A stretch of 57,742 bases of DNA from a virus. Below, one piece after another: positions 1-57,742 of the stretch. The position numbers and the translations under genes were made by a program. How positions within the stretch are numbered: the stretch's first letter is position 1; each line of letters begins with the position of its first letter. Below the pieces are notes generated by a model. It was not told the DNA's origin. It ran no database searches and saw only the letters and a list, made by a program, of their open reading frames with translations. The stretch is from IMG/VR virus record IMGVR_UViG_2616645027_000001. One strand, 5' to 3'.

Positions 1-77
1 CAAATGGGCCGACAAAAACACGTTCGTTATTACAAAGGACGGGGATCAAATTTTAAAAGCGGAGTTTTCAGAATGAA
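1..77. repeat. Terminal overlap identical to 57666..57742 (circular-assembly closure)
   Basis: The first 77 nt recur exactly as the last 77 nt. Genes are continuous across the junction. Confidence 0.9.
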
Positions 78-408
78 ACACCAAATATTATTGTCTTTAC
101 TGATCTTGTGGTCAGTTACGGTCCTCTCAGCTTGCGGAGGTTCAGGAAGTTCATCAGGTGGCGGCATGGAGGTTGTTCCTAAGCAATGCTTTAAAAATGC
201 AAGTGAGTGGCGGCGACAGCATAATCGAGCCCACGCTATCTTAGGTGGTTGTGTTTCTTTAGTTCATCCAGAATGCACGCGAGAAAAACGTCAGCGCGGG
301 TGGAGAAGGCCAGCGACTGAATTTCATGCTAATAGTGGTCGAAATGTTAAAGCTTGTTATTCAGATGCAGAATTACGCGGCAGTGCCGAGGGGTTTCCAC
401 ATGGGTAG
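73..408 (+). CDS. Early lipoprotein, 111 aa (superinfection-exclusion candidate)
   Basis: ATG 73 lies inside track ORF 4..408, with GGAG at 61-64. MKHQILLSLLILWSVTVLSAC is a signal peptide with lipobox LSAC. The ATGA overlaps the stop of the YD-repeat gene across the junction. Confidence 0.6.
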   Translation: MKHQILLSLLILWSVTVLSACGGSGSSSGGGMEVVPKQCFKNASEWRRQHNRAHAILGGCVSLVHPECTREKRQRGWRRPATEFHANSGRNVKACYSDAELRGSAEGFPHG

Positions 409-643
409 TATCGAAATAAATGTATATCTGGCAATAGCCGCGACGGGCGTAATACTATACTGTTTTTTATGTCTATTGGAGTGGTTCTTAGTTGCTCAAG
501 TGACGTGGTTAAGGTTATTCACGTTTGAGTTTTGGATGCTTGTCTTGCTGATACCGAGCCTATTTGTGAGTTACTTGTATTGGCGCGTTGATGATGCGTG
601 GCTACAGCTGTACGAAATGATTTCCGGCGCGGGGTGGCAGTAA
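401..643 (+). CDS. Small integral membrane protein, 80 aa
   Basis: ATG 401 follows GAGGGG and overlaps the upstream stop (ATGGGTAG). Two to three hydrophobic spans are present (YLAIAATGVILYCFLCLL, FWMLVLLIPSLFVSYLYW). Confidence 0.5.
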   Translation: MGSIEINVYLAIAATGVILYCFLCLLEWFLVAQVTWLRLFTFEFWMLVLLIPSLFVSYLYWRVDDAWLQLYEMISGAGWQ

Positions 644-645
644 TC

Positions 646-1101
646 ATGAACAATAAACAAATAGACAGGTCCGCTTTTATCGGAACTGAGTTTGATTGTG
701 AGTTCACAGATGATAACGATTCCGACTGGTATCCAAGTCCGTTAACTCGTATAACGTTTGTTACCGACGGTGAAGTACAAACCGACAAGCAGTATCACTG
801 TTGTGTAGATCAAGGGGTAAGGTATTGCCGACCCCGCCTGAGCAAACCTCAAGTGTTAACTGATTACAGTAAGGTGCTTGTTCATGGGTTGGTGTGGAAT
901 GTTTGTGCTAATAATTATAAACAACTTAACAACGAGCCTTTCATATACGAAAAGCGAAGTAGCAATGCGGTTAAGTATATTTGTGGTAACGACAATTACA
1001 CTGTCCAATGGCTAGAATGCATCGGAGTAGAAGCTGGTAAAGGCTACGACGAATGGGCAGAGGATCACGCTATGCCGCTTATTGAATTGGGGAGTGTGTG
1101 A
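646..1101 (+). CDS. Hypothetical protein, 151 aa
   Basis: ATG 646 is in frame within track ORF 598..1101, preceded by GGGGTGG, 3 nt after the upstream stop. Confidence 0.55.
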   Translation: MNNKQIDRSAFIGTEFDCEFTDDNDSDWYPSPLTRITFVTDGEVQTDKQYHCCVDQGVRYCRPRLSKPQVLTDYSKVLVHGLVWNVCANNYKQLNNEPFIYEKRSSNAVKYICGNDNYTVQWLECIGVEAGKGYDEWAEDHAMPLIELGSV

Positions 1102-1226
1102 TGTCTTTAACCGGAAGAAAAAGATACAGAATTGAAAATCGCTTATTTAGGAGACCTTTATGTGTTTTACAGCTAGAAATTAAACATAAGGTTTTTAGTA
1201 GTGCTGCGGGGAGGGTGAGAAATGAT
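1101..1226 (+). CDS. Small basic protein, 41 aa (below track cutoff)
   Basis: TGATG overlaps the upstream stop and the ATGA overlaps the next start. Sequence begins MSLTGRKRYRIENRLFRRPL. Confidence 0.3.
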
Positions 1227-1425
1227 TGAATTTAAAAAATTGGATGCTGACATTATAGGAGTTCATAGCGATCAAATAACTCGCACAATAGGGAATATTT
1301 TTAGCCATGATGAAATTCAGCCAGCTCACTGCACCTTAGACGATATGGTGTGCTGGTATGCTGACGACCTAAGAGCCATAGCAGACAAGCTAGACGAACT
1401 AAACGCGGAGGCTGATAATGGCTAA
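1222..1425 (+). CDS. Small protein, 67 aa, paralog of 1628..1825
   Basis: Shares the N-terminus MIEF and the C-terminus DLRAIADKLDEL. The 46-nt segments 1366-1411 and 1769-1814 differ at one position. Confidence 0.55.
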   Translation: MIEFKKLDADIIGVHSDQITRTIGNIFSHDEIQPAHCTLDDMVCWYADDLRAIADKLDELNAEADNG

Positions 1426-1594
1426 CGAATACAACCCGCCTGCTGATTGGAGGCCTCAACATTGCGGCACATTAACAATGCCAATACTGGACGACATTAC
1501 CGAAGATTGTTTCAATAACACGGTTATAAGCTTTGGTATTCAGCATTCCATTGTTTTGGATTGCGAAACTCGTGAGGTGATTGACAATGACTAA
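1418..1594 (+). CDS. Small protein, 58 aa (below track cutoff)
   Basis: The ATG overlaps the end of the upstream gene. The ORF ends in AAT GAC TAA inside leader-element copy 1. Confidence 0.35.
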   Translation: MANEYNPPADWRPQHCGTLTMPILDDITEDCFNNTVISFGIQHSIVLDCETREVIDND

Positions 1595-1633
1595 GAAACT
1601 AGGTATGAGTGTATTGGAGGGTTTGGAATGATT
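1572..1633 (+). repeat. Leader element copy 1: SD plus 14-codon mini-ORF (MTKKLGMSVLEGLE) plus SD/ATG of next gene
   Basis: GTGAGGTG..ATGACTAAGAAACTAGGTATGAGTGTATTGGAGGGTTTGGAATGATT closely resembles 3681..3740 and 1964..1993. Confidence 0.6.
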
Positions 1634-1825
1634 GAATTTACTAAAGATAAAATCAAAACCCAATGGGTCGTAAAAATAAAATCTTGTATTAGTGGGATTA
1701 TAACCAGTTTCAACGATGGATATGTTTACAACCACAATCCAGACTATAAATATATTTTGCACGCAAGCGACCTAAGAGCCATAGCAGACAAGCTAGACGA
1801 ACTAAAAGCGGAGGTTTGGGAATGA
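1628..1825 (+). CDS. Small protein, 65 aa, paralog of 1222..1425
   Basis: Track ORF. GGAGGG SD. The ATGA overlaps the mini-ORF stop. Confidence 0.55.
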   Translation: MIEFTKDKIKTQWVVKIKSCISGIITSFNDGYVYNHNPDYKYILHASDLRAIADKLDELKAEVWE

Positions 1826-1971
1826 TTTTAAAAAGATTTAGGTGGTATCGCAAGATGAAGGGCGGCTATTGGATTAAGTATCATTACCTTGGCTGGCAGC
1901 AGGTGGGCAAGTTGGACCATGACTTTAGGCGTTCGCTTTATGAATCAGAGAGCTGGGTTAATAATGACTAA
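1822..1971 (+). CDS. Small basic protein, 49 aa (below track cutoff)
   Basis: ATGA overlap at 1822. Sequence begins MILKRFRWYRKMKGGYW. Ends AAT GAC TAA inside leader-element copy 2. Confidence 0.3.
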   Translation: MILKRFRWYRKMKGGYWIKYHYLGWQQVGKLDHDFRRSLYESESWVNND

Positions 1972-1993
1972 GAAACTAAATATGAGTGTATTG
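1964..1993 (+). repeat. Leader element copy 2 (fused in frame to the following gene)
   Basis: ATGACTAAGAAACTAAATATGAGTGTATTG matches copies 1 and 3. Confidence 0.55.
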
Positions 1994-2410
1994 TCAGAAA
2001 ATATGTTAGTCGAAGTTCATACAATGATTGGCGGTTTTTGGGGCTGGTTTATACATAAAAATCAAAAAGACGGTTTTTATGTTGAAGGGTTTTCTAATCC
2101 AAGACCAATCAGGCCGCTATCAAATCAGTGGTATTTCAACGACGGCAGCATGGTTTTACCTGATGGGCTGGTCTGCAAAGTGTCGAACATGCCGGAAGAT
2201 TTCATTTATAAGGTTTGGACGAGCGATAAATATGGTAAAGGGTTGTGGTTGATTTCTTCAAAAAATAAAGACCAAGCACTGCACAAGCTTTGTTTTGAGA
2301 AAGCTGACTACGGGTTATCTACCAAAGGTAATGCAATAAAAATACTAGGCGTAACCGAAGAATACAGAGAAGCTGGCGAGGCTTTGAGTATGGAGGTAAT
2401 CGAGATATGA
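1964..2410 (+). CDS. Hypothetical protein, 148 aa
   Basis: In frame with track ORF 1889..2410. I prefer ATG 1964 (MTKKLNMSVL), which is the conserved leader ATG. Confidence 0.5.
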   Translation: MTKKLNMSVLSENMLVEVHTMIGGFWGWFIHKNQKDGFYVEGFSNPRPIRPLSNQWYFNDGSMVLPDGLVCKVSNMPEDFIYKVWTSDKYGKGLWLISSKNKDQALHKLCFEKADYGLSTKGNAIKILGVTEEYREAGEALSMEVIEI

Positions 2411-2916
2411 ACACACAAGAAGAACTAGCCTATGCATTAGCTAAGCACGCACACGCTGGGCAAAAGTACGGCGACCATGATTATTTTGAGTATCACGTTT
2501 TAGGCGTGGCTAATCAGTTTGACCACCTTTGTTATTACGAAACAACCCGCGACAAAAACAACAGCGTCAGAATGAAGTGTAAAAAGTGTGGGCATGACGG
2601 GTTGAAATATCAAGATCGTTGCGCGGGTTACGACTCCAAAGCATACATTGTAGCCTTGTTACATGATGTTGTTGAAGATAGTCATATAAGTATGTTGACC
2701 ATAGAAAATTTATTTACAGAGGGTATTAGAAACTCGGTTAACGCAATGTCTAATATTTATGACGACACTTATGAAGAGTATATTTCGTATTTATCCAGAA
2801 ATAAAACGGCAATTAAAGTCAAAATAGCAGACCTTAAATTCCACCTATCGCAACCTGAAGTACGGCATAAAGAGCGGTACACGAAGGCCTTGCGATTATT
2901 GGAGGAATCTTTATGA
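2407..2916 (+). CDS. HD-domain hydrolase, SpoT/RelA-hydrolase-like (small alarmone hydrolase candidate)
   Basis: HAHAGQKYGDHDYFEYHVLGV and ALLHDVVEDS match the (p)ppGpp-hydrolase HD signature. A Cys-containing insert (CKKCGH..C) lies between them. Confidence 0.65.
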   Translation: MNTQEELAYALAKHAHAGQKYGDHDYFEYHVLGVANQFDHLCYYETTRDKNNSVRMKCKKCGHDGLKYQDRCAGYDSKAYIVALLHDVVEDSHISMLTIENLFTEGIRNSVNAMSNIYDDTYEEYISYLSRNKTAIKVKIADLKFHLSQPEVRHKERYTKALRLLEESL

Positions 2917-3176
2917 GCAACCCTAAGACTATTTACATTGATGACGAGCAATCGATAGAAAACCCCGCAGGGTTGTGGACTGATCACCGAGAGCTACCCA
3001 GCGACAAAGAATACCGCCTAGTAGGTGAGTGTGTTTGGGAGAAAGATAAATCCTATACGACGTTTACGGTTTTCCTGGCTAAATGCGGCAATCAATTCGA
3101 TCATGATGATGCTGACTTTAAACCTGATGAAGATTTATTCTGCTCATGCGGCGACAGGATAAAGGTGGAGTCGTGA
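2913..3176 (+). CDS. Hypothetical protein, 87 aa
   Basis: Track ORF with ATGA coupling to the upstream gene. Confidence 0.5.
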   Translation: MSNPKTIYIDDEQSIENPAGLWTDHRELPSDKEYRLVGECVWEKDKSYTTFTVFLAKCGNQFDHDDADFKPDEDLFCSCGDRIKVES

Positions 3177-3361
3177 GAGTATATTTTTTCTATGATTGTT
3201 GCTTAACAGGCTGTGTCTCGACATCGACAAAAAACTGGAAATACAGAGGCTTTGGTGTTTCATTCGGGAAAAAAGAAGATATGAGGTGCTTGAACTTAGG
3301 ATTGTTTTTTGTTTCTTTGACGATTGGATGGCTATCTGACGCCGATAAGGTGGAGGGCTAA
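3173..3361 (+). CDS. Hypothetical small protein, 62 aa
   Basis: GTG 3173 follows GGTGGAG. GTGA overlap with the upstream stop. In frame with track ORF 3146..3361. Confidence 0.3.
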   Translation: MRVYFFYDCCLTGCVSTSTKNWKYRGFGVSFGKKEDMRCLNLGLFFVSLTIGWLSDADKVEG

Positions 3362-3577
3362 GTGATTAATTATCGGTACATCGCGTTAGAGAAGTTAAGA
3401 AAGATGATAAGTTTAGGTTAAAGCGCGACCACTTAAGAGTGGCAACATTTATTCGAGGTTATCCTTTATACACAAGGGCCAAAGATACGAGCGAGAGTTT
3501 GAAAAGATATTTGCTCAACGCGGCCTAGTCACCAAAGCCAAGCAGTTTGCTAACGATATTATGGAGGGTATAGAGAA

Positions 3578-3697
3578 ATGAAAGACAGATCAGGATTATA
3601 CGTAATGGTATTTATAGCAATGATTGCCTCCTGTAGTGCCGATAACAATACAGCGAGGATAATTAAGATTGCTAACACCTGTGAGGTGCAGAAATGA
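3578..3697 (+). CDS. Mini-lipoprotein, 39 aa (below track cutoff)
   Basis: GGAGGG SD. MKDRSGLYVMVFIAMIASC carries lipobox IASC. The stop overlaps the ATG of leader-element copy 3. Confidence 0.4.
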   Translation: MKDRSGLYVMVFIAMIASCSADNNTARIIKIANTCEVQK

Positions 3698-3740
3698 CTA
3701 AGAAACTAGATATGGGTGTATCGGAGGGTTGGGAATGATT
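3681..3740 (+). repeat. Leader element copy 3: SD plus mini-ORF (MTKKLDMGVSEGWE) plus start of next gene
   Basis: GTGAGGTG..ATGACTAAGAAACTAGATATGGGTGTATCGGAGGGTTGGGAATGATT. Confidence 0.6.
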
Positions 3741-4130
3741 TGCCCTAATTGTAAAAGTACAAAATCAAAGGTGTTAGATACCGGAAGGGAAGGCGAAATA
3801 ATACTTCGTAGACGAGAGTGTAAGGAGTGTGGTGAACGGTTCAACACGTGCGAAGCGCTGACACAGGTTAGCGGTACCCGTACTAAGAAAACAAACAGGC
3901 AAAAACGTTTACTCAAGTCCACGAACGCGATAGCTGCATCAAAGGTTCGTTCTGTGAAGAACAATGCGTGTCTAATATCTGGGGTGGAAGCTAAGCGTAA
4001 GAGAGCAGAGAGGACCAAGCGCCGTCGGGACGCAGAGGATATGGAGGAGTATTATTCAGAAGAGTATGTGGACACCCTTGTGTCCGATGACGAAGTTAAA
4101 GACCTATTAGAATTATTTGGAGAGAACTAA
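3735..4130 (+). CDS. NrdR-like zinc-ribbon protein without ATP-cone, 131 aa
   Basis: MICPNCKSTKSKVLDTGREGEIILRRRECKECGERFNTCE mirrors the NrdR N-terminal CxxC..CxxC ribbon. The C-terminus is a basic then acidic tail. I prefer ATG 3735 over the track TTG 3729. Confidence 0.55.
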   Translation: MICPNCKSTKSKVLDTGREGEIILRRRECKECGERFNTCEALTQVSGTRTKKTNRQKRLLKSTNAIAASKVRSVKNNACLISGVEAKRKRAERTKRRRDAEDMEEYYSEEYVDTLVSDDEVKDLLELFGEN

Positions 4131-4345
4131 TGTGGATATTATTGATGATAGCTTATTTTGCTATGGGAATTAAAGTTGCACTTGATTTTAACAAGACGGA
4201 CGACCCTGCACTTGACTGCCCTGTAAATAGAGCAGGTTTATTTATAATCCATATAGTTCTTGGCCCCATTGTATGGTTGATTGAGTCACCGACTTTAAAC
4301 CTTTTTAGCAGAATCGGAAAGTATTTGGAAAAGATAAGTAAATAA
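4130..4345 (+). CDS. Small membrane protein, 71 aa
   Basis: TAATG coupling and two hydrophobic spans. Confidence 0.5.
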   Translation: MWILLMIAYFAMGIKVALDFNKTDDPALDCPVNRAGLFIIHIVLGPIVWLIESPTLNLFSRIGKYLEKISK

Positions 4346-4360
4346 AACAGGAGAGAACTA

Positions 4361-4609
4361 ATGCCCACACCATTAAGATACTACACTAATATGACCGAAG
4401 CAGAAGCGTTGAATAACCTTATCGAAGACGCCGGACTAGATTTACAAGAGGCACGGTTAGTCAAAGAAAAGTTGCATTCCATCAGCATAGAAAAAGCTAC
4501 GGATATGGAACAAGTCATTGAAGCCATTGAAGTCATTGAAGACATGGGGCACGCTATATTATGCTTACATGATAGAATAGATGAAGCAAAATATATCCTA
4601 GGTAATTAA
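4361..4609 (+). CDS. Hypothetical acidic protein, 82 aa
   Basis: Track ORF with a GGAGAG SD. Confidence 0.5.
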   Translation: MPTPLRYYTNMTEAEALNNLIEDAGLDLQEARLVKEKLHSISIEKATDMEQVIEAIEVIEDMGHAILCLHDRIDEAKYILGN

Positions 4610-4611
4610 AC

Positions 4612-4806
4612 ATGGTTGATATAACAAAGTGCTTGAATGAAGATTGTGTGTTAAAGTTGCACTGTTACCGATACACATCCGAGGCCGGAGGCAGGCAGTC
4701 ATATTCCGATTTTAAATATGATAATAATCATGGCTGTGACTATTACTGGCCAACCTTAGATAAAGAAAATAGAGAACGTTTTGAAGATACGGATAACAGT
4801 AAGTGA
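4612..4806 (+). CDS. Small Cys-rich protein, 64 aa
   Basis: Has the pattern KC..(E)DC....C.RY....CDYY, which I recall as recurrent in small phage proteins. Confidence 0.5.
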   Translation: MVDITKCLNEDCVLKLHCYRYTSEAGGRQSYSDFKYDNNHGCDYYWPTLDKENRERFEDTDNSK

Positions 4807-4978
4807 GGGCACCCACGTTATTAAACAAACTAAGCTCCCTAGAATGGAGTTTATCATAAAACTATGTGATCAACTAACACCCGATATAAAACAGGTAATA
4901 ACCTTGCTATCCGATCTAAATAGTGGTAAAGTACTAATTTACAAATACAATCAATACACGATTACCGGGCAAGTATGA
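4781..4978 (+). CDS. Hypothetical small protein (start uncertain: TTG 4781 or ATG 4844)
   Basis: Track ORF with no convincing SD at either start. Confidence 0.3.
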   Translation: MKIRITVSEGTHVIKQTKLPRMEFIIKLCDQLTPDIKQVITLLSDLNSGKVLIYKYNQYTITGQV

Positions 4979-5421
4979 AGATTAAAAAACTTAAAGAACA
5001 GATTCGTAACTTACGCAAGTTAGACGTAATCATCAGCAACAAGATAATTGAGGAGATCGACACAAGTCACTTAAATGACTGGATTACAAACGAGCCGTGC
5101 GGCGCTAGGGGGTGTATCTTAGGCGATTATGTGTTGCAAAATAAAATGACCCCCGATAATGCAGCTTTGTGGGAAACCGAAGTTTTACCTAATGGTAATG
5201 TACGGATTGGTAATCTCAGGAAATTTAGCGAATATTGTCAGTACTTAGACGCAAAAAAAGAGTTCGGTGTTAAAGTGCCTCGTGATTCTGCGGGTTACGG
5301 AGAGAATTCCGAGCACGCTATTTTTACAAGTGAGGATATCAGTTACGAAAAGCGTTTAAAGCTGGTGCGTAAGCAAATTAAGAAGTTGACTGCAAAGCTA
5401 AAATCGTATACCGAAAACTAG
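4975..5421 (+). CDS. Hypothetical protein, 148 aa
   Basis: Track ORF with ATGA coupling. Confidence 0.55.
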   Translation: MKIKKLKEQIRNLRKLDVIISNKIIEEIDTSHLNDWITNEPCGARGCILGDYVLQNKMTPDNAALWETEVLPNGNVRIGNLRKFSEYCQYLDAKKEFGVKVPRDSAGYGENSEHAIFTSEDISYEKRLKLVRKQIKKLTAKLKSYTEN

Positions 5422-5422
5422 T

Positions 5423-5737
5423 ATGTTAATTTCAGTAGACTACGACGGTACCTATAGCGCCGACCCTGAGACTTTTGACTTAGTTATAACCGAGTTCCAA
5501 ACCAATGGTCACGAGGTCATCATAGTTACTGCTCGGACAACCGATGATCCGGTCAAAATAAATCCTAATCTGGACATAGCTGTATACTACACAGAGGGAG
5601 CCGACAAAGACCCTTATATGGTAGACAACCACGGGCTAGACGTTGATATCTGGATTGAGGATCGCCCTCAGTCGGTTGGTAAAATAGATAATTGGAAATT
5701 CGATCAAGTTAAAAAAATGTGGTACCAAGAGTCATGA
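5423..5737 (+). CDS. HAD-superfamily phosphatase-like protein (nucleotidase candidate), 104 aa
   Basis: N-terminal VDYDGT matches HAD motif I (DxDxT). IIVTAR and WIEDRP are positioned like motifs II and IV. Confidence 0.45.
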   Translation: MLISVDYDGTYSADPETFDLVITEFQTNGHEVIIVTARTTDDPVKINPNLDIAVYYTEGADKDPYMVDNHGLDVDIWIEDRPQSVGKIDNWKFDQVKKMWYQES

Positions 5738-5777
5738 AAAACGACTGTATTGGTTTAATAGAAAGCAGAGGAATATA

Positions 5778-5996
5778 ATGAGAAAAGTTAATCCTAATTT
5801 CGGCATAAAGTTTTGGAAGAAGGGGCAGCGCATGTCTTCTGTTCAAGACCTTAGAACCGGGTTTATCTTATATTGGCCTAAGCAGAGAAATGCACCTGCT
5901 GGTAGGCAGGTCGATGAGAACATATTACGGTTCATGTCTAACGTACAACCCCCGCCGGAGCCGGAGCCGCTGCCACCTCACATAACAGTAAAATAA
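5778..5996 (+). CDS. Hypothetical protein, 72 aa
   Basis: Track ORF with an AGAGGAA SD. Confidence 0.4.
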   Translation: MRKVNPNFGIKFWKKGQRMSSVQDLRTGFILYWPKQRNAPAGRQVDENILRFMSNVQPPPEPEPLPPHITVK

Positions 5997-6065
5997 TGCT
6001 TTACATACTCCCCTAACCGTGATACTTTATGAGTAGATTAAACAACTAATATTGAGAAAACAATT

Positions 6066-6521
6066 ATGACGCCTTTTGAAGTACAATTTCCCACTGCGGA
6101 CGAAAACACCGTTTTTATTTACCATCGTAACGACCACTATAGTAGTGATAAATATAATGGGGAGTACACTCTTCGACACGATGACGGAAGTGTGTGCCCC
6201 AGTTTTAATAAAGTAGATGGAAACGGTTACTGTTATTTATGGTTACGCTATATGTCCATAAGAGAGGAGTTCAGCCACGGGGACCCTATCGTTTACATGT
6301 CTGGTGGGGAATCGAAGAAAGGGACCTATGTTGGTAGGACACACGGATTAAATAACATTGAGGTTGATGTGTTTATTGTGATCCATGAGGACGGACATTT
6401 GACCTTTGCCTCGCATTGTCAACACCCGCCTTCTACTGCAACCGTTACTTTATCGGATGGCACCAAGGTTGAGCTCAGTAAAGAAAGTGTTGATGCTTTA
6501 CGCGAGGGCATTACTAGCTGA
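6066..6521 (+). CDS. Hypothetical protein, 151 aa
   Basis: Track ORF. Confidence 0.55.
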   Translation: MTPFEVQFPTADENTVFIYHRNDHYSSDKYNGEYTLRHDDGSVCPSFNKVDGNGYCYLWLRYMSIREEFSHGDPIVYMSGGESKKGTYVGRTHGLNNIEVDVFIVIHEDGHLTFASHCQHPPSTATVTLSDGTKVELSKESVDALREGITS

Positions 6522-6802
6522 TGAGGGTAGAGGAGATCATGCAGTCGGTGGAAGGGATTGTCGGACCTAGCAGAAAGTCTTTGGAAAAAGATGCGATAAC
6601 CTACGCTTTGGGCACAAACCACTGGACTTTATTAATGGTGGCTGATAGAGGAGCTTACTTGGACCGGGAAGACGGGGTTGAAATATTTATGTTCGACGGT
6701 CGCCCGATGATAAGTTTTCGTAAACTCCTTACTGAAAATATCTCTGTTTATAAAATACAGCGTCATCATTATCAATATGAAGTACTGTATGAGGTAAAAT
6801 AA
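6521..6802 (+). CDS. Hypothetical protein (alternative start ATG 6539 behind AGGAG)
   Basis: Track ORF with ATGA coupling at 6521. Confidence 0.5.
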   Translation: MRVEEIMQSVEGIVGPSRKSLEKDAITYALGTNHWTLLMVADRGAYLDREDGVEIFMFDGRPMISFRKLLTENISVYKIQRHHYQYEVLYEVK

Positions 6803-6805
6803 TAC

Positions 6806-6834
6806 TTTACTTTTTAAAAAAGCTATGTTAAAAT
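6806..6834 (+). promoter_or_regulatory. Sigma70-like promoter TTTACT-17-TGtTAAAAT
   Basis: Read directly. It is followed by the ACAAGTTGCAT motif at 6853-6863 and the SD/ATG of the 6905 gene. Confidence 0.4.
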
Positions 6835-6904
6835 TTTTATACAAATTAAGGCACAAGTTGCATTTAGGAATTTCCCATCCTCACAAATAATAGGAGATAT
6901 TAAA

Positions 6905-7387
6905 ATGAGTAAGCAAGATTTTGAAGAAGAGTTAGCAGTAATAATAGAAACGGTTCGTGTAACGGCACTCGCGAATAAGACGGCGCAGGTTATGTCTAAA
7001 CATGTTCCTCATGCAATAGTTCTTAACTTCTTTTTTGATAACGGAAATGAAGGAGAGGCGATGACACAGCACTTGGATAGCGTGGGTAGCTCTGATGAGA
7101 TGTTAGAAGCATTTGTAGAGCTAGATAAGTTACCTAAAGAAGGGCCTTTTAGTGAGCCGCGTTTTGACTTTGATCTAAAGCAAATGCAGAAAGCGCTGCC
7201 AGTAATGGTCAGGTTTATGGATGCCTTTATCTATAACCTTGGCACCACAGCTGTAACTTTATCAAAATTACCAAATGAAATGGACAGGTTACTTTCAGAA
7301 AAGGATAAAGATAATATGTTTTCTCCGGCTAAATTACGATTTGAGGATGAAGGGCAGGAAGAGCAGGAAGAGCAGGTAATCCACTAA
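6905..7387 (+). CDS. Hypothetical protein with acidic C-terminus, 160 aa
   Basis: Track ORF. Its SD context ATAGGAGATATTAAA is identical to the one at 8603-8617. Confidence 0.55.
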   Translation: MSKQDFEEELAVIIETVRVTALANKTAQVMSKHVPHAIVLNFFFDNGNEGEAMTQHLDSVGSSDEMLEAFVELDKLPKEGPFSEPRFDFDLKQMQKALPVMVRFMDAFIYNLGTTAVTLSKLPNEMDRLLSEKDKDNMFSPAKLRFEDEGQEEQEEQVIH

Positions 7388-7433
7388 GATTTCATAAACC
7401 ATGGGCAATAGTACCTGATATTGGAGTAATAGA

Positions 7434-7571
7434 ATGGTTCTTTTTTTATGCGCAGCGCTAATGTGGTGCGAAATATTAGGCGTAACGAGTTTTGATGGTT
7501 TTGTAAAGTTTTTATGTTTGCTTATATTTTTTATTGAGGTGATTGATTGGTGGTGTGAGCTGCCCAACTAA
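7434..7571 (+). CDS. Small hydrophobic protein, 45 aa (below track cutoff)
   Basis: GGAG lies 7 nt upstream. Sequence is MVLFLCAALMWCEILGV...LCLLIFFIEVIDWW. Confidence 0.4.
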   Translation: MVLFLCAALMWCEILGVTSFDGFVKFLCLLIFFIEVIDWWCELPN

Positions 7572-7611
7572 ATAACCCAGCCTATTAAGGCTTTATGGAG
7601 GTATTGAAATT

Positions 7612-7887
7612 ATGAGTAAATTTGAGGAAATGTTTAACGAGCCATGCAGTTTTAGTAATGGTGAAATGCTATTGAGTGCTGTTAAATTTTCAAAAAGCGA
7701 AGCGGCTAAAATATTTTCCGAATACTTCGGGGAAGAAGTCGAAGAAAAATCCATAGGTTTTGATCGAGTAAGGTTCGGTTTCTTGCCCGAACATATTGAA
7801 GACAGAGGAATGATTGATAGCCCTAGCTGGTATAGCGGAGCTGGAAATGGTAAAGGCACAAAGCCGGTGTGGACGTGCTCAGATTAA
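7612..7887 (+). CDS. Hypothetical protein, 91 aa
   Basis: Track ORF with a GGAGGT SD. Confidence 0.5.
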   Translation: MSKFEEMFNEPCSFSNGEMLLSAVKFSKSEAAKIFSEYFGEEVEEKSIGFDRVRFGFLPEHIEDRGMIDSPSWYSGAGNGKGTKPVWTCSD

Positions 7888-7904
7888 CCCCCTAACCTAG
7901 AGAT

Positions 7905-8123
7905 ATGAATATTAACGATTTTTCAGATGAAGTGGAGTCGCTAGGTTTCACTTGGGATATTGGCTGGCGCGGCAGAGCTGATATTGAGGTGCGCATATGG
8001 AATTGGCCAAGTGTGATACATAGGCAGACCGTAAACAAGAGCAGCGACATTGATTGGGCTTGCGACATTGTTTTAAACAAGATTAGAGCGACCCAACCAA
8101 CTAACGTAGAGAGTGAGATATGA
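7905..8123 (+). CDS. Hypothetical protein, 72 aa
   Basis: Track ORF. Confidence 0.45.
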   Translation: MNINDFSDEVESLGFTWDIGWRGRADIEVRIWNWPSVIHRQTVNKSSDIDWACDIVLNKIRATQPTNVESEI

Positions 8124-8395
8124 ACAATTGGACATATAAAATACCCGAAGAATGCGACGAGTCTATCTATCAAGTACCGAAGCAAAGAAGAATACTTTCA
8201 GATGAATTGTTTGAATATAACCCCGATCAGCCTCAATATGCCGCTAGGTCTGCGGGGGAAAATGACTATCACAACCACGAAGGCTGGGACTCTGACTGGC
8301 CTAAAACATTTGAGCTGTTTTACAAAGGTGAGTCAAAGGGTTTATTCAGCGTAAACGCCGAGCCTGATATTCACATCAGTGCCACGAAAATCTAA
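8120..8395 (+). CDS. Hypothetical protein, 91 aa
   Basis: Track ORF with ATGA coupling. Confidence 0.5.
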   Translation: MNNWTYKIPEECDESIYQVPKQRRILSDELFEYNPDQPQYAARSAGENDYHNHEGWDSDWPKTFELFYKGESKGLFSVNAEPDIHISATKI

Positions 8396-8420
8396 ACCCA
8401 AAAAATAACGAGGTATAGCT

Positions 8421-8585
8421 ATGATAATTAATTTCGGAAAACATCAAGGCACAGACATAGAAGATTTGCCAGACAGTTACCTTCTTTGGCTAGCTGAAAA
8501 TTTGCAAGATGGGTTAATTCAATCTGAGGCAGAAAAGGAATACAACTTTAGGCAAGATAATAACACTATTGGAAATAACCCCTAG
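8421..8585 (+). CDS. DUF3820-like small protein, 54 aa (below track cutoff)
   Basis: GAGGT SD. FGKHQGTDIEDLPDSYLLWLAEN resembles the FGK.KG..i.e.P..Yl.Wl signature recalled from memory. Confidence 0.5.
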   Translation: MIINFGKHQGTDIEDLPDSYLLWLAENLQDGLIQSEAEKEYNFRQDNNTIGNNP

Positions 8586-8617
8586 CACTACTGTGCTGGA
8601 ACATAGGAGATATTAAA

Positions 8618-8950
8618 TTGAACAAGTCAGATATAGAGGATTTTTTCCGCATCGCATTTATTGCTGAAAAAGCAACCATTTTATCCGAGAAAGAAAAATC
8701 TAAATATAAAATTAGCTCTATTTTGGAAATAGAAACTAAAGACGGTCGCGGTACTTTCCATATTGCTAATGTTTTGGGTAGTGACATTAAACCCGATAAC
8801 CGTGTTGAGCGCATACGTGAGTTTGTTGAGACATATAGTCAGGGTGGGCCGTTCGCAACAATCGAAGGGGTTAATGCTTCTCGTCAGGTAGGCGAAGAAA
8901 TTTTACAATTCATAGACAAGCTGGAGAAAGAGAATGATAGACCAAATTAA
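8618..8950 (+). CDS. Hypothetical protein, 110 aa (TTG start)
   Basis: Track ORF. The TTG follows the same 15-nt SD context as gene 6905. Confidence 0.5.
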   Translation: MNKSDIEDFFRIAFIAEKATILSEKEKSKYKISSILEIETKDGRGTFHIANVLGSDIKPDNRVERIREFVETYSQGGPFATIEGVNASRQVGEEILQFIDKLEKENDRPN

Positions 8951-8997
8951 AACAGCTTTAGCCGATGGCGCTTGTGAGAGTGTTACTGAAATAAACT

Positions 8998-9234
8998 ATG
9001 AATAAAAACCCAAGTGTCAATAAAGTACAGATATTGGTCGAGGACCCCCACATCAGTCCCGAATTTAAGCGTTATAGAAAAGGGGATGTAGCAGAGGTAC
9101 TAGAGTACAAGTCGAGGTTAGCAGGTTCCCGGCAATGGAACTACAAACTAAGGGTTGCTGAAACTACCACTGATTCTGGCAGGGGGCTGTCGCGAATCAT
9201 CTATTTAAAAACAAAAGAGGTAAAGAAATTATGA
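8998..9234 (+). CDS. Hypothetical protein, 78 aa
   Basis: Track ORF. Confidence 0.5.
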   Translation: MNKNPSVNKVQILVEDPHISPEFKRYRKGDVAEVLEYKSRLAGSRQWNYKLRVAETTTDSGRGLSRIIYLKTKEVKKL

Positions 9235-9494
9235 GTTTAATACTTAGGGTTTTGGAGAGCGCGAGTGCTTTACCCAAAATGGAATTTATTTTGGACGCCG
9301 AAGATAGAGGACATTTTTTACCTCATGAGCTGAAAGGTGTGTCTAATACAGTAGGTGTCTTGGTGGAACAAGGGGACCCACTTGACATTGTTTCGATTTT
9401 GATTCTTATGTTAGATTTTATGCAAGACAATAATTTTTTGGCGACGGCTCATTGCTGTGCTATACTAAATGAGTTAGAAAAGCAGTACTATTAA
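9231..9494 (+). CDS. Hypothetical protein, 87 aa
   Basis: Track ORF with ATGA coupling. Confidence 0.5.
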   Translation: MSLILRVLESASALPKMEFILDAEDRGHFLPHELKGVSNTVGVLVEQGDPLDIVSILILMLDFMQDNNFLATAHCCAILNELEKQYY

Positions 9495-9514
9495 GACTAA
9501 TAAAAGGTAATATA

Positions 9515-9736
9515 ATGTCCTGTCCAAAAAGAAAAGAGAATGAAAGTTATGACGATTATCGTGCCCGTCGTAAGAAAGATGCTTTAGATACTAAGCGTGT
9601 ACTGCGTCCACGTCAGTTAGAAGAAGGTGTTTATATCGGTTCTCCTTCGCAGCACATAATAAACGGTATAAAGATTAACAAAGGAGTGCCTTATAGAAGG
9701 GGCCCCACCCACCCAAAAGTAGCGGAAGCTAAGTAG
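9515..9736 (+). CDS. Hypothetical basic protein, 73 aa
   Basis: Track ORF. Confidence 0.45.
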   Translation: MSCPKRKENESYDDYRARRKKDALDTKRVLRPRQLEEGVYIGSPSQHIINGIKINKGVPYRRGPTHPKVAEAK

Positions 9737-9737
9737 G

Positions 9738-11861
9738 GTGTTGTTTAAAGAATTCGACTCCTCGTTAGAAGCGGCGGAGTATTATATCGAACTAGGATGG
9801 CACCCGATAGCGGGCAGGCCCGGTGGTAAAATTCCAGCCAATAAAGACTGGAAGAAAACACCGTGGAAAGAGCAGGCGGAGTTGGGACGGTTCGGGGAAG
9901 GCCAAGCCAACAACATAGGTCTTTTATTGGGTAAGACTTGTGTTGATATTGACTTGGACTCCCCGAACGCTCGGCGCTATGCTCCTAAGCTCTTACCTAA
10001 AACACTTCAATTAGTAAAAGATGGTGTTACCACCCACTACTTATATAACATACCAACAGGCCATGAACCAATCCAAACCAAACAGTTTACGCTCCCGTCT
10101 AACAAGATGTCGTGCGAAATGCGCGGAACAGACGGATCAGGACACTCTCAGTACACAATGGTTGCGCCTTCACTGCACCCTTCTGGAGCTAAAGTGGAGC
10201 TTGTGGGTGACGTGCCCGACACTATTCAATCTGGTGAATGGCTCTATCGCCAAGTACGTTTGGTTGCGACATGTGATTTTATCACCCCTTATTGGTCAGA
10301 TGGCAGTCGTCACAACCTTGCACTCGGACTCGCTGGGTTCCTTGCCAAGAATCAATATGATCAGGAAACGATACTGGATGTTATTACCGCAATCGGAGAG
10401 ATCACAGGCGATACAGAGGACCGAAGTGCTCAAGTTAAGGCTACAATTAGAAAGCTTGATGGGGGAGGACGTGTGGCGGGAGAACAAACTCTTAGACAAC
10501 ATCTTCCAGCCGACGCTTTCGAAGCACTCAAGCGATGGTATTCAGATCAAGTAACCCGATTAGAAGATTATGTAATTGATGAAATAAACCTGCTACCTGT
10601 CGAACAGCGTCTGCCCTACCTAACCTATGTTATTGACGCGGATTGCTTTACAACAGATGGGCAGCACCTTAAGGCGAATCAGATACCTTTGATTTTCGGG
10701 CAGCATTTTCCTCAGAAAGAAATCAAGGCCCGGATGCTGGCGTGTAATAACGTGCGGAGCTTTGGTTACTTTCCTAACAAGGAACTGATCGTTAACTACG
10801 GAGTTGAGAAATACTGGAATAACTGGACACCCACAACACTTGTCCCTAAACAGGGTAATGTTGATCCGTTTTTAAAACATGTGAGTAGTTTGTGTGACGG
10901 CGAAGAACCTTCTATTAATTATTTATTAGGCATGATGGCACACGCTATACAAAAACCGGAACAAAAAGTTCGGCACATGCCTATTCTAATTGGTGGTCAG
11001 GGGTCGGGCAAAACGACGCTGTGTGATATATTGGGGAGATTGGTGGGGAACCACAATTATGCGTCTATCCCGGCCTCTGACATGCTAGGTAATTGGACAG
11101 GTATGTTAGAAAACAAACTTGTAGTGGCTATTGAAGAAATGCGTATCAGTCATTCCTCACAAACCAAAGCATTGGCTAACGCACTCAAAGATAAGGTGAC
11201 TAACGACAAGGTGACGGTTAAGAAGCGATACATCAATGAGTATCAGATTGATAACGTGACACGTTTCATTGGCCTGTCTAATCATCTAGTGCCTATCGAA
11301 ATAGAGCCCTCGGACAGACGCTATTATGTTATTGTATCTGCTACCGCGATTAAAAACTCCGGCGTGACCGTACACGACGCACGCAAAGATTGGATTGAGG
11401 GGTACCACGATTGGTTATACTTTGGTGGCGGACTTGAAAACATACTTGCGTATCTATTAGAGTACGACATTAGTAAATTTACTACTGACCAAGCACCTGT
11501 TCAGTCTGATCGACAAGCTAAGTTTAAAGCGGCCATTCAGGAAACCACTACAGCACCTGATCGCGCTGAAGAAACACAAGAGGCTTTTCAGCATCTTGCA
11601 ACCACCCACCCAATATGTGAGGTTTCTGCAATTAGGCGTCACATGGTTGAGTCACAGGGTATTAGTGGAATATCTAATAGGGCTATCAACACTGCCTTAG
11701 ATCATTATGGTGTGCGGCGGTTCGCTATCAACAAGAATCAAGCAGGTAAGCCCACCAAGCGTTACAGCTTGTGTGTGTTGTCCGATGATGAAATTTACCG
11801 TGATATGACGGAACGCCAGTTGCTTGAAGTGTACACTAAACATGTAACACCGGAGTTTTAA
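9738..11861 (+). CDS. Bifunctional primase-polymerase (Prim-Pol N-terminus) fused to SF3/D5-P4-type helicase, 707 aa
   Basis: The N-terminus YYIELGWHPIAGRPGGKIPANKDWKK is Prim-Pol-like. Walker A is GGQGSGKTT, Walker B-like is LVVAIEEM. GTG start. Confidence 0.85.
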   Translation: MLFKEFDSSLEAAEYYIELGWHPIAGRPGGKIPANKDWKKTPWKEQAELGRFGEGQANNIGLLLGKTCVDIDLDSPNARRYAPKLLPKTLQLVKDGVTTHYLYNIPTGHEPIQTKQFTLPSNKMSCEMRGTDGSGHSQYTMVAPSLHPSGAKVELVGDVPDTIQSGEWLYRQVRLVATCDFITPYWSDGSRHNLALGLAGFLAKNQYDQETILDVITAIGEITGDTEDRSAQVKATIRKLDGGGRVAGEQTLRQHLPADAFEALKRWYSDQVTRLEDYVIDEINLLPVEQRLPYLTYVIDADCFTTDGQHLKANQIPLIFGQHFPQKEIKARMLACNNVRSFGYFPNKELIVNYGVEKYWNNWTPTTLVPKQGNVDPFLKHVSSLCDGEEPSINYLLGMMAHAIQKPEQKVRHMPILIGGQGSGKTTLCDILGRLVGNHNYASIPASDMLGNWTGMLENKLVVAIEEMRISHSSQTKALANALKDKVTNDKVTVKKRYINEYQIDNVTRFIGLSNHLVPIEIEPSDRRYYVIVSATAIKNSGVTVHDARKDWIEGYHDWLYFGGGLENILAYLLEYDISKFTTDQAPVQSDRQAKFKAAIQETTTAPDRAEETQEAFQHLATTHPICEVSAIRRHMVESQGISGISNRAINTALDHYGVRRFAINKNQAGKPTKRYSLCVLSDDEIYRDMTERQLLEVYTKHVTPEF

Positions 11862-11865
11862 ACTG

Positions 11866-11874
11866 TGGTATAAT
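11866..11874 (+). promoter_or_regulatory. Extended -10 element TGgTATAAT (candidate internal promoter)
   Basis: Read directly in the 49-nt gap before 11911. There is no good -35. Confidence 0.3.
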
Positions 11875-11910
11875 GTTAGTATACTAAATCCGTACATATG
11901 GTGGTAAAAT

Positions 11911-12147
11911 ATGACAAAGAAAGTTCAAAAAAGAATTCGACAATTAGTTACGAAAGATAAAGAGAGTGAGAGTATTGCGTGGGATAAGGGGACACCTGAG
12001 TATGAAGTGCTGTGCGAGGCCAAACATTTTTATGTACGTAATCTAAAAACATGGTGTGATTTTTATGAGGTCAGTTATCAGATGCTGCTACGCAATTTAC
12101 GTGATGGTGATGGTAAGTATAAAGGCGTAGAAGTAGTTAAGTTATGA
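11911..12147 (+). CDS. Hypothetical protein, 78 aa
   Basis: Track ORF with a GGTGGT SD. Confidence 0.5.
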   Translation: MTKKVQKRIRQLVTKDKESESIAWDKGTPEYEVLCEAKHFYVRNLKTWCDFYEVSYQMLLRNLRDGDGKYKGVEVVKL

Positions 12148-12154
12148 TAGCCTA

Positions 12155-13606
12155 ATGACAGAACTTAAATTAAAAACCACTCCGATGGAGCACCAGCAAT
12201 GGAGCTACGACCATTTCAAAGGTAAGAAGTACTTCGGTCTATTCTGGGACCAAGGTACGGGTAAGACCAAAGCACTGCTTGATCACGCTTCTTACGCTTA
12301 CCACAAAGGGGCTATAGACTGCTTGATCGTGATTGCTCCGAACGGAGTACATGCTAACTGGGTAATAGAAGAGATACCTAAGCACGCCTCTGTTAACCAT
12401 ATCGCGATAACCTATTACAATGGTAAAGGTAAAAAGTGGGTGCGTGAGTTCGAAGAGATCGCTGATAAAGATAACCATCGGGATAAGTTAAAGATCATTT
12501 GTTTTCCCACCGAGGGCTTTTCTCGTGCTGTTAAGCAAATAGCGTACCTTGATTATCTACTTAAAACACATCAGTGTATGGGCGTAATCGATGAGGCTGA
12601 CGACTTTTCCAACCCCACTGCGAAGCGCACCAAGTATATGTTAAAGAAGGCATCGGAGTTTGTCGTGCGCCGTATTGCGACGGGTACTCCTATCGACAGT
12701 AAGCCTTTGGCGGCGTGGTCACAGTTGCAGTTCTTGAGTCCGTCAATACTCAAGCAAGATTATTATAGCTTTCGTGCGCGGTATTCGATCATGAAAGATA
12801 AGGTTGTTAAGGTGGGGGCCAAAGAGGTAGTCCAGAAGTTCCCGGTTGGTCATCGAAATCTGGACAAATTAGGGGAGATCATAAAGCAGCACACCGACAG
12901 AGTGTTGAAAGAAGACTGTATTGATCTGCCCGACAAGGTGTACCAAACTGTTCCACTTGAAATGGGACGGGACCAAACGCGGTACTACAATGATATGCTT
13001 GATCGAGCATTCTATGTACTAGAAGATAGTGATGATCTAGTGTACGCTAAGAACGCTCTCGACATGATGGGCAAACTGGCACGTATTACGGGGGGTTTCT
13101 CTGAGCAGGGGGTGCCTACTAAAGAGAACCCTAAACTTAAGTGGCTTGAAACCAACATAGATAAGTACACGGCTACCACTGATGTTATTATCTGGTGCCG
13201 ATACAGAGATGAAATAGATGCGGTAGTTAAAGCTATCGGTGAAGAAAGGTGTGCTGTTATACATGGTGGGGTGGTAGGTGAGGATCGAGAGAAAGAGATT
13301 TTTAGGTTTAAAGAAGATGAGAACTGTAATGTTTTGGTTACTAACAAATGTATGTCTCGCGGGCACACACTTGTCAACGCAACGTACAACATCTACTACA
13401 GCAACAGCTACTCACTTAGAGACCGAAGACAATCGGAAGATCGAACGCACCGTAAAGGTCAAGAGGCCACCTGTTTTTATCTAGACCTAGTGTGCATCGA
13501 TACAATCGATGAAGCCGTGCTACAGGCTCTTAAAGAAAAAAAAGATGTTAGTGATTTAGTACTTGGTGACCCTAAGAAAGCTTGGGTTGAAATGGTTAAA
13601 AAATAA
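12155..13606 (+). CDS. SNF2/DEAD-box-like (SF2) helicase, 483 aa
   Basis: Contains DQGTGKT (Walker A), VIDEADDF (DEAD box) and the C-terminal motif QSEDRTHRKGQ (helicase motif VI). Confidence 0.85.
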   Translation: MTELKLKTTPMEHQQWSYDHFKGKKYFGLFWDQGTGKTKALLDHASYAYHKGAIDCLIVIAPNGVHANWVIEEIPKHASVNHIAITYYNGKGKKWVREFEEIADKDNHRDKLKIICFPTEGFSRAVKQIAYLDYLLKTHQCMGVIDEADDFSNPTAKRTKYMLKKASEFVVRRIATGTPIDSKPLAAWSQLQFLSPSILKQDYYSFRARYSIMKDKVVKVGAKEVVQKFPVGHRNLDKLGEIIKQHTDRVLKEDCIDLPDKVYQTVPLEMGRDQTRYYNDMLDRAFYVLEDSDDLVYAKNALDMMGKLARITGGFSEQGVPTKENPKLKWLETNIDKYTATTDVIIWCRYRDEIDAVVKAIGEERCAVIHGGVVGEDREKEIFRFKEDENCNVLVTNKCMSRGHTLVNATYNIYYSNSYSLRDRRQSEDRTHRKGQEATCFYLDLVCIDTIDEAVLQALKEKKDVSDLVLGDPKKAWVEMVKK

Positions 13607-13618
13607 GAGAAGATTAGT

Positions 13619-14185
13619 ATGAGCGAAAAAAGTATATTAGATATGATGGAGGAGGACGTAGAGACTAGAGCTATGGACCTTCCGAGCTCCGACAAGGTAA
13701 CTGACCTGTCGGATTTAGTTGCACGACTGGACTACGCCGTACGCCAGCTAGGCGACCTAGAAGAGCAGGTTAAGTCGCAAAAGAAAGTGATCAAGAAGCT
13801 TTCGGAGCAAGACATACCTGATCTCTTCAAAGAGATGGGCAACATTAGGGCGTTCGAACTTGATGACGGGCGCAAGGTCAGTGTGTCAGAAGACTTTTCT
13901 ATTAGCGTGCGTAAAGCTGAGCAAGAAGAGTGTTTTAGTTGGCTCCGACTACACGGTAAAGAAGAGATTATTAAGCGTAAGCTTGCTGTCCAGTTTGATC
14001 GCGGAGAAGCCGCCGAGGCGCAGGCAGCAGCAACTTTACTGCTGGACAATGATTTGTCATTTAGTGATACTGAGTCAGTACATCCTCAGACACTGAAGGC
14101 ATCTATGAGGGGGATGATCGAAGAGGGGCTTACGCCACCGGACTCGTTCTCTTACTACCCCTACCAAAAAACTGTAATTAAATAA
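13619..14185 (+). CDS. Coiled-coil protein of the replication/recombination module, function unknown
   Basis: Track ORF placed between the helicase and polymerase genes. Confidence 0.55.
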   Translation: MSEKSILDMMEEDVETRAMDLPSSDKVTDLSDLVARLDYAVRQLGDLEEQVKSQKKVIKKLSEQDIPDLFKEMGNIRAFELDDGRKVSVSEDFSISVRKAEQEECFSWLRLHGKEEIIKRKLAVQFDRGEAAEAQAAATLLLDNDLSFSDTESVHPQTLKASMRGMIEEGLTPPDSFSYYPYQKTVIK

Positions 14186-14203
14186 AACTAGGATACCTTT
14201 ATA

Positions 14204-14968
14204 ATGAGTAAAAAAGAATTAGCAGAAAAACAAAACACTGAAGTTGCAGTGTTAGACTACGAAGCGTTGGCGGGAGAAGGTAATAACTTCGACCAAGACG
14301 ACTTAACGACACCGTTTCTAAAGTTGTTAGGTAAGTTGTCACCTGAATTAGATACGGTTGAAGGTGCTAAGAACGGCGCGTTCTACAACACAGGAACCCG
14401 TCAAGTTTTTGAGCAACCTGTGGTTGTAATTCCCGTAGCGTACGAGCGTCAGTTCCTTGAATGGGTGCCTCGTGATGCAGGCGGCGGTTTCAGGGGAGCC
14501 GTTGACAAGGACTACGCTTTGTCGCTAGAGCAGAACGAGAAGGGACAGTACCTGCACCCTAACGGTAACCTTGTGATTGATACACGATTACATTATGTGT
14601 TACAGGTGGTTGACGGCGACTTAGTGCCGTGTATTATCTCTCTGAAATCCACAGCTATTAAACGCTCTAAAAACTTTAACGCATTGATCTCCAACTTACG
14701 TTTACCGGGTAAAAACGGTAAGTTCAACCCACCTTGTTACAGCCATACATACATCGTATCAACGACGGATGAGCAAAAGGGGGAGGACAAGTGGAAGTTG
14801 CCGCAGTTTGAAATCGGTGCGCTGGTTGAGGACCCAGAAGTTTTTACCGCAGCTAAAGAGTTTCATGACATCGTTGTTGCGGGGGGTGCCAAGGTTGATT
14901 ATGCTCAGACCGAGGATAACGAGAAAACGGCACCAGATAACTATAAGGACGAACCAAACGAGTTCTAA
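14204..14968 (+). CDS. Replication-module protein, function unknown, 254 aa
   Basis: Track ORF. I could not assign a diagnostic motif. Confidence 0.55.
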   Translation: MSKKELAEKQNTEVAVLDYEALAGEGNNFDQDDLTTPFLKLLGKLSPELDTVEGAKNGAFYNTGTRQVFEQPVVVIPVAYERQFLEWVPRDAGGGFRGAVDKDYALSLEQNEKGQYLHPNGNLVIDTRLHYVLQVVDGDLVPCIISLKSTAIKRSKNFNALISNLRLPGKNGKFNPPCYSHTYIVSTTDEQKGEDKWKLPQFEIGALVEDPEVFTAAKEFHDIVVAGGAKVDYAQTEDNEKTAPDNYKDEPNEF

Positions 14969-14998
14969 CTTAGACCAAGGGTTCTCCATACCTAAAGT

Positions 14999-15030
14999 CG
15001 TCCTCCATGCAGGGAGGGCGCATTTATTTT
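14999..15030 (+). terminator. Intrinsic terminator/attenuator candidate before the polymerase gene
   Basis: Stem CGTCCTCC / GGAGGGCG (8 bp, including one G-U), 6-nt loop, then CATTTATTTT. Confidence 0.4.
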
Positions 15031-15053
15031 AACGGTCAATTGCGGATACCTTC

Positions 15054-16955
15054 ATGATATTTAAACAAGGCGTGGGCACAGAGCTGTCCACACAAGAAAC
15101 GCTTCCCGATCTACACGGGGCTACCAGATTGTGTGTTGACATAGAGACCTACGATCCTAATTTAAAAAAGACGGGACCTAGTGTACGAACAGGAGGATAT
15201 GTTGCGGGGCTGGGCGTGGGTGCGGAGTTCGAATCTGGTGAGGTGGTGGGGTACTATATCCCTGTAGAACATGAAGGCTATGAGGATGAATGCGAGAACA
15301 AAGAACAGGTAATGGGGTGGCTACAGGACCTGCTCGACAATCCCAACAGAGAAGTGTTGTTTGCAAATGCTTTATATGATCTTGATTACCTGTCTCACCA
15401 ACATCAGGTAAAGGTTCTGGGAAAGATCATTGATGTTCAAGTTGCAGAGCCCTTAATAGATGAGAACGCTAAGTCTTACGCGTTAGGTTCTTTGGCCGAC
15501 AGGTATCTAGGAGAGTCTAAAGTAGATGATGATCTTTATGAATACTGTGCTTCCCAGTTTGGCGGAAGAGCAACAAGAACACAGGCCGGTAACATTTATA
15601 GATGCCCCCCTCACATAGTAGCCAAGTATGGTATCGGTGATGTAACGCTGCCTATCAGAATCTGGGAACGACAACGCGACGAATTATCTAAGCAAGGGTT
15701 ATGGGACGTATTTGATCTAGAGACCGCACTGGTTCCTATGCTTTTGGATATGAAAGCGCGAGGTGTTAGGGTTAACATGGCTAAAGTGGATCAGGTTCAG
15801 TCCCGCGCGGCCCAACGCATGATATCCCTACAGAAAGAGATAGACGAGATGGCGGGAATGCCGATAGCTGTGTATGAGTCCAGCTGTCTTGAAGAAGCGT
15901 ACTTAAAGTTGCACTTGCCCTATGCTCGTACCGAAGCGGGTAATCCGTCTTTTACCGCGGCCGTATTAGAAAATTCTGAGTTTGGCTCTAAAGTTAACGA
16001 GCTTAAGAAAGCAACCAAGATGCATGACGTATTTCTTGATCGCTACATTAATAACTATGTGGTGCGTGATCGGATACACCCGGCTTTTAACCAGCTACGT
16101 GGTGACGAATATGGTACGGTCACAGGACGCTTCTCCAGTAGTTTGCCAAACCTGCAGAACATACCAAACGATAAGCTGATGCGGTCTCTGTACGTGCCCG
16201 AGGATGGCGAAGACTGGTACAAGTTAGATTACTCTTCTGTAGAGTACCGCCTAGCCTTGCACTATGCTAAGGGACCTGCTGCCGATGCGCTAAGAGCGAA
16301 CTACGATGAAGATATCAATTTTGATGCCCATCAATTGACGGCTAACGATATTGGCATAACCCGTAAGCAGGCTAAGACTATTAACTTTGGCCTGATCTAT
16401 GGTATGGGAGTAGGTAAACTTTCAGCATCACTGGGGGTCAATTTAGCTGACGGGAAACAAATTCTGAATCGCTTCCACGACAACGTACCGTTCATGAAAG
16501 AGCTGTTGAATATGGCGATGCGTCGAGCCGAGGAGAAGGGGTTTGTACACACCTTGGCCGGGCGGCGCAGACGGTTCGATCTTTATGAGCCAAGAAAATG
16601 GCAGAAGGGTAAGTTCGCTAAGCCCCATGCTGAAGCGCTACATGAGTACGGCCCTAGCATCAAGCGTGCTTTCACATACAAAGCACTCAATGCCGTTATT
16701 CAGGGGTCCGCCGCTGATGTCATGAAGAAAGCGATGGTTGATATCTATCAATCAGGTGTTTGTGACGTGGTGGGAGTGCCCATGTTAACAGTTCACGATG
16801 AATTAGACTTCAGCGCGAACCAAAGTAACGAACATATCGAAGCGATGCGCGAGGTAAAACATCTTATGGAAACAGCTTTTACAACAAGAGTGCCTTTAAT
16901 TGTGGACGCCGAACGTGGTCCAAGTTGGGGAGAAATTGAGGAGATTAGTTTATGA
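15054..16955 (+). CDS. Family A DNA polymerase with 3'-5' exonuclease domain, 633 aa
   Basis: Exo motifs are DIET, NALYDLDYL and YGIGDV. Pol motif A is DYSSVEYRLA, motif B RKQAKTINFGLIYGMG, motif C TVHDEL. Confidence 0.9.
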   Translation: MIFKQGVGTELSTQETLPDLHGATRLCVDIETYDPNLKKTGPSVRTGGYVAGLGVGAEFESGEVVGYYIPVEHEGYEDECENKEQVMGWLQDLLDNPNREVLFANALYDLDYLSHQHQVKVLGKIIDVQVAEPLIDENAKSYALGSLADRYLGESKVDDDLYEYCASQFGGRATRTQAGNIYRCPPHIVAKYGIGDVTLPIRIWERQRDELSKQGLWDVFDLETALVPMLLDMKARGVRVNMAKVDQVQSRAAQRMISLQKEIDEMAGMPIAVYESSCLEEAYLKLHLPYARTEAGNPSFTAAVLENSEFGSKVNELKKATKMHDVFLDRYINNYVVRDRIHPAFNQLRGDEYGTVTGRFSSSLPNLQNIPNDKLMRSLYVPEDGEDWYKLDYSSVEYRLALHYAKGPAADALRANYDEDINFDAHQLTANDIGITRKQAKTINFGLIYGMGVGKLSASLGVNLADGKQILNRFHDNVPFMKELLNMAMRRAEEKGFVHTLAGRRRRFDLYEPRKWQKGKFAKPHAEALHEYGPSIKRAFTYKALNAVIQGSAADVMKKAMVDIYQSGVCDVVGVPMLTVHDELDFSANQSNEHIEAMREVKHLMETAFTTRVPLIVDAERGPSWGEIEEISL

Positions 16956-17389
16956 GCGAAGCTAAATTCAAAAAGCAAGTACACAAAGCCTTTGAAAAGT
17001 ACGCTAAAGATAACTACTTACCTTTGCACTGGCAGTTACATGAAGACTCTCTTAGTGTGGGTATTCCTGATATAAGCTTTGGGCTAGGAGGGATAAATGG
17101 CTGGATAGAGGCTAAATGGGATAAGAAAATGCCCCGTGTAAACACAATTTATAACCCTCACTTTCAGCCCTACCAAGAGGCTTGGTTAGTGGCGCGAGGC
17201 GCGGCGGGAGGGAACTGTTACTTGTTACATGGGTTTGAAGATGGGTTTATGTTGTTTAATCACAAAGGACTTATGGGCCGCCGACCTAATACCCCCGCTG
17301 GTGTATTTCATGAAAGTGTAGGGGAAGGGGTCTTCTGTGCTGCAAGACAGTTCTCTTCTGAGAATGTTAACAAAATCTTTAATCTTTAA
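16952..17389 (+). CDS. VRR-NUC-like PD-(D/E)xK nuclease, 145 aa
   Basis: GIPDISFGLGGINGWIEAKW fits the G.PD...E.K core. ATGA coupling to the polymerase gene. Confidence 0.5.
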   Translation: MSEAKFKKQVHKAFEKYAKDNYLPLHWQLHEDSLSVGIPDISFGLGGINGWIEAKWDKKMPRVNTIYNPHFQPYQEAWLVARGAAGGNCYLLHGFEDGFMLFNHKGLMGRRPNTPAGVFHESVGEGVFCAARQFSSENVNKIFNL

Positions 17390-17484
17390 CATAACTTAGA
17401 TTCATGTTCACCATACCAACATGTCATTAGCCAAGGAAGGCGCGTTACCATAGAATACTGCTTCACTTAATTAGGAGAGCAGAT

Positions 17485-17571
17485 ATGGAACAAAGAATAG
17501 AAACAATCCTCACAAACACATTAATCGTAACATTTTTGGTGTTGCCTTTCGTGGCGCTACTAGGGCTTTAA
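17485..17571 (+). CDS. Hydrophobic peptide, 28 aa (below track cutoff)
   Basis: AGGAG lies 7 nt upstream. Sequence is MEQRIETILTNTLIVTFLVLPFVALLGL. Confidence 0.3.
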   Translation: MEQRIETILTNTLIVTFLVLPFVALLGL

Positions 17572-17586
17572 TACCCTAGTAGTTTT
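17558..17586 (+). terminator. Intrinsic terminator ending the plus-strand arm
   Basis: Stem TACTAGGG / CCCTAGTA (8 bp), 8-nt loop, then GTTTT. It sits at the convergence with the late operon. Confidence 0.45.
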
Positions 17587-19141
17587 ACACATAGTCAAAT
17601 ATAGTTTTGCCGTTAATGTGATTAACCAAGGCGCGTTTACCATTTGTATATATTAAGCAGTCTGTTAGCATCCACGTACTGTACCCTCTAGCATAAGGCA
17701 TCCGATCGGTACTGGTACCCACTTGCCAACACCCTTTTTCAATACACGGCGTGTGGCTGTGTCCTATCACAACCTTAAATGTTGTTTTAGCGAATCCTTT
17801 TGCGCTACCACGGGCACCGTTAGTGCCTACATCTCCATGTTGAGAGGTGTCAATAGTGGCTATCATCTTTGGATCATTGCGATCCAAGAACTCATAAGGA
17901 ACTGAGCACCCCCACTCATTAAAACAGGTCTCTAATGCCGATTGGTTCGTACCGTACATATGTGAGGATAACCAACCATGAAATTTAGCGTTGGCAGGGT
18001 CTTTATGCACATTGTATTTATTGTGCCATTGGTCTAGATGATCATTATGGTTAGAACCAACAATGTAGTTTAGTGTGCCTTGGCCCAACCGTTCCAGATA
18101 ATCGATCGACATACGTACTTCATCTTCAATGAACACGTCACCTTTCAATGCCATTTCTACTCGTTCACGAACGGTGTTGTGGTGCGACCCTATGTGTTGG
18201 TCATGCAGGTCATGCCAAACTTGTATTTCTGGTCGTACTCTGGCGTTAATTCTGTGTTTTGACGCCGATATCTCAGCGATTTCATGCCATACATGGCTGT
18301 CACCATGTACGATATTCGCGACAGCGGGCTCCTGTGACAGGCCATTTTCGGTCCAGTACTCATCCCCGAAGCAAAAACCGTTACCGTCCCACCCCAGCTG
18401 TATGTAATGAAACGCGCCGCGAATAACCTTAATGTAAACGGCGTAAAGGGTATGGTAGAACTTAGCCTTGCCTCCGGCATCGGTAGCCGAGTACTTCGCC
18501 CGGTTGCAAGAACCTGTGGTCATCATAACCTTTGGCGTTTTATTTTTAGGAGTGCCCACCAACTCCATAGCCAATTGTGGGTGCCCATAAATTGCACTTT
18601 TTTGCCCAGATAAGGCTTGCTTACCGGACAAGGGATTAACAGCCGTTGCATTAAGTCTGTGAGAAGAGATCACTAACTTGTTACCTAAGTGTAGGTCCTT
18701 GGTAAGTGCATACGGTTCTATTTCGGTAGGCCAGTTAAGTCCTTTCTCCTTCTGTTTCCTGATCGCATTTGGATTAGCATACCTGACAGGTACTACAAGT
18801 AACTGTCCCTCTCGATGATCAGAGAATTTTTTTAATGCTTGTAGGAAAGGCTTGATCAACGGAGAATCGTTAGTGCAGGAGGTGACAATAAAATCTTTAC
18901 TCTTTCGAGCAGATTTTAAATCCAAAGTGGAGGGGCACTGGATGTCCCAGAAGGATGAAAGCTCTGGGTTGTGTGGTGGGAGGGTAATGTCAAGCAATTC
19001 TTCAACTGCTCTTCTATTTCTATTTTGTTGTCTTGGGTCTTTTGTTATGAAGCCAGCCTTCTTCATGGCATCGGCTAGTGATTTTGATTCCGGCCAAACT
19101 GCAACGAGTTTTTTGGCCTTCTTTAAAGAAACGGTTGCCAT
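17585..19141 (-). CDS. Metallophosphoesterase-fold protein (calcineurin-like; phosphatase or Mre11/SbcD-type nuclease), 518 aa
   Basis: The C-terminal half has, in order, HGDSH, GSNHNDH (GNHD/E-like), HGD and GHSH. The N-terminal roughly 270 aa are unassigned. Confidence 0.45.
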   Translation of the reverse strand: MATVSLKKAKKLVAVWPESKSLADAMKKAGFITKDPRQQNRNRRAVEELLDITLPPHNPELSSFWDIQCPSTLDLKSARKSKDFIVTSCTNDSPLIKPFLQALKKFSDHREGQLLVVPVRYANPNAIRKQKEKGLNWPTEIEPYALTKDLHLGNKLVISSHRLNATAVNPLSGKQALSGQKSAIYGHPQLAMELVGTPKNKTPKVMMTTGSCNRAKYSATDAGGKAKFYHTLYAVYIKVIRGAFHYIQLGWDGNGFCFGDEYWTENGLSQEPAVANIVHGDSHVWHEIAEISASKHRINARVRPEIQVWHDLHDQHIGSHHNTVRERVEMALKGDVFIEDEVRMSIDYLERLGQGTLNYIVGSNHNDHLDQWHNKYNVHKDPANAKFHGWLSSHMYGTNQSALETCFNEWGCSVPYEFLDRNDPKMIATIDTSQHGDVGTNGARGSAKGFAKTTFKVVIGHSHTPCIEKGCWQVGTSTDRMPYARGYSTWMLTDCLIYTNGKRALVNHINGKTIFDYV

Positions 19142-19146
19142 ATAGG

Positions 19147-19191
19147 GCTCCTATTTTAAGACAAGACTTTATCTTACCATAAAATAGGAGC
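19147..19191 (-). promoter_or_regulatory. 12-bp perfect inverted repeat sequestering the SD of the 518-aa gene
   Basis: GCTCCTATTTTA (19147-19158) pairs with TAAAATAGGAGC (19180-19191). In the mRNA the AGGAG SD lies in the 3' arm, 7 nt before the ATG at 19141. Confidence 0.5.
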
Positions 19192-19196
19192 TGGTG

Positions 19197-20732
19197 CTAC
19201 TTACATTTTATGAACTTTACCGCTGTTCTCTCTTTACCGTTTGCTAATGTGCCGACCCTTGCTTGAGTGTGCGCCATAACACCAATAACGTCGCCCGGCA
19301 TGTATTCTATTTTATGTTTTCCTACGGTCTTGTGCTCGATGCTTGAGCAGCCTATCCCTTTCCTGATTTGGCCTGGCCGAAAATGATCAACAGGCCACTG
19401 TATTACTTTACCACCGCTAATAAATCTATAACTTAAATTGCCGTTAACTATAACATCCCTTCCGTTAGCGTCTTTAGAGTGAAACTTACCTTTCCAAACG
19501 TTCTTTTTAGTGTGATCTAAAATAGTTTTATGGGAGCTAATTTCAGCGCGAGTTATTTTTGATGTAACAGGCCAGTTGTTCGGGTTTGCTCCAAGCCCAA
19601 CAATAACTGGCTTACCTCGATAGTCGGCCGCTGTGTAAAGCTTGCGAGTTGGCTTTGTTGGGGGCTTTGGCTTAACAGGCAACGGCTTTAAATCACGCAT
19701 GATGTTAAAACCAGCCTTAGCCCGATTCATTATTGCGGTATAGTTTTTATATCCTTTGTAGGTTGCAGGTGAGCCGCTTAGCGCCCTATCGAAATTCATA
19801 AAGTCGGATATTCTGAGCGGAATATTGTGCTTACGCCCCTTTCTGCTTTGCAACAAATTCAATTCAGCGGCATGTTTCATTATCGCAGGGCTGAATACAG
19901 CATCCCACGCCCTAATGCTACGGTTATCTTTTATAAGCTTATTTTCATCGCCATTACCAGCAACGGGCATTTCGTCGATAAGAACACGATACTCTGGAGA
20001 ACCAATATTGATAATCTTAATCTTACCTTTAAGGTACTTAGCAGCCTCTCTAGCGCCTCCGCTGCGGAGTTCGTTGCTAGTGCCGAACAAAGTTCCTACT
20101 AGTGTTATGTTAGCCTTATTAGCACCTTGTTTAACGGCCTGAGCAACATCTCCAGCAGCGCCACCCATAGCAATTGTAAGCTTTCCTTTTTTAGACTCGC
20201 GTACAATGAAGTCAGATAGTTCACTTCGTCCTGAATGATCGATCCTATGTCCGTATAAGACAGGAATATCTAAACCAGATAGAGCAACAATTTTCCCAGC
20301 AACGTGATTGTCCAGCCCTTTGGTAGTAGATGTAACACCAATAGCCATTGGTAATTGATTCTTATGTAAACCAAGAGCCAAAGTAAATAGTAAATCTTGA
20401 GGTCCGTTTGCATCACCATGAAACCCAGCGCTTAGGCTAGTAACCATGTCATCAATGTAGATGATGCGCCCAGTGTTGAAGTTTGTTGGAGGAGGTTTAG
20501 AGTTATCACAATCAACGCCATAGTAAGGAGGTCGCTTTTCAGCCTTTCCGCTAGTTACGTAATGCTCCCAAGCGCCAACACCAGCCTTTGCAACATCATC
20601 ATTTAGTATTAAGTAGGCAGGCGCATCAAAACACGCAGGCGGGTTACCAATTCTAGGCTTTTTATCGTCGTCATCATCACACCCAACAAGTGTAACGGCG
20701 ATTAAAAAAGGAAGTATAAACTTTTTAAACAT
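19197..20732 (-). CDS. Large lipoprotein, 511 aa, Asp at +2 (inner-membrane retention type)
   Basis: ATG 20732 follows GGTGGT. MFKKFILPFLIAVTLVGCDDDDD carries lipobox LVGC. It starts 4 nt after the o-spanin stop. A weak nucleoside-hydrolase-like segment and a Pro/Lys linker PVKPKPPTKP are present. Confidence 0.6.
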   Translation of the reverse strand: MFKKFILPFLIAVTLVGCDDDDDKKPRIGNPPACFDAPAYLILNDDVAKAGVGAWEHYVTSGKAEKRPPYYGVDCDNSKPPPTNFNTGRIIYIDDMVTSLSAGFHGDANGPQDLLFTLALGLHKNQLPMAIGVTSTTKGLDNHVAGKIVALSGLDIPVLYGHRIDHSGRSELSDFIVRESKKGKLTIAMGGAAGDVAQAVKQGANKANITLVGTLFGTSNELRSGGAREAAKYLKGKIKIINIGSPEYRVLIDEMPVAGNGDENKLIKDNRSIRAWDAVFSPAIMKHAAELNLLQSRKGRKHNIPLRISDFMNFDRALSGSPATYKGYKNYTAIMNRAKAGFNIMRDLKPLPVKPKPPTKPTRKLYTAADYRGKPVIVGLGANPNNWPVTSKITRAEISSHKTILDHTKKNVWKGKFHSKDANGRDVIVNGNLSYRFISGGKVIQWPVDHFRPGQIRKGIGCSSIEHKTVGKHKIEYMPGDVIGVMAHTQARVGTLANGKERTAVKFIKCK

Positions 20733-20736
20733 AATA

Positions 20737-20988
20737 TTACCACCACTTAGTATTTGATTTCTTAACATATTCCTCTACTTTTTCAGCATGTGCTTCTAAA
20801 GCATCTCTATCGGCTTCGCATTGTGCAAGCGCTAACGTTACTTGATCACGACTAGGGTCAAGGGAAAGAGGAATATGTGTTACAGTAATAGGTTTCTGAA
20901 AGGCTTCAGGTATCGTTGTCGCGCAACCGCTTACGACGCTCAAAATAAGTACCGTCTTTAATAGCTTGCTTAGATTCGCGTAGTTCAT
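20737..20988 (-). CDS. o-spanin (outer-membrane lipoprotein), 83 aa
   Basis: MNYANLSKLLKTVLILSVVSGC carries lipobox VSGC. The start lies inside the i-spanin gene in another frame. Confidence 0.65.
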   Translation of the reverse strand: MNYANLSKLLKTVLILSVVSGCATTIPEAFQKPITVTHIPLSLDPSRDQVTLALAQCEADRDALEAHAEKVEEYVKKSNTKWW

Positions 20989-21193
20989 TTTCGTGCTCCA
21001 ACTTAATCTGGTTTGTTCGTCGAATATCGGCCTTGTCAACCTCGGCCTGTTTTTTAACCCTACGAATCTGCTTCCAAGTACTTATCTTACCCCTTAGAAA
21101 AAAGATAAGTAGGCCTACCATACCAACCACTACATATACTAGCTCAGAACTACCGCCGAGATACCCCGACAGCAGTTCTTTGATTGCATCCAT
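20906..21193 (-). CDS. i-spanin, 95 aa
   Basis: Has an N-terminal TM span (LVYVVVGMVGLLIFFL) followed by a charged coiled coil. Overlapped architecture with the o-spanin. Confidence 0.65.
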   Translation of the reverse strand: MDAIKELLSGYLGGSSELVYVVVGMVGLLIFFLRGKISTWKQIRRVKKQAEVDKADIRRTNQIKLEHENELRESKQAIKDGTYFERRKRLRDNDT

Positions 21194-21199
21194 TGGAGG

Positions 21200-21403
21200 C
21201 TAGCCTTCCTTAGAAATTGCTTTCAAGAAAGTCATAATTGCCATATAAGTAGCAAAAAGACTAGTCCAAATAACGTCTGCGTGTTCCATATACAAGGGGA
21301 GGTCTACTCCGTAATTGGCTAAGAACGCAGTGACTATAGCATAAATACCTGTCGTTCCGTGACGTTTCCAACCCTTAATAAAGTTATCGATTTTTTCAAA
21401 CAT
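21200..21403 (-). CDS. Holin candidate, 67 aa, two TM spans
   Basis: TM spans are GIYAIVTAFLANYGV and VIWTSLFATYMAIMTFL. It lies between the endolysin and the spanins. Confidence 0.55.
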   Translation of the reverse strand: MFEKIDNFIKGWKRHGTTGIYAIVTAFLANYGVDLPLYMEHADVIWTSLFATYMAIMTFLKAISKEG

Positions 21404-21424
21404 TTTAGTTTCCTTAAATTTTAG

Positions 21425-21853
21425 TTAGGCGTTCGCCCAATTAGTTGCTTCGGCAAGGCGTCTACGCACCAAACCCTTGATCCGGGCTCCCCCGCTTTTA
21501 TTCCATCGAGTAATTTCTTGAGGTACCTGAAGATATTTACCTTCATTAAGTACCCGCAGTAAGGTAGACCTAGCAAACTGAGAGGCACCTATATTATACA
21601 CTAAGCTAACCAGCATGTCAAACTGACGTTGGTTTATTGTTGCGGTAACAAGTTGCTCCACCGCTTTCTCCGCCCACCGCACATCCTCTTTAAAAAAGGA
21701 CTTAGCCTGTTCCTCAGTAATACATTGATCCGGGCCAGCAGTTTTAGTGTGTCCATATCCGATTGTCCAAACACCCTTAACATCTTGATAAGAGTTAAGT
21801 TCTAGTCCTTCCCACTTTTGTAAAAAGTCACGTCCTTCAGCACTAAGTATCAT
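21425..21853 (-). CDS. Endolysin, GH24 (T4-type) lysozyme, 142 aa
   Basis: KWEGLELNSYQDVKGVWTIGYGHT matches the E-8x-D-5x-T catalytic signature. Confidence 0.85.
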   Translation of the reverse strand: MILSAEGRDFLQKWEGLELNSYQDVKGVWTIGYGHTKTAGPDQCITEEQAKSFFKEDVRWAEKAVEQLVTATINQRQFDMLVSLVYNIGASQFARSTLLRVLNEGKYLQVPQEITRWNKSGGARIKGLVRRRLAEATNWANA

Positions 21854-21858
21854 AATGC

Positions 21859-22158
21859 TTACGAGCTTTTCATCAAAAGCTTCAGTATATCGTCCACTTT
21901 CTCTTCTATTTTATCTACGTCCTGTTCTATTTTTCCAACATCGCGACGTATTCCTTCAACCTTCGTTGCCGTTGTTGCAACATTTGTTTTTAATGTTGCC
22001 TCTTGCAAGAGAATTAAATGAAGTTTTGCGTCCTGCTTGTCTAGTTCTTTGGTGTTTTGTGCGCTGGTGTACTTCACTGCGGCAAATGCCATTACGGCCG
22101 CAACTAAGTACGGCCCCCATGTTTTTAACGAGTCGTTCATTTTATTTTTTACTACCAT
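21859..22158 (-). CDS. Membrane-anchored coiled-coil protein (holin/antiholin or lysis regulator candidate), 99 aa
   Basis: TAATG coupling to the fibre gene. TM span is WGPYLVAAVMAFAAV, followed by a charged helix. Confidence 0.5.
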   Translation of the reverse strand: MVVKNKMNDSLKTWGPYLVAAVMAFAAVKYTSAQNTKELDKQDAKLHLILLQEATLKTNVATTATKVEGIRRDVGKIEQDVDKIEEKVDDILKLLMKSS

Positions 22159-25100
22159 TAAGTTGATTTCTTTATGTACGTCATACAGCTTTCTGCTGGC
22201 ACAACAGGAGGGTTACCAGAATCAAACACTTCGCCACTGGCGATACCAGTAGGTAAGTGGTCTGGGTCCGGCATAACGGGGAATTTAAGTATTTTCGCGC
22301 CCATTGTTGGCGAGAAGCTATTCTTGGTGCCGTTACAAATGGTGAGCATGTTGTCGTGATCTTTCGCCATTACGCGATTGTCAACATTGGTTCCCTTGAA
22401 TATCTCAACACTGTAAACATAGAGTTCTGGGGTGACTCCAGAAGTGTCATTAACCCTAGGCAGTTCCATTCTTAGTTTTCGTTGCAATGAACTAGCATCA
22501 TCAGCCCCAGTAATTCTATGACCTGTTACAAGCTGCACTCGTTCGTCTGGATTACAATAAAGTATTTTCTCTGTACGAGAACTATTCGCTTGACCCGTAG
22601 TTGCTCGGATTTGCCCGTGAACGTTACATCCAATGTTCCAACGAACCATTAAGTCATCGCCTACGTCGGCATCGCCAGTGGCTATAATTTCAATATTAGG
22701 CTTAACATGTGCCTGACCAAAAGCATATCCATTAGTCCAGCCCGATACCTTAAGGCGACCGCCGTCAACAGCCTCATGAACCAATGTGACACCACCAGAA
22801 TTGCCGCCGCCCGTATTCCAGTCTGTAATGTCGGTAGATGTTTGAAAGTCATAAGCAAGTTCTGGTGTTAGCGCATCTAGATTAACACCAGAAATGTTAT
22901 ATTTATCCCCCATCGACTGTCCGCCCCATTGACGATTATTAAAAATCGTCGTCTGGTTTCCAGCTGTGTTAGCAATAGCCGTGTCGTTGGTTAGATCAAC
23001 GGCGGCAAATAAAGGCCAGTTGTCGATCTCGTCGCCGCCAGAACCCAGCTTATAGTTCATTGGCGCGAAAGGCATATCACACATTAAGGACATTCCCCAT
23101 TTAGTGTAATAAGCATCATTAGTGGTAGGCGCTGCGCCGCCGTCGTCTGGATCGGGGTACATAAGCGTTTCGTGCTTAGTAACCAGCGCTGAATACCAAG
23201 GCTTAGAGCTGTAATTGTTTAAATAGCAAGCACGATGTATTTGCGCCATCATGTCTGGAAACGTTTCTTCATCATCGTTGATATGTTGACCGCCGCCGCC
23301 TACATGCTCTACTTGAGCAAACTTAGCGTTTGTCATGTAGCTTTCACCTGTGCCACCTGAACCATGAGGCAGGCCAGTAAATAACATTGTTCCAAGCTCG
23401 TGCGCTTCCTTCCATCGATTTACGCCGCCAACAATACCATCGTCGTTATATGTTCCGTTACCGTCGAAGTCGATTGGGAATTGACCGTGCTCGCTATAAT
23501 TTTCTTCTGTTACATCAGAACTAGACGCCTCAAATATTGCGTTTGTTAAATTTCCTGCGCCATCGTAGCCGATCGCGTCATCAAAAAACGCACTAGCTGC
23601 TTCAAAGTAAGTATTTCCATTTGCATCATCAAACCCGTAGTTGGGGTGAATCTGCATAACAAAGTTGAGTGTTTGGCTCGAGCCTTGACCGTCAAGCACA
23701 GGCATTATGCAAGACCCGGCCGGGTGTGCTATAGGGTCACCGCTGGGCAAACTAGAGCCAAAATACCTAACGGGACTGCTTGAGTTAGGCATCACCACAC
23801 GCGACACAACCAAGCTAGAAGCGTTTATCGTATCTACTTCAAATAATTCTGCATCACTGAACGGCGTAGCTGTTGCATTTTCAGTTGCAAAGTCGCAAAC
23901 CCCCGAAGTATGCGGAGTCCAAACCACTACTGATTTGTTGGTGTGAAACCAATCATCGCTTAGGCCGGTTTCATTTACTGGATATGTCGCTGTACCTGTG
24001 TTTGTTATGGCGGCAACGGATGCGCTTGAAGTGGCCGCTTCAACGGGTATAAAATGACCTGTATAAACACTAAAATCACTTACGGGGCTGGTGCTTTGCG
24101 GGTCACCACCATCGGTTACAGGCCCAAGCTTGGTAAGCAACATACCATGCGAGTTCCAAGCCCCAGAATTTTGATAGGATCGCGGCGCGTTGTAGCTTTG
24201 AATATCTTGAAGCGATTCGTAAAATATTCCTAATGGATCAGTAGCGCAGTTGCTCTGAATGTTGTCCATTTCATCAGTGGAACCTTGACGTACAAATAGA
24301 GCGTCATACTTACAACCAGCCGCCCAGCCAATAGTAGTTAAACCAAAGTTAATCGACTCCGCCTCATTACGAACGATGCTAGGAAATCCGTTAAATCTAG
24401 CAGCTTCTCTAGCGTTCATAGTGTCTTCGGCAATCTGCCTTGATTGCGGCATACTGTCGATTGGATTGTTGGACTTTAAGCCCTCAAAGAACAACGACGC
24501 AACGTTACCTATAGATGGAAAATAGATTGACGTGCTCGCAGCTAAATCGACCTTTTCAATCTGTAGTTCAGAGAACGCTGTATTGATTAATGCATCACCT
24601 GTGTCGGAGCCAGAACCGTCGTAGTACAGTTCCACTCGAAACTCAACATAATCGTTTACGTCAACCCCAAGCATTGCGTTAACGCAGGCTCTAGCGTTGC
24701 GTTGAGCTGCGGCTAAATCCCTGTAGTAAACACCCGCTCCTTTAACCTCTTTTCTAACCGCGTCGTTTGAATTGTTTAAAGTAACCTTGATTACAGGTAC
24801 GTGCTGATTATCCAATCCACTATCATTAGTCGCGGCACAAGCATGTACCTGATACAACCCTGCCGTAGTGAATGTAATTCTATTATCACCGTTAGTAAAA
24901 GCAGCTATGTGGCCGCTGGTATCGGTCGCGTCATAGGAAAGCAATTGCTCAGAACCGTCTTGAGCAATGAATACTGAACTTGAAACATTGCCCAAGAAGG
25001 TTGCCACTAAACTACCTTCGGCTGATCCGCTGGCAGTTAAGGCATCAACCTTGTTTGCTACCGCCTGAACGTCCGTGTCGTTAGTATCTAGATTGCCACT

Positions 25101-25652
25101 AAAGCCGCTTGCGTCGACGGGAACCTGTGCCGCTGTTTGATCGTCACTGTGAGCGCCGGGGAAAAAGTTAGCAACACCAGTACCGTTGTAAAGCCTTAAT
25201 GTATCGTTAGCACTGTTCCACGTTAATTGACCTGCTATCGTAGGTGGCAAGTCCTGCAATATGGTTTCTGGGCTAAGGTCATTAGTGAACTCACTTAACA
25301 AAGTCGGGGTGTTAGCAACCTCTGTGTAATCAACCGCCCCACTATCAATAGAGATTACTGAACCAGCGGACGACACAGTCACATCACCATAGTCTCCGTC
25401 AGCTAGCCCCCCCGCCCCACCTAAAACAAAGGCATCTATTCGGTCAACAACTTTTTGAATAGTATCATCAAGTGGGTCAAGTGTCCCAGCAAAACCACTG
25501 GAATCTACTGGAATATCACCTGTGTTGCTTAGGTGGCTAGGCTCGATTGATAACGTAGCCGTATCCAGCGTTTGTTGGAGTTCGTTAGGGTTTATCTGGG
25601 CATAGGTCTGCCCCGCTAGTATTAAGCTAGCAATAAATAAAATTCTCTTCAT
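22158..25652 (-). CDS. Large tail fibre / host-recognition protein with N-terminal signal-peptide-like segment, 1164 aa
   Basis: Last structural gene of the tail module. MKRILFIASLILAGQTYAQ is followed by a duplicated fibre motif PVD(S/A)SGF(A/S)G.LD...D.Q. Confidence 0.7.
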   Translation of the reverse strand: MKRILFIASLILAGQTYAQINPNELQQTLDTATLSIEPSHLSNTGDIPVDSSGFAGTLDPLDDTIQKVVDRIDAFVLGGAGGLADGDYGDVTVSSAGSVISIDSGAVDYTEVANTPTLLSEFTNDLSPETILQDLPPTIAGQLTWNSANDTLRLYNGTGVANFFPGAHSDDQTAAQVPVDASGFSGNLDTNDTDVQAVANKVDALTASGSAEGSLVATFLGNVSSSVFIAQDGSEQLLSYDATDTSGHIAAFTNGDNRITFTTAGLYQVHACAATNDSGLDNQHVPVIKVTLNNSNDAVRKEVKGAGVYYRDLAAAQRNARACVNAMLGVDVNDYVEFRVELYYDGSGSDTGDALINTAFSELQIEKVDLAASTSIYFPSIGNVASLFFEGLKSNNPIDSMPQSRQIAEDTMNAREAARFNGFPSIVRNEAESINFGLTTIGWAAGCKYDALFVRQGSTDEMDNIQSNCATDPLGIFYESLQDIQSYNAPRSYQNSGAWNSHGMLLTKLGPVTDGGDPQSTSPVSDFSVYTGHFIPVEAATSSASVAAITNTGTATYPVNETGLSDDWFHTNKSVVVWTPHTSGVCDFATENATATPFSDAELFEVDTINASSLVVSRVVMPNSSSPVRYFGSSLPSGDPIAHPAGSCIMPVLDGQGSSQTLNFVMQIHPNYGFDDANGNTYFEAASAFFDDAIGYDGAGNLTNAIFEASSSDVTEENYSEHGQFPIDFDGNGTYNDDGIVGGVNRWKEAHELGTMLFTGLPHGSGGTGESYMTNAKFAQVEHVGGGGQHINDDEETFPDMMAQIHRACYLNNYSSKPWYSALVTKHETLMYPDPDDGGAAPTTNDAYYTKWGMSLMCDMPFAPMNYKLGSGGDEIDNWPLFAAVDLTNDTAIANTAGNQTTIFNNRQWGGQSMGDKYNISGVNLDALTPELAYDFQTSTDITDWNTGGGNSGGVTLVHEAVDGGRLKVSGWTNGYAFGQAHVKPNIEIIATGDADVGDDLMVRWNIGCNVHGQIRATTGQANSSRTEKILYCNPDERVQLVTGHRITGADDASSLQRKLRMELPRVNDTSGVTPELYVYSVEIFKGTNVDNRVMAKDHDNMLTICNGTKNSFSPTMGAKILKFPVMPDPDHLPTGIASGEVFDSGNPPVVPAESCMTYIKKST

Positions 25653-27226
25653 TATCTTTCTTCCGCTATTACGTAATGAGTAGGAGCAACATCAAAATCG
25701 AACCGATTAGTCGCTGGATCAGTTTCTGTAATGCCTGCTAGATTTCTGTAATTTAATCGATCAGACGACACTTCTAATTTTCCTGCTGTGTACGGCTGGC
25801 TGGTGAAAAATGTTTTATTAACCCCATCCACATCGCCAATTAACTCTGTATATCCGTTTGATCCATCGCCAAAGCTCGCATCTTTAAATCCATTTGAAGA
25901 TGCTCCGACGTTTAAGTCTAAAGTCCCTGAGCCTGAGTTGTACGTAGGAGTAAGGTTTTGGTGAGAACCGCCCGTTATCATTGCTGCTAGCGTGTCTCTT
26001 AATTGCTGGCCCGATCCTATATCCTGAGTTACAAACGGCTCGTCTAAAACAAAACTCATAATCCTAATGGTTAACTGAACAGATGTGCTGCTTGAATTTG
26101 AGTTATATGCTACTGGAATACTCGCTTGACCTTTGATTAACGGTATCTCTAAAACAATAGAATACTTGTTAGGTGCGGACTCAATAGAGTGTTTTACCTC
26201 GTAAACAATATTGTTAAAGGAAATAAAATCAAAAACGCTATTCTCGTCATTTATGTCAAATGAAATCTCAACCAATGCTCTTATTGCATTTGCCCCAGTA
26301 GGAACGCCAACCAAAGAAAGAGCAGAAGAACCATCGCTTTGTACCGCAATCTGATTCGTGTTGAAAGCTTCTCTTTGAATGTTTTCTGTTGTAACACTGG
26401 GAATGTATATTCTATTTCTAATGAAAATATGATCTTCTCTGATCAAGAAAAATGCAGTGTTACCTTGCCCGCTTTGGTATCTACAATAAATAGACCCGTA
26501 TTTGAAAAAATGTGTAGCATTATTAGGATGAACAAGCGTGTCGCTCTGTGAAAGAAATCCAACTTTCAAAGACGAATCACTCATCTTATAGAAAATAATG
26601 TCGCACCATTCGTCTGATATTGCATTGCTAACCGGGACCACTTCATTTAAAAAGTTTGTCTGATCGATGCTGATGGAGACGTTAAACTCGCTTACTGAAT
26701 CTGCCGCTGGATCGATAGGCAGTAGCGTCAAAGAATCAAACGATATTTCTAGGTTTGTTGGGGTGCTCGCGACTATTTGCAGGTTAGATATTTTTGAAGA
26801 AAGAGTAGACTGATTTTGCAAATATCCACCGAGCGCAGTAACGTCATCATCAATAGCCGCTACCGCTGCCACGTCATCACCATCAATCTGGGCCGCAAGA
26901 TTAATATTGCTCTCATTGGCAACTGCGGCGTTTATATTGGCCTCATTGTCGTTAGCCTGAATTATCTCTGGTAGTGCTAGATGCACATCGTTTAGCTCGG
27001 GCAGATCATCGTGCAAGTCTTGAAGAACACCTATATTGTCTGTGACCGTCATTAACGGCGTCGTATCAAGTTGATTAAAATCGCTAATAGCTTGCAATAA
27101 GTCAGACAGCTCTACAGGCGTAACCACAGTCGGCAACGTTCCAGAATACGCCTTAACCGGGACGTAACCTTGAACAATAAGATACTGCTTAACCGTTGGC
27201 CCCTGAACCTCCGCTCTTGCTGTCAA
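25652..27226 (-). CDS. Tail fibre-like structural protein (524 aa from TTG; the frame is open up to 27469)
   Basis: Track ORF. An 81-codon upstream open extension and a coupled ATG at 27483 in another frame are described in the findings. Confidence 0.65.
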   Translation of the reverse strand: MTARAEVQGPTVKQYLIVQGYVPVKAYSGTLPTVVTPVELSDLLQAISDFNQLDTTPLMTVTDNIGVLQDLHDDLPELNDVHLALPEIIQANDNEANINAAVANESNINLAAQIDGDDVAAVAAIDDDVTALGGYLQNQSTLSSKISNLQIVASTPTNLEISFDSLTLLPIDPAADSVSEFNVSISIDQTNFLNEVVPVSNAISDEWCDIIFYKMSDSSLKVGFLSQSDTLVHPNNATHFFKYGSIYCRYQSGQGNTAFFLIREDHIFIRNRIYIPSVTTENIQREAFNTNQIAVQSDGSSALSLVGVPTGANAIRALVEISFDINDENSVFDFISFNNIVYEVKHSIESAPNKYSIVLEIPLIKGQASIPVAYNSNSSSTSVQLTIRIMSFVLDEPFVTQDIGSGQQLRDTLAAMITGGSHQNLTPTYNSGSGTLDLNVGASSNGFKDASFGDGSNGYTELIGDVDGVNKTFFTSQPYTAGKLEVSSDRLNYRNLAGITETDPATNRFDFDVAPTHYVIAEER

Positions 27227-27482
27227 AAAGACCTCTTTTAGCCCCGCAAGCGCCTCTGATCTGGCTTCGTCTATATCCCCTATATCTGGGTCTGGGTCAA
27301 CAATAAAATCAAACAGGGCTGTATCTGAATCGCGCCCCGCTCTAGCCTGTAAGCTTATGATTGTTCCGTTAGCCCTAAGATCATCAGCTATCCAATTTAA
27401 GGGCAGCTTAGTTACTGAGCCGTATGAGATAGTCCAATCTTTCGGCCACTCTAGAGGCTCGAACTTTGTTCAATAAAGCTCA

Positions 27483-28250
27483 TTATATTCTCGCATTTTT
27501 AGCAGTTGCCACTAGCGGAGCAATTGCAGTGTAGTTTCCGGGGCTGCGAACACTTCTGCGGCCGCTAATATATCCTAGTATTAAATCTTCTTGTCCGAGG
27601 TCGTTATATTCTATAAACAGGGTCAGTTTTCCTTCTGCGTTTCGTATAAACTTCATTGCTTCCTCGACATATTTGTTTTCAATATTGTTAATAGAGAATG
27701 TTTTTACCAGCCCCTGCGGAGTAGTTTGTGGGAAGGCGAGATTCTGTGTTCTTTGATATGTAACATTGTTTGAATAATCGTACCCCCTCCCCCAATCATA
27801 ACAATATCCTCCGAGGTCTTTCATATCCACCCCGCCAAGGAAGGGGGGCGTTAAAGAAATTTTACTAGAAGCAGCACCTTGATCCGGTACAGTAAGTTCT
27901 AGTATATAAATCTCATAACAAATACCTGTGGTTAACATACACAACAAATAGTCATCAACCTGCCGACTATTTGATATCTCTACCGCAGGGTTGGTACCGT
28001 TCTTCCCCTTCACAACTAAAGAACACCCGCTTATACTTAATCTCTCAAAATAAAGGCAGGCCAAGTGTTGTTTTTCAGGGTAAGTCGCTGTCCACGTGAA
28101 TAAGGTATCTGCGTTACTTGTCAGGCTAAGTGACAATTTATTAGCCGAGGACGCAAGTGTATTACTTGTATTCTCAAGTGCTTCTCCGGGTTCTTTAAAC
28201 TGTAGAACAGGGTTATGTTTTTCTAGTATCAGGTTGTAATTACCCGGCAT
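27483..28250 (-). CDS. Tail structural protein, 255 aa
   Basis: Track ORF within the tail module, overlapping its neighbours. Confidence 0.6.
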   Translation of the reverse strand: MPGNYNLILEKHNPVLQFKEPGEALENTSNTLASSANKLSLSLTSNADTLFTWTATYPEKQHLACLYFERLSISGCSLVVKGKNGTNPAVEISNSRQVDDYLLCMLTTGICYEIYILELTVPDQGAASSKISLTPPFLGGVDMKDLGGYCYDWGRGYDYSNNVTYQRTQNLAFPQTTPQGLVKTFSINNIENKYVEEAMKFIRNAEGKLTLFIEYNDLGQEDLILGYISGRRSVRSPGNYTAIAPLVATAKNARI

Positions 28251-30504
28251 ACCATACTCCTCTTACAAATTGTGTCTTGTTGCCTGTGTCTAACATTATA
28301 GACAGCGGTATAAACATCCCTGTAGAAAGCAAAGGGTCATCTATCTGAATGGCAGTATTCTGTCTTATACGACCTGCCTCATTCTTAAAATAAAATTCTG
28401 CTGGCAGCTTTTCTCGCATAGCTAAATCAAAGTTTCTATCTCTAACTGTGTCGGCTGACTCCGTAGATGTTAAGCAAGTATCTTGCTCCCCTTGGACAGC
28501 CCCGTTAGCACCAGAATTACCACCGTGATTTTCAACCAATGAGCGTTGATACTCGCTCTTAAGTTGATTGTTGCTTGATTGCGGAGTCCACACTCTGTCG
28601 TAATTAACGATCAATTCATCGTAGAAATCCAAGTCCACGCCAACCCGCAACGACCCCTCAATAACGCCATTCTCTTCGCTTACAGTGCGGACATATTGGT
28701 CGGTGAATGCGACTCTGGCTTCAACGATCAATTCAAAATTTTCTATATACCAAATAGCATCTATAGGTGACAGTAACGCATCTAATGCCTGTTTCAATGT
28801 AACCTGCTGATCGAAATAGTAAGCCGCGCTTAATTCGCCTATAGCGGGGTCTATGCTTCCTACTGTAAGGCCAGCAATTGAGCAAATTCGCTCTATCATT
28901 TGTCCTAGGTTCTCTGCTGTTCCATTAGCATTAAAGGCACTTACATCGCCAGTAATTGTGCCAAAATCACCTGATATTCTGACTAGGTTGAATATGCCAG
29001 TCGGAGTTGTAAACGGATCAACAAGCGCGGATATGATTGGCGGGTTCGCGTTCTGGTTATTCTCAAACTCAATCAGACTTGTAACTATGGGTATTTCTAC
29101 ACCATCGTTACGTACCACCTGTGGCTCTGTTCCACCAAAATCGAAATAGATTCCACCCATATCTAGCGGCGTCACATTATTTAATATTCCACCTAGAGCA
29201 ATTGGCGACAAAGCCACTTTATCAGGGTCACTCTCTGCACTCTTTCTAATACGATTGAATCTAACTGATATACCAGCCTGATCGGATTCGTAAGAGACTT
29301 GATTACCATCGACAGACATAATCAAAGGTTGAGCACCACTAACACCGCTCAGAGTTGCTGTTATATCCAGCGCACTCATGTCAACATTGCTCCATCGATA
29401 AACGTTGTTAGCCAACATCGTTGTAGGAGCCACACTAAAAGCCAAATTACTTAAAGGCGGTATATGCTCCTTTATTTCAATGGGCCATAGCTTTACTGAA
29501 ATAGTGCCGTTGAATATGTGCGGTCTTGTCTGTGGGTCTGCTGGCGGCACAAAAATAGGAGCCGAACCTGTGGGCGCTTGCATATCAAAAGTGATCTGAG
29601 TTGCACCATCTAAGTTATCCCAAACAACAGTCGAATTAACGTTATCACCAAAATCAGGACTAATGCTTTTAGGCTCTATAGACCAGTTAGAAATAGTCTC
29701 GATATCAATGTCGCGAAAAATCCATTTCATGCTATCGGCTGGATCGAAATCCAAAACGATTTGCATGGGATTACTTCCCAATACGCTAATGCTAACGTCA
29801 ATATCACCGCCCACGCTCATAACTTGGGCGGGATCGAAATCTTCAAACGTAAAGTTCGTATGAACCTGTCCTGATCGTGAGTCAGTAACAACTAATTCCA
29901 AATCAGTTACGCTAGGCGAAAACGTTGTAGAGAGGGTCTGATTATTGCTAGTTAAGCTATTGGTCTCTATCTGCGTCTGTATTGCTAGTGATGATGTTGC
30001 TCTAGTGGCGTTATCAGCAGTAAAGTCAATATCACCCGCCCTAAAGTCGTCATCCTCTTTTAATGTTTCAACAAGTAGATTCTTTTTTAAAATCTGATCA
30101 TCAGAGCCCATAGAAAAAAGAAACTGGTTTTTTGACCTAGGTGAACCGTTCATCAAGCCGGAAAAGAAGTCCACCTTGTTGTCAAAATCAATCACCTGCT
30201 CTGTAGAAAGACCTTTATTTATAATACCCCACACCTTAATGTCATAAGCTTTACCCTTTAACCGCCTGCTAAATTCACTTGTTAATGGCGCTAAGTTAGT
30301 ACTCACTGCGGGTATTGAAGCTAGTGTAGACTGCACTCCCTCTCCCCACATATCAGGTATGGCCTGTGTGTACACAAGGCCTCCCGTCAATCTTTCTTCA
30401 ACACCACTGCCCAACTGGCTATTATCGGTGTAGGGGGTTCCGTCTACTGTTAAAAGAATAGAGTATTCTGATTGGCAGTTATAGAGTATATCTTCTGCTA
30501 TCAT
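28240..30504 (-). CDS. Distal tail / baseplate-hub-like structural protein, 754 aa
   Basis: Lies immediately downstream of the tape measure gene with a 4-nt overlap. Confidence 0.65.
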   Translation of the reverse strand: MIAEDILYNCQSEYSILLTVDGTPYTDNSQLGSGVEERLTGGLVYTQAIPDMWGEGVQSTLASIPAVSTNLAPLTSEFSRRLKGKAYDIKVWGIINKGLSTEQVIDFDNKVDFFSGLMNGSPRSKNQFLFSMGSDDQILKKNLLVETLKEDDDFRAGDIDFTADNATRATSSLAIQTQIETNSLTSNNQTLSTTFSPSVTDLELVVTDSRSGQVHTNFTFEDFDPAQVMSVGGDIDVSISVLGSNPMQIVLDFDPADSMKWIFRDIDIETISNWSIEPKSISPDFGDNVNSTVVWDNLDGATQITFDMQAPTGSAPIFVPPADPQTRPHIFNGTISVKLWPIEIKEHIPPLSNLAFSVAPTTMLANNVYRWSNVDMSALDITATLSGVSGAQPLIMSVDGNQVSYESDQAGISVRFNRIRKSAESDPDKVALSPIALGGILNNVTPLDMGGIYFDFGGTEPQVVRNDGVEIPIVTSLIEFENNQNANPPIISALVDPFTTPTGIFNLVRISGDFGTITGDVSAFNANGTAENLGQMIERICSIAGLTVGSIDPAIGELSAAYYFDQQVTLKQALDALLSPIDAIWYIENFELIVEARVAFTDQYVRTVSEENGVIEGSLRVGVDLDFYDELIVNYDRVWTPQSSNNQLKSEYQRSLVENHGGNSGANGAVQGEQDTCLTSTESADTVRDRNFDLAMREKLPAEFYFKNEAGRIRQNTAIQIDDPLLSTGMFIPLSIMLDTGNKTQFVRGVWYAG

Positions 30505-33500
30505 ATCGCTATACTTGGGTTTGCCGCAACTTGCCTAATGAAAGGTGCTATGTTTTTAAGTTCTTTGTCTGATTCCCCTACCGCCACCACGAGTTCTTGC
30601 ACGGCTTGTGTGAGGTCTTGTCCGAAAGCAGATGGTTGATTAGAAGTATTATCGTTAGAAGCAGAGGATACCTGTTGACTGTTTCTTTGAATCACATCTA
30701 CTATTATAGGATCAGGGTTAATAAAGTTACCTAAATCTATTCCATTGAATAAGCCTGTATAACTATTCTGTATATTTAATGCCCCAGAGTTAGCCGCCTC
30801 TGAAAAGCTCGCTACTGCTTCCGCTCCTGTTGAAGTAAAATCTAAAACGGAAGACAAGGCTTCTCCGCTAGCGTTATCAAATATTTGCCCGTATCTTTCG
30901 GCCGATAATTCACTTGAAGCAACCCAGTCGTTGGCCGCTTCAATGGTAGTATCAAAGGCCATAGAGTAGGCTTGCGCTAGCTTTTCAGAGCTAGTTAAAG
31001 ACTTGTCCTCTATCGAATCAAAGGCTTCGTCGAAGGCTAAGAATGCTCTCTGACTACCCCCTTCAATGGAGTCAAATGTATTCCTAACCGAATCAATTAT
31101 AGTACGCTCTTCATCAGTTATGGTTAAAGAAACTTCTGCTACAGCGTCTTTAACTTTTTGTATTATCTCTTCACTGTTCTGAGTAAAGTCTAACCCGTCT
31201 TTCTCTAGACGTAATACATTATCCCCTATACCACGAGCATCATCTACCAAACCCTGCTCTTGTAGTATCCTACCCACAGCATCATTTTGGTCGTTAGACA
31301 AGGTGTTATTAAAAAATACTCCATCCTCGTTAAACCCACCAAGGAAAGTGTTTCCGTTTCCTACATCGACTGCTTCTGCCCTTCCTTCTTCTAAGGATTC
31401 TAGAACCGAAGTTAGTTGATCAAAACCCAGTTCATCGGTACTCCTACCACCAAATGTTTCTGCCAACGATATACCGATCCCTTCGGCAAGGGAAAAAACA
31501 GGGTCTGTAAAATCACCATTAAAAGCATTACCAACAAAATCTTTAGTGTGCTCTAACTCAGCAGCGAAACCTTTCTGTACACGGCTATCGTTTAAGTAAG
31601 TGTCTATCAACAACCCTACGCCGATACCTGCTGCTGTAGCGCCTAGACCTGCCGCTAATCCGCCCCCGCCTGCACCTCCGGTCGCCGTTGCCGCACCTCC
31701 TGTCTGCGCGGCAATACCCGCGCCCGAAGTAACCTGCGTACCGTAAATGGACGCTATGGCGTTTTGTGCTATCGATGTTCCCGGACCTGCTATAACACCT
31801 GTGCCGAAACCGCTAGCTATGCCTGCACCTGTGGCAGTTGTTGCGCCACCAAATAAACCTAATCCTTGAAGCCCTTGATAAGTTTGGTACGCCCCCAATA
31901 AACCTTCTAGCGCATCACCATTTTGGATACCATTATACAGTCCCAAAATACCACCAGCAAGTCCCAGTCCTCCAGTGACACTGCCACTAAGCGGCGTACC
32001 CCCTGTCAGACCTTGGAAAGAGTTAAACGCTCCTACGCCTCCATTAGCTAGGTTTAAAGCGCCCTCAACTTCATTACCATTCTTTATCTGGTTAAAGCCG
32101 TTGTACAAAGACACTACTGCTGCTGCGCCTTGTACGATGTCAGCGGTTTGAGCAGAGTCTAATCCCAGTGCGTTACCAACAGAATCAGCGAAACCCCCGG
32201 TGTTTACAGTACCGTCCGTACTGGTTCCCCCAGAAGACCCACCACCGAAAATAGAACCTAAAGCACCTCCTAATACTGACCCGCCCGAGCCTCCGGTCGT
32301 GAACCCGCTTAAATCAAAACCCTTACCGCTAACTAAAGAACCTATTAACCTAGTTATGCCGGAAGCAAGGAAGTCTTTAACCATCCGCTTCCAAAGGTTT
32401 TCGAAGAAGTCCCCTAAGTCTTCTCCTTCAACAATGGCGTTGGCTAGTCCTTCGCTAAAACTCTTTACAGCATCGTTTACCGCTTCTAGCTCATCAACTG
32501 TTTCGCCAAGCGCGAGATTCTCTTCGATAATCTTTCTTGTCTTTTCAGGGATATCATCGATATTAACATCTAGTTCTCTAGCTGCCTCCGCTAATGCTTT
32601 GTATAAGGCCGCTGCACGAGGACCTTGAGACAGAAGAATTCTTTGTTCGGTAACTTGATCTTTTAAGGCTTGGTTAGTATCACGTAGTTTTTCATTTAAG
32701 CGATCTAGGACGGTTATTGTTTCCCCGGTTATTCTATTTATCTGCTCTTGTGTTAGTCCTAACGCTTTAAGTTGTCTTTCAAATTCATCGACACCTATAA
32801 TACCGTCCTTATACTGCTTTGTAAGTTCCTTGACCCTAGTCTTTGTTTCGTCTACAACGCCATTATGCGCGTCTAATGCTTTCTTTGCTTTATCATAAGC
32901 AACACTGTACTGAGAAACTTCTTGTCCGGTTGCTTTGTGTGCAGCCCCTAATTGCACAAGTTCCTGTCTTAGCTCACGCTCTTTTTTCTCTAATTGTTCT
33001 GTAACGCTAAGATGCTCTCGGGTACTCTTTGTGGTACCATTAAGCTCGTCGCCAATTTTCTTTATTCTTTCAGCTACAAGTTTTCTAAGTTTTATGCTTC
33101 TTTCATCAGACCCTTCAATCTCACCCTGCGCCAGTAAAAGTTCTTCCAGCTCTGTTTCTAGGGCTTCAATAGAATCTATCTGTTTGTCGAAAGAGGCTAA
33201 TGTTTTATCGATCTGCTCCGCTCTATTACCAAAAACAGTATTACCTTGTGCTATAGCGGCTAGATATAGTTTCTCTTCCTCGGCAAGAAAAACATTAAGT
33301 TCTGCCTGTGCTTTAGCTTGTGCCTCAGTAGCGGCCGATAGTTCAGCTCTAGCAGCTGTCGCGCCCCCACCAACAAAAATATCGTCAGAAAGCTGTGCTT
33401 CTTTTAATGCTAAAAAAGCATTAGCTGCTCGAAGCGCCTCTTCTGCCTCTGAGCGCAACGCGACCTTTCCCTCATCAGTTAGATCAATTCGCTCCTTAAT

Positions 33501-35087
33501 CTTCTTATTAAGTTCTTCGGCTATCCCTATCTGCTGTTCTAGTGCATCGCTAGTAAAGCCTAGTTCTTTGCGCCACTGTATTTCCTGCTCAGTCTGTTGC
33601 TGCCTTACAACTAACTCATCAAAAGATAAACTGTTAAGCGAAGACAGTTCAGAGTTAAGCTGCTCCATCGACTCGGAAGTGAGATCAATGGCGTCACTAC
33701 CATCTCGAAAAGCTAAGAAGGTTGCCGCCGCAGAAGCAAGTAACAGGGCAAAGCCCGCAGGACCACCAAGGAATCCAACAGTTGTCCCAAGTACGCCTAG
33801 TTTCTTATTGCTAACATCTGCGGCACCTGCTAAAACCCTTTTTGACTGGGCTAGGGCTGTCTCCGCAACAACTAACTTACCGGAGGCTCTTACAGAAGCT
33901 TCTTTAATCGTAACGGCCTGTGCTTCAAGTGCGTTGACCCTGTTCTGAGCAACTGTCCTAGCACCTTGGGTCGCCGCCGAGCGAGAAAGCTGTGCCGCTT
34001 CAGCGATTTGAACCTTTATTAAATCACTCTTAACTTTTAAAGCGCGAACATCAGCATTGGCGGCACCTACTTTAGCTAGGTTGTTTCGTACAAGTGATTT
34101 ATTTTGATTTTCCAGCGCTAATGTTTCTGCACGAGCAGCATTAGCTGAGGCTACCGCTCCATCTACAAAAGAACCAAAAGATTGAGCAACCTTAAGTGCC
34201 ACCAATCCAGCTAATACGATACCTAGCTTGTCTGCGTTTTCAGTAAGTGTTTCTACTGTACCAACAAGTTTTCCTGTTAGGTCAAAACTGTTGTTTAGCT
34301 CGTTAACACCTTGCAACGCTATGTTGGTAACGCGCTGCATGGCGTCGCCAAACGTTACAGGTAACGAATCAAACTGGGCTCTAATTTGAGGAGCTGAGTT
34401 GTTAAGGGCGTCTAGTATAAACTCAGTAGTTAGCTGTCCAGCAATAGACAACTCTCGTAGACGTGCTTGTGTTACACCCGCACCGTCCGCGATGTTCTGC
34501 ATCAATCCAACGGCATTCTCGGACAACGATCTAAATTCATCACCACGAAGCAATCCACTCGAAAGGGCCTGACTTAACTGTAGTAAGGAAGAAGTTGTTT
34601 CTTTAGCGGTAGCACCACCAATCTTTAGCGACTTGGCAACAAGTTCTGTTACCTCCGTCAGCTTTAGGGTCTGTCCCGAGGTGTCCCCTAAGCGTTGTGC
34701 TAAGCGCACATAGAAAGAGGTTGTTCCCTCTAGGCTAGCCCTAGAGTCCTGAGATACGGCAAATAGTTCGGCCTGTTTGGACGTTAAGTCCTCAGTGCCG
34801 TTAGTTACCAGTTTTAAGCGACCCTCTAACAACGTCATGGAATCGGCAGCTTGTACAAATCCCCTTGCAACAAGGCCGATTGTTATACCACCAAATGCTC
34901 TCGCGAAAGCACTAGTTGCGCGAGTAGATACCTGAAGGGAAGAGTTATATTTATTGAGCGCAGCCTGACCACGACGAGAACTTTCGTCTAATCTTTTTAT
35001 GGCTCCAGAAGAACTGTCTGCTGCACGAACAAGACCGGAGCTATCTCCGGTCAGTCGTAACAGGTGCTCATATATAGTTCTAGCCAT
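30501..35087 (-). CDS. Tape measure protein, 1528 aa
   Basis: Position after the G/GT chaperones, long Ala/Leu/Glu-rich helical N-terminal two thirds, and a Gly-rich hydrophobic block. Confidence 0.9.
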   Translation of the reverse strand: MARTIYEHLLRLTGDSSGLVRAADSSSGAIKRLDESSRRGQAALNKYNSSLQVSTRATSAFARAFGGITIGLVARGFVQAADSMTLLEGRLKLVTNGTEDLTSKQAELFAVSQDSRASLEGTTSFYVRLAQRLGDTSGQTLKLTEVTELVAKSLKIGGATAKETTSSLLQLSQALSSGLLRGDEFRSLSENAVGLMQNIADGAGVTQARLRELSIAGQLTTEFILDALNNSAPQIRAQFDSLPVTFGDAMQRVTNIALQGVNELNNSFDLTGKLVGTVETLTENADKLGIVLAGLVALKVAQSFGSFVDGAVASANAARAETLALENQNKSLVRNNLAKVGAANADVRALKVKSDLIKVQIAEAAQLSRSAATQGARTVAQNRVNALEAQAVTIKEASVRASGKLVVAETALAQSKRVLAGAADVSNKKLGVLGTTVGFLGGPAGFALLLASAAATFLAFRDGSDAIDLTSESMEQLNSELSSLNSLSFDELVVRQQQTEQEIQWRKELGFTSDALEQQIGIAEELNKKIKERIDLTDEGKVALRSEAEEALRAANAFLALKEAQLSDDIFVGGGATAARAELSAATEAQAKAQAELNVFLAEEEKLYLAAIAQGNTVFGNRAEQIDKTLASFDKQIDSIEALETELEELLLAQGEIEGSDERSIKLRKLVAERIKKIGDELNGTTKSTREHLSVTEQLEKKERELRQELVQLGAAHKATGQEVSQYSVAYDKAKKALDAHNGVVDETKTRVKELTKQYKDGIIGVDEFERQLKALGLTQEQINRITGETITVLDRLNEKLRDTNQALKDQVTEQRILLSQGPRAAALYKALAEAARELDVNIDDIPEKTRKIIEENLALGETVDELEAVNDAVKSFSEGLANAIVEGEDLGDFFENLWKRMVKDFLASGITRLIGSLVSGKGFDLSGFTTGGSGGSVLGGALGSIFGGGSSGGTSTDGTVNTGGFADSVGNALGLDSAQTADIVQGAAAVVSLYNGFNQIKNGNEVEGALNLANGGVGAFNSFQGLTGGTPLSGSVTGGLGLAGGILGLYNGIQNGDALEGLLGAYQTYQGLQGLGLFGGATTATGAGIASGFGTGVIAGPGTSIAQNAIASIYGTQVTSGAGIAAQTGGAATATGGAGGGGLAAGLGATAAGIGVGLLIDTYLNDSRVQKGFAAELEHTKDFVGNAFNGDFTDPVFSLAEGIGISLAETFGGRSTDELGFDQLTSVLESLEEGRAEAVDVGNGNTFLGGFNEDGVFFNNTLSNDQNDAVGRILQEQGLVDDARGIGDNVLRLEKDGLDFTQNSEEIIQKVKDAVAEVSLTITDEERTIIDSVRNTFDSIEGGSQRAFLAFDEAFDSIEDKSLTSSEKLAQAYSMAFDTTIEAANDWVASSELSAERYGQIFDNASGEALSSVLDFTSTGAEAVASFSEAANSGALNIQNSYTGLFNGIDLGNFINPDPIIVDVIQRNSQQVSSASNDNTSNQPSAFGQDLTQAVQELVVAVGESDKELKNIAPFIRQVAANPSIAI

Positions 35088-35448
35088 GACGTGCCTTCAA
35101 AAAAGACCGTTCAATAACTTGTAAATCTTCCATTAACTCTGGTATCTCATCCTGTTTATAAAAACAATTTAAGTATGCTGTGACGCCCGCGTAGTCCAGT
35201 CCCGTAGGAAGCACCTTCTCCCCGACGACGTATCTGAACTGCGTTTGCACGGCTTGAAATAAATTAAATGCTGGTATGTTTTCTTGAAAGAGTTCATAGT
35301 CCTTTACGGTGGACCTTTCTATTTGCTGGGCTTTGTAGTGATCCCTGTTGGCCCCCATAAAGACAGCCTCTTCCAACTCAGCATCTAATTTTTGTTCTAG
35401 ATTTTTGTTTACAGCTGCGTCCCCTAGATAAAGACCAGCCTGTTCTAG
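35080..35448 (-). CDS. gpT-like extension, expressed as a roughly 263-aa G-T fusion by -1 frameshift
   Basis: The -1 frame is open from the slippery site through track ORF 35080..35376 with no stop. Confidence 0.7.
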   Translation of the reverse strand, partial: LEQAGLYLGDAAVNKNLEQKLDAELEEAVFMGANRDHYKAQQIERSTVKDYELFQENIPAFNLFQAVQTQFRYVVGEKVLPTGLDYAGVTAYLNCFYKQDEIPELMEDLQVIERSFLKARHG

Positions 35449-35870
35449 TTTTTTAGGCGTTCACCTGTTGACTTCCAGAAAGCCGTGTCTATTGCACGCG
35501 CGTAAGCGGGGTGGTCAAGCATGGCTTTCAGATAGGCTTTTGAAAAGGAAACTTCTTTGTCATCGATATCATATAACTCTGTCCAGTCTACAATCCTTGA
35601 TACTAAATGATCATTACTTTCAGCGTTAAGCTTATCGATCTGCTTTTCTAGTTTTTTCCGCTCTGCATCATCCTCTGCAACACCCTTCTTACTCTCTAAG
35701 TCCCGTGCTTGCAGTGCCCGTTCCTGAGCGTCTTTAACAACCTTCTCTAGTTGTTTACGATCCAAACGTTTGAATTTAACTACAAACTCAACTGTTTCAT
35801 CATCCAACAACTCAACTAATACTGGAATATTTACGTGCTCTTCAAAGCCAAGGATTTTTAATTTACTCAT
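35445..35870 (-). CDS. Tail assembly chaperone (gpG-like), 141 aa
   Basis: Position between the major tail and tape measure genes, acidic helical composition, and a slippery site at its 3' end. Confidence 0.75.
   Translation of the reverse strand: MSKLKILGFEEHVNIPVLVELLDDETVEFVVKFKRLDRKQLEKVVKDAQERALQARDLESKKGVAEDDAERKKLEKQIDKLNAESNDHLVSRIVDWTELYDIDDKEVSFSKAYLKAMLDHPAYARAIDTAFWKSTGERLKN
35448..35454 (-). promoter_or_regulatory. Slippery heptamer A-AAA-AAC for -1 programmed frameshifting
   Basis: The G gene ends CTA AAA AAC TAG. The heptamer is read directly. Confidence 0.7.
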
Positions 35871-35898
35871 AATTGTACCGTTTACCGTTAGTTGACCG

Positions 35899-35943
35899 TA
35901 AAAAAGTTGTGGAAGGGAGTCACGGTCAACAACCCCCTTCCAC
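35899..35943 (-). terminator. Intrinsic (probably leaky) terminator after the major tail gene
   Basis: Stem GTGGAAGGG / CCCTTCCAC (9 bp), followed on the minus strand by AACTTTTTT. Confidence 0.5.
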
Positions 35944-35953
35944 TTTACACTAC

Positions 35954-36952
35954 CTAGACAGTAGCGTAAAAACCAAAATCAATTGCATTATCTTGCACTT
36001 CTATTTGCGCCTGAACACCCACGTTTCCGTCTTCTAATGCAACTTCTTGAACATTCATCATCCGGCCAGTAGCATTAATCTTAAAGATATGACCTTCACG
36101 ATCATCCATGCTAAGAACTAAAGGATAATAGTTAGCGTTCTCGTGATCTTCTGCCCACTCAAAAGGGTTACCTGATGTGGCGAAATCCAGTTGCTTAAAT
36201 GTAATGTCAATAACAACCTTCTCTTCTTGTAGCGTAATATCAGCACAATTAGGTTTATCGATAGGTGAAACAGTCCACCCAAGTGACGGTATATTAAAGG
36301 CGTGTGTACAAAGCGCTTCGCTATTAAACGTAAGTGTATTAAACGCACCGTTAGTAAACGTAACCGGAGCCACCGTAAGGGCAGGAACGTCCGTACCTAG
36401 AGGGGTACTTGTCACATCCACAGGTCGTTCGTACACTCCACCAAAATCTGATACAACAAACTTAGGTCGATCATCACTTAAGCTAATACCTAACTGGCCA
36501 CGAGCGTTTAACGTGTCATATCTGTACACACGAAAGTCACCGGGGCCGTTGGTTGCAACTGTACGTACCATACCAACCGACGCCATGTCAATGTTAGATC
36601 GATCAGACATGGTGAACACAACCTCACCTGCTGTCGATACATCCATGTCGTACCCGCAAGCTCGAATAACATCTGCCATAGGAGGCTCTTCAATGTTGCC
36701 TGCGCCGTCGCCACCGCCGCCAATCAAGTCCGCTTCAAAGCTGAACTTATTATAAAACGTAGTGTGCTTCTCTACAGAGTTACGACCAGTACCACCATCA
36801 TAGTCAATAGTTGTAGTGTCGCCATCATAAATAGACGCCTGTAGGTTAGACGTTCTTAAAATATCTGTCGCATCAAAAACTTCTTTAACACCTACGGCCG
36901 CTTGGGTTTCAACATAGAGCGCCTTCGAGCGTTCGTTGATATTAATAGTCAT
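35954..36952 (-). CDS. Major tail tube protein candidate, 332 aa
   Basis: Synteny: lies after the terminator-like/Z-like connector genes and before the chaperones. It is followed by a terminator. Confidence 0.6.
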   Translation of the reverse strand: MTININERSKALYVETQAAVGVKEVFDATDILRTSNLQASIYDGDTTTIDYDGGTGRNSVEKHTTFYNKFSFEADLIGGGGDGAGNIEEPPMADVIRACGYDMDVSTAGEVVFTMSDRSNIDMASVGMVRTVATNGPGDFRVYRYDTLNARGQLGISLSDDRPKFVVSDFGGVYERPVDVTSTPLGTDVPALTVAPVTFTNGAFNTLTFNSEALCTHAFNIPSLGWTVSPIDKPNCADITLQEEKVVIDITFKQLDFATSGNPFEWAEDHENANYYPLVLSMDDREGHIFKINATGRMMNVQEVALEDGNVGVQAQIEVQDNAIDFGFYATV

Positions 36953-37100
36953 CTTCGTTTACCTCTTCTGTTTTATTAGTGTCCTCTACTTCGGGGGACG
37001 GCATAACTTCTTTGTTGTCTATAGGCAGCCCACAATCGGTACAGCCGTTAGAGCCTTCTTTAATGAGGTTTCCCTCTTCATCATAATAAATCTTTGGCAT
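36942..37100 (-). CDS. Small protein, 52 aa (below track cutoff)
   Basis: TAATG coupling at 37100. Sequence is MPKIYYDEEGNLIKEGSNGCTDCGLPIDNKE.... Overlaps the major tail gene start by 11 nt. Confidence 0.4.
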   Translation of the reverse strand: MPKIYYDEEGNLIKEGSNGCTDCGLPIDNKEVMPSPEVEDTNKTEEVNEDDY

Positions 37101-37507
37101 TAACAGCCTCCTAGTGTGTAAGTTCTATACATGTCCATCCAGATACAAGTGTTACTTTTTATGGACCTTATCTCTCCTCCCGCAAATAACATCTCATGGA
37201 ACGGAATTTCCACTTCTTGTGGGTTAGGTTTATGTCCGCGAAAAACAGCTTTGGCATGACGCCTTGCTGTATATAAATCTTCTACCTTAGCCACAATAAC
37301 TAAGCTTATTGTCTCGTCTGTCGCTTGATCCTGAGAACCACTAAAGGTCTCTCCACGAGGGTCTTCGGTCATAGGATATAAATAACAAGCAGGGGTGTCT
37401 TTTAATTGTGACTCCGTAGGCTCCATGTAATTAGCTAGGTCGTACCGTTTAAAGTACTTCAGCATTTCATTAGATGTTTCATTTCTTAAACTTTCAATAT
37501 CTAACAT
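37100..37507 (-). CDS. Tail terminator-like protein (gpU position), 135 aa
   Basis: Called on synteny and size only. Confidence 0.4.
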   Translation of the reverse strand: MLDIESLRNETSNEMLKYFKRYDLANYMEPTESQLKDTPACYLYPMTEDPRGETFSGSQDQATDETISLVIVAKVEDLYTARRHAKAVFRGHKPNPQEVEIPFHEMLFAGGEIRSIKSNTCIWMDMYRTYTLGGC

Positions 37508-38061
37508 TACACTAGCCCCAAGCGTCTTCTAAAATGGTGATCAAACCGTCTGTCATACGTACGTTGAATAACTTCCTGTAGCCCACGTCTGTTAGACGTG
37601 GCGCGTACCATTTCTGGTATAGCTATGGTACGTAGTACTTTTATCTTTATTCTACGCCCCCTGTACCGACTACTTTGAGCCTCAATAGGGGTTAGTCGTT
37701 TCCATATTAAGGAACCAAAACGTTCTATCCGAAAAGCATTCCTAACGGTTTTAGTGCCCCCACCTTTTTTAACCTTTACTCTAACTTTTCTTGTTGCAGA
37801 GGTTGCAAACCTACCAAGGTGTGGTCGATTATCACGGTACGTGATGTCAACCTGACTCAACCTACCGCGTTGTCTTTGTATGTAAGATTTTTCTCTAACC
37901 TTAGCCGCCGACACATTAAAAACCTGTCTTACCTGCTTACTTATTTCGGTACGAGTTTTCCTACCTGTGTCGTTTAGTGCGCTTCTGGCAACGGCCGTTA
38001 CGGCAGGCGCGCCATATATTAAAGTGAGTTTTTCAGTATCCGCCGCTTGAAAAGCAAACAT
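37507..38061 (-). CDS. Minor tail protein Z-like / tail completion protein, 184 aa
   Basis: ALNDTGRKTRTEISKQVRQVFNVSAAKVREK resembles the gpZ family as recalled from memory. Synteny agrees. Confidence 0.45.
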   Translation of the reverse strand: MFAFQAADTEKLTLIYGAPAVTAVARSALNDTGRKTRTEISKQVRQVFNVSAAKVREKSYIQRQRGRLSQVDITYRDNRPHLGRFATSATRKVRVKVKKGGGTKTVRNAFRIERFGSLIWKRLTPIEAQSSRYRGRRIKIKVLRTIAIPEMVRATSNRRGLQEVIQRTYDRRFDHHFRRRLGLV

Positions 38062-38373
38062 TTACTCTTTCCCAACTTCTATTGTCCTCATATAACCATC
38101 GTCCTGAAGCTCTCTTCCAAGTATGTAAACTTGTCCTGTCTCAAGTGATGTTATTTTACTTCTGGAAGTATCGTGTTCAGGTAACTCCGAGTTTAAAACC
38201 TGAACAGCGTCCATTTGAAAAACAGTCTCATCATGCTCGCCCTCTAGTTCCACCATATGGTGATCTATAATGCGAACACGACAAGTCTTTCCATTACGGT
38301 CTTCATAGACGCCCGGGTAACTATGGTGCCGAAAGGCACTCATAGCTACTCGTTGTTCTCGGCGTCTACTCAC
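38062..38373 (-). CDS. Head-tail connector/adaptor candidate, 103 aa
   Basis: Position directly after the capsid gene. Confidence 0.4.
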   Translation of the reverse strand: MSRRREQRVAMSAFRHHSYPGVYEDRNGKTCRVRIIDHHMVELEGEHDETVFQMDAVQVLNSELPEHDTSRSKITSLETGQVYILGRELQDDGYMRTIEVGKE

Positions 38374-38376
38374 GTC

Positions 38377-39366
38377 CTAGCTCTTCGTTAGATTAACGAT
38401 AGCATTTGGACGAGTACACAAGTGGAGGGGGTTTGTTTGGGTTTCCATAACAACACCTTTATTCAACTCCATTGGCTCTGACTTCGCGTAGAAATCCAAT
38501 CCGATAGTGTTTACTGTCTCCATGTAATCCGCTGGTGCGTAACGTGCGATAAACAAGTCAGACACACCCATTGGGATAGCCCAAGCTTCGTCATCATCAA
38601 TTGTTACGCCTGCCCCGCCGCGATACTCTTCAAAAGTAACGCCGCCGTAAGGGAATCCCCGACGCAGGTCGTCACGCAAGTTAGAAGAACTTGTGAAACG
38701 TAACCAGCTTTCCTCTACTTTAGGATGGGCAACGAACTCGTCAAACCAATTCTTGCCGCAAAGTACGTGGATACCTGTGTAAGGTACTCCGCCCAATTGA
38801 GCGTCTACAATGCGCTTTAACTCAACAACTTCGTTTTGAATCTTAGCAGTAGCTGTAGTAAACGGAAAATCGTACGTAGTTGCGGTAGTGCCCATTTCAT
38901 TATGAAGGTCTAACAACACAGTACTGCCGTCAGCATCAATAATTTGACCCTTGATGGCACCCAACATGTGGTTTTCTTTGGTTAACTGCAAGTTCTGTAC
39001 GTGCTTACCTAGAAGTTCATTGATCTTCATTTCAACACCCGCAGCCGTATCTTCTGTGCCGAACAAGCGAACGTTTTGAACTTCTTCTGCTAGTACGTTA
39101 GAGCGCTGACTTAGATGCAAAGTTTTGAACGGACGAGACTCGTACTTGTCGCCTACAACAGTAGCCGGGGTTGAACCGCGTTCGCTTGCTGAAACTAGGT
39201 TTACAGAGTTTTGACCAATATCGATGAAAACAGAAGTGGTATCAATACCTCGGGTATTGAACAAGTTCAATTCGGCAATACGGGTCGGCGTATAGACCAA
39301 TTTCTTGATCGCAAGTGTTAGCGAACGAAGGCTGAAAAGGTCGCTATTAAAAACATCAACTGACAT
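38377..39366 (-). CDS. Major capsid protein, lambda gpE family, 329 aa
   Basis: The N-terminus FNSDLFSLRSLTLAIKKLVYTPTRIAELNLFNTRGIDTTSVFID and its size match the gpE-like family pattern. Confidence 0.8.
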   Translation of the reverse strand: MSVDVFNSDLFSLRSLTLAIKKLVYTPTRIAELNLFNTRGIDTTSVFIDIGQNSVNLVSASERGSTPATVVGDKYESRPFKTLHLSQRSNVLAEEVQNVRLFGTEDTAAGVEMKINELLGKHVQNLQLTKENHMLGAIKGQIIDADGSTVLLDLHNEMGTTATTYDFPFTTATAKIQNEVVELKRIVDAQLGGVPYTGIHVLCGKNWFDEFVAHPKVEESWLRFTSSSNLRDDLRRGFPYGGVTFEEYRGGAGVTIDDDEAWAIPMGVSDLFIARYAPADYMETVNTIGLDFYAKSEPMELNKGVVMETQTNPLHLCTRPNAIVNLTKS

Positions 39367-39383
39367 TATTTAGTTCTCCTTAA

Positions 39384-39746
39384 TTAAACTACTTTGATGC
39401 CTTGCTCTAACAAGCGAGCAATTGCAGCATCTTCCATTGCGGCATCGAAAGCAGCAGGAAAGGTTAAACGGGCACGTGCTACTTCTGCATCACGTGCGAT
39501 TACAACAACTTCCGATAATGTTTCGTCAATTGCTACTGGTGTGTAAAGTACAGCCACTGGGTCAGTTGCTGCATCTACTACTTCGCCGTACTCGTCGGCG
39601 GTTAACTGGACAACAGTGCCGCTGACTACCTTAGCTGTAGGTGCGACATAAGCAGCAGCAGGTGCTCCTTCTTCACGGCTACGGTAACCATTAGCTTCTG
39701 TAACGATAAACTCTCCAGTGTGGTTTCCTTCTTTTAGAACAGTCAT
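39384..39746 (-). CDS. Head decoration protein-like, 120 aa
   Basis: GEFIVTEANGYRSREEG resembles the l.SEANG.rSRe signature of decoration proteins. It lies between the protease and capsid genes. Confidence 0.55.
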   Translation of the reverse strand: MTVLKEGNHTGEFIVTEANGYRSREEGAPAAAYVAPTAKVVSGTVVQLTADEYGEVVDAATDPVAVLYTPVAIDETLSEVVVIARDAEVARARLTFPAAFDAAMEDAAIARLLEQGIKVV

Positions 39747-39762
39747 TTTTATCTCCGTTCAA

Positions 39763-41094
39763 TTAGTTAGTTTGGTAGCTGTAGAGGACTTCTGTTTCCT
39801 CGTCTAGCTGCTTAGATTGATCTCCTTCACCGGAAGTGATCGTATTACGAATCTCTGCATCTTCAGCCGTCATTTCTGCAATTACTGCAGCGGCTAAATC
39901 AGCAGGTGATTCGAAATTTGCTTCGACGCGAGCAACTTGCTCGGCGGTCATTTCCGCAGCAGTCAACTTGCCGCGTAACTGTTGTAACTTGTCCAAAGAA
40001 GCTGTAACAGTTTCGACAGAAGCTTGGTTTTTAACAAACCCTGCAACGTGATTAATGGCGTCCATTTTTTCACACAGTTCTGTAATAGCAACTGCGTCAA
40101 AAGAAGATGCTTCCGAAGTAGGTTGCTCATCCTTTACAACGGCCTCCTTTTGTACAACAGAATCTTCTGCTACTTGTTTGGTATCCTTTGCTTCCATAGA
40201 AGCGCCAGAAGGTGCTACAACACCTTTATCTGTTTCTTTACTCATTGTCTCAATAACCTCGTTAAATGACATAGTTTCATCCGCTAAGCCGATCTCTACG
40301 GCTGTCGCGCCTTCGTAAGTCTGGGCCTCGGTTGCCAAGACTGAATCAACAGACATCGAACGAGTTTCAGATACTAGTTCGGCAAATATTTGTCGAGTAG
40401 TATCGATTCGACTCTGAATCTTTTCCTTCACTGGGCCTGACAAGGCTTCAAACGGGTTACCGTCTACCTTGTGCTCGCCTGAGTGAATGAGAGTAACTTT
40501 GATACCCTCTTTTGTTAGTTTCTTAGAATAATCTTGATGCGCCACTAGCACACCAATAGAGCCCACAATACCTGTTTGTGGGACATAGATTTTTTCAGCC
40601 GCTGAAGCGATAGCGTATGCCGCTGAAGTGGCCTGTTCACCAACAAATGCAGCAATGGGTTTTTCGTCACGAGAGGCAGCTACTAATCGACAAAGATCAA
40701 AGCAACCTGCTACTTCCCCGCCCGGCGAATCAATATCTAAGACAATTGACTGTACGTTAGGGTCGTCCAATGCTTGGGAAAACATGGTCAGTATTCCGTT
40801 GTACCCCTGCATTCCTGAAGCTGTTGGTAGATAAGAGCCCTTATTAACTAAGGCTCCGCTTACAGGGATAACTGCTACCCCATCAAGTATTTGATAGCCC
40901 ACCACTTGTGTTCGCAAGGTTGGGTTTTCCAACGCCTGCTCGGGCGTGATGCCAGTTCCATCAGGCATAGTTATTTGGCCTATTTGTAGCGTGGGGTCTT
41001 GACCCGAAAACGCAGCAACGAATGTTGCTAGATAAGACTCCTCCACTAGCAAGGGCTGGTTAAATAATCTACTGGCTAGGTTTAGATACTTCAT
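39763..41094 (-). CDS. S49 (SppA/lambda gpC-like) prohead protease with C-terminal acidic scaffold-like region
   Basis: Contains LDIDSPGGEVAG, ATSAAYAIASAA and GEHKVDGNPF. I prefer ATG 41094 (MKYLNLASRLFNQPLL) over the track start at 41142. Confidence 0.8.
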   Translation of the reverse strand: MKYLNLASRLFNQPLLVEESYLATFVAAFSGQDPTLQIGQITMPDGTGITPEQALENPTLRTQVVGYQILDGVAVIPVSGALVNKGSYLPTASGMQGYNGILTMFSQALDDPNVQSIVLDIDSPGGEVAGCFDLCRLVAASRDEKPIAAFVGEQATSAAYAIASAAEKIYVPQTGIVGSIGVLVAHQDYSKKLTKEGIKVTLIHSGEHKVDGNPFEALSGPVKEKIQSRIDTTRQIFAELVSETRSMSVDSVLATEAQTYEGATAVEIGLADETMSFNEVIETMSKETDKGVVAPSGASMEAKDTKQVAEDSVVQKEAVVKDEQPTSEASSFDAVAITELCEKMDAINHVAGFVKNQASVETVTASLDKLQQLRGKLTAAEMTAEQVARVEANFESPADLAAAVIAEMTAEDAEIRNTITSGEGDQSKQLDEETEVLYSYQTN

Positions 41095-42568
41095 CTTTAT
41101 CTTTGTCCTCTGAGTTGTTAGTGTCGGAAGGCATTTCCACACCTTTCTCTTTCATCAACTTTTGCTTCTTAGCCATGTGCTCAACATTTTCGTCGAGAAC
41201 TTTATCGGCATCACAGTTGTGTTTACGGGCTTCTTTCTCGTGTGTACTCAAGTCCGTTTCGATTCTTAGAGCCGCAGCCTGCGCGTCTTGTAGCGGGTGG
41301 ACATACGCCCATCCTTGTGGACGCCAATCTACGTCTAAATATTCTGCTCTACGGTTAGCATAGTCTGGCAACTGTAGTCGTCCAGATAGCACACCCGCAT
41401 CCATCCACCAAGCTAACGTACTTTGACATAGCTGTGTGATCAGATAGATTTCTTGAATAGCCTCGATCTCTCTCTGGAAATCATTAAGAATGGCTCTTAA
41501 GATACGGTCATTCACTTCTTTCCAATCCCCGGTAACCAACTCGTAAGGCACGCCAAAAGATGATGAGATAGACATGAGCTGCTGCCGCATGTAATCAGCA
41601 TAAAACTCTCCGCCTTTTTCAGCGTCGAATAAGTTTAGCTTTTCTCCGTCACCAAGTTGTGTGATAACGCCCGCGATAAAATTAACATCTGGTATCTCCA
41701 TATCAGGGTCGAAATGCTCACCTGTTATAGGGTCAATCTGCATACCTCGAGAGTCGTACTTTGCCTCGCGCTCGATAGTACCTGTGAACGAAGCGTGGTT
41801 CTTTTTACGCTCAAGTTCGTAATCATCATAAGCTTCGAGGTTTGCGTTCTTGAACAAAGCCGAAGAGTGTATTGGCATACCGCGAAGTTGACCGGGGCGC
41901 ATAGGAATGTAGTGGTGTACTACGTCCTTTGCCAATATACGAACACGTTGATCTTTTGTTTTAAAATTATTCTGTTCGTCGTCAGGGTGATCTTTAAAGA
42001 AGTGATAGGCTACTCGATCACCTCTTGAGTTTAATTCGATACCCGCTCTAATATAATTACCGTTACTTGTAGTGGTATTGTAGGTTGTATCCAACAAGTC
42101 CGACTCAAGTAATTGTATTTGCATAGGTACACCATTAAACGAACGCGAGGGTCTACGTCTGCGACGTAAAAACACTTCGCCTGATTCGTTACGACCCCGA
42201 CTACCTAATCTTTGGCCGGCATAAAAGTGACCGATTCCGTCACTGTACATATTAGGCAAGCTTTCTTTCCAAGCGTCTGTTAACTGGCCTCTTACATCCT
42301 CATCTTCAACAAGAAAACGACACGTTATACCTGTGCCAATTTCGTGCTTAACAAGTGCCCTAAGAGCGTTACCAATATAAGGACTGTTTCTAACCGCATC
42401 CCTTGCGCGGTTTCTTACCTTTGCTAATTCTGGCGTTACAGCCGAATTGGGGCCTGCAGCTTTTCCTGACATAACAGTAGAACGCTTACCGCGACTAGCT
42501 GCCGTGTTATGGGTGGTTCTCGCTGTTTGACGCAAAGGAAACCCATGAATGTCTAAAATTGCTGTCAT
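41069..42568 (-). CDS. Portal protein, lambda gpB family, 499 aa
   Basis: Synteny TerL-W-portal-protease. RNRARDAVRNSPYIGNALRALVKHEIGTGI is portal-like. Confidence 0.8.
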   Translation of the reverse strand: MTAILDIHGFPLRQTARTTHNTAASRGKRSTVMSGKAAGPNSAVTPELAKVRNRARDAVRNSPYIGNALRALVKHEIGTGITCRFLVEDEDVRGQLTDAWKESLPNMYSDGIGHFYAGQRLGSRGRNESGEVFLRRRRRPSRSFNGVPMQIQLLESDLLDTTYNTTTSNGNYIRAGIELNSRGDRVAYHFFKDHPDDEQNNFKTKDQRVRILAKDVVHHYIPMRPGQLRGMPIHSSALFKNANLEAYDDYELERKKNHASFTGTIEREAKYDSRGMQIDPITGEHFDPDMEIPDVNFIAGVITQLGDGEKLNLFDAEKGGEFYADYMRQQLMSISSSFGVPYELVTGDWKEVNDRILRAILNDFQREIEAIQEIYLITQLCQSTLAWWMDAGVLSGRLQLPDYANRRAEYLDVDWRPQGWAYVHPLQDAQAAALRIETDLSTHEKEARKHNCDADKVLDENVEHMAKKQKLMKEKGVEMPSDTNNSEDKDKDEVSKPSQ

Positions 42569-42571
42569 TGT

Positions 42572-42802
42572 TTATAGTCCCTGATCAACACAAAGTCTAA
42601 AACTATTGCGTTCTCGTTTACCCTTTCCGTTGTTCTCATTAAGCGCTTTAATAGTACGCTGCTCAATACGAAGCATCTCATCCAAGTCTCGATAAACAAC
42701 CAGCCTATCTTGGTGCTTAGACTTAAGTTCCCCCGAAACAATGGCCTGTTGTAGTATCCGCAGGTCTTCTATTGTATAAAAGCAAAAATTAGCGACCGGC
42801 AT
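42572..42802 (-). CDS. gpW-like head-tail joining protein, 76 aa
   Basis: Size and position between TerL and the portal gene. Confidence 0.5.
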   Translation of the reverse strand: MPVANFCFYTIEDLRILQQAIVSGELKSKHQDRLVVYRDLDEMLRIEQRTIKALNENNGKGKRERNSFRLCVDQGL

Positions 42803-44855
42803 TATGTACCCTCCTATAAGGACGTTTTTTCACCTCGCGGCGCTGGCCGGACGTAACAACATTACTATTTTTATCAAGTTCTGCAGCCCACAAAGGGGGC
42901 CTCTGCCAATTGATATCGTGTCCACCTAAGTGGTGCCATATCGCTAACACATAAACAAACAGGTCGAGTGTTTCGTTAGCCTTTCCTCGTATTTGTTCCC
43001 ACCCGTGAGGCTCCCTTATCTCCGAGTTTAGTAACTCTTCGTAATGAAAATCTTTATAGTACTTGGGGAACTGCACATAACCCCAACCATCAAAATCTCT
43101 TTCAAGTTGACCCATTATGTCGTCTTTAAAACGATCAGTGTTTACCATTAACACAGGCACGTCACCTGTACTAGATACGTTTCGGCCCGCCTGCTTTCTA
43201 CTATCAGGCCAGCTTAGCGAAACCTTGTCGGCATTTTCTTTAATCTTTTTCTTAACCGAGTCTCCGCCCATACCACGGATGAGGTAACACTTTCTTTGTA
43301 GTTGGGGCTCCAGTGTACGATACCAATTAAGAGCATTATCGTAAACACCGGGCTCTCCCCCACAATCCACTACAAGGTAGTGGTTCATTAATTCTTTTCC
43401 GCCCGGTAGCTTAAAAGTAGCGTTTATTTTCGCGTTTAACTGCTCCCAGTCTTCTTCATAAACAGCAGGCTGTATTCTGTCAGTGGTACCGTTTCGATCT
43501 ACTTCTTTAAGTGCATACCTGTCCATAGCCCACATACGGTTCTCGATTCCCATTCCGATAACACAGAATTCAAAGCGAGAGTTCTTACCACCCTGTACGT
43601 CAACACTAGTAAGGATAGTCCTTACCCCATCAGGCACACTAAACCTTTCTACGTCCAAGGCTCTTTCTTTTAGGAGATCATAGTTAGCTGCCTTAGCACG
43701 CCTAGATTTAGGTATGTAAGGATAAACAAACTCTTGGTTGTAACAGTTCTTTAACGCTTCTTCGTCACCAGAACGAAGGTACTGATCTTCCGCTCGGGCA
43801 TAGGTCAGTGCTATTTCGTACCAACTGTTGAAAGATGCGAACCACCCCGCGCACCAAAAACTGGCACGCCTAGACTTTCGTCCTTCTCCACTAATAACAC
43901 CTTGGCTGTCTATGGTCTGACCTTCTTTTAGCCACACTGCTGTAGCTCGAAAAGCTCTTTCATGCTCCAAGGTAATGTGTCCTTCGCAATTATCGCAAAC
44001 TAAAGCGATTTGTTCGGCTCGCTCCTCTACGCTATCTGCCTCTGGCATATACATAGACTCATCAGGGTTAGGCGAAGGCTTAAAATATTCATCACAGTGC
44101 GGACACTGTGCATATACCATGCGTCGATCTCCTGTGTTGTAGAGACCTAGTATACCTTTAGTAGGAGGAGCCTCGTGAGGCGCATCCTGAGAGGCTACCC
44201 ACTTAGGGTCCTCAACTTCTTTTGAGGGGGTACTTTCTACCGCACACATGGCTTTACTCATGTAAGTAGTAGTACGCTTTTTCATCTGGTCAAAACCAGA
44301 ACCTTCTCCACCAACATCGTCAGGCCACCGATCATAATCGGTGCCAAGCATAAACCCAATGGGCTTACCTGCAAGTTGGTTTCGACTAGGCCAGCCTACG
44401 TTAAGGAGCTGACCAGACTTAAATTTCTTTCTAAATACCGTATCGCTCGTGCGGCCCGGTAACAACAAGTCTCTTAGCTTAGGAGAGTTGTTAAGCATTC
44501 GGTCAAGTCTTCTAACAGAGAAGTCATTGGCCGACGCCATATCTTTTTCAATAATCATTGCGTCCATCGGGTCAGCAACAATTTTATGCGCGGCACCATT
44601 CAAGATCACCGACTGTGTTTTTCCGTTCTGTACGCCAGCAGCAAGTATCACGCTATCAAAATATCTCGACGTTAGGCAATCCGCAGGCTCTGCCATCAAG
44701 GGAGCTAGATGAGGGGGATAATACCCTGTGTAAGCCTCATCTTTAAGATAAACATACTCGGCCGCACACTCAGTTACCGTAAGGCGCTTGGGTGGGCGTA
44801 CGATGTCTACTGTCGGCAACAACGTTGCCTTTGTTGAAGCAAAGTTATCCATCAA
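42789..44855 (-). CDS. Terminase large subunit, GpA family, 688 aa
   Basis: Walker A-like AAGVQNGKTQ, Cys cluster CPHCDEYF...CDNCEGH, plus size and synteny. Confidence 0.85.
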   Translation of the reverse strand: MMDNFASTKATLLPTVDIVRPPKRLTVTECAAEYVYLKDEAYTGYYPPHLAPLMAEPADCLTSRYFDSVILAAGVQNGKTQSVILNGAAHKIVADPMDAMIIEKDMASANDFSVRRLDRMLNNSPKLRDLLLPGRTSDTVFRKKFKSGQLLNVGWPSRNQLAGKPIGFMLGTDYDRWPDDVGGEGSGFDQMKKRTTTYMSKAMCAVESTPSKEVEDPKWVASQDAPHEAPPTKGILGLYNTGDRRMVYAQCPHCDEYFKPSPNPDESMYMPEADSVEERAEQIALVCDNCEGHITLEHERAFRATAVWLKEGQTIDSQGVISGEGRKSRRASFWCAGWFASFNSWYEIALTYARAEDQYLRSGDEEALKNCYNQEFVYPYIPKSRRAKAANYDLLKERALDVERFSVPDGVRTILTSVDVQGGKNSRFEFCVIGMGIENRMWAMDRYALKEVDRNGTTDRIQPAVYEEDWEQLNAKINATFKLPGGKELMNHYLVVDCGGEPGVYDNALNWYRTLEPQLQRKCYLIRGMGGDSVKKKIKENADKVSLSWPDSRKQAGRNVSSTGDVPVLMVNTDRFKDDIMGQLERDFDGWGYVQFPKYYKDFHYEELLNSEIREPHGWEQIRGKANETLDLFVYVLAIWHHLGGHDINWQRPPLWAAELDKNSNVVTSGQRREVKKRPYRRVHNAGR

Positions 44856-45339
44856 TCTGATTATCTTCTACTTCTAAATACTCCTCTAGATTATGAGCTA
44901 AAGACTGCCTAGCATCATCAATGGAGCCAAGGAAAACTTTTAGTTGGTCGGCTTGCAGCCCAACTTCATGTTCTATTCTATCGGGTAAGGTGTCTAATGC
45001 GAAAACAACAATCTTAAAGGCCTCTGCAACAACCTCTCGAACCTCGGTTACCGGGATAAGTTCTCTCAAAGAGCTTTCGTAGGTCAAACGCTTGTTCTGT
45101 GCGTCGTACCAATCTTTGGCATCCTTTGGGTCCATCTTAGTAGGGTCTGTCTCACCACTCTCAGAGTTCTCAACGCCCCAAGAAGGCATAGCACTCAGTG
45201 CTACAGCAGCGGTTTTGAATGAATACTCTTCTCTTGTATCTGACTTCTTATCGGGGGCGTACTTTCCCAAGTATTTTTTTAACGTACGTCTGTCGACGCC
45301 TGTAAGCTCCGACAATTTATTTATTGAAAAGGTTTCCAT
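44845..45339 (-). CDS. Terminase small subunit candidate (N-terminal HTH), 164 aa
   Basis: INKLSELTGVDRRTLKKYL looks like an HTH. It overlaps the TerL start. Confidence 0.55.
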   Translation of the reverse strand: METFSINKLSELTGVDRRTLKKYLGKYAPDKKSDTREEYSFKTAAVALSAMPSWGVENSESGETDPTKMDPKDAKDWYDAQNKRLTYESSLRELIPVTEVREVVAEAFKIVVFALDTLPDRIEHEVGLQADQLKVFLGSIDDARQSLAHNLEEYLEVEDNQIDG

Positions 45340-45366
45340 CTTATTGACCGTAAGTTGTTGTTTTTT

Positions 45367-46380
45367 CTATAAAAATATAGGCTCTATTGTTAGTTGATAG
45401 TTTTGTCCTGTTTGATCATCATCGCCTTCGATGTTCACAGCTTTGAATGCGATCTCATCTCCACCAGTTAGTGTCCCAAAGTATTTCATAAAAAATGTTG
45501 AAGAGCCGCTGTCTCCATCTGACGTAGCTCGGGCCTGCGTAACAAATTGGCCGTTCTTGTACATCTCAACCGAAAAAGACTCATCAGAAGTGGTTTCTGG
45601 CTCAAACTCACCAAAGAACTCTAACTTTATGTCCCTGTCCTGCGTTATAACAGCAGGTATCTTTAAAGCACGAGTAATAGAACCTGTTGCCTCGCCCCCA
45701 CTAGGCGTCGGGAAAGTCAACCCAGAATTAATTAGAGTAAAGTTTTCTGGATTAAATTGGATGGTCATAAAGTCCAAGTCAATAGTGTCATTATCAGACA
45801 CCGACTCGTCTTGACTATTATCATTTATAGAAGCATAAAAATAAGTGTTTTGTGGCGCAGGAGCAGGCGACTCTTGGAAGGCAGCTGCGTCGCCGTAAAC
45901 CCCGAAATAAGCTACTCGGTGAAAAGGTGCAGTTTCATCATCGCCTTCAAGTGTTACACTTCTAGTTGTATTTGTTTCGGTTGGATGAGCAGCGTTACTA
46001 CCACCTATGCGTCGATTAGTCTGTCTGCCCGAAGGATTAGCATCAATTACAGTACCTGTCAGACCATTAACAGCGGTCGTATCATCAACATGAACACCAA
46101 TAGAAGAACTACCCGCTCTTATAAAGTCATCGTGAGAAACAACTGTAAATGATCCATCAGCATTATCGGTTAGGAACCCATGTCCGTTTGCTATAAACTT
46201 AGCTTCTAGTAACGGATTGTCCGACCACTGATAAGTTTGCCCCATAAACAGCTTTCCATCTGTCGGAGTATTATCCGTGTCGTAAAATAACTGTCCAATC
46301 AAAAGGTTACTAACAACAGCAGAAGAGCCAGCACTGGAACCACCACTTGATCCCACGGTGCCTTGTTTGTAAAAAGGCAT
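45367..46380 (-). CDS. Fibre-like protein with tail-collar-like N-terminal half, 337 aa
   Basis: Gly/Ser-rich N-terminus, then IGQLFYDTD...GQTYQWSDNPLL...DFIRAG...GGSNAAHPTE, ordered like a collar domain. Confidence 0.5.
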   Translation of the reverse strand: MPFYKQGTVGSSGGSSAGSSAVVSNLLIGQLFYDTDNTPTDGKLFMGQTYQWSDNPLLEAKFIANGHGFLTDNADGSFTVVSHDDFIRAGSSSIGVHVDDTTAVNGLTGTVIDANPSGRQTNRRIGGSNAAHPTETNTTRSVTLEGDDETAPFHRVAYFGVYGDAAAFQESPAPAPQNTYFYASINDNSQDESVSDNDTIDLDFMTIQFNPENFTLINSGLTFPTPSGGEATGSITRALKIPAVITQDRDIKLEFFGEFEPETTSDESFSVEMYKNGQFVTQARATSDGDSGSSTFFMKYFGTLTGGDEIAFKAVNIEGDDDQTGQNYQLTIEPIFL

Positions 46381-46381
46381 A

Positions 46382-46654
46382 CTAAACTACCTGTACGTGT
46401 GCCGTACTATTAGAGGCTAAGTTTTTCCCCCAGATTTCCAAGGAGCCTGCTGCGATATTAATAGTTCTATCGACTACACTTAACATAACCCCTTGTTTTG
46501 AATCCGCTTCGGGTTGCGTACCCTCAGACAAAAGAACTTTATGAAAGCGTCCTTTATGCTGAAAAACAAACTCAGTTCCTACAGGGATTCCAGACAAGGT
46601 ATTTATACTCTGCCATTCCGTAGTTAACTCGATATCTGGTAATGTTTGTGCCAT
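46382..46654 (-). CDS. Small beta-rich structural protein candidate, 90 aa
   Basis: Track ORF, 1-nt spacing to the next gene. Confidence 0.5.
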   Translation of the reverse strand: MAQTLPDIELTTEWQSINTLSGIPVGTEFVFQHKGRFHKVLLSEGTQPEADSKQGVMLSVVDRTINIAAGSLEIWGKNLASNSTAHVQVV

Positions 46655-46664
46655 TGTATTCTCC

Positions 46665-47042
46665 TTATGCTAGCCCAACTTCTACATGCAAGTTGGTTGT
46701 CCATGTTTTATCGTAAGTATCAGAAGACAAGGTGCCGTCACGTGCTACATAAGGTCCCGAAACATTAATATCTAGTTTAACATTCCCATAAGGTATAGCT
46801 GTTAGCTCGCTAGCCGGAAAAAAGATGTCTACCGTGCTCAAGTCCCAATCGTCATTTCTACGTGAATTGTGCGTTAACACTTGCCAAGGTGTTAACGTTG
46901 TTTTACCGTCCGCTGATTTAACGCGACAACGTACAACTGAAGAAGCGTGAATCCTAAACTGCTCGTCTTCGTTTATTAAACCGTAAAGAACAACCCTAGA
47001 GGAAAAGTCTTGATTAGTTACTAGTGTTGCTATACTGCTCAT
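46665..47042 (-). CDS. Hypothetical structural protein, 125 aa
   Basis: Track ORF with a GGAGG SD. Confidence 0.5.
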   Translation of the reverse strand: MSSIATLVTNQDFSSRVVLYGLINEDEQFRIHASSVVRCRVKSADGKTTLTPWQVLTHNSRRNDDWDLSTVDIFFPASELTAIPYGNVKLDINVSGPYVARDGTLSSDTYDKTWTTNLHVEVGLA

Positions 47043-47060
47043 TACCGAGTCCTCCGTGCA

Positions 47061-47393
47061 TTAACAGCACTTACCGAGTTTTAGTTTCATTTTTGAGGGA
47101 GAGGTTTTTATTTTCAAGGGAGGATTGGAAGATAAAACCTGCACTTCTGTCCCAGAAACCTCTTTTGTTCCATCCCAATTTATTGTGCCGTCTGCGATTA
47201 TTTGTCCACCATCATAGAACCCTATAACGTATGTAGCAGCAGGTGTGCCCACAGGCATGTCCGCCAAGTAATTTCCATTAGCTACTTCATAGGCCGTGAT
47301 GTCCGCCCCAACCTGCACCAAGGCTTCTGTGTACACTCTTACAACAACAGTTGCACCGCTGTCGTAACCGATTATTGATAACTCGCCCGCCAT
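47061..47393 (-). CDS. Hypothetical structural protein, 110 aa
   Basis: I prefer ATG 47393 (TAATG coupling with the upstream stop) over the track start at 47408. Confidence 0.5.
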   Translation of the reverse strand: MAGELSIIGYDSGATVVVRVYTEALVQVGADITAYEVANGNYLADMPVGTPAATYVIGFYDGGQIIADGTINWDGTKEVSGTEVQVLSSNPPLKIKTSPSKMKLKLGKCC

Positions 47394-48925
47394 TACGCCA
47401 CCACCCAAGTTTCTGCGCCACCTGTTATGACGCGCTTATAAAACAGGCCATCCGTCCCCTCAGTAATCTCTGCTCTTAAGGTGGCGGGGGTCCAGCCAAG
47501 TGATAGTGTTTCATCATCATCGCAAGCTATCGCTGCCACTGTTGTTCCGTTTTGACTTCTGATCACAGGTCGTAGGTTAGCATCGCCGTTCTGCACAACA
47601 ACGGTTATCGGCACATCGGCTATTACAACGCCTGCGTTTAACTGACCTTCAAGTAATATGGAGCCTGTAGAGGTCTCATTAGCCACTAGGCCCGCAGACG
47701 GATGTTTTTGATCTTCTTTCGTAGTCACAGTAACCCCATTCCTATTCAGCGGAACGGTGTATGCTAGATCAAGTGTTTGAGTGACGTCGTTCCATTCCAT
47801 TACCTTGGCCGTGCCTTCATAAGGACTGGCTATAGCCACCCCTGAATTACCACCATCGCCATTATCCGCGATGTGCAACGGCTGTGCTACGACCTGCGAC
47901 ATAGCGCTTACAGGCATAGCAGGCGAAGCTTCTAGCCCAGCACTGTCCGCGCCTGAATAAGCTGAGCCCAATCCGTTAATCAGTGTTCTCGTCGCACCAT
48001 TAGGTTCATAGTCAGCGTCATTAGCGCCTGTGCCCCCAGCTCCATCGAAGTCTATAGGTGAACCGGGACTAACCGTAAATGTTCCTTCCGCACCATCACG
48101 AACAAACCAATTAACTAAGGTGTTCGCATAAGGGGCTGAGAATTGACCGGATCGAGGCCATGTGATTAGATCATTAGACAAGGGCATGATTAACCGACTA
48201 TCATAGAACCGTCCAAAAGGGCTGAGGTCCATGTTTGCGTTATGGCAAGCCATAACGGGGTTGGTCGAATCGATAACGTACTCTTGGTTTCCGCTCGTGT
48301 ACAATCTGTAATACTGCCAAGGGGTTAGGCTTATATCCTCTTGACCTTGAACAGTTACTCCATTACCGTCCGTCAACTTTATAGTTGACGATAAAGGGCC
48401 ATTGACTACGTGAACCCACCCTTGGTTTGCTCCTGTGCTTCCCGGGGCATACGTCTGACAATTACGAAACCCGAAAAAGAATGTGCTCTTAAACGACAAG
48501 CCATAAGACAACAAGGGCATAGGGGACTCATCCCCGCCTTCTAACTGCTCACTAAAACCATAAAACCCTTGAGTAGAGGTAATAATAGCTCCGTCCGACA
48601 AGCCTGTAAAACAAATCGGCTCTCCAAAGGACATAAACTCTCGGTACAACACGGTACCTTCATTGAAGTCGGCTCCGTTTGCATATACTTCGATTACGTT
48701 GCCCGCACCCAAGGATATTCCTTGGACCTTACCTGATGTTGTATAACCTACCGCAAGTACTGTTAGCGCAGGTTGTCCCTGTGCTGCAAGTAAGCCTTGC
48801 TCTAAGCCAAGCGTCGCGCCTTGTGCGTCGGCAACAGTGGCGATGGGGTTGTTCGCGGATGTCTCAGGTAACTGATCAAGCGTAACTACGCTCTTTGGGT
48901 CAACACGGGTACCGAGGTGGTCCAT
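47393..48925 (-). CDS. Large fibre/spike-like protein, 510 aa
   Basis: Track ORF with Gly/Thr/Asn-rich, beta-like composition. Confidence 0.55.
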   Translation of the reverse strand: MDHLGTRVDPKSVVTLDQLPETSANNPIATVADAQGATLGLEQGLLAAQGQPALTVLAVGYTTSGKVQGISLGAGNVIEVYANGADFNEGTVLYREFMSFGEPICFTGLSDGAIITSTQGFYGFSEQLEGGDESPMPLLSYGLSFKSTFFFGFRNCQTYAPGSTGANQGWVHVVNGPLSSTIKLTDGNGVTVQGQEDISLTPWQYYRLYTSGNQEYVIDSTNPVMACHNANMDLSPFGRFYDSRLIMPLSNDLITWPRSGQFSAPYANTLVNWFVRDGAEGTFTVSPGSPIDFDGAGGTGANDADYEPNGATRTLINGLGSAYSGADSAGLEASPAMPVSAMSQVVAQPLHIADNGDGGNSGVAIASPYEGTAKVMEWNDVTQTLDLAYTVPLNRNGVTVTTKEDQKHPSAGLVANETSTGSILLEGQLNAGVVIADVPITVVVQNGDANLRPVIRSQNGTTVAAIACDDDETLSLGWTPATLRAEITEGTDGLFYKRVITGGAETWVVA

Positions 48926-48930
48926 CTAAA

Positions 48931-49692
48931 CTAGCCTATAATAGTAGCTATGTATGCGCCATTACCGGGAGCAGAGGCAAATGTAAAAGTTGCTGTGTTC
49001 GTACTGGTAGCTTGCATGTCGCAAATCACAACATCATTACTCAACAGTTCTCTAACCGACATAACAACGTCTGATGTACCGAGGCTGTGGGTAACAACAA
49101 TTGCTGTTGCTGTGCCATCTCCGATTGCCTCAGAGTACTTACCAGTCTTGGTTGCAATATCTGCGGCCATTGCAGCAGCGGCACTGTCATCCGCAGCCAT
49201 CTCGTTCGCGATCTCAAGGAATGTATCGTACGCGGCAGGAGCGCCCGTCATACGAGCATCAATTAACGCATCAACAGCGGCCGTAAGGTCTGAAATTGTT
49301 GCAGCAACCTGAGTACCTGTATGGTTACCCCGGTTAAGTAAATTAGCATCTGTGTCATTTGCCGTAGCATTATCTTCAATACCTGTAAGCTTATTACGCT
49401 CTGTCAGTAACATCATAACGGTAGTTGTACCGTTCACCATGTTGTCAGTATTGAACGCGTCGTCGGCCACACCAGTTGGGTCGTAGGTAGACGCTAGCAT
49501 GTCGCCTGAGCCTGTAGCAGCACCAAAATCAGTCCAAGATGTACCGTCGTAACGGCGAACAAGTCCTGTAACTGTGTTTTGGTACATGTGCCCCACGCCG
49601 AACGGCGGGGGGTCGGCGGCTAAGTTCTCTAACCGAAGTCCTAATACCTGATTACCAGCTAAATCTAAACTAACTAATACTTTTTGCGACAT
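48931..49692 (-). CDS. Tail fibre-like protein, 253 aa
   Basis: N-terminus LDLAGNQVLGL...YDGTSWTDFG, NHTGTQVAATISDL motif, and a C-terminal H(S/N)LG beta-domain. Confidence 0.6.
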   Translation of the reverse strand: MSQKVLVSLDLAGNQVLGLRLENLAADPPPFGVGHMYQNTVTGLVRRYDGTSWTDFGAATGSGDMLASTYDPTGVADDAFNTDNMVNGTTTVMMLLTERNKLTGIEDNATANDTDANLLNRGNHTGTQVAATISDLTAAVDALIDARMTGAPAAYDTFLEIANEMAADDSAAAAMAADIATKTGKYSEAIGDGTATAIVVTHSLGTSDVVMSVRELLSNDVVICDMQATSTNTATFTFASAPGNGAYIATIIG

Positions 49693-49695
49693 TAT

Positions 49696-49932
49696 CTATG
49701 CTCCTAAATAAGCGCTTCCTGCAAACGGAGCGCTAAAGATTATCTGTGTTGTGTTTAGGTCCACATGAACGACATCACCTACAACGTCACTGCCCCCTGT
49801 ATCTACTACATGTACAGCAAAGGGCCTTTTTCCTAAGTTGTGGGGGATTGTCCAAGTTGACAAGGGTACTGCCTGATTATGATCGTACCTAATCGAATCC
49901 TCTGATCTAGAAGGTATTAAATTTCCTAGCAT
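49696..49932 (-). CDS. Stand-alone HNLG-type beta-sandwich domain protein, 78 aa
   Basis: WTIPHNLGKRPFAVHVVD..GDVVHVDLNTTQIIFSAPFAGSAYL parallels the C-terminus of the 253-aa protein. Confidence 0.55.
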   Translation of the reverse strand: MLGNLIPSRSEDSIRYDHNQAVPLSTWTIPHNLGKRPFAVHVVDTGGSDVVGDVVHVDLNTTQIIFSAPFAGSAYLGA

Positions 49933-50073
49933 AAGGACTCCTTAGTGTAGTTATATAGTAAGAGTAGCAAGGGACCTCAATTCCAGTATGAGGGTCAGAG
50001 CTTCAGCATCCTGTGCTTCGGGTTAAACCTGTTTTCCTTTCTTTATTAGTGTGCGTCCGCTGCTACTCTTGTT

Positions 50074-50256
50074 CTAGCGTGCCCAGTCCGAATTATATCT
50101 AAACTGACCACATTGTTTTTTCTTAAAGGTTGATTTTCCTTTCTCACAAGCCTCTTTTCCAAGGCTCTTGTAGTTTTCTACCGCGTGGGTGCACGCAGCA
50201 CAAGCCCCCAACAACTTTCGCTGTTGGCGACGTATTAATATCTGTTCGGGGTTCAT
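50074..50256 (-). CDS. Small Cys-containing basic protein, 60 aa, first ORF of the late operon
   Basis: Track ORF with Cys pattern CAAC....C....C. Two palindromes lie just upstream. Confidence 0.4.
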   Translation of the reverse strand: MNPEQILIRRQQRKLLGACAACTHAVENYKSLGKEACEKGKSTFKKKQCGQFRYNSDWAR

Positions 50257-50461
50257 TTTAGGACCAATGTAAAACTATAAGTTTTACATTTTGTTGTTTT
50301 TGCATACTTATATGTATGCAAAGGGGGAATGTTACTAAACCTAGTTCAATAAATTGTTTTGTTCAAGGTTTATGAACACTATAGTTACCTGAACAGGGTG
50401 TTTTGGTTTATATAATGCTCAATAGTGGTACTCACAGTACCACTATCTTGTTATTTTTAAA

Positions 50462-50487
50462 CAAGGCCCGAGTAGTCTACCTACTCA
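50462..50487. repeat. 26-nt direct repeat copy 1 (CAAGGCCCGAGTAGTCTACCTACTCA)
   Basis: 25/26 identical to 50765..50790. Contains the internal hairpin GAGTAG-TCTAC-CTACTC. Confidence 0.8.
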
Positions 50488-50764
50488 GCGTGTCCGATCT
50501 TTGCCTTAAAGATACTCGGGGGAATACATTTAAGGCAAAGTGCTGACCTTGTTCTACTCACAACCAAGCTAGTAGACCTAAGCGACGCATATGCGTTTCA
50601 TACCCACGTAATCATCAGGCTTAGTTTAAATTTGGGAAAACCCCGCCAGAATTAACTGAACGGGGTTGCCTATGCCCACTAGAGCGGCAACTCATTTAAT
50701 GGCGCGCTGCATCGCCCATTAGCGTACGTGGTTTCGCTTTCCTCAGACTAAATGAAATCTAATT

Positions 50765-50790
50765 CAAGGCCCGAGTAGTCTACTTACTCA
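50765..50790. repeat. 26-nt direct repeat copy 2
   Basis: Lies 303 bp from copy 1. Confidence 0.8.
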
Positions 50791-50847
50791 TTAATAAATA
50801 ACCCAGAAGGTTGCGCATTGTTAAGAGGCGTGCCGGGTTTTGTTAAC

Positions 50848-50925
50848 TGGTCTGTCGGGAAGGATTTGAACCTTCGGCAACTCCGTTCCAAACGGAGGAC
50901 TCTGGCCTGACTGAGCTACCAACAG
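50848..50925 (-). tRNA. tRNA-Pro (anticodon UGG), 78 nt with encoded CCA
   Basis: Hand-folded cloverleaf. Acceptor CTGTTGG/CCGACAG (one G-U). D arm GCTC-AGTCAGGCCA-GAGT. Anticodon arm CTCCG-TTTGGAA-CGGAG. Variable loop TTGCC. T arm GAAGG-TTCAAAT-CCTTC. Discriminator A, then CCA. Confidence 0.85.
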
Positions 50926-51192
50926 AGAGATATTGATCAGGCTGGACGTTACCCCAGCTGGTGTTTTTATCAAATGCCGAAAATAACTGCAGGTAGTTAC
51001 CCTATTTCCCATGTTTCGACTAAATGTTAAGAGGCTAATGCTCACGAAGCACCTTACCTACACCCTCACTTTATGAGCGTTCCTACTTTCAACGCCGCTG
51101 ATCAAATTCTTTAATTCTAAGGCAGAGTTTCATCATACCCGTAAATGTGTCGTAGAATACATAGATTTGGCGTCAGAACCCTACGAAACACT

Positions 51193-51221
51193 ATTAAACC
51201 ATACTTTGTTACTTGTGTCAA
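51193..51221 (-). promoter_or_regulatory. Promoter candidate TTGACA-17-TGgTTTAAT (late leader / tRNA promoter)
   Basis: Read directly on the minus strand, about 270 nt upstream of the tRNA. Confidence 0.35.
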
Positions 51222-51712
51222 CACTTTATTTATAAATAATCTTTGCCATAGCTTAAAACTCTTGTATGGGCTGTCGGGGACCCGATAATTTTAGTTCATC
51301 AAGTTTTCGCTTTTACGAAAACGGTCTGTGCCGCTAGTGAACTTGCTAGGAATCCTCGGTGATTCATAACAACTCCACCAATGATCGTTTATTGCTCTGT
51401 CCTGTATCCATTGTGAATTTCCTAAGTAGTAAAACACTACTTTACCATGCCCCGCAATTAAACGCAATGGTTTGTACAATTATTTTATTCCATGTTCTAT
51501 ATTGGAACATTTGCTGCAACATTAATAAACACAATGACTTAGGTGTCGTTCCAAGTGATTGATAGTAAAGGGTCTTTGTGGTGGTACTATGTAAAGTGAG
51601 ATTATAGTGCGAAATCGGGCTCAATCTGCGCCCACGATGCTGGGATAATTCTAGAGACCCCTATGTTTCACGTGGAACATTAACTACTGTATAAATGAAC
51701 AGTATGTTTAGG

Positions 51713-51740
51713 CAGCAAAAAGCCAGCGGTTAAACTGGCT
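51713..51740 (-). terminator. Intrinsic terminator (second of a tandem pair)
   Basis: On the minus strand: AGCCAG-8 nt-CTGGCT followed by TTTTGCTG. Confidence 0.45.
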
Positions 51741-51765
51741 GGTGCTACGTGTGTTGTGTACAGGC

Positions 51766-51793
51766 AATAAAAAGCCCGGTTGTTATCCGGGCT
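51766..51793 (-). terminator. Intrinsic terminator ending the minus-strand early arm
   Basis: On the minus strand: AGCCCGG-ATAACAA-CCGGGCT followed by TTTTATT. Confidence 0.6.
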
Positions 51794-51824
51794 GTGTCTT
51801 ATTACTTGTTGTACTGTCTGTTAT

Positions 51825-51938
51825 CTACTCGCTGTTACGTCCTCCTAGTATCGCTATGATTACCCATAAGATACCCATGATTATGCCTGTTAGTATATTA
51901 TCTATGTTACCGCCTTTTTGTTTATCTATATTACGCAT
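51825..51938 (-). CDS. Hydrophobic peptide, 37 aa (below track cutoff)
   Basis: MRNIDKQKGGNIDNILTGIIMGILWVIIAILGGRNSE. Weak SD. The terminator follows. Confidence 0.3.
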   Translation of the reverse strand: MRNIDKQKGGNIDNILTGIIMGILWVIIAILGGRNSE

Positions 51939-51971
51939 TGTATAATCCCAATTTGTTTTATCGTTTTGCTT

Positions 51972-52508
51972 TTAACTTACCGTACTTGTCCAGTCGTTGG
52001 CCTGTCCTTCTAGTATTTCCATACTAGTAGCTATCATACTAATACAATGATCTAGTAATATAGCCTGTCCAGTACAGCCGCGCCCCCATACATTAAAGCC
52101 CAACAGCTCTACCACTACCTCGCCCTGCTCTCTCAGCTTAGTAGCGAGCCAGTCGGACACACCGTAATACTCGGATGGTTCTAAATATTCATAATCTAAA
52201 CTGTTTTCTTGAATACAATCAATTTGAGCTTCTTCTTTAGTATCAAAACTATCTCCAAGAAGTTCGTCGCTGTTTTCAGTATCTACCCAATAATAAGCGG
52301 CTTGATACTTAACTATCACATATCCGTTGTTATCTAAAGTGTAATTATAATCAATAGCTCTTGTGAGTTGGTAAACTTCGTCCTCCCAAGCACCGGCACC
52401 GTACTCGCACAGATGCTGTATTAATTGGTTATGATTACATATTACTTCTCGTTCTACTAAACGCGCTTTAATTCGTTGATTGGTTGTGCTGTCATAATCG
52501 TGTTTCAT
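51972..52508 (-). CDS. Hypothetical acidic protein, 178 aa
   Basis: Track ORF with SD context ACAGGAACAAATAAAATG. Confidence 0.55.
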   Translation of the reverse strand: MKHDYDSTTNQRIKARLVEREVICNHNQLIQHLCEYGAGAWEDEVYQLTRAIDYNYTLDNNGYVIVKYQAAYYWVDTENSDELLGDSFDTKEEAQIDCIQENSLDYEYLEPSEYYGVSDWLATKLREQGEVVVELLGFNVWGRGCTGQAILLDHCISMIATSMEILEGQANDWTSTVS

Positions 52509-52558
52509 TTTATTTGTTCCTGTGTTGATTTATTTTATAAATTAGTTAGCTGTATATT

Positions 52559-52696
52559 TTAATCATTCCCCGTATAAAGGTTTATTGTGTCGTACGCTTC
52601 AGCCATACTAGCCAGTCCGCCTTCAATGAATTTGTTATCCAAGTATACACAAATTCCGCGCTTGTTTTGTTTGATCGTATAGCCTTTATATTTCAT
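52559..52696 (-). CDS. Small protein, 45 aa (below track cutoff)
   Basis: MKYKGYTIKQNKRGICVYLDNKF.... Starts 3 nt after the upstream stop. Confidence 0.4.
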   Translation of the reverse strand: MKYKGYTIKQNKRGICVYLDNKFIEGGLASMAEAYDTINLYTGND

Positions 52697-52699
52697 TTT

Positions 52700-52963
52700 T
52701 TATTTACCTGTATAGGGGTTAATTATATTTAGATAAGTGTCGTATTGCTCGCGCGTTATTTGCTTACACATATCGACCTTGTAAACCATTTCTTCCATGT
52801 CCCACCAATTTCCATTACTGTCAAAGTCTGCATCGTCACCGTGTGATTCACCTCTTAATGCATGGAGTCGTGCTAAACCTTCATTTTCAGCTTTTATTAC
52901 GGTTATAGTATTTTTTTCATACTCACCGATCAGCAATATTAGTTTTATTATGTAATAGTTCAT
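52700..52963 (-). CDS. Hypothetical protein, 87 aa
   Basis: I prefer ATG 52963 (SD context ACAGGCAAATAAAAATG). The track TTG 52996 would sit at the predicted transcript 5' end. Confidence 0.5.
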   Translation of the reverse strand: MNYYIIKLILLIGEYEKNTITVIKAENEGLARLHALRGESHGDDADFDSNGNWWDMEEMVYKVDMCKQITREQYDTYLNIINPYTGK

Positions 52964-53003
52964 TTTTATTTGCCTGTGTCGATTGATTAATTTCAATAAG
53001 TAA

Positions 53004-53032
53004 ATTATAAGTTTATTGGTTTTCTATTACAA
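53004..53032 (-). promoter_or_regulatory. Sigma70 promoter TTGTAA-17-TATAAT
   Basis: Read directly. Shares TAAACTTATAATTTA with the promoter at 54352..54380. Confidence 0.55.
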
Positions 53033-53120
53033 GTCTTTTTTAACATTTTTATAAAAAAGATTAAAAACACAATAACGTTAAGTATTAGCCAAGCTTTTAT
53101 AAATATCATTTTTATTAGTC

Positions 53121-53648
53121 CTATTGGTTTATAATCCTCTTAAATGTGTAAGCGCCCTTAGTTACTTCAAGGTATAAATGTTCCTCGTATATGCCGTATG
53201 TATCGCCATCTATGTGATAGTCAACTCTGACACCTGTTTCTTGCTCTAATAAATTAAGGTGATCTTCGATAAAATCCAACTCTTTATCAGCTAACGCCTT
53301 ATGTTTCAAATAGTCTCGTTTAGCGTCTGCCGGGTTAAAAAATTTACCGTTTTCGGGGTATTGTTTATTGCGCGGTGAAATGTATTCTTGATATTTTTCA
53401 CCTTTACCGAGATATTTATATAGCGTTGTCGCGTTTACATATTCCTTAGCGTTGTTAGGCGGCGCGCAGTACTTGTTGTATTCCTCAAACCAAGGTGCGA
53501 TTAACGCCCATTCTACAGGGTCGCAGATGATCCGCTTTGCTTTAGTTCGTGCCTCGTCTATATTCGCGGCTTCTATTTCAAATTCACCGCGTTTTGCATC
53601 AACTTGTATTGAAAAGTTCAAAGGTTGTTTTTTGATTACGTATTTCAT
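53121..53648 (-). CDS. Hypothetical protein, 175 aa
   Basis: Track ORF. Confidence 0.55.
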   Translation of the reverse strand: MKYVIKKQPLNFSIQVDAKRGEFEIEAANIDEARTKAKRIICDPVEWALIAPWFEEYNKYCAPPNNAKEYVNATTLYKYLGKGEKYQEYISPRNKQYPENGKFFNPADAKRDYLKHKALADKELDFIEDHLNLLEQETGVRVDYHIDGDTYGIYEEHLYLEVTKGAYTFKRIINQ

Positions 53649-53654
53649 GATATT

Positions 53655-53855
53655 TTATTTAAACCTCTTTTTTATACCAGTCCAGAATAAAACAGCTCGT
53701 TCGTATTTACGTTTTAAACGGTGTAATTCTTCTAGCTCAGCTAGTGTTGTGTTAACCACGCCTTTAGAGCTATAAAGCTTTATTCGTTCGTTTGTGCGAT
53801 CAAGTAAAAATAATTTGCTTTCTAGCTTCTCGTTTATTTGTTTTTGTAAAGTCAT
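53655..53855 (-). CDS. Hypothetical protein, 66 aa (track alternative GTG 53906)
   Basis: ATG 53855 avoids overlap with the upstream gene. Confidence 0.45.
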   Translation of the reverse strand: MTLQKQINEKLESKLFLLDRTNERIKLYSSKGVVNTTLAELEELHRLKRKYERAVLFWTGIKKRFK

Positions 53856-53884
53856 TACTTTATACCGTTTAATATATTGATTTA

Positions 53885-54127
53885 TTAAGTTAGTAGCGGT
53901 ACACACTCGCCTGTCATAAAAAAATGCATTCTTTGCGCTATCGTAAAATTATGGTCATGTAAACCGTTTTCTATTTCCTCAGCTAAAGTTATTTGTTTTT
54001 TAACATATTCTAGTTTCTTTTCATGCGTTACATGCTCGGCAAAGCCAAAATCAGGGGATAACGCTTCAGCGGCGCACTTTCTATTTATTTTAGCTGCAAA
54101 TATTCTAGCTTCTTGTAGTGTTTTCAT
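53885..54127 (-). CDS. Hypothetical protein, 80 aa
   Basis: Track ORF. Confidence 0.5.
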   Translation of the reverse strand: MKTLQEARIFAAKINRKCAAEALSPDFGFAEHVTHEKKLEYVKKQITLAEEIENGLHDHNFTIAQRMHFFMTGECVPLLT

Positions 54128-54128
54128 T

Positions 54129-54308
54129 TTAGTTTACTTCCTTTAACCATTTAGTTATTAACAACTTTGCAGCACGCTCATTAGTAACTTGTTGATGTTT
54201 AAACACACCGTCCCCATTGAATGTCGCAGTAACGACAGAACCATTAGGAGTATTATGCCCATGATAGTATTGTCCTTTATATTGTTTTGTATAAAAAGAA
54301 TTATTCAT
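54129..54308 (-). CDS. Small protein, 59 aa (below track cutoff)
   Basis: AGGTGAG SD. MNNSFYTKQYKGQYYHGHNTPNGS.... First gene downstream of the consensus promoter. Confidence 0.5.
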   Translation of the reverse strand: MNNSFYTKQYKGQYYHGHNTPNGSVVTATFNGDGVFKHQQVTNERAAKLLITKWLKEVN

Positions 54309-54351
54309 TTTTACTCACCTGTTTACTACTTGATTTATTTAACTCGAATAA

Positions 54352-54380
54352 ATTATAAGTTTACTGCGATACCTTGTCAA
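54352..54380 (-). promoter_or_regulatory. Perfect consensus sigma70 promoter TTGACA-17-TATAAT
   Basis: Read directly on the minus strand, 32 nt from the iteron array and 44 nt upstream of ATG 54308. Confidence 0.7.
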
Positions 54381-54412
54381 ATGTTTTTAACAAATTATTT
54401 TAAATACTTTTA

Positions 54413-54624
54413 TCTACATTTGGCCGATCTTTTATCTACATTTGGCCGATCTTTTATCTACATTTGGCCGATCTTTTATCTACATATCTACATTTGGCCG
54501 ATCTTTTATCTACATTTGGCCGATCTTTTATCTACATTTGGCCGATCTTTTATCCGATCTTTTATCCGATCTTTTATCCGATCTTTTATCCGATCTTTTA
54601 TCCGATCTTTTATCCGATCTTTTA
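54413..54624. repeat. Iteron array: 6 x 22-bp (TCTACATTTGGCCGATCTTTTA) then 6 x 12-bp (TCCGATCTTTTA), 12 GATC sites
   Basis: Counted directly. One 8-nt partial unit lies at 54479-54486. GATC spacing is 22, 22, 30, 22, 22, then 12 six times. Confidence 0.95.
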
Positions 54625-54658
54625 TTCGGTTTGTTAACGACTATAATAAGGCACAGAT

Positions 54659-54732
54659 ACAAGTTGCATTTTGGTGTGGGGCTACGGATACAAGTTGCAC
54701 TCTGGCCGATAAAACAACTACATAAGTTGCAT
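54659..54732 (+). promoter_or_regulatory. Three phased copies of the motif ACAAGTTGCA(T/C) (candidate operator)
   Basis: Copies at 54659-54669, 54690-54700 and 54722-54732 (ATAAGTTGCAT), spaced 31 and 32 nt. More copies lie at 6853, 55053 and 56288. Confidence 0.5.
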
Positions 54733-54740
54733 TTTGTACG

Positions 54741-54778
54741 GACAACAAAAATCCCCGCAGGACTAACCATACGGGGAT
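54741..54778 (-). terminator. Intrinsic terminator after the Q-like gene
   Basis: On the minus strand: ATCCCCG-14 nt-CGGGGAT followed by TTTTTGTTGT. Confidence 0.55.
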
Positions 54779-54850
54779 CACAGGAGCTAAACAAAAAATG
54801 AAAATAAAACGTTGGCTAATCAAACCAACAAACATAGTCTAACAAAACTA

Positions 54851-55270
54851 TTATTCGTTGTCAAGTTCTTTTGAAAGCATGAGAGATAAAATGTCTTTGG
54901 TAGTGGATAACATTTTCCTATGAGCGTTATAAGTGCGGCCAGACGAAGCCAACCAGCGTGTACGAACGTCGTTTCTGTCTTTACGTCTTACTACATACTC
55001 AATTAGTATTGTCTCTCTTTGTAAAACAGGCAAGGACTTCACGGCATTATCTACAAGTTGCATTTTTGCATCGTGCCCGGTAAGGTCGATCATTGGGGTA
55101 GGCTCATGATACATAGTTGTCTCGGTATTATTATTTTTAACTAACTCCCCTAACCAAGATTTTATACCGAGTTGTTTTAACTGCCCTCTGTTTTCATGAA
55201 ATACCCAATCAGCCCATTGGTTTAAATATTCTGCTACGCTGGCTCTTCCGGCCCTAGAATTTATTAGCAT
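54851..55270 (-). CDS. Regulator candidate: Q-type antiterminator-like / sigma70 region-4-like, 139 aa
   Basis: The N-terminal EYLNQWADWV and C-terminal LPVLQRETILIEYVVRR resemble the phage Q (PF06530-type) pattern as recalled from memory. Confidence 0.35.
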   Translation of the reverse strand: MLINSRAGRASVAEYLNQWADWVFHENRGQLKQLGIKSWLGELVKNNNTETTMYHEPTPMIDLTGHDAKMQLVDNAVKSLPVLQRETILIEYVVRRKDRNDVRTRWLASSGRTYNAHRKMLSTTKDILSLMLSKELDNE

Positions 55271-55504
55271 TTAACGTCCGAGGTCTTTGATTTCAGTTGA
55301 AGTTAGATGACGATACCCCTTAAAGGTATCTGACGACCTAATAGTAATGTTATCTACATGTATACCTGTACTCTCATAGAACTCATCTAACAAGTCACCT
55401 ATGTTTGAATCCAATTCCTTTTTCAATCTACGCACCGTACGAATCGAAATTAAATCTTTCGGTTTTTCTTTTTGAATTTCCGTTTTTGAATTTTGGTTTT
55501 TCAT
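55271..55504 (-). CDS. Hypothetical protein, 77 aa
   Basis: Track ORF abutting its neighbours. Confidence 0.5.
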   Translation of the reverse strand: MKNQNSKTEIQKEKPKDLISIRTVRRLKKELDSNIGDLLDEFYESTGIHVDNITIRSSDTFKGYRHLTSTEIKDLGR

Positions 55505-56247
55505 AATTGGTTTTTGAATTTTGGTCCTTCGAGTTCGAAATTAAATGTGGTTATCGGTGTGTTTTCAAAGCGGTCATCTAAAACCACCTCTTTTTCCTGC
55601 TCGTGAACAAGGTAAGGTAGATCGTTTCCTTCGGGAAATACTTCTACATAATGGAGTAGCATTTGTAAGTTGCACACAAACGCTGCCCAATGTGGCTGGC
55701 CACTCTCATCGTCAATAGTCTGACCATTTTCGGCTATCTCCAAGTAATGCCTAGCAGCACACCCAATAGGGATCGACCATTTCATTCCTTTTACCCAATT
55801 CCAGCGTGTGTACTTAACGGACTCCCCAAATTCCCAAAGTCGAACAACGGGTTCGAAAACAAAACCTGAAACCCCATTCTCTTTATTGTATTCCACAACG
55901 TAGTCATAGACATGCTGAATCGCTTCAACCAAATGGACTTTATTTCCGGATAGTTGGAACTCACCTAGTTCGTGAAAAGCACCGCTAAGTAAGTTATCAA
56001 CATTTTCAATATAAGGGTAATCGGATAACAACATCAAACTGTAATCAGGTTTGCCACTATTAAAGCGAGCGCCGGACCCGATCTGATCAGAAGTTAAATC
56101 ACCCACATTATCCTTTTTCGAAAACTCACCTGTCTCTTTCGCGATTTTTACTTCAGCCGCTTGTTCAGGTGTCAAAGAAATGTCTTGACAAACCTCGCGT
56201 TCGTCAAGAGCCCCTCCAGTAAGAGGATCAATATTCTTGTTAATCAT
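55501..56247 (-). CDS. MazG-like all-alpha NTP pyrophosphohydrolase, dATP/dGTP diphosphohydrolase (MazZ/DUF5664)-like, 248 aa
   Basis: FNSGKPDYSLM...KYTRWNWVKGMKWSIPIGCAARHYLEIAENGQTIDDESGQPHWAAFVCNLQMLL fits the family pattern as recalled from memory. Confidence 0.45.
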   Translation of the reverse strand: MINKNIDPLTGGALDEREVCQDISLTPEQAAEVKIAKETGEFSKKDNVGDLTSDQIGSGARFNSGKPDYSLMLLSDYPYIENVDNLLSGAFHELGEFQLSGNKVHLVEAIQHVYDYVVEYNKENGVSGFVFEPVVRLWEFGESVKYTRWNWVKGMKWSIPIGCAARHYLEIAENGQTIDDESGQPHWAAFVCNLQMLLHYVEVFPEGNDLPYLVHEQEKEVVLDDRFENTPITTFNFELEGPKFKNQL

Positions 56248-56279
56248 TATATATGACCGTTAAATTGTTAACAGCCATT

Positions 56280-56308
56280 ATTGTAATACAAATTGCATTT
56301 CAGTGCAA
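56280..56308 (-). promoter_or_regulatory. Sigma70 promoter TTGCAC-17-TACAAT for the minus-strand early arm
   Basis: Read directly. Its spacer contains the ACAAATTGCAT motif (56288-56298). Confidence 0.55.
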
Positions 56309-56333
56309 CAACCTGTTATTTTAATAGACATTT

Positions 56334-56741
56334 GTACAGTACACTTTCTACAAACAAAACGTACTCTACTTTCCTTAATGATTTCAAGTACTTAGTGGCG
56401 TGCTTTAAAAAAGTACACTTTCCAAAAAAGTAACGTACTCTGTTTTGTACTTTTGTTTCCTCAATGATTTCAAGTACTTACAAGTAAAAAGTACGAAAAA
56501 GTACACTAAAAAGTACAAAACTCGATTCAGAAAACTTTTGAGAGTTTTCTAAAAACACTCTGTGAGATTTTATAGGGTATCTTATTATATATATTTTTAT
56601 AAAGTTTAAAAATAGAATATAAAGTGTACTTTTGTACTTTCTGTCCTAACAACTTGATTTTAAACACAAAAACAGAGTACAAAACACAGTACGTTTTAAT
56701 CCGACGAAAGTGTACTTTGTACTGTAATGGACAGTATGTAC
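56334..56741. repeat. GTAC-saturated control region (18 GTAC here, plus one at 56961), mostly as AAAGTAC(A)/GTACTTT
   Basis: Counted directly. Includes a phased triplet at 56491/56501/56513 and a 22-nt direct repeat at 56373-56394 and 56459-56480 (21/22 identical). Confidence 0.85.
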
Positions 56742-56933
56742 ACTAATTCCTTCACAATCATTAACTTTCTGCAAGAAAGGCCATTCATGAAACTTATACA
56801 CGTTTACAATATGTCTAGTATTTATAATGGACATTCGTGGTATAAGTAATGTTTAATAGTATGATAAATCATATAGATAATATTATTACGGTTATTAAAT
56901 TTGGAAATACCGACATCTATTTTGGAAATAAAG

Positions 56934-56962
56934 TTGCTTTTGTAGGTCATTTAATGTAAAGT
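56934..56962 (+). promoter_or_regulatory. Candidate plus-strand early promoter TTGCTT-17-TAAAGT
   Basis: Read directly, about 40 nt upstream of ATG 57002. A weak -10. Confidence 0.25.
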
Positions 56963-57001
56963 ACTGTTTTACTAATTAATCAAAACGTAGGAGTTTTCAG
57001 A

Positions 57002-57076
57002 ATGAAACCAATTGACTTATCAGTTAAAAGACTTAAAGATTTAGAGGCCTGCCAAGAAGGTATCGATTTGGTATGA
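57002..57076 (+). CDS. Leader ORF, 24 aa (MKPIDLSVKRLKDLEACQEGIDLV)
   Basis: GGAG SD. ATGA overlap with the YD-repeat gene start. Confidence 0.35.
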   Translation: MKPIDLSVKRLKDLEACQEGIDLV

Positions 57077-57741
57077 GTGACCGGGTCATTGTTAATGTGG
57101 AAGGGGACTATAATGGTTTTATCGGTTGGAATCTTGAAAGCCAAGGGATAGCATTTACTTACGATGAAAACGGGAACATGTTAACCTACACTTATCCCGG
57201 TGGTAATGCTTATTCTTGCATTTACGATGAAAACGGAAACATGTTAACAGAGACTCATCCCGGCGGTGATGTTTATTCTTACACTTACGATGAAAACGGG
57301 AACAGGTTAACAGCGACTCCTCCCGGTGGTGATGTTTATTCCTACACTTACGATGAAAACGGAAACATGTTAACAGCGACTTATTCGAAGGATGAAACAG
57401 TTTCTTACACTTACGATGAAAACGGGAATAGGTTAACAGAGACTTATCCTAGTGGTGAGGTTGTTTCTTGGACTTACGATGAAAACGGGAACATGTTAAC
57501 CTACACTTATCCCGATGGTAGGACAGTTTCTTACACTTACGATGAAAACGGGAATAAGTTAACAGAGACTTATCCTAGTGGTGAGGTTGTTTCTTGGACT
57601 TACGATGAAAACGGGAATGTGCTAACCTACACTTATCCTAATGGTAGGACAGTTTCTTGGACCTACAAATGGGCCGACAAAAACACGTTCGTTATTACAA
57701 AGGACGGGGATCAAATTTTAAAAGCGGAGTTTTCAGAATGA
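57073..57741 (+). CDS. Minimal YD-repeat (Rhs-repeat family) protein, 222 aa
   Basis: Eight 21-aa repeats with core Y-x-YDENGN-x-LT. No signal peptide and no toxin or core domain. Confidence 0.8.
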   Translation: MSDRVIVNVEGDYNGFIGWNLESQGIAFTYDENGNMLTYTYPGGNAYSCIYDENGNMLTETHPGGDVYSYTYDENGNRLTATPPGGDVYSYTYDENGNMLTATYSKDETVSYTYDENGNRLTETYPSGEVVSWTYDENGNMLTYTYPDGRTVSYTYDENGNKLTETYPSGEVVSWTYDENGNVLTYTYPNGRTVSWTYKWADKNTFVITKDGDQILKAEFSE

Positions 57742-57742
57742 A
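57666..57742. repeat. Terminal overlap identical to 1..77
   Basis: Exact 77-nt identity. Confidence 0.9.

What the first reader, a model, noticed from the sequence alone, without database searches (positions are those of the whole stretch)
56990..57742. Stand-alone mini YD-repeat protein as the first early gene, in a cassette bracketed by 19-nt direct repeats
A 24-codon leader ORF sits just downstream of the divergent control region. It is followed by a 222-aa protein made almost entirely of eight 21-aa YD repeats (Y-x-YDENGN-x-LT). The protein has no signal peptide, Rhs core, toxin tip or secretion-system context. The DNA shows a 63-nt period and a 126-nt higher-order duplication: 57439-57540 versus 57565-57666 has the first 53 nt identical and about 8 mismatches in about 100 nt. 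That pattern implies recent expansion or contraction. The cassette is bracketed by GGAGTTTTCAGAATGAAAC at 56990-57008 and at 57726 onward (window nt 61-79). Each copy supplies the SD and the ATG-AAA start of the next ORF, as expected if the cassette entered or is exchanged by recombination between duplicated translation-initiation regions. YD-repeat proteins are known as shells of polymorphic toxins or as surface binders. I know of no described role for a minimal, apparently cytoplasmic, immediately-early phage version. Candidate roles are a host-takeover factor, an anti-defence decoy or an exclusion factor.
Basis: partly seen in the sequence, partly recalled or inferred. Interest (0 to 1): 0.75.

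Follow-up and report, generated by a model that had tools for sequence, protein, structure and literature searches.

The report
Split phage mini YD-repeat gene
The gene encodes a small protein made of Rhs-type YD repeats that belongs to a large, undescribed, phage-only family; in this phage it has been cut into two overlapping reading frames, and what the family does is still unknown.

Summary
Every sequence observation holds. There is a 24-codon ORF (57002-57076) and a 222-codon ORF (57073-57741). The 222-aa protein has eight YDENGN units. The DNA has 63-nt and 126-nt periods, and a 19-mer is present exactly twice. The interpretation needs three corrections.

1. The protein is not a one-off. 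A profile of the N-terminus finds at least 185 protein clusters, 48-349 aa long. Each has a roughly 55-aa N-terminal helical module (AC.EG...GDY..F..W), then 2-12 YD units, then a C-terminal cap. Every context I could read is a phage. No Pfam, PHROGs or NCBIfam model covers the module, and I found no paper on the family.

2. The "leader" is the first half of that module. The 222-aa ORF starts with the second half in the -1 frame. About 7 codons are missing, so the gene was split by an out-of-frame deletion, and the ATGA overlap allows translational coupling.

3. The 3' copy of the 19-mer encodes the family-typical C-terminus. The 5' copy carries the family-typical MK start. Family genes elsewhere sit as tandem paralogues with duplicated flanks. 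The repeat is therefore a recombination or duplication footprint, but cassette exchange could not be tested.

No secretion domain, Rhs core or toxin is present. The function is inferred only: probably a cytoplasmic binding scaffold.

The parts
56248..57001 (.). Divergent AT-rich intergenic region (GC 28%) between the minus-strand arm and the plus-strand replication arm. It is dense in GTAC-containing direct and inverted repeats.
   Evidence: ORF map; repeats; GC; promoter scan not above chance
56990..57008 (+). 5' copy of the 19-mer GGAGTTTTCAGAATGAAAC. It provides the SD (GGAG), an 8-nt spacer and ATG-AAA-C, the start of the 24-codon ORF.
   Evidence: also present in the independent contig L004
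57002..57076 (+). 24-codon ORF (MKPIDLSVKRLKDLEACQEGIDLV). It is the first half of the family's N-terminal module (helices 1-2 with the invariant A-C), cut off by a frameshift.
   Evidence: Matches positions 20-40 of the N-module HMM at 14.9 bits. Its ACQEGIDLV stretch is identical to that of P0201, and RLKDLEACQEGIDLV matches P0201 LLKDLDACQEGIDLV at 13 of 15 positions. Alignment A1.
57065..57076 (+). Junction of the split. The inferred site of a 3n+1-nt deletion (about 19 nt, about 7 codons) lies here. The ATGA overlap joins the stop of the first ORF to the start of the second.
   Evidence: HMM positions 41-53 are largely missing and the frames differ by -1. L004 has a scaffold gap exactly here and reads AA instead of TT at 57067-57068.
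57073..57741 (+). 222-codon ORF. It comprises the second half of the N-module, eight YD units and a C-terminal cap.
   Evidence: Pfam RHS_repeat 1e-46. AlphaFold2 pLDDT 88, a continuous beta-hairpin strip. Foldseek TM 0.68-0.73 to wall segments of T6SS Rhs shells.
57073..57150 (+). Residues 1-26 (MSDRVIVNVEGDYNGFIGWNLESQGI), the last helix of the N-module with the GDY..F..W motif.
   Evidence: HMM positions 54-75; helix 14-23 in the model, with residues 1-16 disordered
57151..57654 (+). Eight tandem 63-nt / 21-aa YD units. Positions 4-9, 11, 12 and 14 are invariant. Positions 2, 10, 13, 15, 17, 19 and 20 vary.
57403..57654 (+). Recent duplication of a two-unit (126-nt) block. Units 5+6 compared with 7+8 are 98% and 92% identical.
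57655..57741 (+). C-terminal cap (SWTYKWADKNTFVITKDGDQILKAEFSE). It aligns end to end with the caps of family members P0237 and P0178.
61..79 (+). 3' copy of the 19-mer (also seen at 57726-57742, the assembly overlap). It encodes the last residues E-F-S-E and the stop of the YD protein. It is also the SD and ATG-AAA-C start of the next gene.
73..408 (+). Next gene, 111 aa, with a lipoprotein-type signal (MKHQILLSLLILWSVTVLSAC). It is translationally coupled to the YD ORF by ATGA.
   Evidence: Sequence read directly; no Pfam or PHROG family
1..77 (.). Assembly overlap, identical to 57666-57742. The contig is circular.

Best explanation
What it is (shown): the locus is one gene of a large, phage-restricted, so far undescribed protein family. 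Each member has three parts. The first is a roughly 55-residue N-terminal four-helix module with the consensus M.LT.E.LK...AC.EGI.F..RN.L.GFP...L.EI.GDY..F..WLK. The second is a variable number of Rhs-type YD beta-hairpin units. The third is a short C-terminal cap.

What happened in this phage (shown for the split, inferred for the cause): the gene is split inside the N-module. The first roughly 23 codons survive as the '24-codon leader'. About 7 codons are missing. The rest continues in the -1 frame as the 222-codon ORF. The simplest cause is a deletion of 3n+1 nt, about 19 nt.

How it is expressed (inferred): the strong start site GGAG-N8-ATG drives the short ORF. Its TGA overlaps the ATG of the long ORF (ATGA). 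The long ORF has only a poorly spaced AAGG 12 nt upstream, so it is probably translated by termination-reinitiation coupling. The product would be an N-terminally truncated family member that keeps the last module helix, eight YD units and the cap.

The 19-nt repeat (inferred): it is a recombination footprint. Its left 16 nt are the gene's own 3' end, encoding the family-typical ...EFSE plus stop. Its ATGAAAC is the gene's own MK start. It therefore has the sequence expected at the junction of two head-to-tail family genes, an arrangement seen in other phages. Recombination between the two copies would delete the unit precisely and put the lipoprotein gene under the same start site.

Function (inference only): the protein is an open, curved beta-sheet strip, equivalent to about a fifth of an Rhs shell wall. 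It has no enclosure, protease, toxin or export signal. It is made in the cytoplasm from the promoter-proximal, hypervariable end of the replication arm. It most likely acts as a binding scaffold for a host macromolecule (takeover or counter-defence), and its surface evolves by unit gain and loss and by paralogue turnover.
For: Family and architecture:
- An exhaustive HMMER search with a 7-sequence N-module profile found 185 cluster representatives at E<=1e-3. The module always lies at about residues 1-55 of proteins 48-349 aa long.
- Nearly all of these continue into YD-type units.
- AlphaFold2 of the full-length member P0005 gives pLDDT 91, with four short helices and then a beta strip.

Phage restriction:
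- P0005 lies between a 5'-3' exonuclease gene and Thy1/RNR genes in a PolA phage contig.
- P0001 lies with gp5/gp25 baseplate genes.
- P0062 is directly upstream of a T7-like RNA polymerase gene.
- Five IMG/VR contigs carry the family.
- Klebsiella jumbo phage K64-1 gp352 is a member.
- One subfamily gave only one weak hit in 185,579 species genomes.

Split gene:
- The leader frame matches HMM positions 20-40. The YD frame matches positions 54-95. The conceptual -1 fusion scores 47 bits with a 7-residue gap.
- P0201 reads LLKDLDACQEGIDLVKNSNLEGFPLNRLGEVKGDYEDFVTWLK. The window reads RLKDLEACQEGIDLV*, then SDRVIVNVEGDYNGFIGWNLE.

C-terminus and repeat:
- The window's C-terminus aligns end to end with the caps of P0237 and P0178.
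- The 19-mer is present exactly twice against 0.02 expected.
- Tandem or nearby paralogues with duplicated flanks occur in L036/L038, L037, L039, L001 and L003.
- A second paralogue pair sharing a 39-nt repeat lies in the same early region.

Structure: pLDDT 88; TM 0.68-0.73 to Rhs shell walls 8QJA, 8UXT and 7Q97.

No toxin parts.

Hypervariable early region: relatives L029 and L032 share the minus-strand neighbours at 51-67% identity, but only one plus-strand early gene.
Against: - The split rests on a single assembly. The only other contig of this phage has a scaffold gap at exactly that spot, and the two bases to its right differ. The true or dominant allele may therefore be intact.
- No experiment or expression data exist for any family member.
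- Nothing ties the family to a particular target.
- P0001 lies among baseplate genes, so a virion-associated role for some members is not excluded.
- The last four residues of the family cap are only loosely conserved. The claim that the 3' copy is the native one is therefore suggestive, not proven.
- The duplication-relic history needs two events: a duplication, then deletion of the upstream copy.
- The RNA fold around the junction is no better than shuffled sequence (z = 0.18). The coupling model therefore has no support beyond the ATGA overlap.
Confidence: 0.7

Rival explanations
1. Mobile early-gene cassette. The YD unit entered, or is exchanged, by recombination between duplicated translation-initiation regions. 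This would be analogous to the repeated regulatory cassettes that shuffle accessory genes in T4-type phages.
For: - A non-chance, sharp-edged 19-nt direct repeat brackets exactly the unit. Each copy supplies SD+ATG to a downstream ORF.
- The promoter-proximal early region is completely different in the nearest relatives.
- There is a precedent for repeat-mediated shuffling and mini-circles in phages (PMC2839356).
Against: - No relative with or without the unit at this site could be found. The IMG/VR scan gave 0 hits. The 24 metagenome hits were all unrelated to the window.
- The 3' copy lies within the family-typical C-terminal coding sequence, so it was not simply a pre-existing start site of the recipient.
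- GC (40% against 43%) and GC3 give no sign of recent foreign origin.
- The repeat contains no promoter or terminator.
- 19 nt is short for homologous exchange.
Confidence: 0.25
2. The gene is really intact, and the split is an assembly or consensus artefact or a minority allele. The natural phage would encode one protein of about 250 aa with a complete N-module.
For: - The independent contig L004 is identical everywhere else. It has a 12-N scaffold gap replacing window 57039-57066, and it reads AA instead of TT at 57067-57068, immediately right of the gap.
- In the YD frame, AAT-GGT-ATG gives N-G-M. This extends the in-frame match to the family's L-x-G-F-P segment by one codon.
- A polymorphic site is a typical cause of an unclosed gap.
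Against: - A k=77 graph assembly does not normally drop about 19 nt of unique sequence.
- The junction forms a clean ATGA stop-start overlap.
- Bases next to scaffold gaps are error-prone.
- No intact allele was found in any collection searched.
Confidence: 0.2
3. Decaying pseudogene. The frameshift inactivated an accessory gene that is no longer needed, and the 222-codon ORF is open only because the lesion is recent.
For: - Half of the conserved N-module, including the invariant Ala-Cys, is detached.
- The long ORF lacks a well-placed SD.
- Many family entries in the databases are short N-module-only fragments of 48-58 aa. This is consistent with frequent truncation, though some may be contig ends.
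Against: - The 669-nt ORF has no internal stop.
- The ATGA overlap gives a ready route to translation.
- The AlphaFold2 model of the 222-aa product alone is confident (pLDDT 88).
- Differences between the duplicated units include synonymous changes.
Confidence: 0.25
4. True regulatory leader peptide or programmed -1 frameshift. On this reading, the two-ORF layout is an evolved control device.
For: The short ORF has a strong start site and overlaps the long ORF. A small hairpin (57065-57087) holds the AUGA in its loop.
Against: - The short ORF is homologous to the N-terminus of full-length family proteins, so it was not built as a leader.
- There is no X XXY YYZ slippery heptamer at the junction.
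- Folds are not better than shuffles (z = 0.18 and 1.28).
- None of the family genes read at the DNA level here shows this N-module split.
Confidence: 0.07
5. Fragment of a conventional Rhs or polymorphic toxin, or a secreted or virion carbohydrate-binding adhesin.
For: - The repeats are bona fide RHS/YD repeats and superimpose on toxin shells.
- One homologue lies among baseplate genes.
- The adjacent genes encode a lipoprotein and a small membrane protein.
Against: - There is no signal peptide, PAAR, Rhs core motif or toxin domain anywhere in the window.
- The ORF begins and ends at the family's own conserved caps.
- It lies on the replication arm, far from the structural genes.
Confidence: 0.05

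Closest known systems
Rhs / YD-repeat shells of polymorphic toxins (T6SS Rhs effectors such as PDB 8QJA, 8UXT and 7Q97; TcB/TcC; teneurins)
   Same: Same repeat family (Pfam PF05593 at 1e-46; TIGR01643). The predicted beta-hairpin strip superimposes on the shell wall (TM 0.68-0.73 over about 186-206 aligned columns).
   Different: There are only eight units, about a fifth of a shell, so it cannot enclose anything. It has no N-terminal plug, PAAR or secretion domain, no Rhs core aspartyl-protease motif, no toxin and no immunity gene. It is cytoplasmic, phage-encoded and capped by its own N- and C-terminal elements.
Uncharacterised phage proteins of the same family, for example Klebsiella jumbo phage K64-1 gp352 (YP_010843236, 'hypothetical protein') and metagenomic P0005, P0062 and P0201
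   Same: Same N-terminal module, YD units and C-terminal cap. They sit among small accessory genes of phages.
   Different: Those genes are single intact ORFs. Here the N-module is split into two frames with about 7 codons missing, and the gene is bracketed by a 19-nt repeat.
PeSL regulatory cassettes of T4-type phages (Arbiol et al. 2010, PMC2839356)
   Same: Short repeated expression signals flank non-essential early genes in hyperplastic regions. Recombination between them can delete, swap or circularise the gene between them.
   Different: PeSLs consist of a promoter plus a terminator stem-loop, and many copies are present. Here there is a single pair of 19-nt SD+start-codon sequences, and one copy lies inside coding sequence. 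No exchange event has been observed.
APSE phage YD-repeat toxin (PMC8579659)
   Same: A phage-encoded protein with YD repeats.
   Different: The APSE protein is a large toxin-cassette product that acts on eukaryotic cells. The present family is 100-350 aa and has no toxin domain.
MORN-variant / YwqK-type repeat proteins (Pfam PF07661)
   Same: Small cytoplasmic beta-hairpin repeat proteins. Many family members end in a YYPNGQLK motif that resembles this repeat. BFVD structural neighbours include MORN/YwqK proteins.
   Different: The window protein scores below the MORN_2 gathering threshold (26.7 against 29.6 bits). TM-scores to those models are low (about 0.2).

Membership tests
RHS/YD-repeat proteins (Pfam PF05593, TIGR01643) | Several YD repeats scoring above the curated threshold | tested here: met
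   PF05593 scores 156.9 bits against a cut-off of 22, with 8 stretches. TIGR01643 scores 88.2 bits against 15.8.
RHS/YD-repeat proteins (Pfam PF05593, TIGR01643) | Beta-hairpin strip fold of the shell wall | tested here: met
   AlphaFold2 pLDDT 88. Foldseek E = 5e-14 and TM 0.73 to 8QJA. This is a predicted structure, not a solved one.
Rhs / polymorphic toxin effectors | Rhs-associated core with the P....DP.GL autoproteolysis motif | tested here: not met
   No such motif in any of the six frames of the window. NF041261 RHS_core scores 50 bits against a cut-off of 2000.
Rhs / polymorphic toxin effectors | C-terminal toxin domain and N-terminal secretion or PAAR domain | tested here: not met
   Only repeat families hit. 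The ORF ends at the family cap, and its N-terminus is the helical module.
Rhs / polymorphic toxin effectors | A closed shell, needing several hundred residues of repeats | tested here: not met
   Eight units, about 170 residues.
Phage N-module + YD-strip family (defined here) | N-terminal module of about 55 aa (AC.EG ... GDY..F..W) at the start of the protein | tested here: inconclusive
   Both halves are present but in two reading frames, with about 7 residues missing. The leader scores 14.9 bits, the YD ORF 34.4 bits and the conceptual fusion 47 bits.
Phage N-module + YD-strip family (defined here) | YD units directly after the module, and a family-type C-terminal cap | tested here: met
Phage N-module + YD-strip family (defined here) | Encoded in phage genomes, often as paralogue pairs | tested here: met
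   The window is a siphovirus-like genome. This window holds only one copy.
PeSL-type mobile regulatory cassettes | The repeat consists of an early promoter plus a terminator stem-loop | tested here: not met
   The 19-mer is SD plus start codon only. There is no promoter or terminator call at either copy.
PeSL-type mobile regulatory cassettes | Presence/absence or replacement of the flanked gene between close relatives; mini-circles | not testable with these tools
MORN_2 / YwqK antitoxin repeats (PF07661) | Score above the Pfam gathering threshold | tested here: not met
   26.7 bits against 29.6.
Sul7d / 7kD DNA-binding domain (PF02294) | Match to the whole 58-position domain | tested here: not met
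   45 bits exceeds the cut-off of 25, but only profile positions 21-37 are matched. That segment is a short beta-hairpin resembling the YD unit. NF045555 scores 44 bits against a cut-off of 100.
Regulatory leader peptide / programmed frameshift | Slippery heptamer or a significantly stable regulatory RNA structure | tested here: not met
   No X XXY YYZ site at the junction. Fold z-scores are 0.18 and 1.28.

The most novel reading that the evidence does not exclude
The N-module + YD-strip proteins may be a new class of phage cytoplasmic effectors. On this reading, phages have taken the wall element of the Rhs toxin cocoon and use it open, without any cargo. It would serve as an evolvable binding surface against a host factor, for example a defence sensor or a takeover target. 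Specificity would be tuned by gain and loss of 21-aa units and by paralogue arrays. The 55-aa N-module would be a new effector or adaptor domain. The split allele in this phage, which may be polymorphic in the source population, would then be a snapshot of on/off switching of such an effector.
Probability: 0.3. Interest if true: 0.75.

Novelty: new variant of a known kind. Interest (0 to 1): 0.5.

Why it matters
YD/Rhs repeats are known almost only as closed shells around secreted toxins, or as extracellular binders. This finding shows a sizeable family of short, open, apparently cytoplasmic YD strips. They carry a previously unmodelled N-terminal domain, are confined to phages, and sit among accessory or early genes, often in paralogue pairs. 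That defines a concrete family that can be tested by experiment. One member is in a cultured phage, Klebsiella phage K64-1 gp352. The family can be screened for anti-defence or host-takeover activity, and the N-module could be added to domain databases. For this particular window the main practical result is an annotation correction: the 'leader + YD protein' is one split gene. The 19-nt repeat also gives an exact, checkable prediction for deletion and circle junctions in the reads.

Tried and rejected
- Close relatives of this phage. blastn of the locus against GenBank phages found nothing. IMG/VR scans with the two neighbouring proteins found nothing. The exact 19-mer gave 0 IMG/VR hits and 24 metagenome hits, all unrelated to the window by blastn. 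The exact YD and PolA proteins are not on record.
- Relatives found through the 248-aa neighbour (L029, L032, L031). They are too distant to define cassette borders.
- Naming the N-module. Pfam, PHROGs, NCBIfam and PDB sequence searches gave no match. Foldseek on the full-length model matched only the YD part.
- A third homologue search with a 36-sequence N-module alignment returned only 2 proteins, so it added nothing.
- Broad N-module alignment A4. It was too divergent for locus scans, so a subfamily alignment (A6) was used instead.
- Homology beyond the 19-mer, looking for the relic of an upstream paralogue. None was found.
- RNA structure at the ORF junction. It is not better than shuffled sequence.
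- Compositional evidence for foreign origin. There is none.
- Sul7d/7kD DNA-binding hit. Rejected because it is a 17-residue partial match to one hairpin.
- TGA read as Trp in the window. Rejected because read-through of the leader gives sequence unrelated to the family, and many window genes end in TGA.
- Literature searches for small phage YD proteins. They returned only the APSE toxin and unrelated work.
Full report
**Setting**

The window is a circularly assembled phage genome. Its first 77 nt are identical to its last 77 nt, so the unique length is 57665 nt, with GC 43%. The plus strand from about 57002 round to 17389 carries small ORFs, then an HD phosphohydrolase, primase, helicase and family-A DNA polymerase. 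The minus strand carries terminase, portal, protease, major head protein, a 1528-aa tape measure protein and other structural genes. The two arms diverge from a 754-nt region with 28% GC (56248-57001) that is full of GTAC-containing repeats. The locus under review is therefore the first coding unit of the replication arm. That it is expressed "early" is an inference from position. The sigma-70 consensus scan found fewer sites than in shuffled sequence. The phage has no close relative in GenBank; the best PolA identity is 41%.

**Check of the observation**

All the sequence statements hold.

- A 24-codon ORF (57002-57076) overlaps a 222-codon ORF (57073-57741) in ATGA.
- The long ORF scores 1e-46 against Pfam RHS_repeat, with eight matched stretches, and 2e-25 against TIGR01643.
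- It consists of eight 21-residue units that all contain YDENGN, plus a ninth degenerate unit.
- Tandem Repeats Finder reports period 63 (7.7 copies) and period 126 (4 copies).
- Comparing 57439-57540 with 57565-57666 gives exactly 8 mismatches in 102 nt, with the first 53 nt identical. Units 5/7 and 6/8 are 98% and 92% identical, which indicates a recent duplication of a two-unit block.
- The 19-mer GGAGTTTTCAGAATGAAAC occurs at 56990 and at 61 and nowhere else, even with three mismatches allowed, against 0.02 expected. The similarity stops sharply at both edges.
- The "copy at 57726" is the copy at 61 seen again in the assembly overlap.
- There is no hydrophobic N-terminus, no Rhs core motif in any frame, and no toxin or PAAR family.
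- An independent contig from JGI sample 3300002035 (L004) is identical to window 54577-57454 apart from one scaffold gap. It supports the 5' repeat copy, the start of the gene and the first repeat units. The total number of units and the 3' junction are seen only in this assembly.

**What the protein is**

A search of about 5.8 billion proteins found no close relative; the best hits are 45-49% identical. Several of the best hits were themselves small stand-alone proteins with a shared, non-repeat N-terminus. I aligned those N-termini and ran an exhaustive HMMER search of 1.84 billion cluster representatives. It returned 185 clusters at E<=1e-3. In every one the match is at about residues 1-55 of a protein 48-349 aa long. 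In nearly all of them YD-type units follow directly; one has ankyrin-like repeats and one an Ala-rich tail instead.

The consensus is M.LT.E.LK...AC.EGI.F..RN.L.GFP...L.EI.GDY..F..WLK. A, C, G and W are invariant in alignment A7, and N and D are nearly invariant; A5 agrees. The proteins end in one of two cap types, YYPNGQLK...IP.F or ...F.I..N...IL.I.F. No Pfam, PHROGs or NCBIfam model and no PDB sequence covers the N-module.

AlphaFold2 models are confident. The window's 222-aa ORF gives pLDDT 88, an uninterrupted strip of beta-hairpins with a disordered first 16 residues and one helix. The full-length homologue P0005 gives pLDDT 91, four short helices followed by the strip. Foldseek places the strip on the wall of T6SS Rhs shells (8QJA, 8UXT, 7Q97; TM 0.68-0.73), then on teneurins and TcB/TcC. 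The viral structure library holds only a few small uncharacterised phage proteins and MORN-type proteins as neighbours.

**The family is a phage family**

- P0005 lies between a 5'-3' exonuclease gene and Thy1/ribonucleotide reductase genes in a 39-kb PolA phage contig.
- P0001 lies in a contig with gp5 and gp25 baseplate genes, which holds three family genes.
- P0062 is the gene just upstream of a T7-like RNA polymerase.
- Five IMG/VR contigs carry the family.
- Among cultured phages, only Klebsiella jumbo phage K64-1 (gp352, "hypothetical protein") and its relative RCIP0023 have it.
- A scan of one genome for each of 185,579 bacterial and archaeal species with a well-conserved subfamily alignment gave one weak hit, against four in IMG/VR.
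- Literature searches found nothing on such proteins. The only phage YD protein discussed is the large APSE toxin.

**The "leader" is half of the N-module**

I built an HMM from 150 family N-termini and ran it against the three forward frames.

- The frame of the 24-codon ORF matches HMM positions 20-40 (the helices up to AC.EGIDL).
- The frame of the 222-codon ORF matches positions 54-95 (I.GDY..F..W and the first YD unit).
- A conceptual -1 fusion scores 47 bits with a 7-residue gap.

The closest example is P0201, which reads LLKDLDACQEGIDLVKNSNLEGFPLNRLGEVKGDYEDFVTWLK. The window has RLKDLEACQEGIDLV-stop, and then in the -1 frame (G)MSDRVIVNVEGDYNGFIGWNLE. The G-M-S-D-R-V-I-V-N-V-E-GDY stretch aligns without gaps to G-F-P-L-N-R-L-G-E-V-K-GDY. 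About seven codons between "IDL" and "G" are therefore missing. The frames differ by -1, which is what a deletion of 3n+1 nt (about 19 nt) produces.

Correction would extend the ORF at its N-terminus into the family's own module, not into a toxin.

The junction happens to read ATGA. The long ORF has only a poorly spaced AAGG 12 nt upstream, whereas the short ORF has GGAG-N8-ATG. Translation of the 222-aa product most plausibly depends on termination-reinitiation. This step is inferred. The local hairpin that holds AUGA in its loop is not more stable than in shuffled sequence, and there is no slippery heptamer for a programmed frameshift.

**Is the split real?**

The only other assembly of this phage, L004, has a 12-N scaffold gap. 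It replaces window 57039-57066, just left of the inferred deletion site. Immediately right of the gap L004 reads AATGGTATGAGT where the window has TTTGGTATGAGT. In the YD frame, AAT-GGT-ATG is N-G-M. That extends the in-frame match to the family's L-x-G-F-P by one codon. This hints that the sample holds a longer, intact allele, and that the gap was left open because of polymorphism. It could equally be a contig-end error. I therefore treat the split as real in this assembly but possibly polymorphic, and I list "intact gene, artefactual split" as a rival at 0.2.

**The 19-nt repeat**

The window's C-terminus (…WTYKWADKNTFVITKDGDQILKAEFSE) aligns end to end with the caps of P0237 (…WTYKWLSDTTFQVILNDNIILTAIFSK) and P0178 (…FIITENNETICTVVFES). 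The E-F-S-E-stop encoded by the 3' copy is therefore the family-typical end of the protein. The ATG-AAA of the 5' copy is the family-typical MK start. Taken as a whole, the 19-mer has exactly the sequence expected where one family gene ends and the next begins with an ATGA overlap.

Such arrangements exist elsewhere.

- L036 and L038 have two adjacent paralogues with identical 3' ends and an identical 35 nt downstream.
- L037 has two paralogues that overlap each other.
- L039 and L001 have nearby paralogues with nearly identical 40-nt upstream regions.

The same early region of the window holds another paralogue pair (ORFs 1222-1425 and 1628-1825) that shares a 39-nt exact repeat. I therefore favour a duplication or recombination footprint. 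For example, a tandem duplication may have been followed by loss of the upstream copy. This favours a footprint over a cassette that moves between genomes, but the evidence is indirect. The last four cap residues are only loosely conserved, there is no further homology upstream of the 5' copy, and two events are required.

The mobile-cassette model could not be tested. The nearest relatives (L029, a 59.4-kb contig from the sister sample, and L032) share the minus-strand neighbours at 51-67% identity. They share only one gene of the plus-strand early region (window 3729-4130). That shows the region is hyperplastic but says nothing about these exact borders. GC and GC3 of the unit are unremarkable. 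Whatever its origin, the repeat has two consequences that can be read from the sequence. Both ORFs get the same strong start site. Recombination between the copies would remove the unit precisely and leave the lipoprotein gene correctly initiated. This resembles what is documented for PeSL cassettes in T4-type phages (PMC2839356). The element here lacks the PeSL promoter and terminator.

**How it most likely works**

Shown:
- The repeat identity, the predicted fold and the absence of shell-closing, protease, toxin and export elements.
- The phage restriction of the family, and its variable unit number and paralogy.
- Within the window's eight units, positions 4-9, 11, 12 and 14 are invariant, and positions 2, 10, 13, 15, 17, 19 and 20 vary.

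Inferred: an open beta-sheet strip made in the cytoplasm from the hypervariable, promoter-proximal end of the replication arm is best explained as a binding scaffold for a host macromolecule, acting in host takeover or counter-defence. The N-module would serve as a cap or adaptor. I put about 0.3-0.35 on that functional reading. For this particular split allele, "decaying pseudogene" is comparably likely. Superinfection exclusion together with the adjacent lipoprotein and small membrane protein is possible but unsupported. A structural or secreted role is unlikely here.

**Comparison and novelty**

The locus is a true member of the YD/RHS repeat superfamily. It fails every defining test for an Rhs or polymorphic toxin: core motif, toxin domain, secretion domain and closed shell. 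It is best filed in a new, unnamed phage family whose defining N-module is met here only in split form.

The kind (YD repeats) is known. The architecture, the cytoplasmic phage context and the N-module are not described in the libraries and literature available to me. I therefore rate it a new variant of a known kind, with interest 0.5. It gives a concrete, testable family and a corrected annotation, but no mechanism yet.

Noticed in passing
window 1-77 and 57666-57742: An exact 77-nt terminal overlap, so the contig is a circular assembly (probably k=77). The break point lies immediately after the YD repeat array.
   Followed up: yes
window 1365-1403 and 1768-1806 (ORFs 1222-1425 and 1628-1825): A 39-nt exact direct repeat inside two small paralogous ORFs (MIEF...DLRAIADKLDEL...), with another small ORF between them. 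This is a second duplication in the same early region.
   Followed up: partly
window 54407-54625: Perfect tandem arrays of a 22-nt unit (CTTTTATCTACATTTGGCCGAT, 3.6 copies) and a 12-nt unit (CCGATCTTTTAT, 11 copies). They lie in a roughly 700-nt gap between minus-strand genes and look like iterons, so this may be an origin or a regulator-binding array.
   Followed up: no
window 56330-56730: The divergent intergenic region holds more than a dozen direct and inverted copies of AAAGTAC(A/T)-type motifs at roughly 74- and 86-nt spacings. They could be operator or origin sites for an unknown binding protein.
   Followed up: no
window 73-408 and about 405-643: The two genes after the YD ORF encode a predicted lipoprotein (lipobox LSAC) and a small protein with hydrophobic helices. 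This resembles the lipoprotein/membrane pairs used for superinfection exclusion in other phages. Neither has a family match.
   Followed up: partly
L004 positions 388-399 (corresponds to window 57039-57068): The only other assembly of this phage has a 12-N scaffold gap at the frameshift site, and two bases differ right of the gap (AA against TT). This may be allele polymorphism or a contig-end error.
   Followed up: partly
L041 6001-6266: Family member P0150 ends at an in-frame TGA exactly where the family has a conserved Trp (GYS*TKTYDEKGN against GYSWTKTYDEKGN), and YD units continue in the same frame. The contig may come from a phage or host that reads TGA as Trp.
   Followed up: partly
window 57568-57618 (residues 166-182 of the YD protein): The Pfam 7kD_DNA_binding (Sul7d) hit is above its gathering threshold but covers only a 17-residue hairpin that resembles the YD unit. 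This is a trap for automatic annotation.
   Followed up: yes
L001 2638-3954: The IMG/VR contig with two family paralogues also carries a 438-aa ORF. By eye, its C-terminal CxxC...CxxC region looks like an IS200/IS605 TnpB-type protein. It was not checked with any tool.
   Followed up: no
L029 2895-3404 and L032 2597-2758, compared with window 57002-3728: Relatives that share the minus-strand neighbours at 51-67% identity have entirely different promoter-proximal plus-strand genes. The first roughly 3.7 kb of the replication arm is a hyperplastic region.
   Followed up: partly
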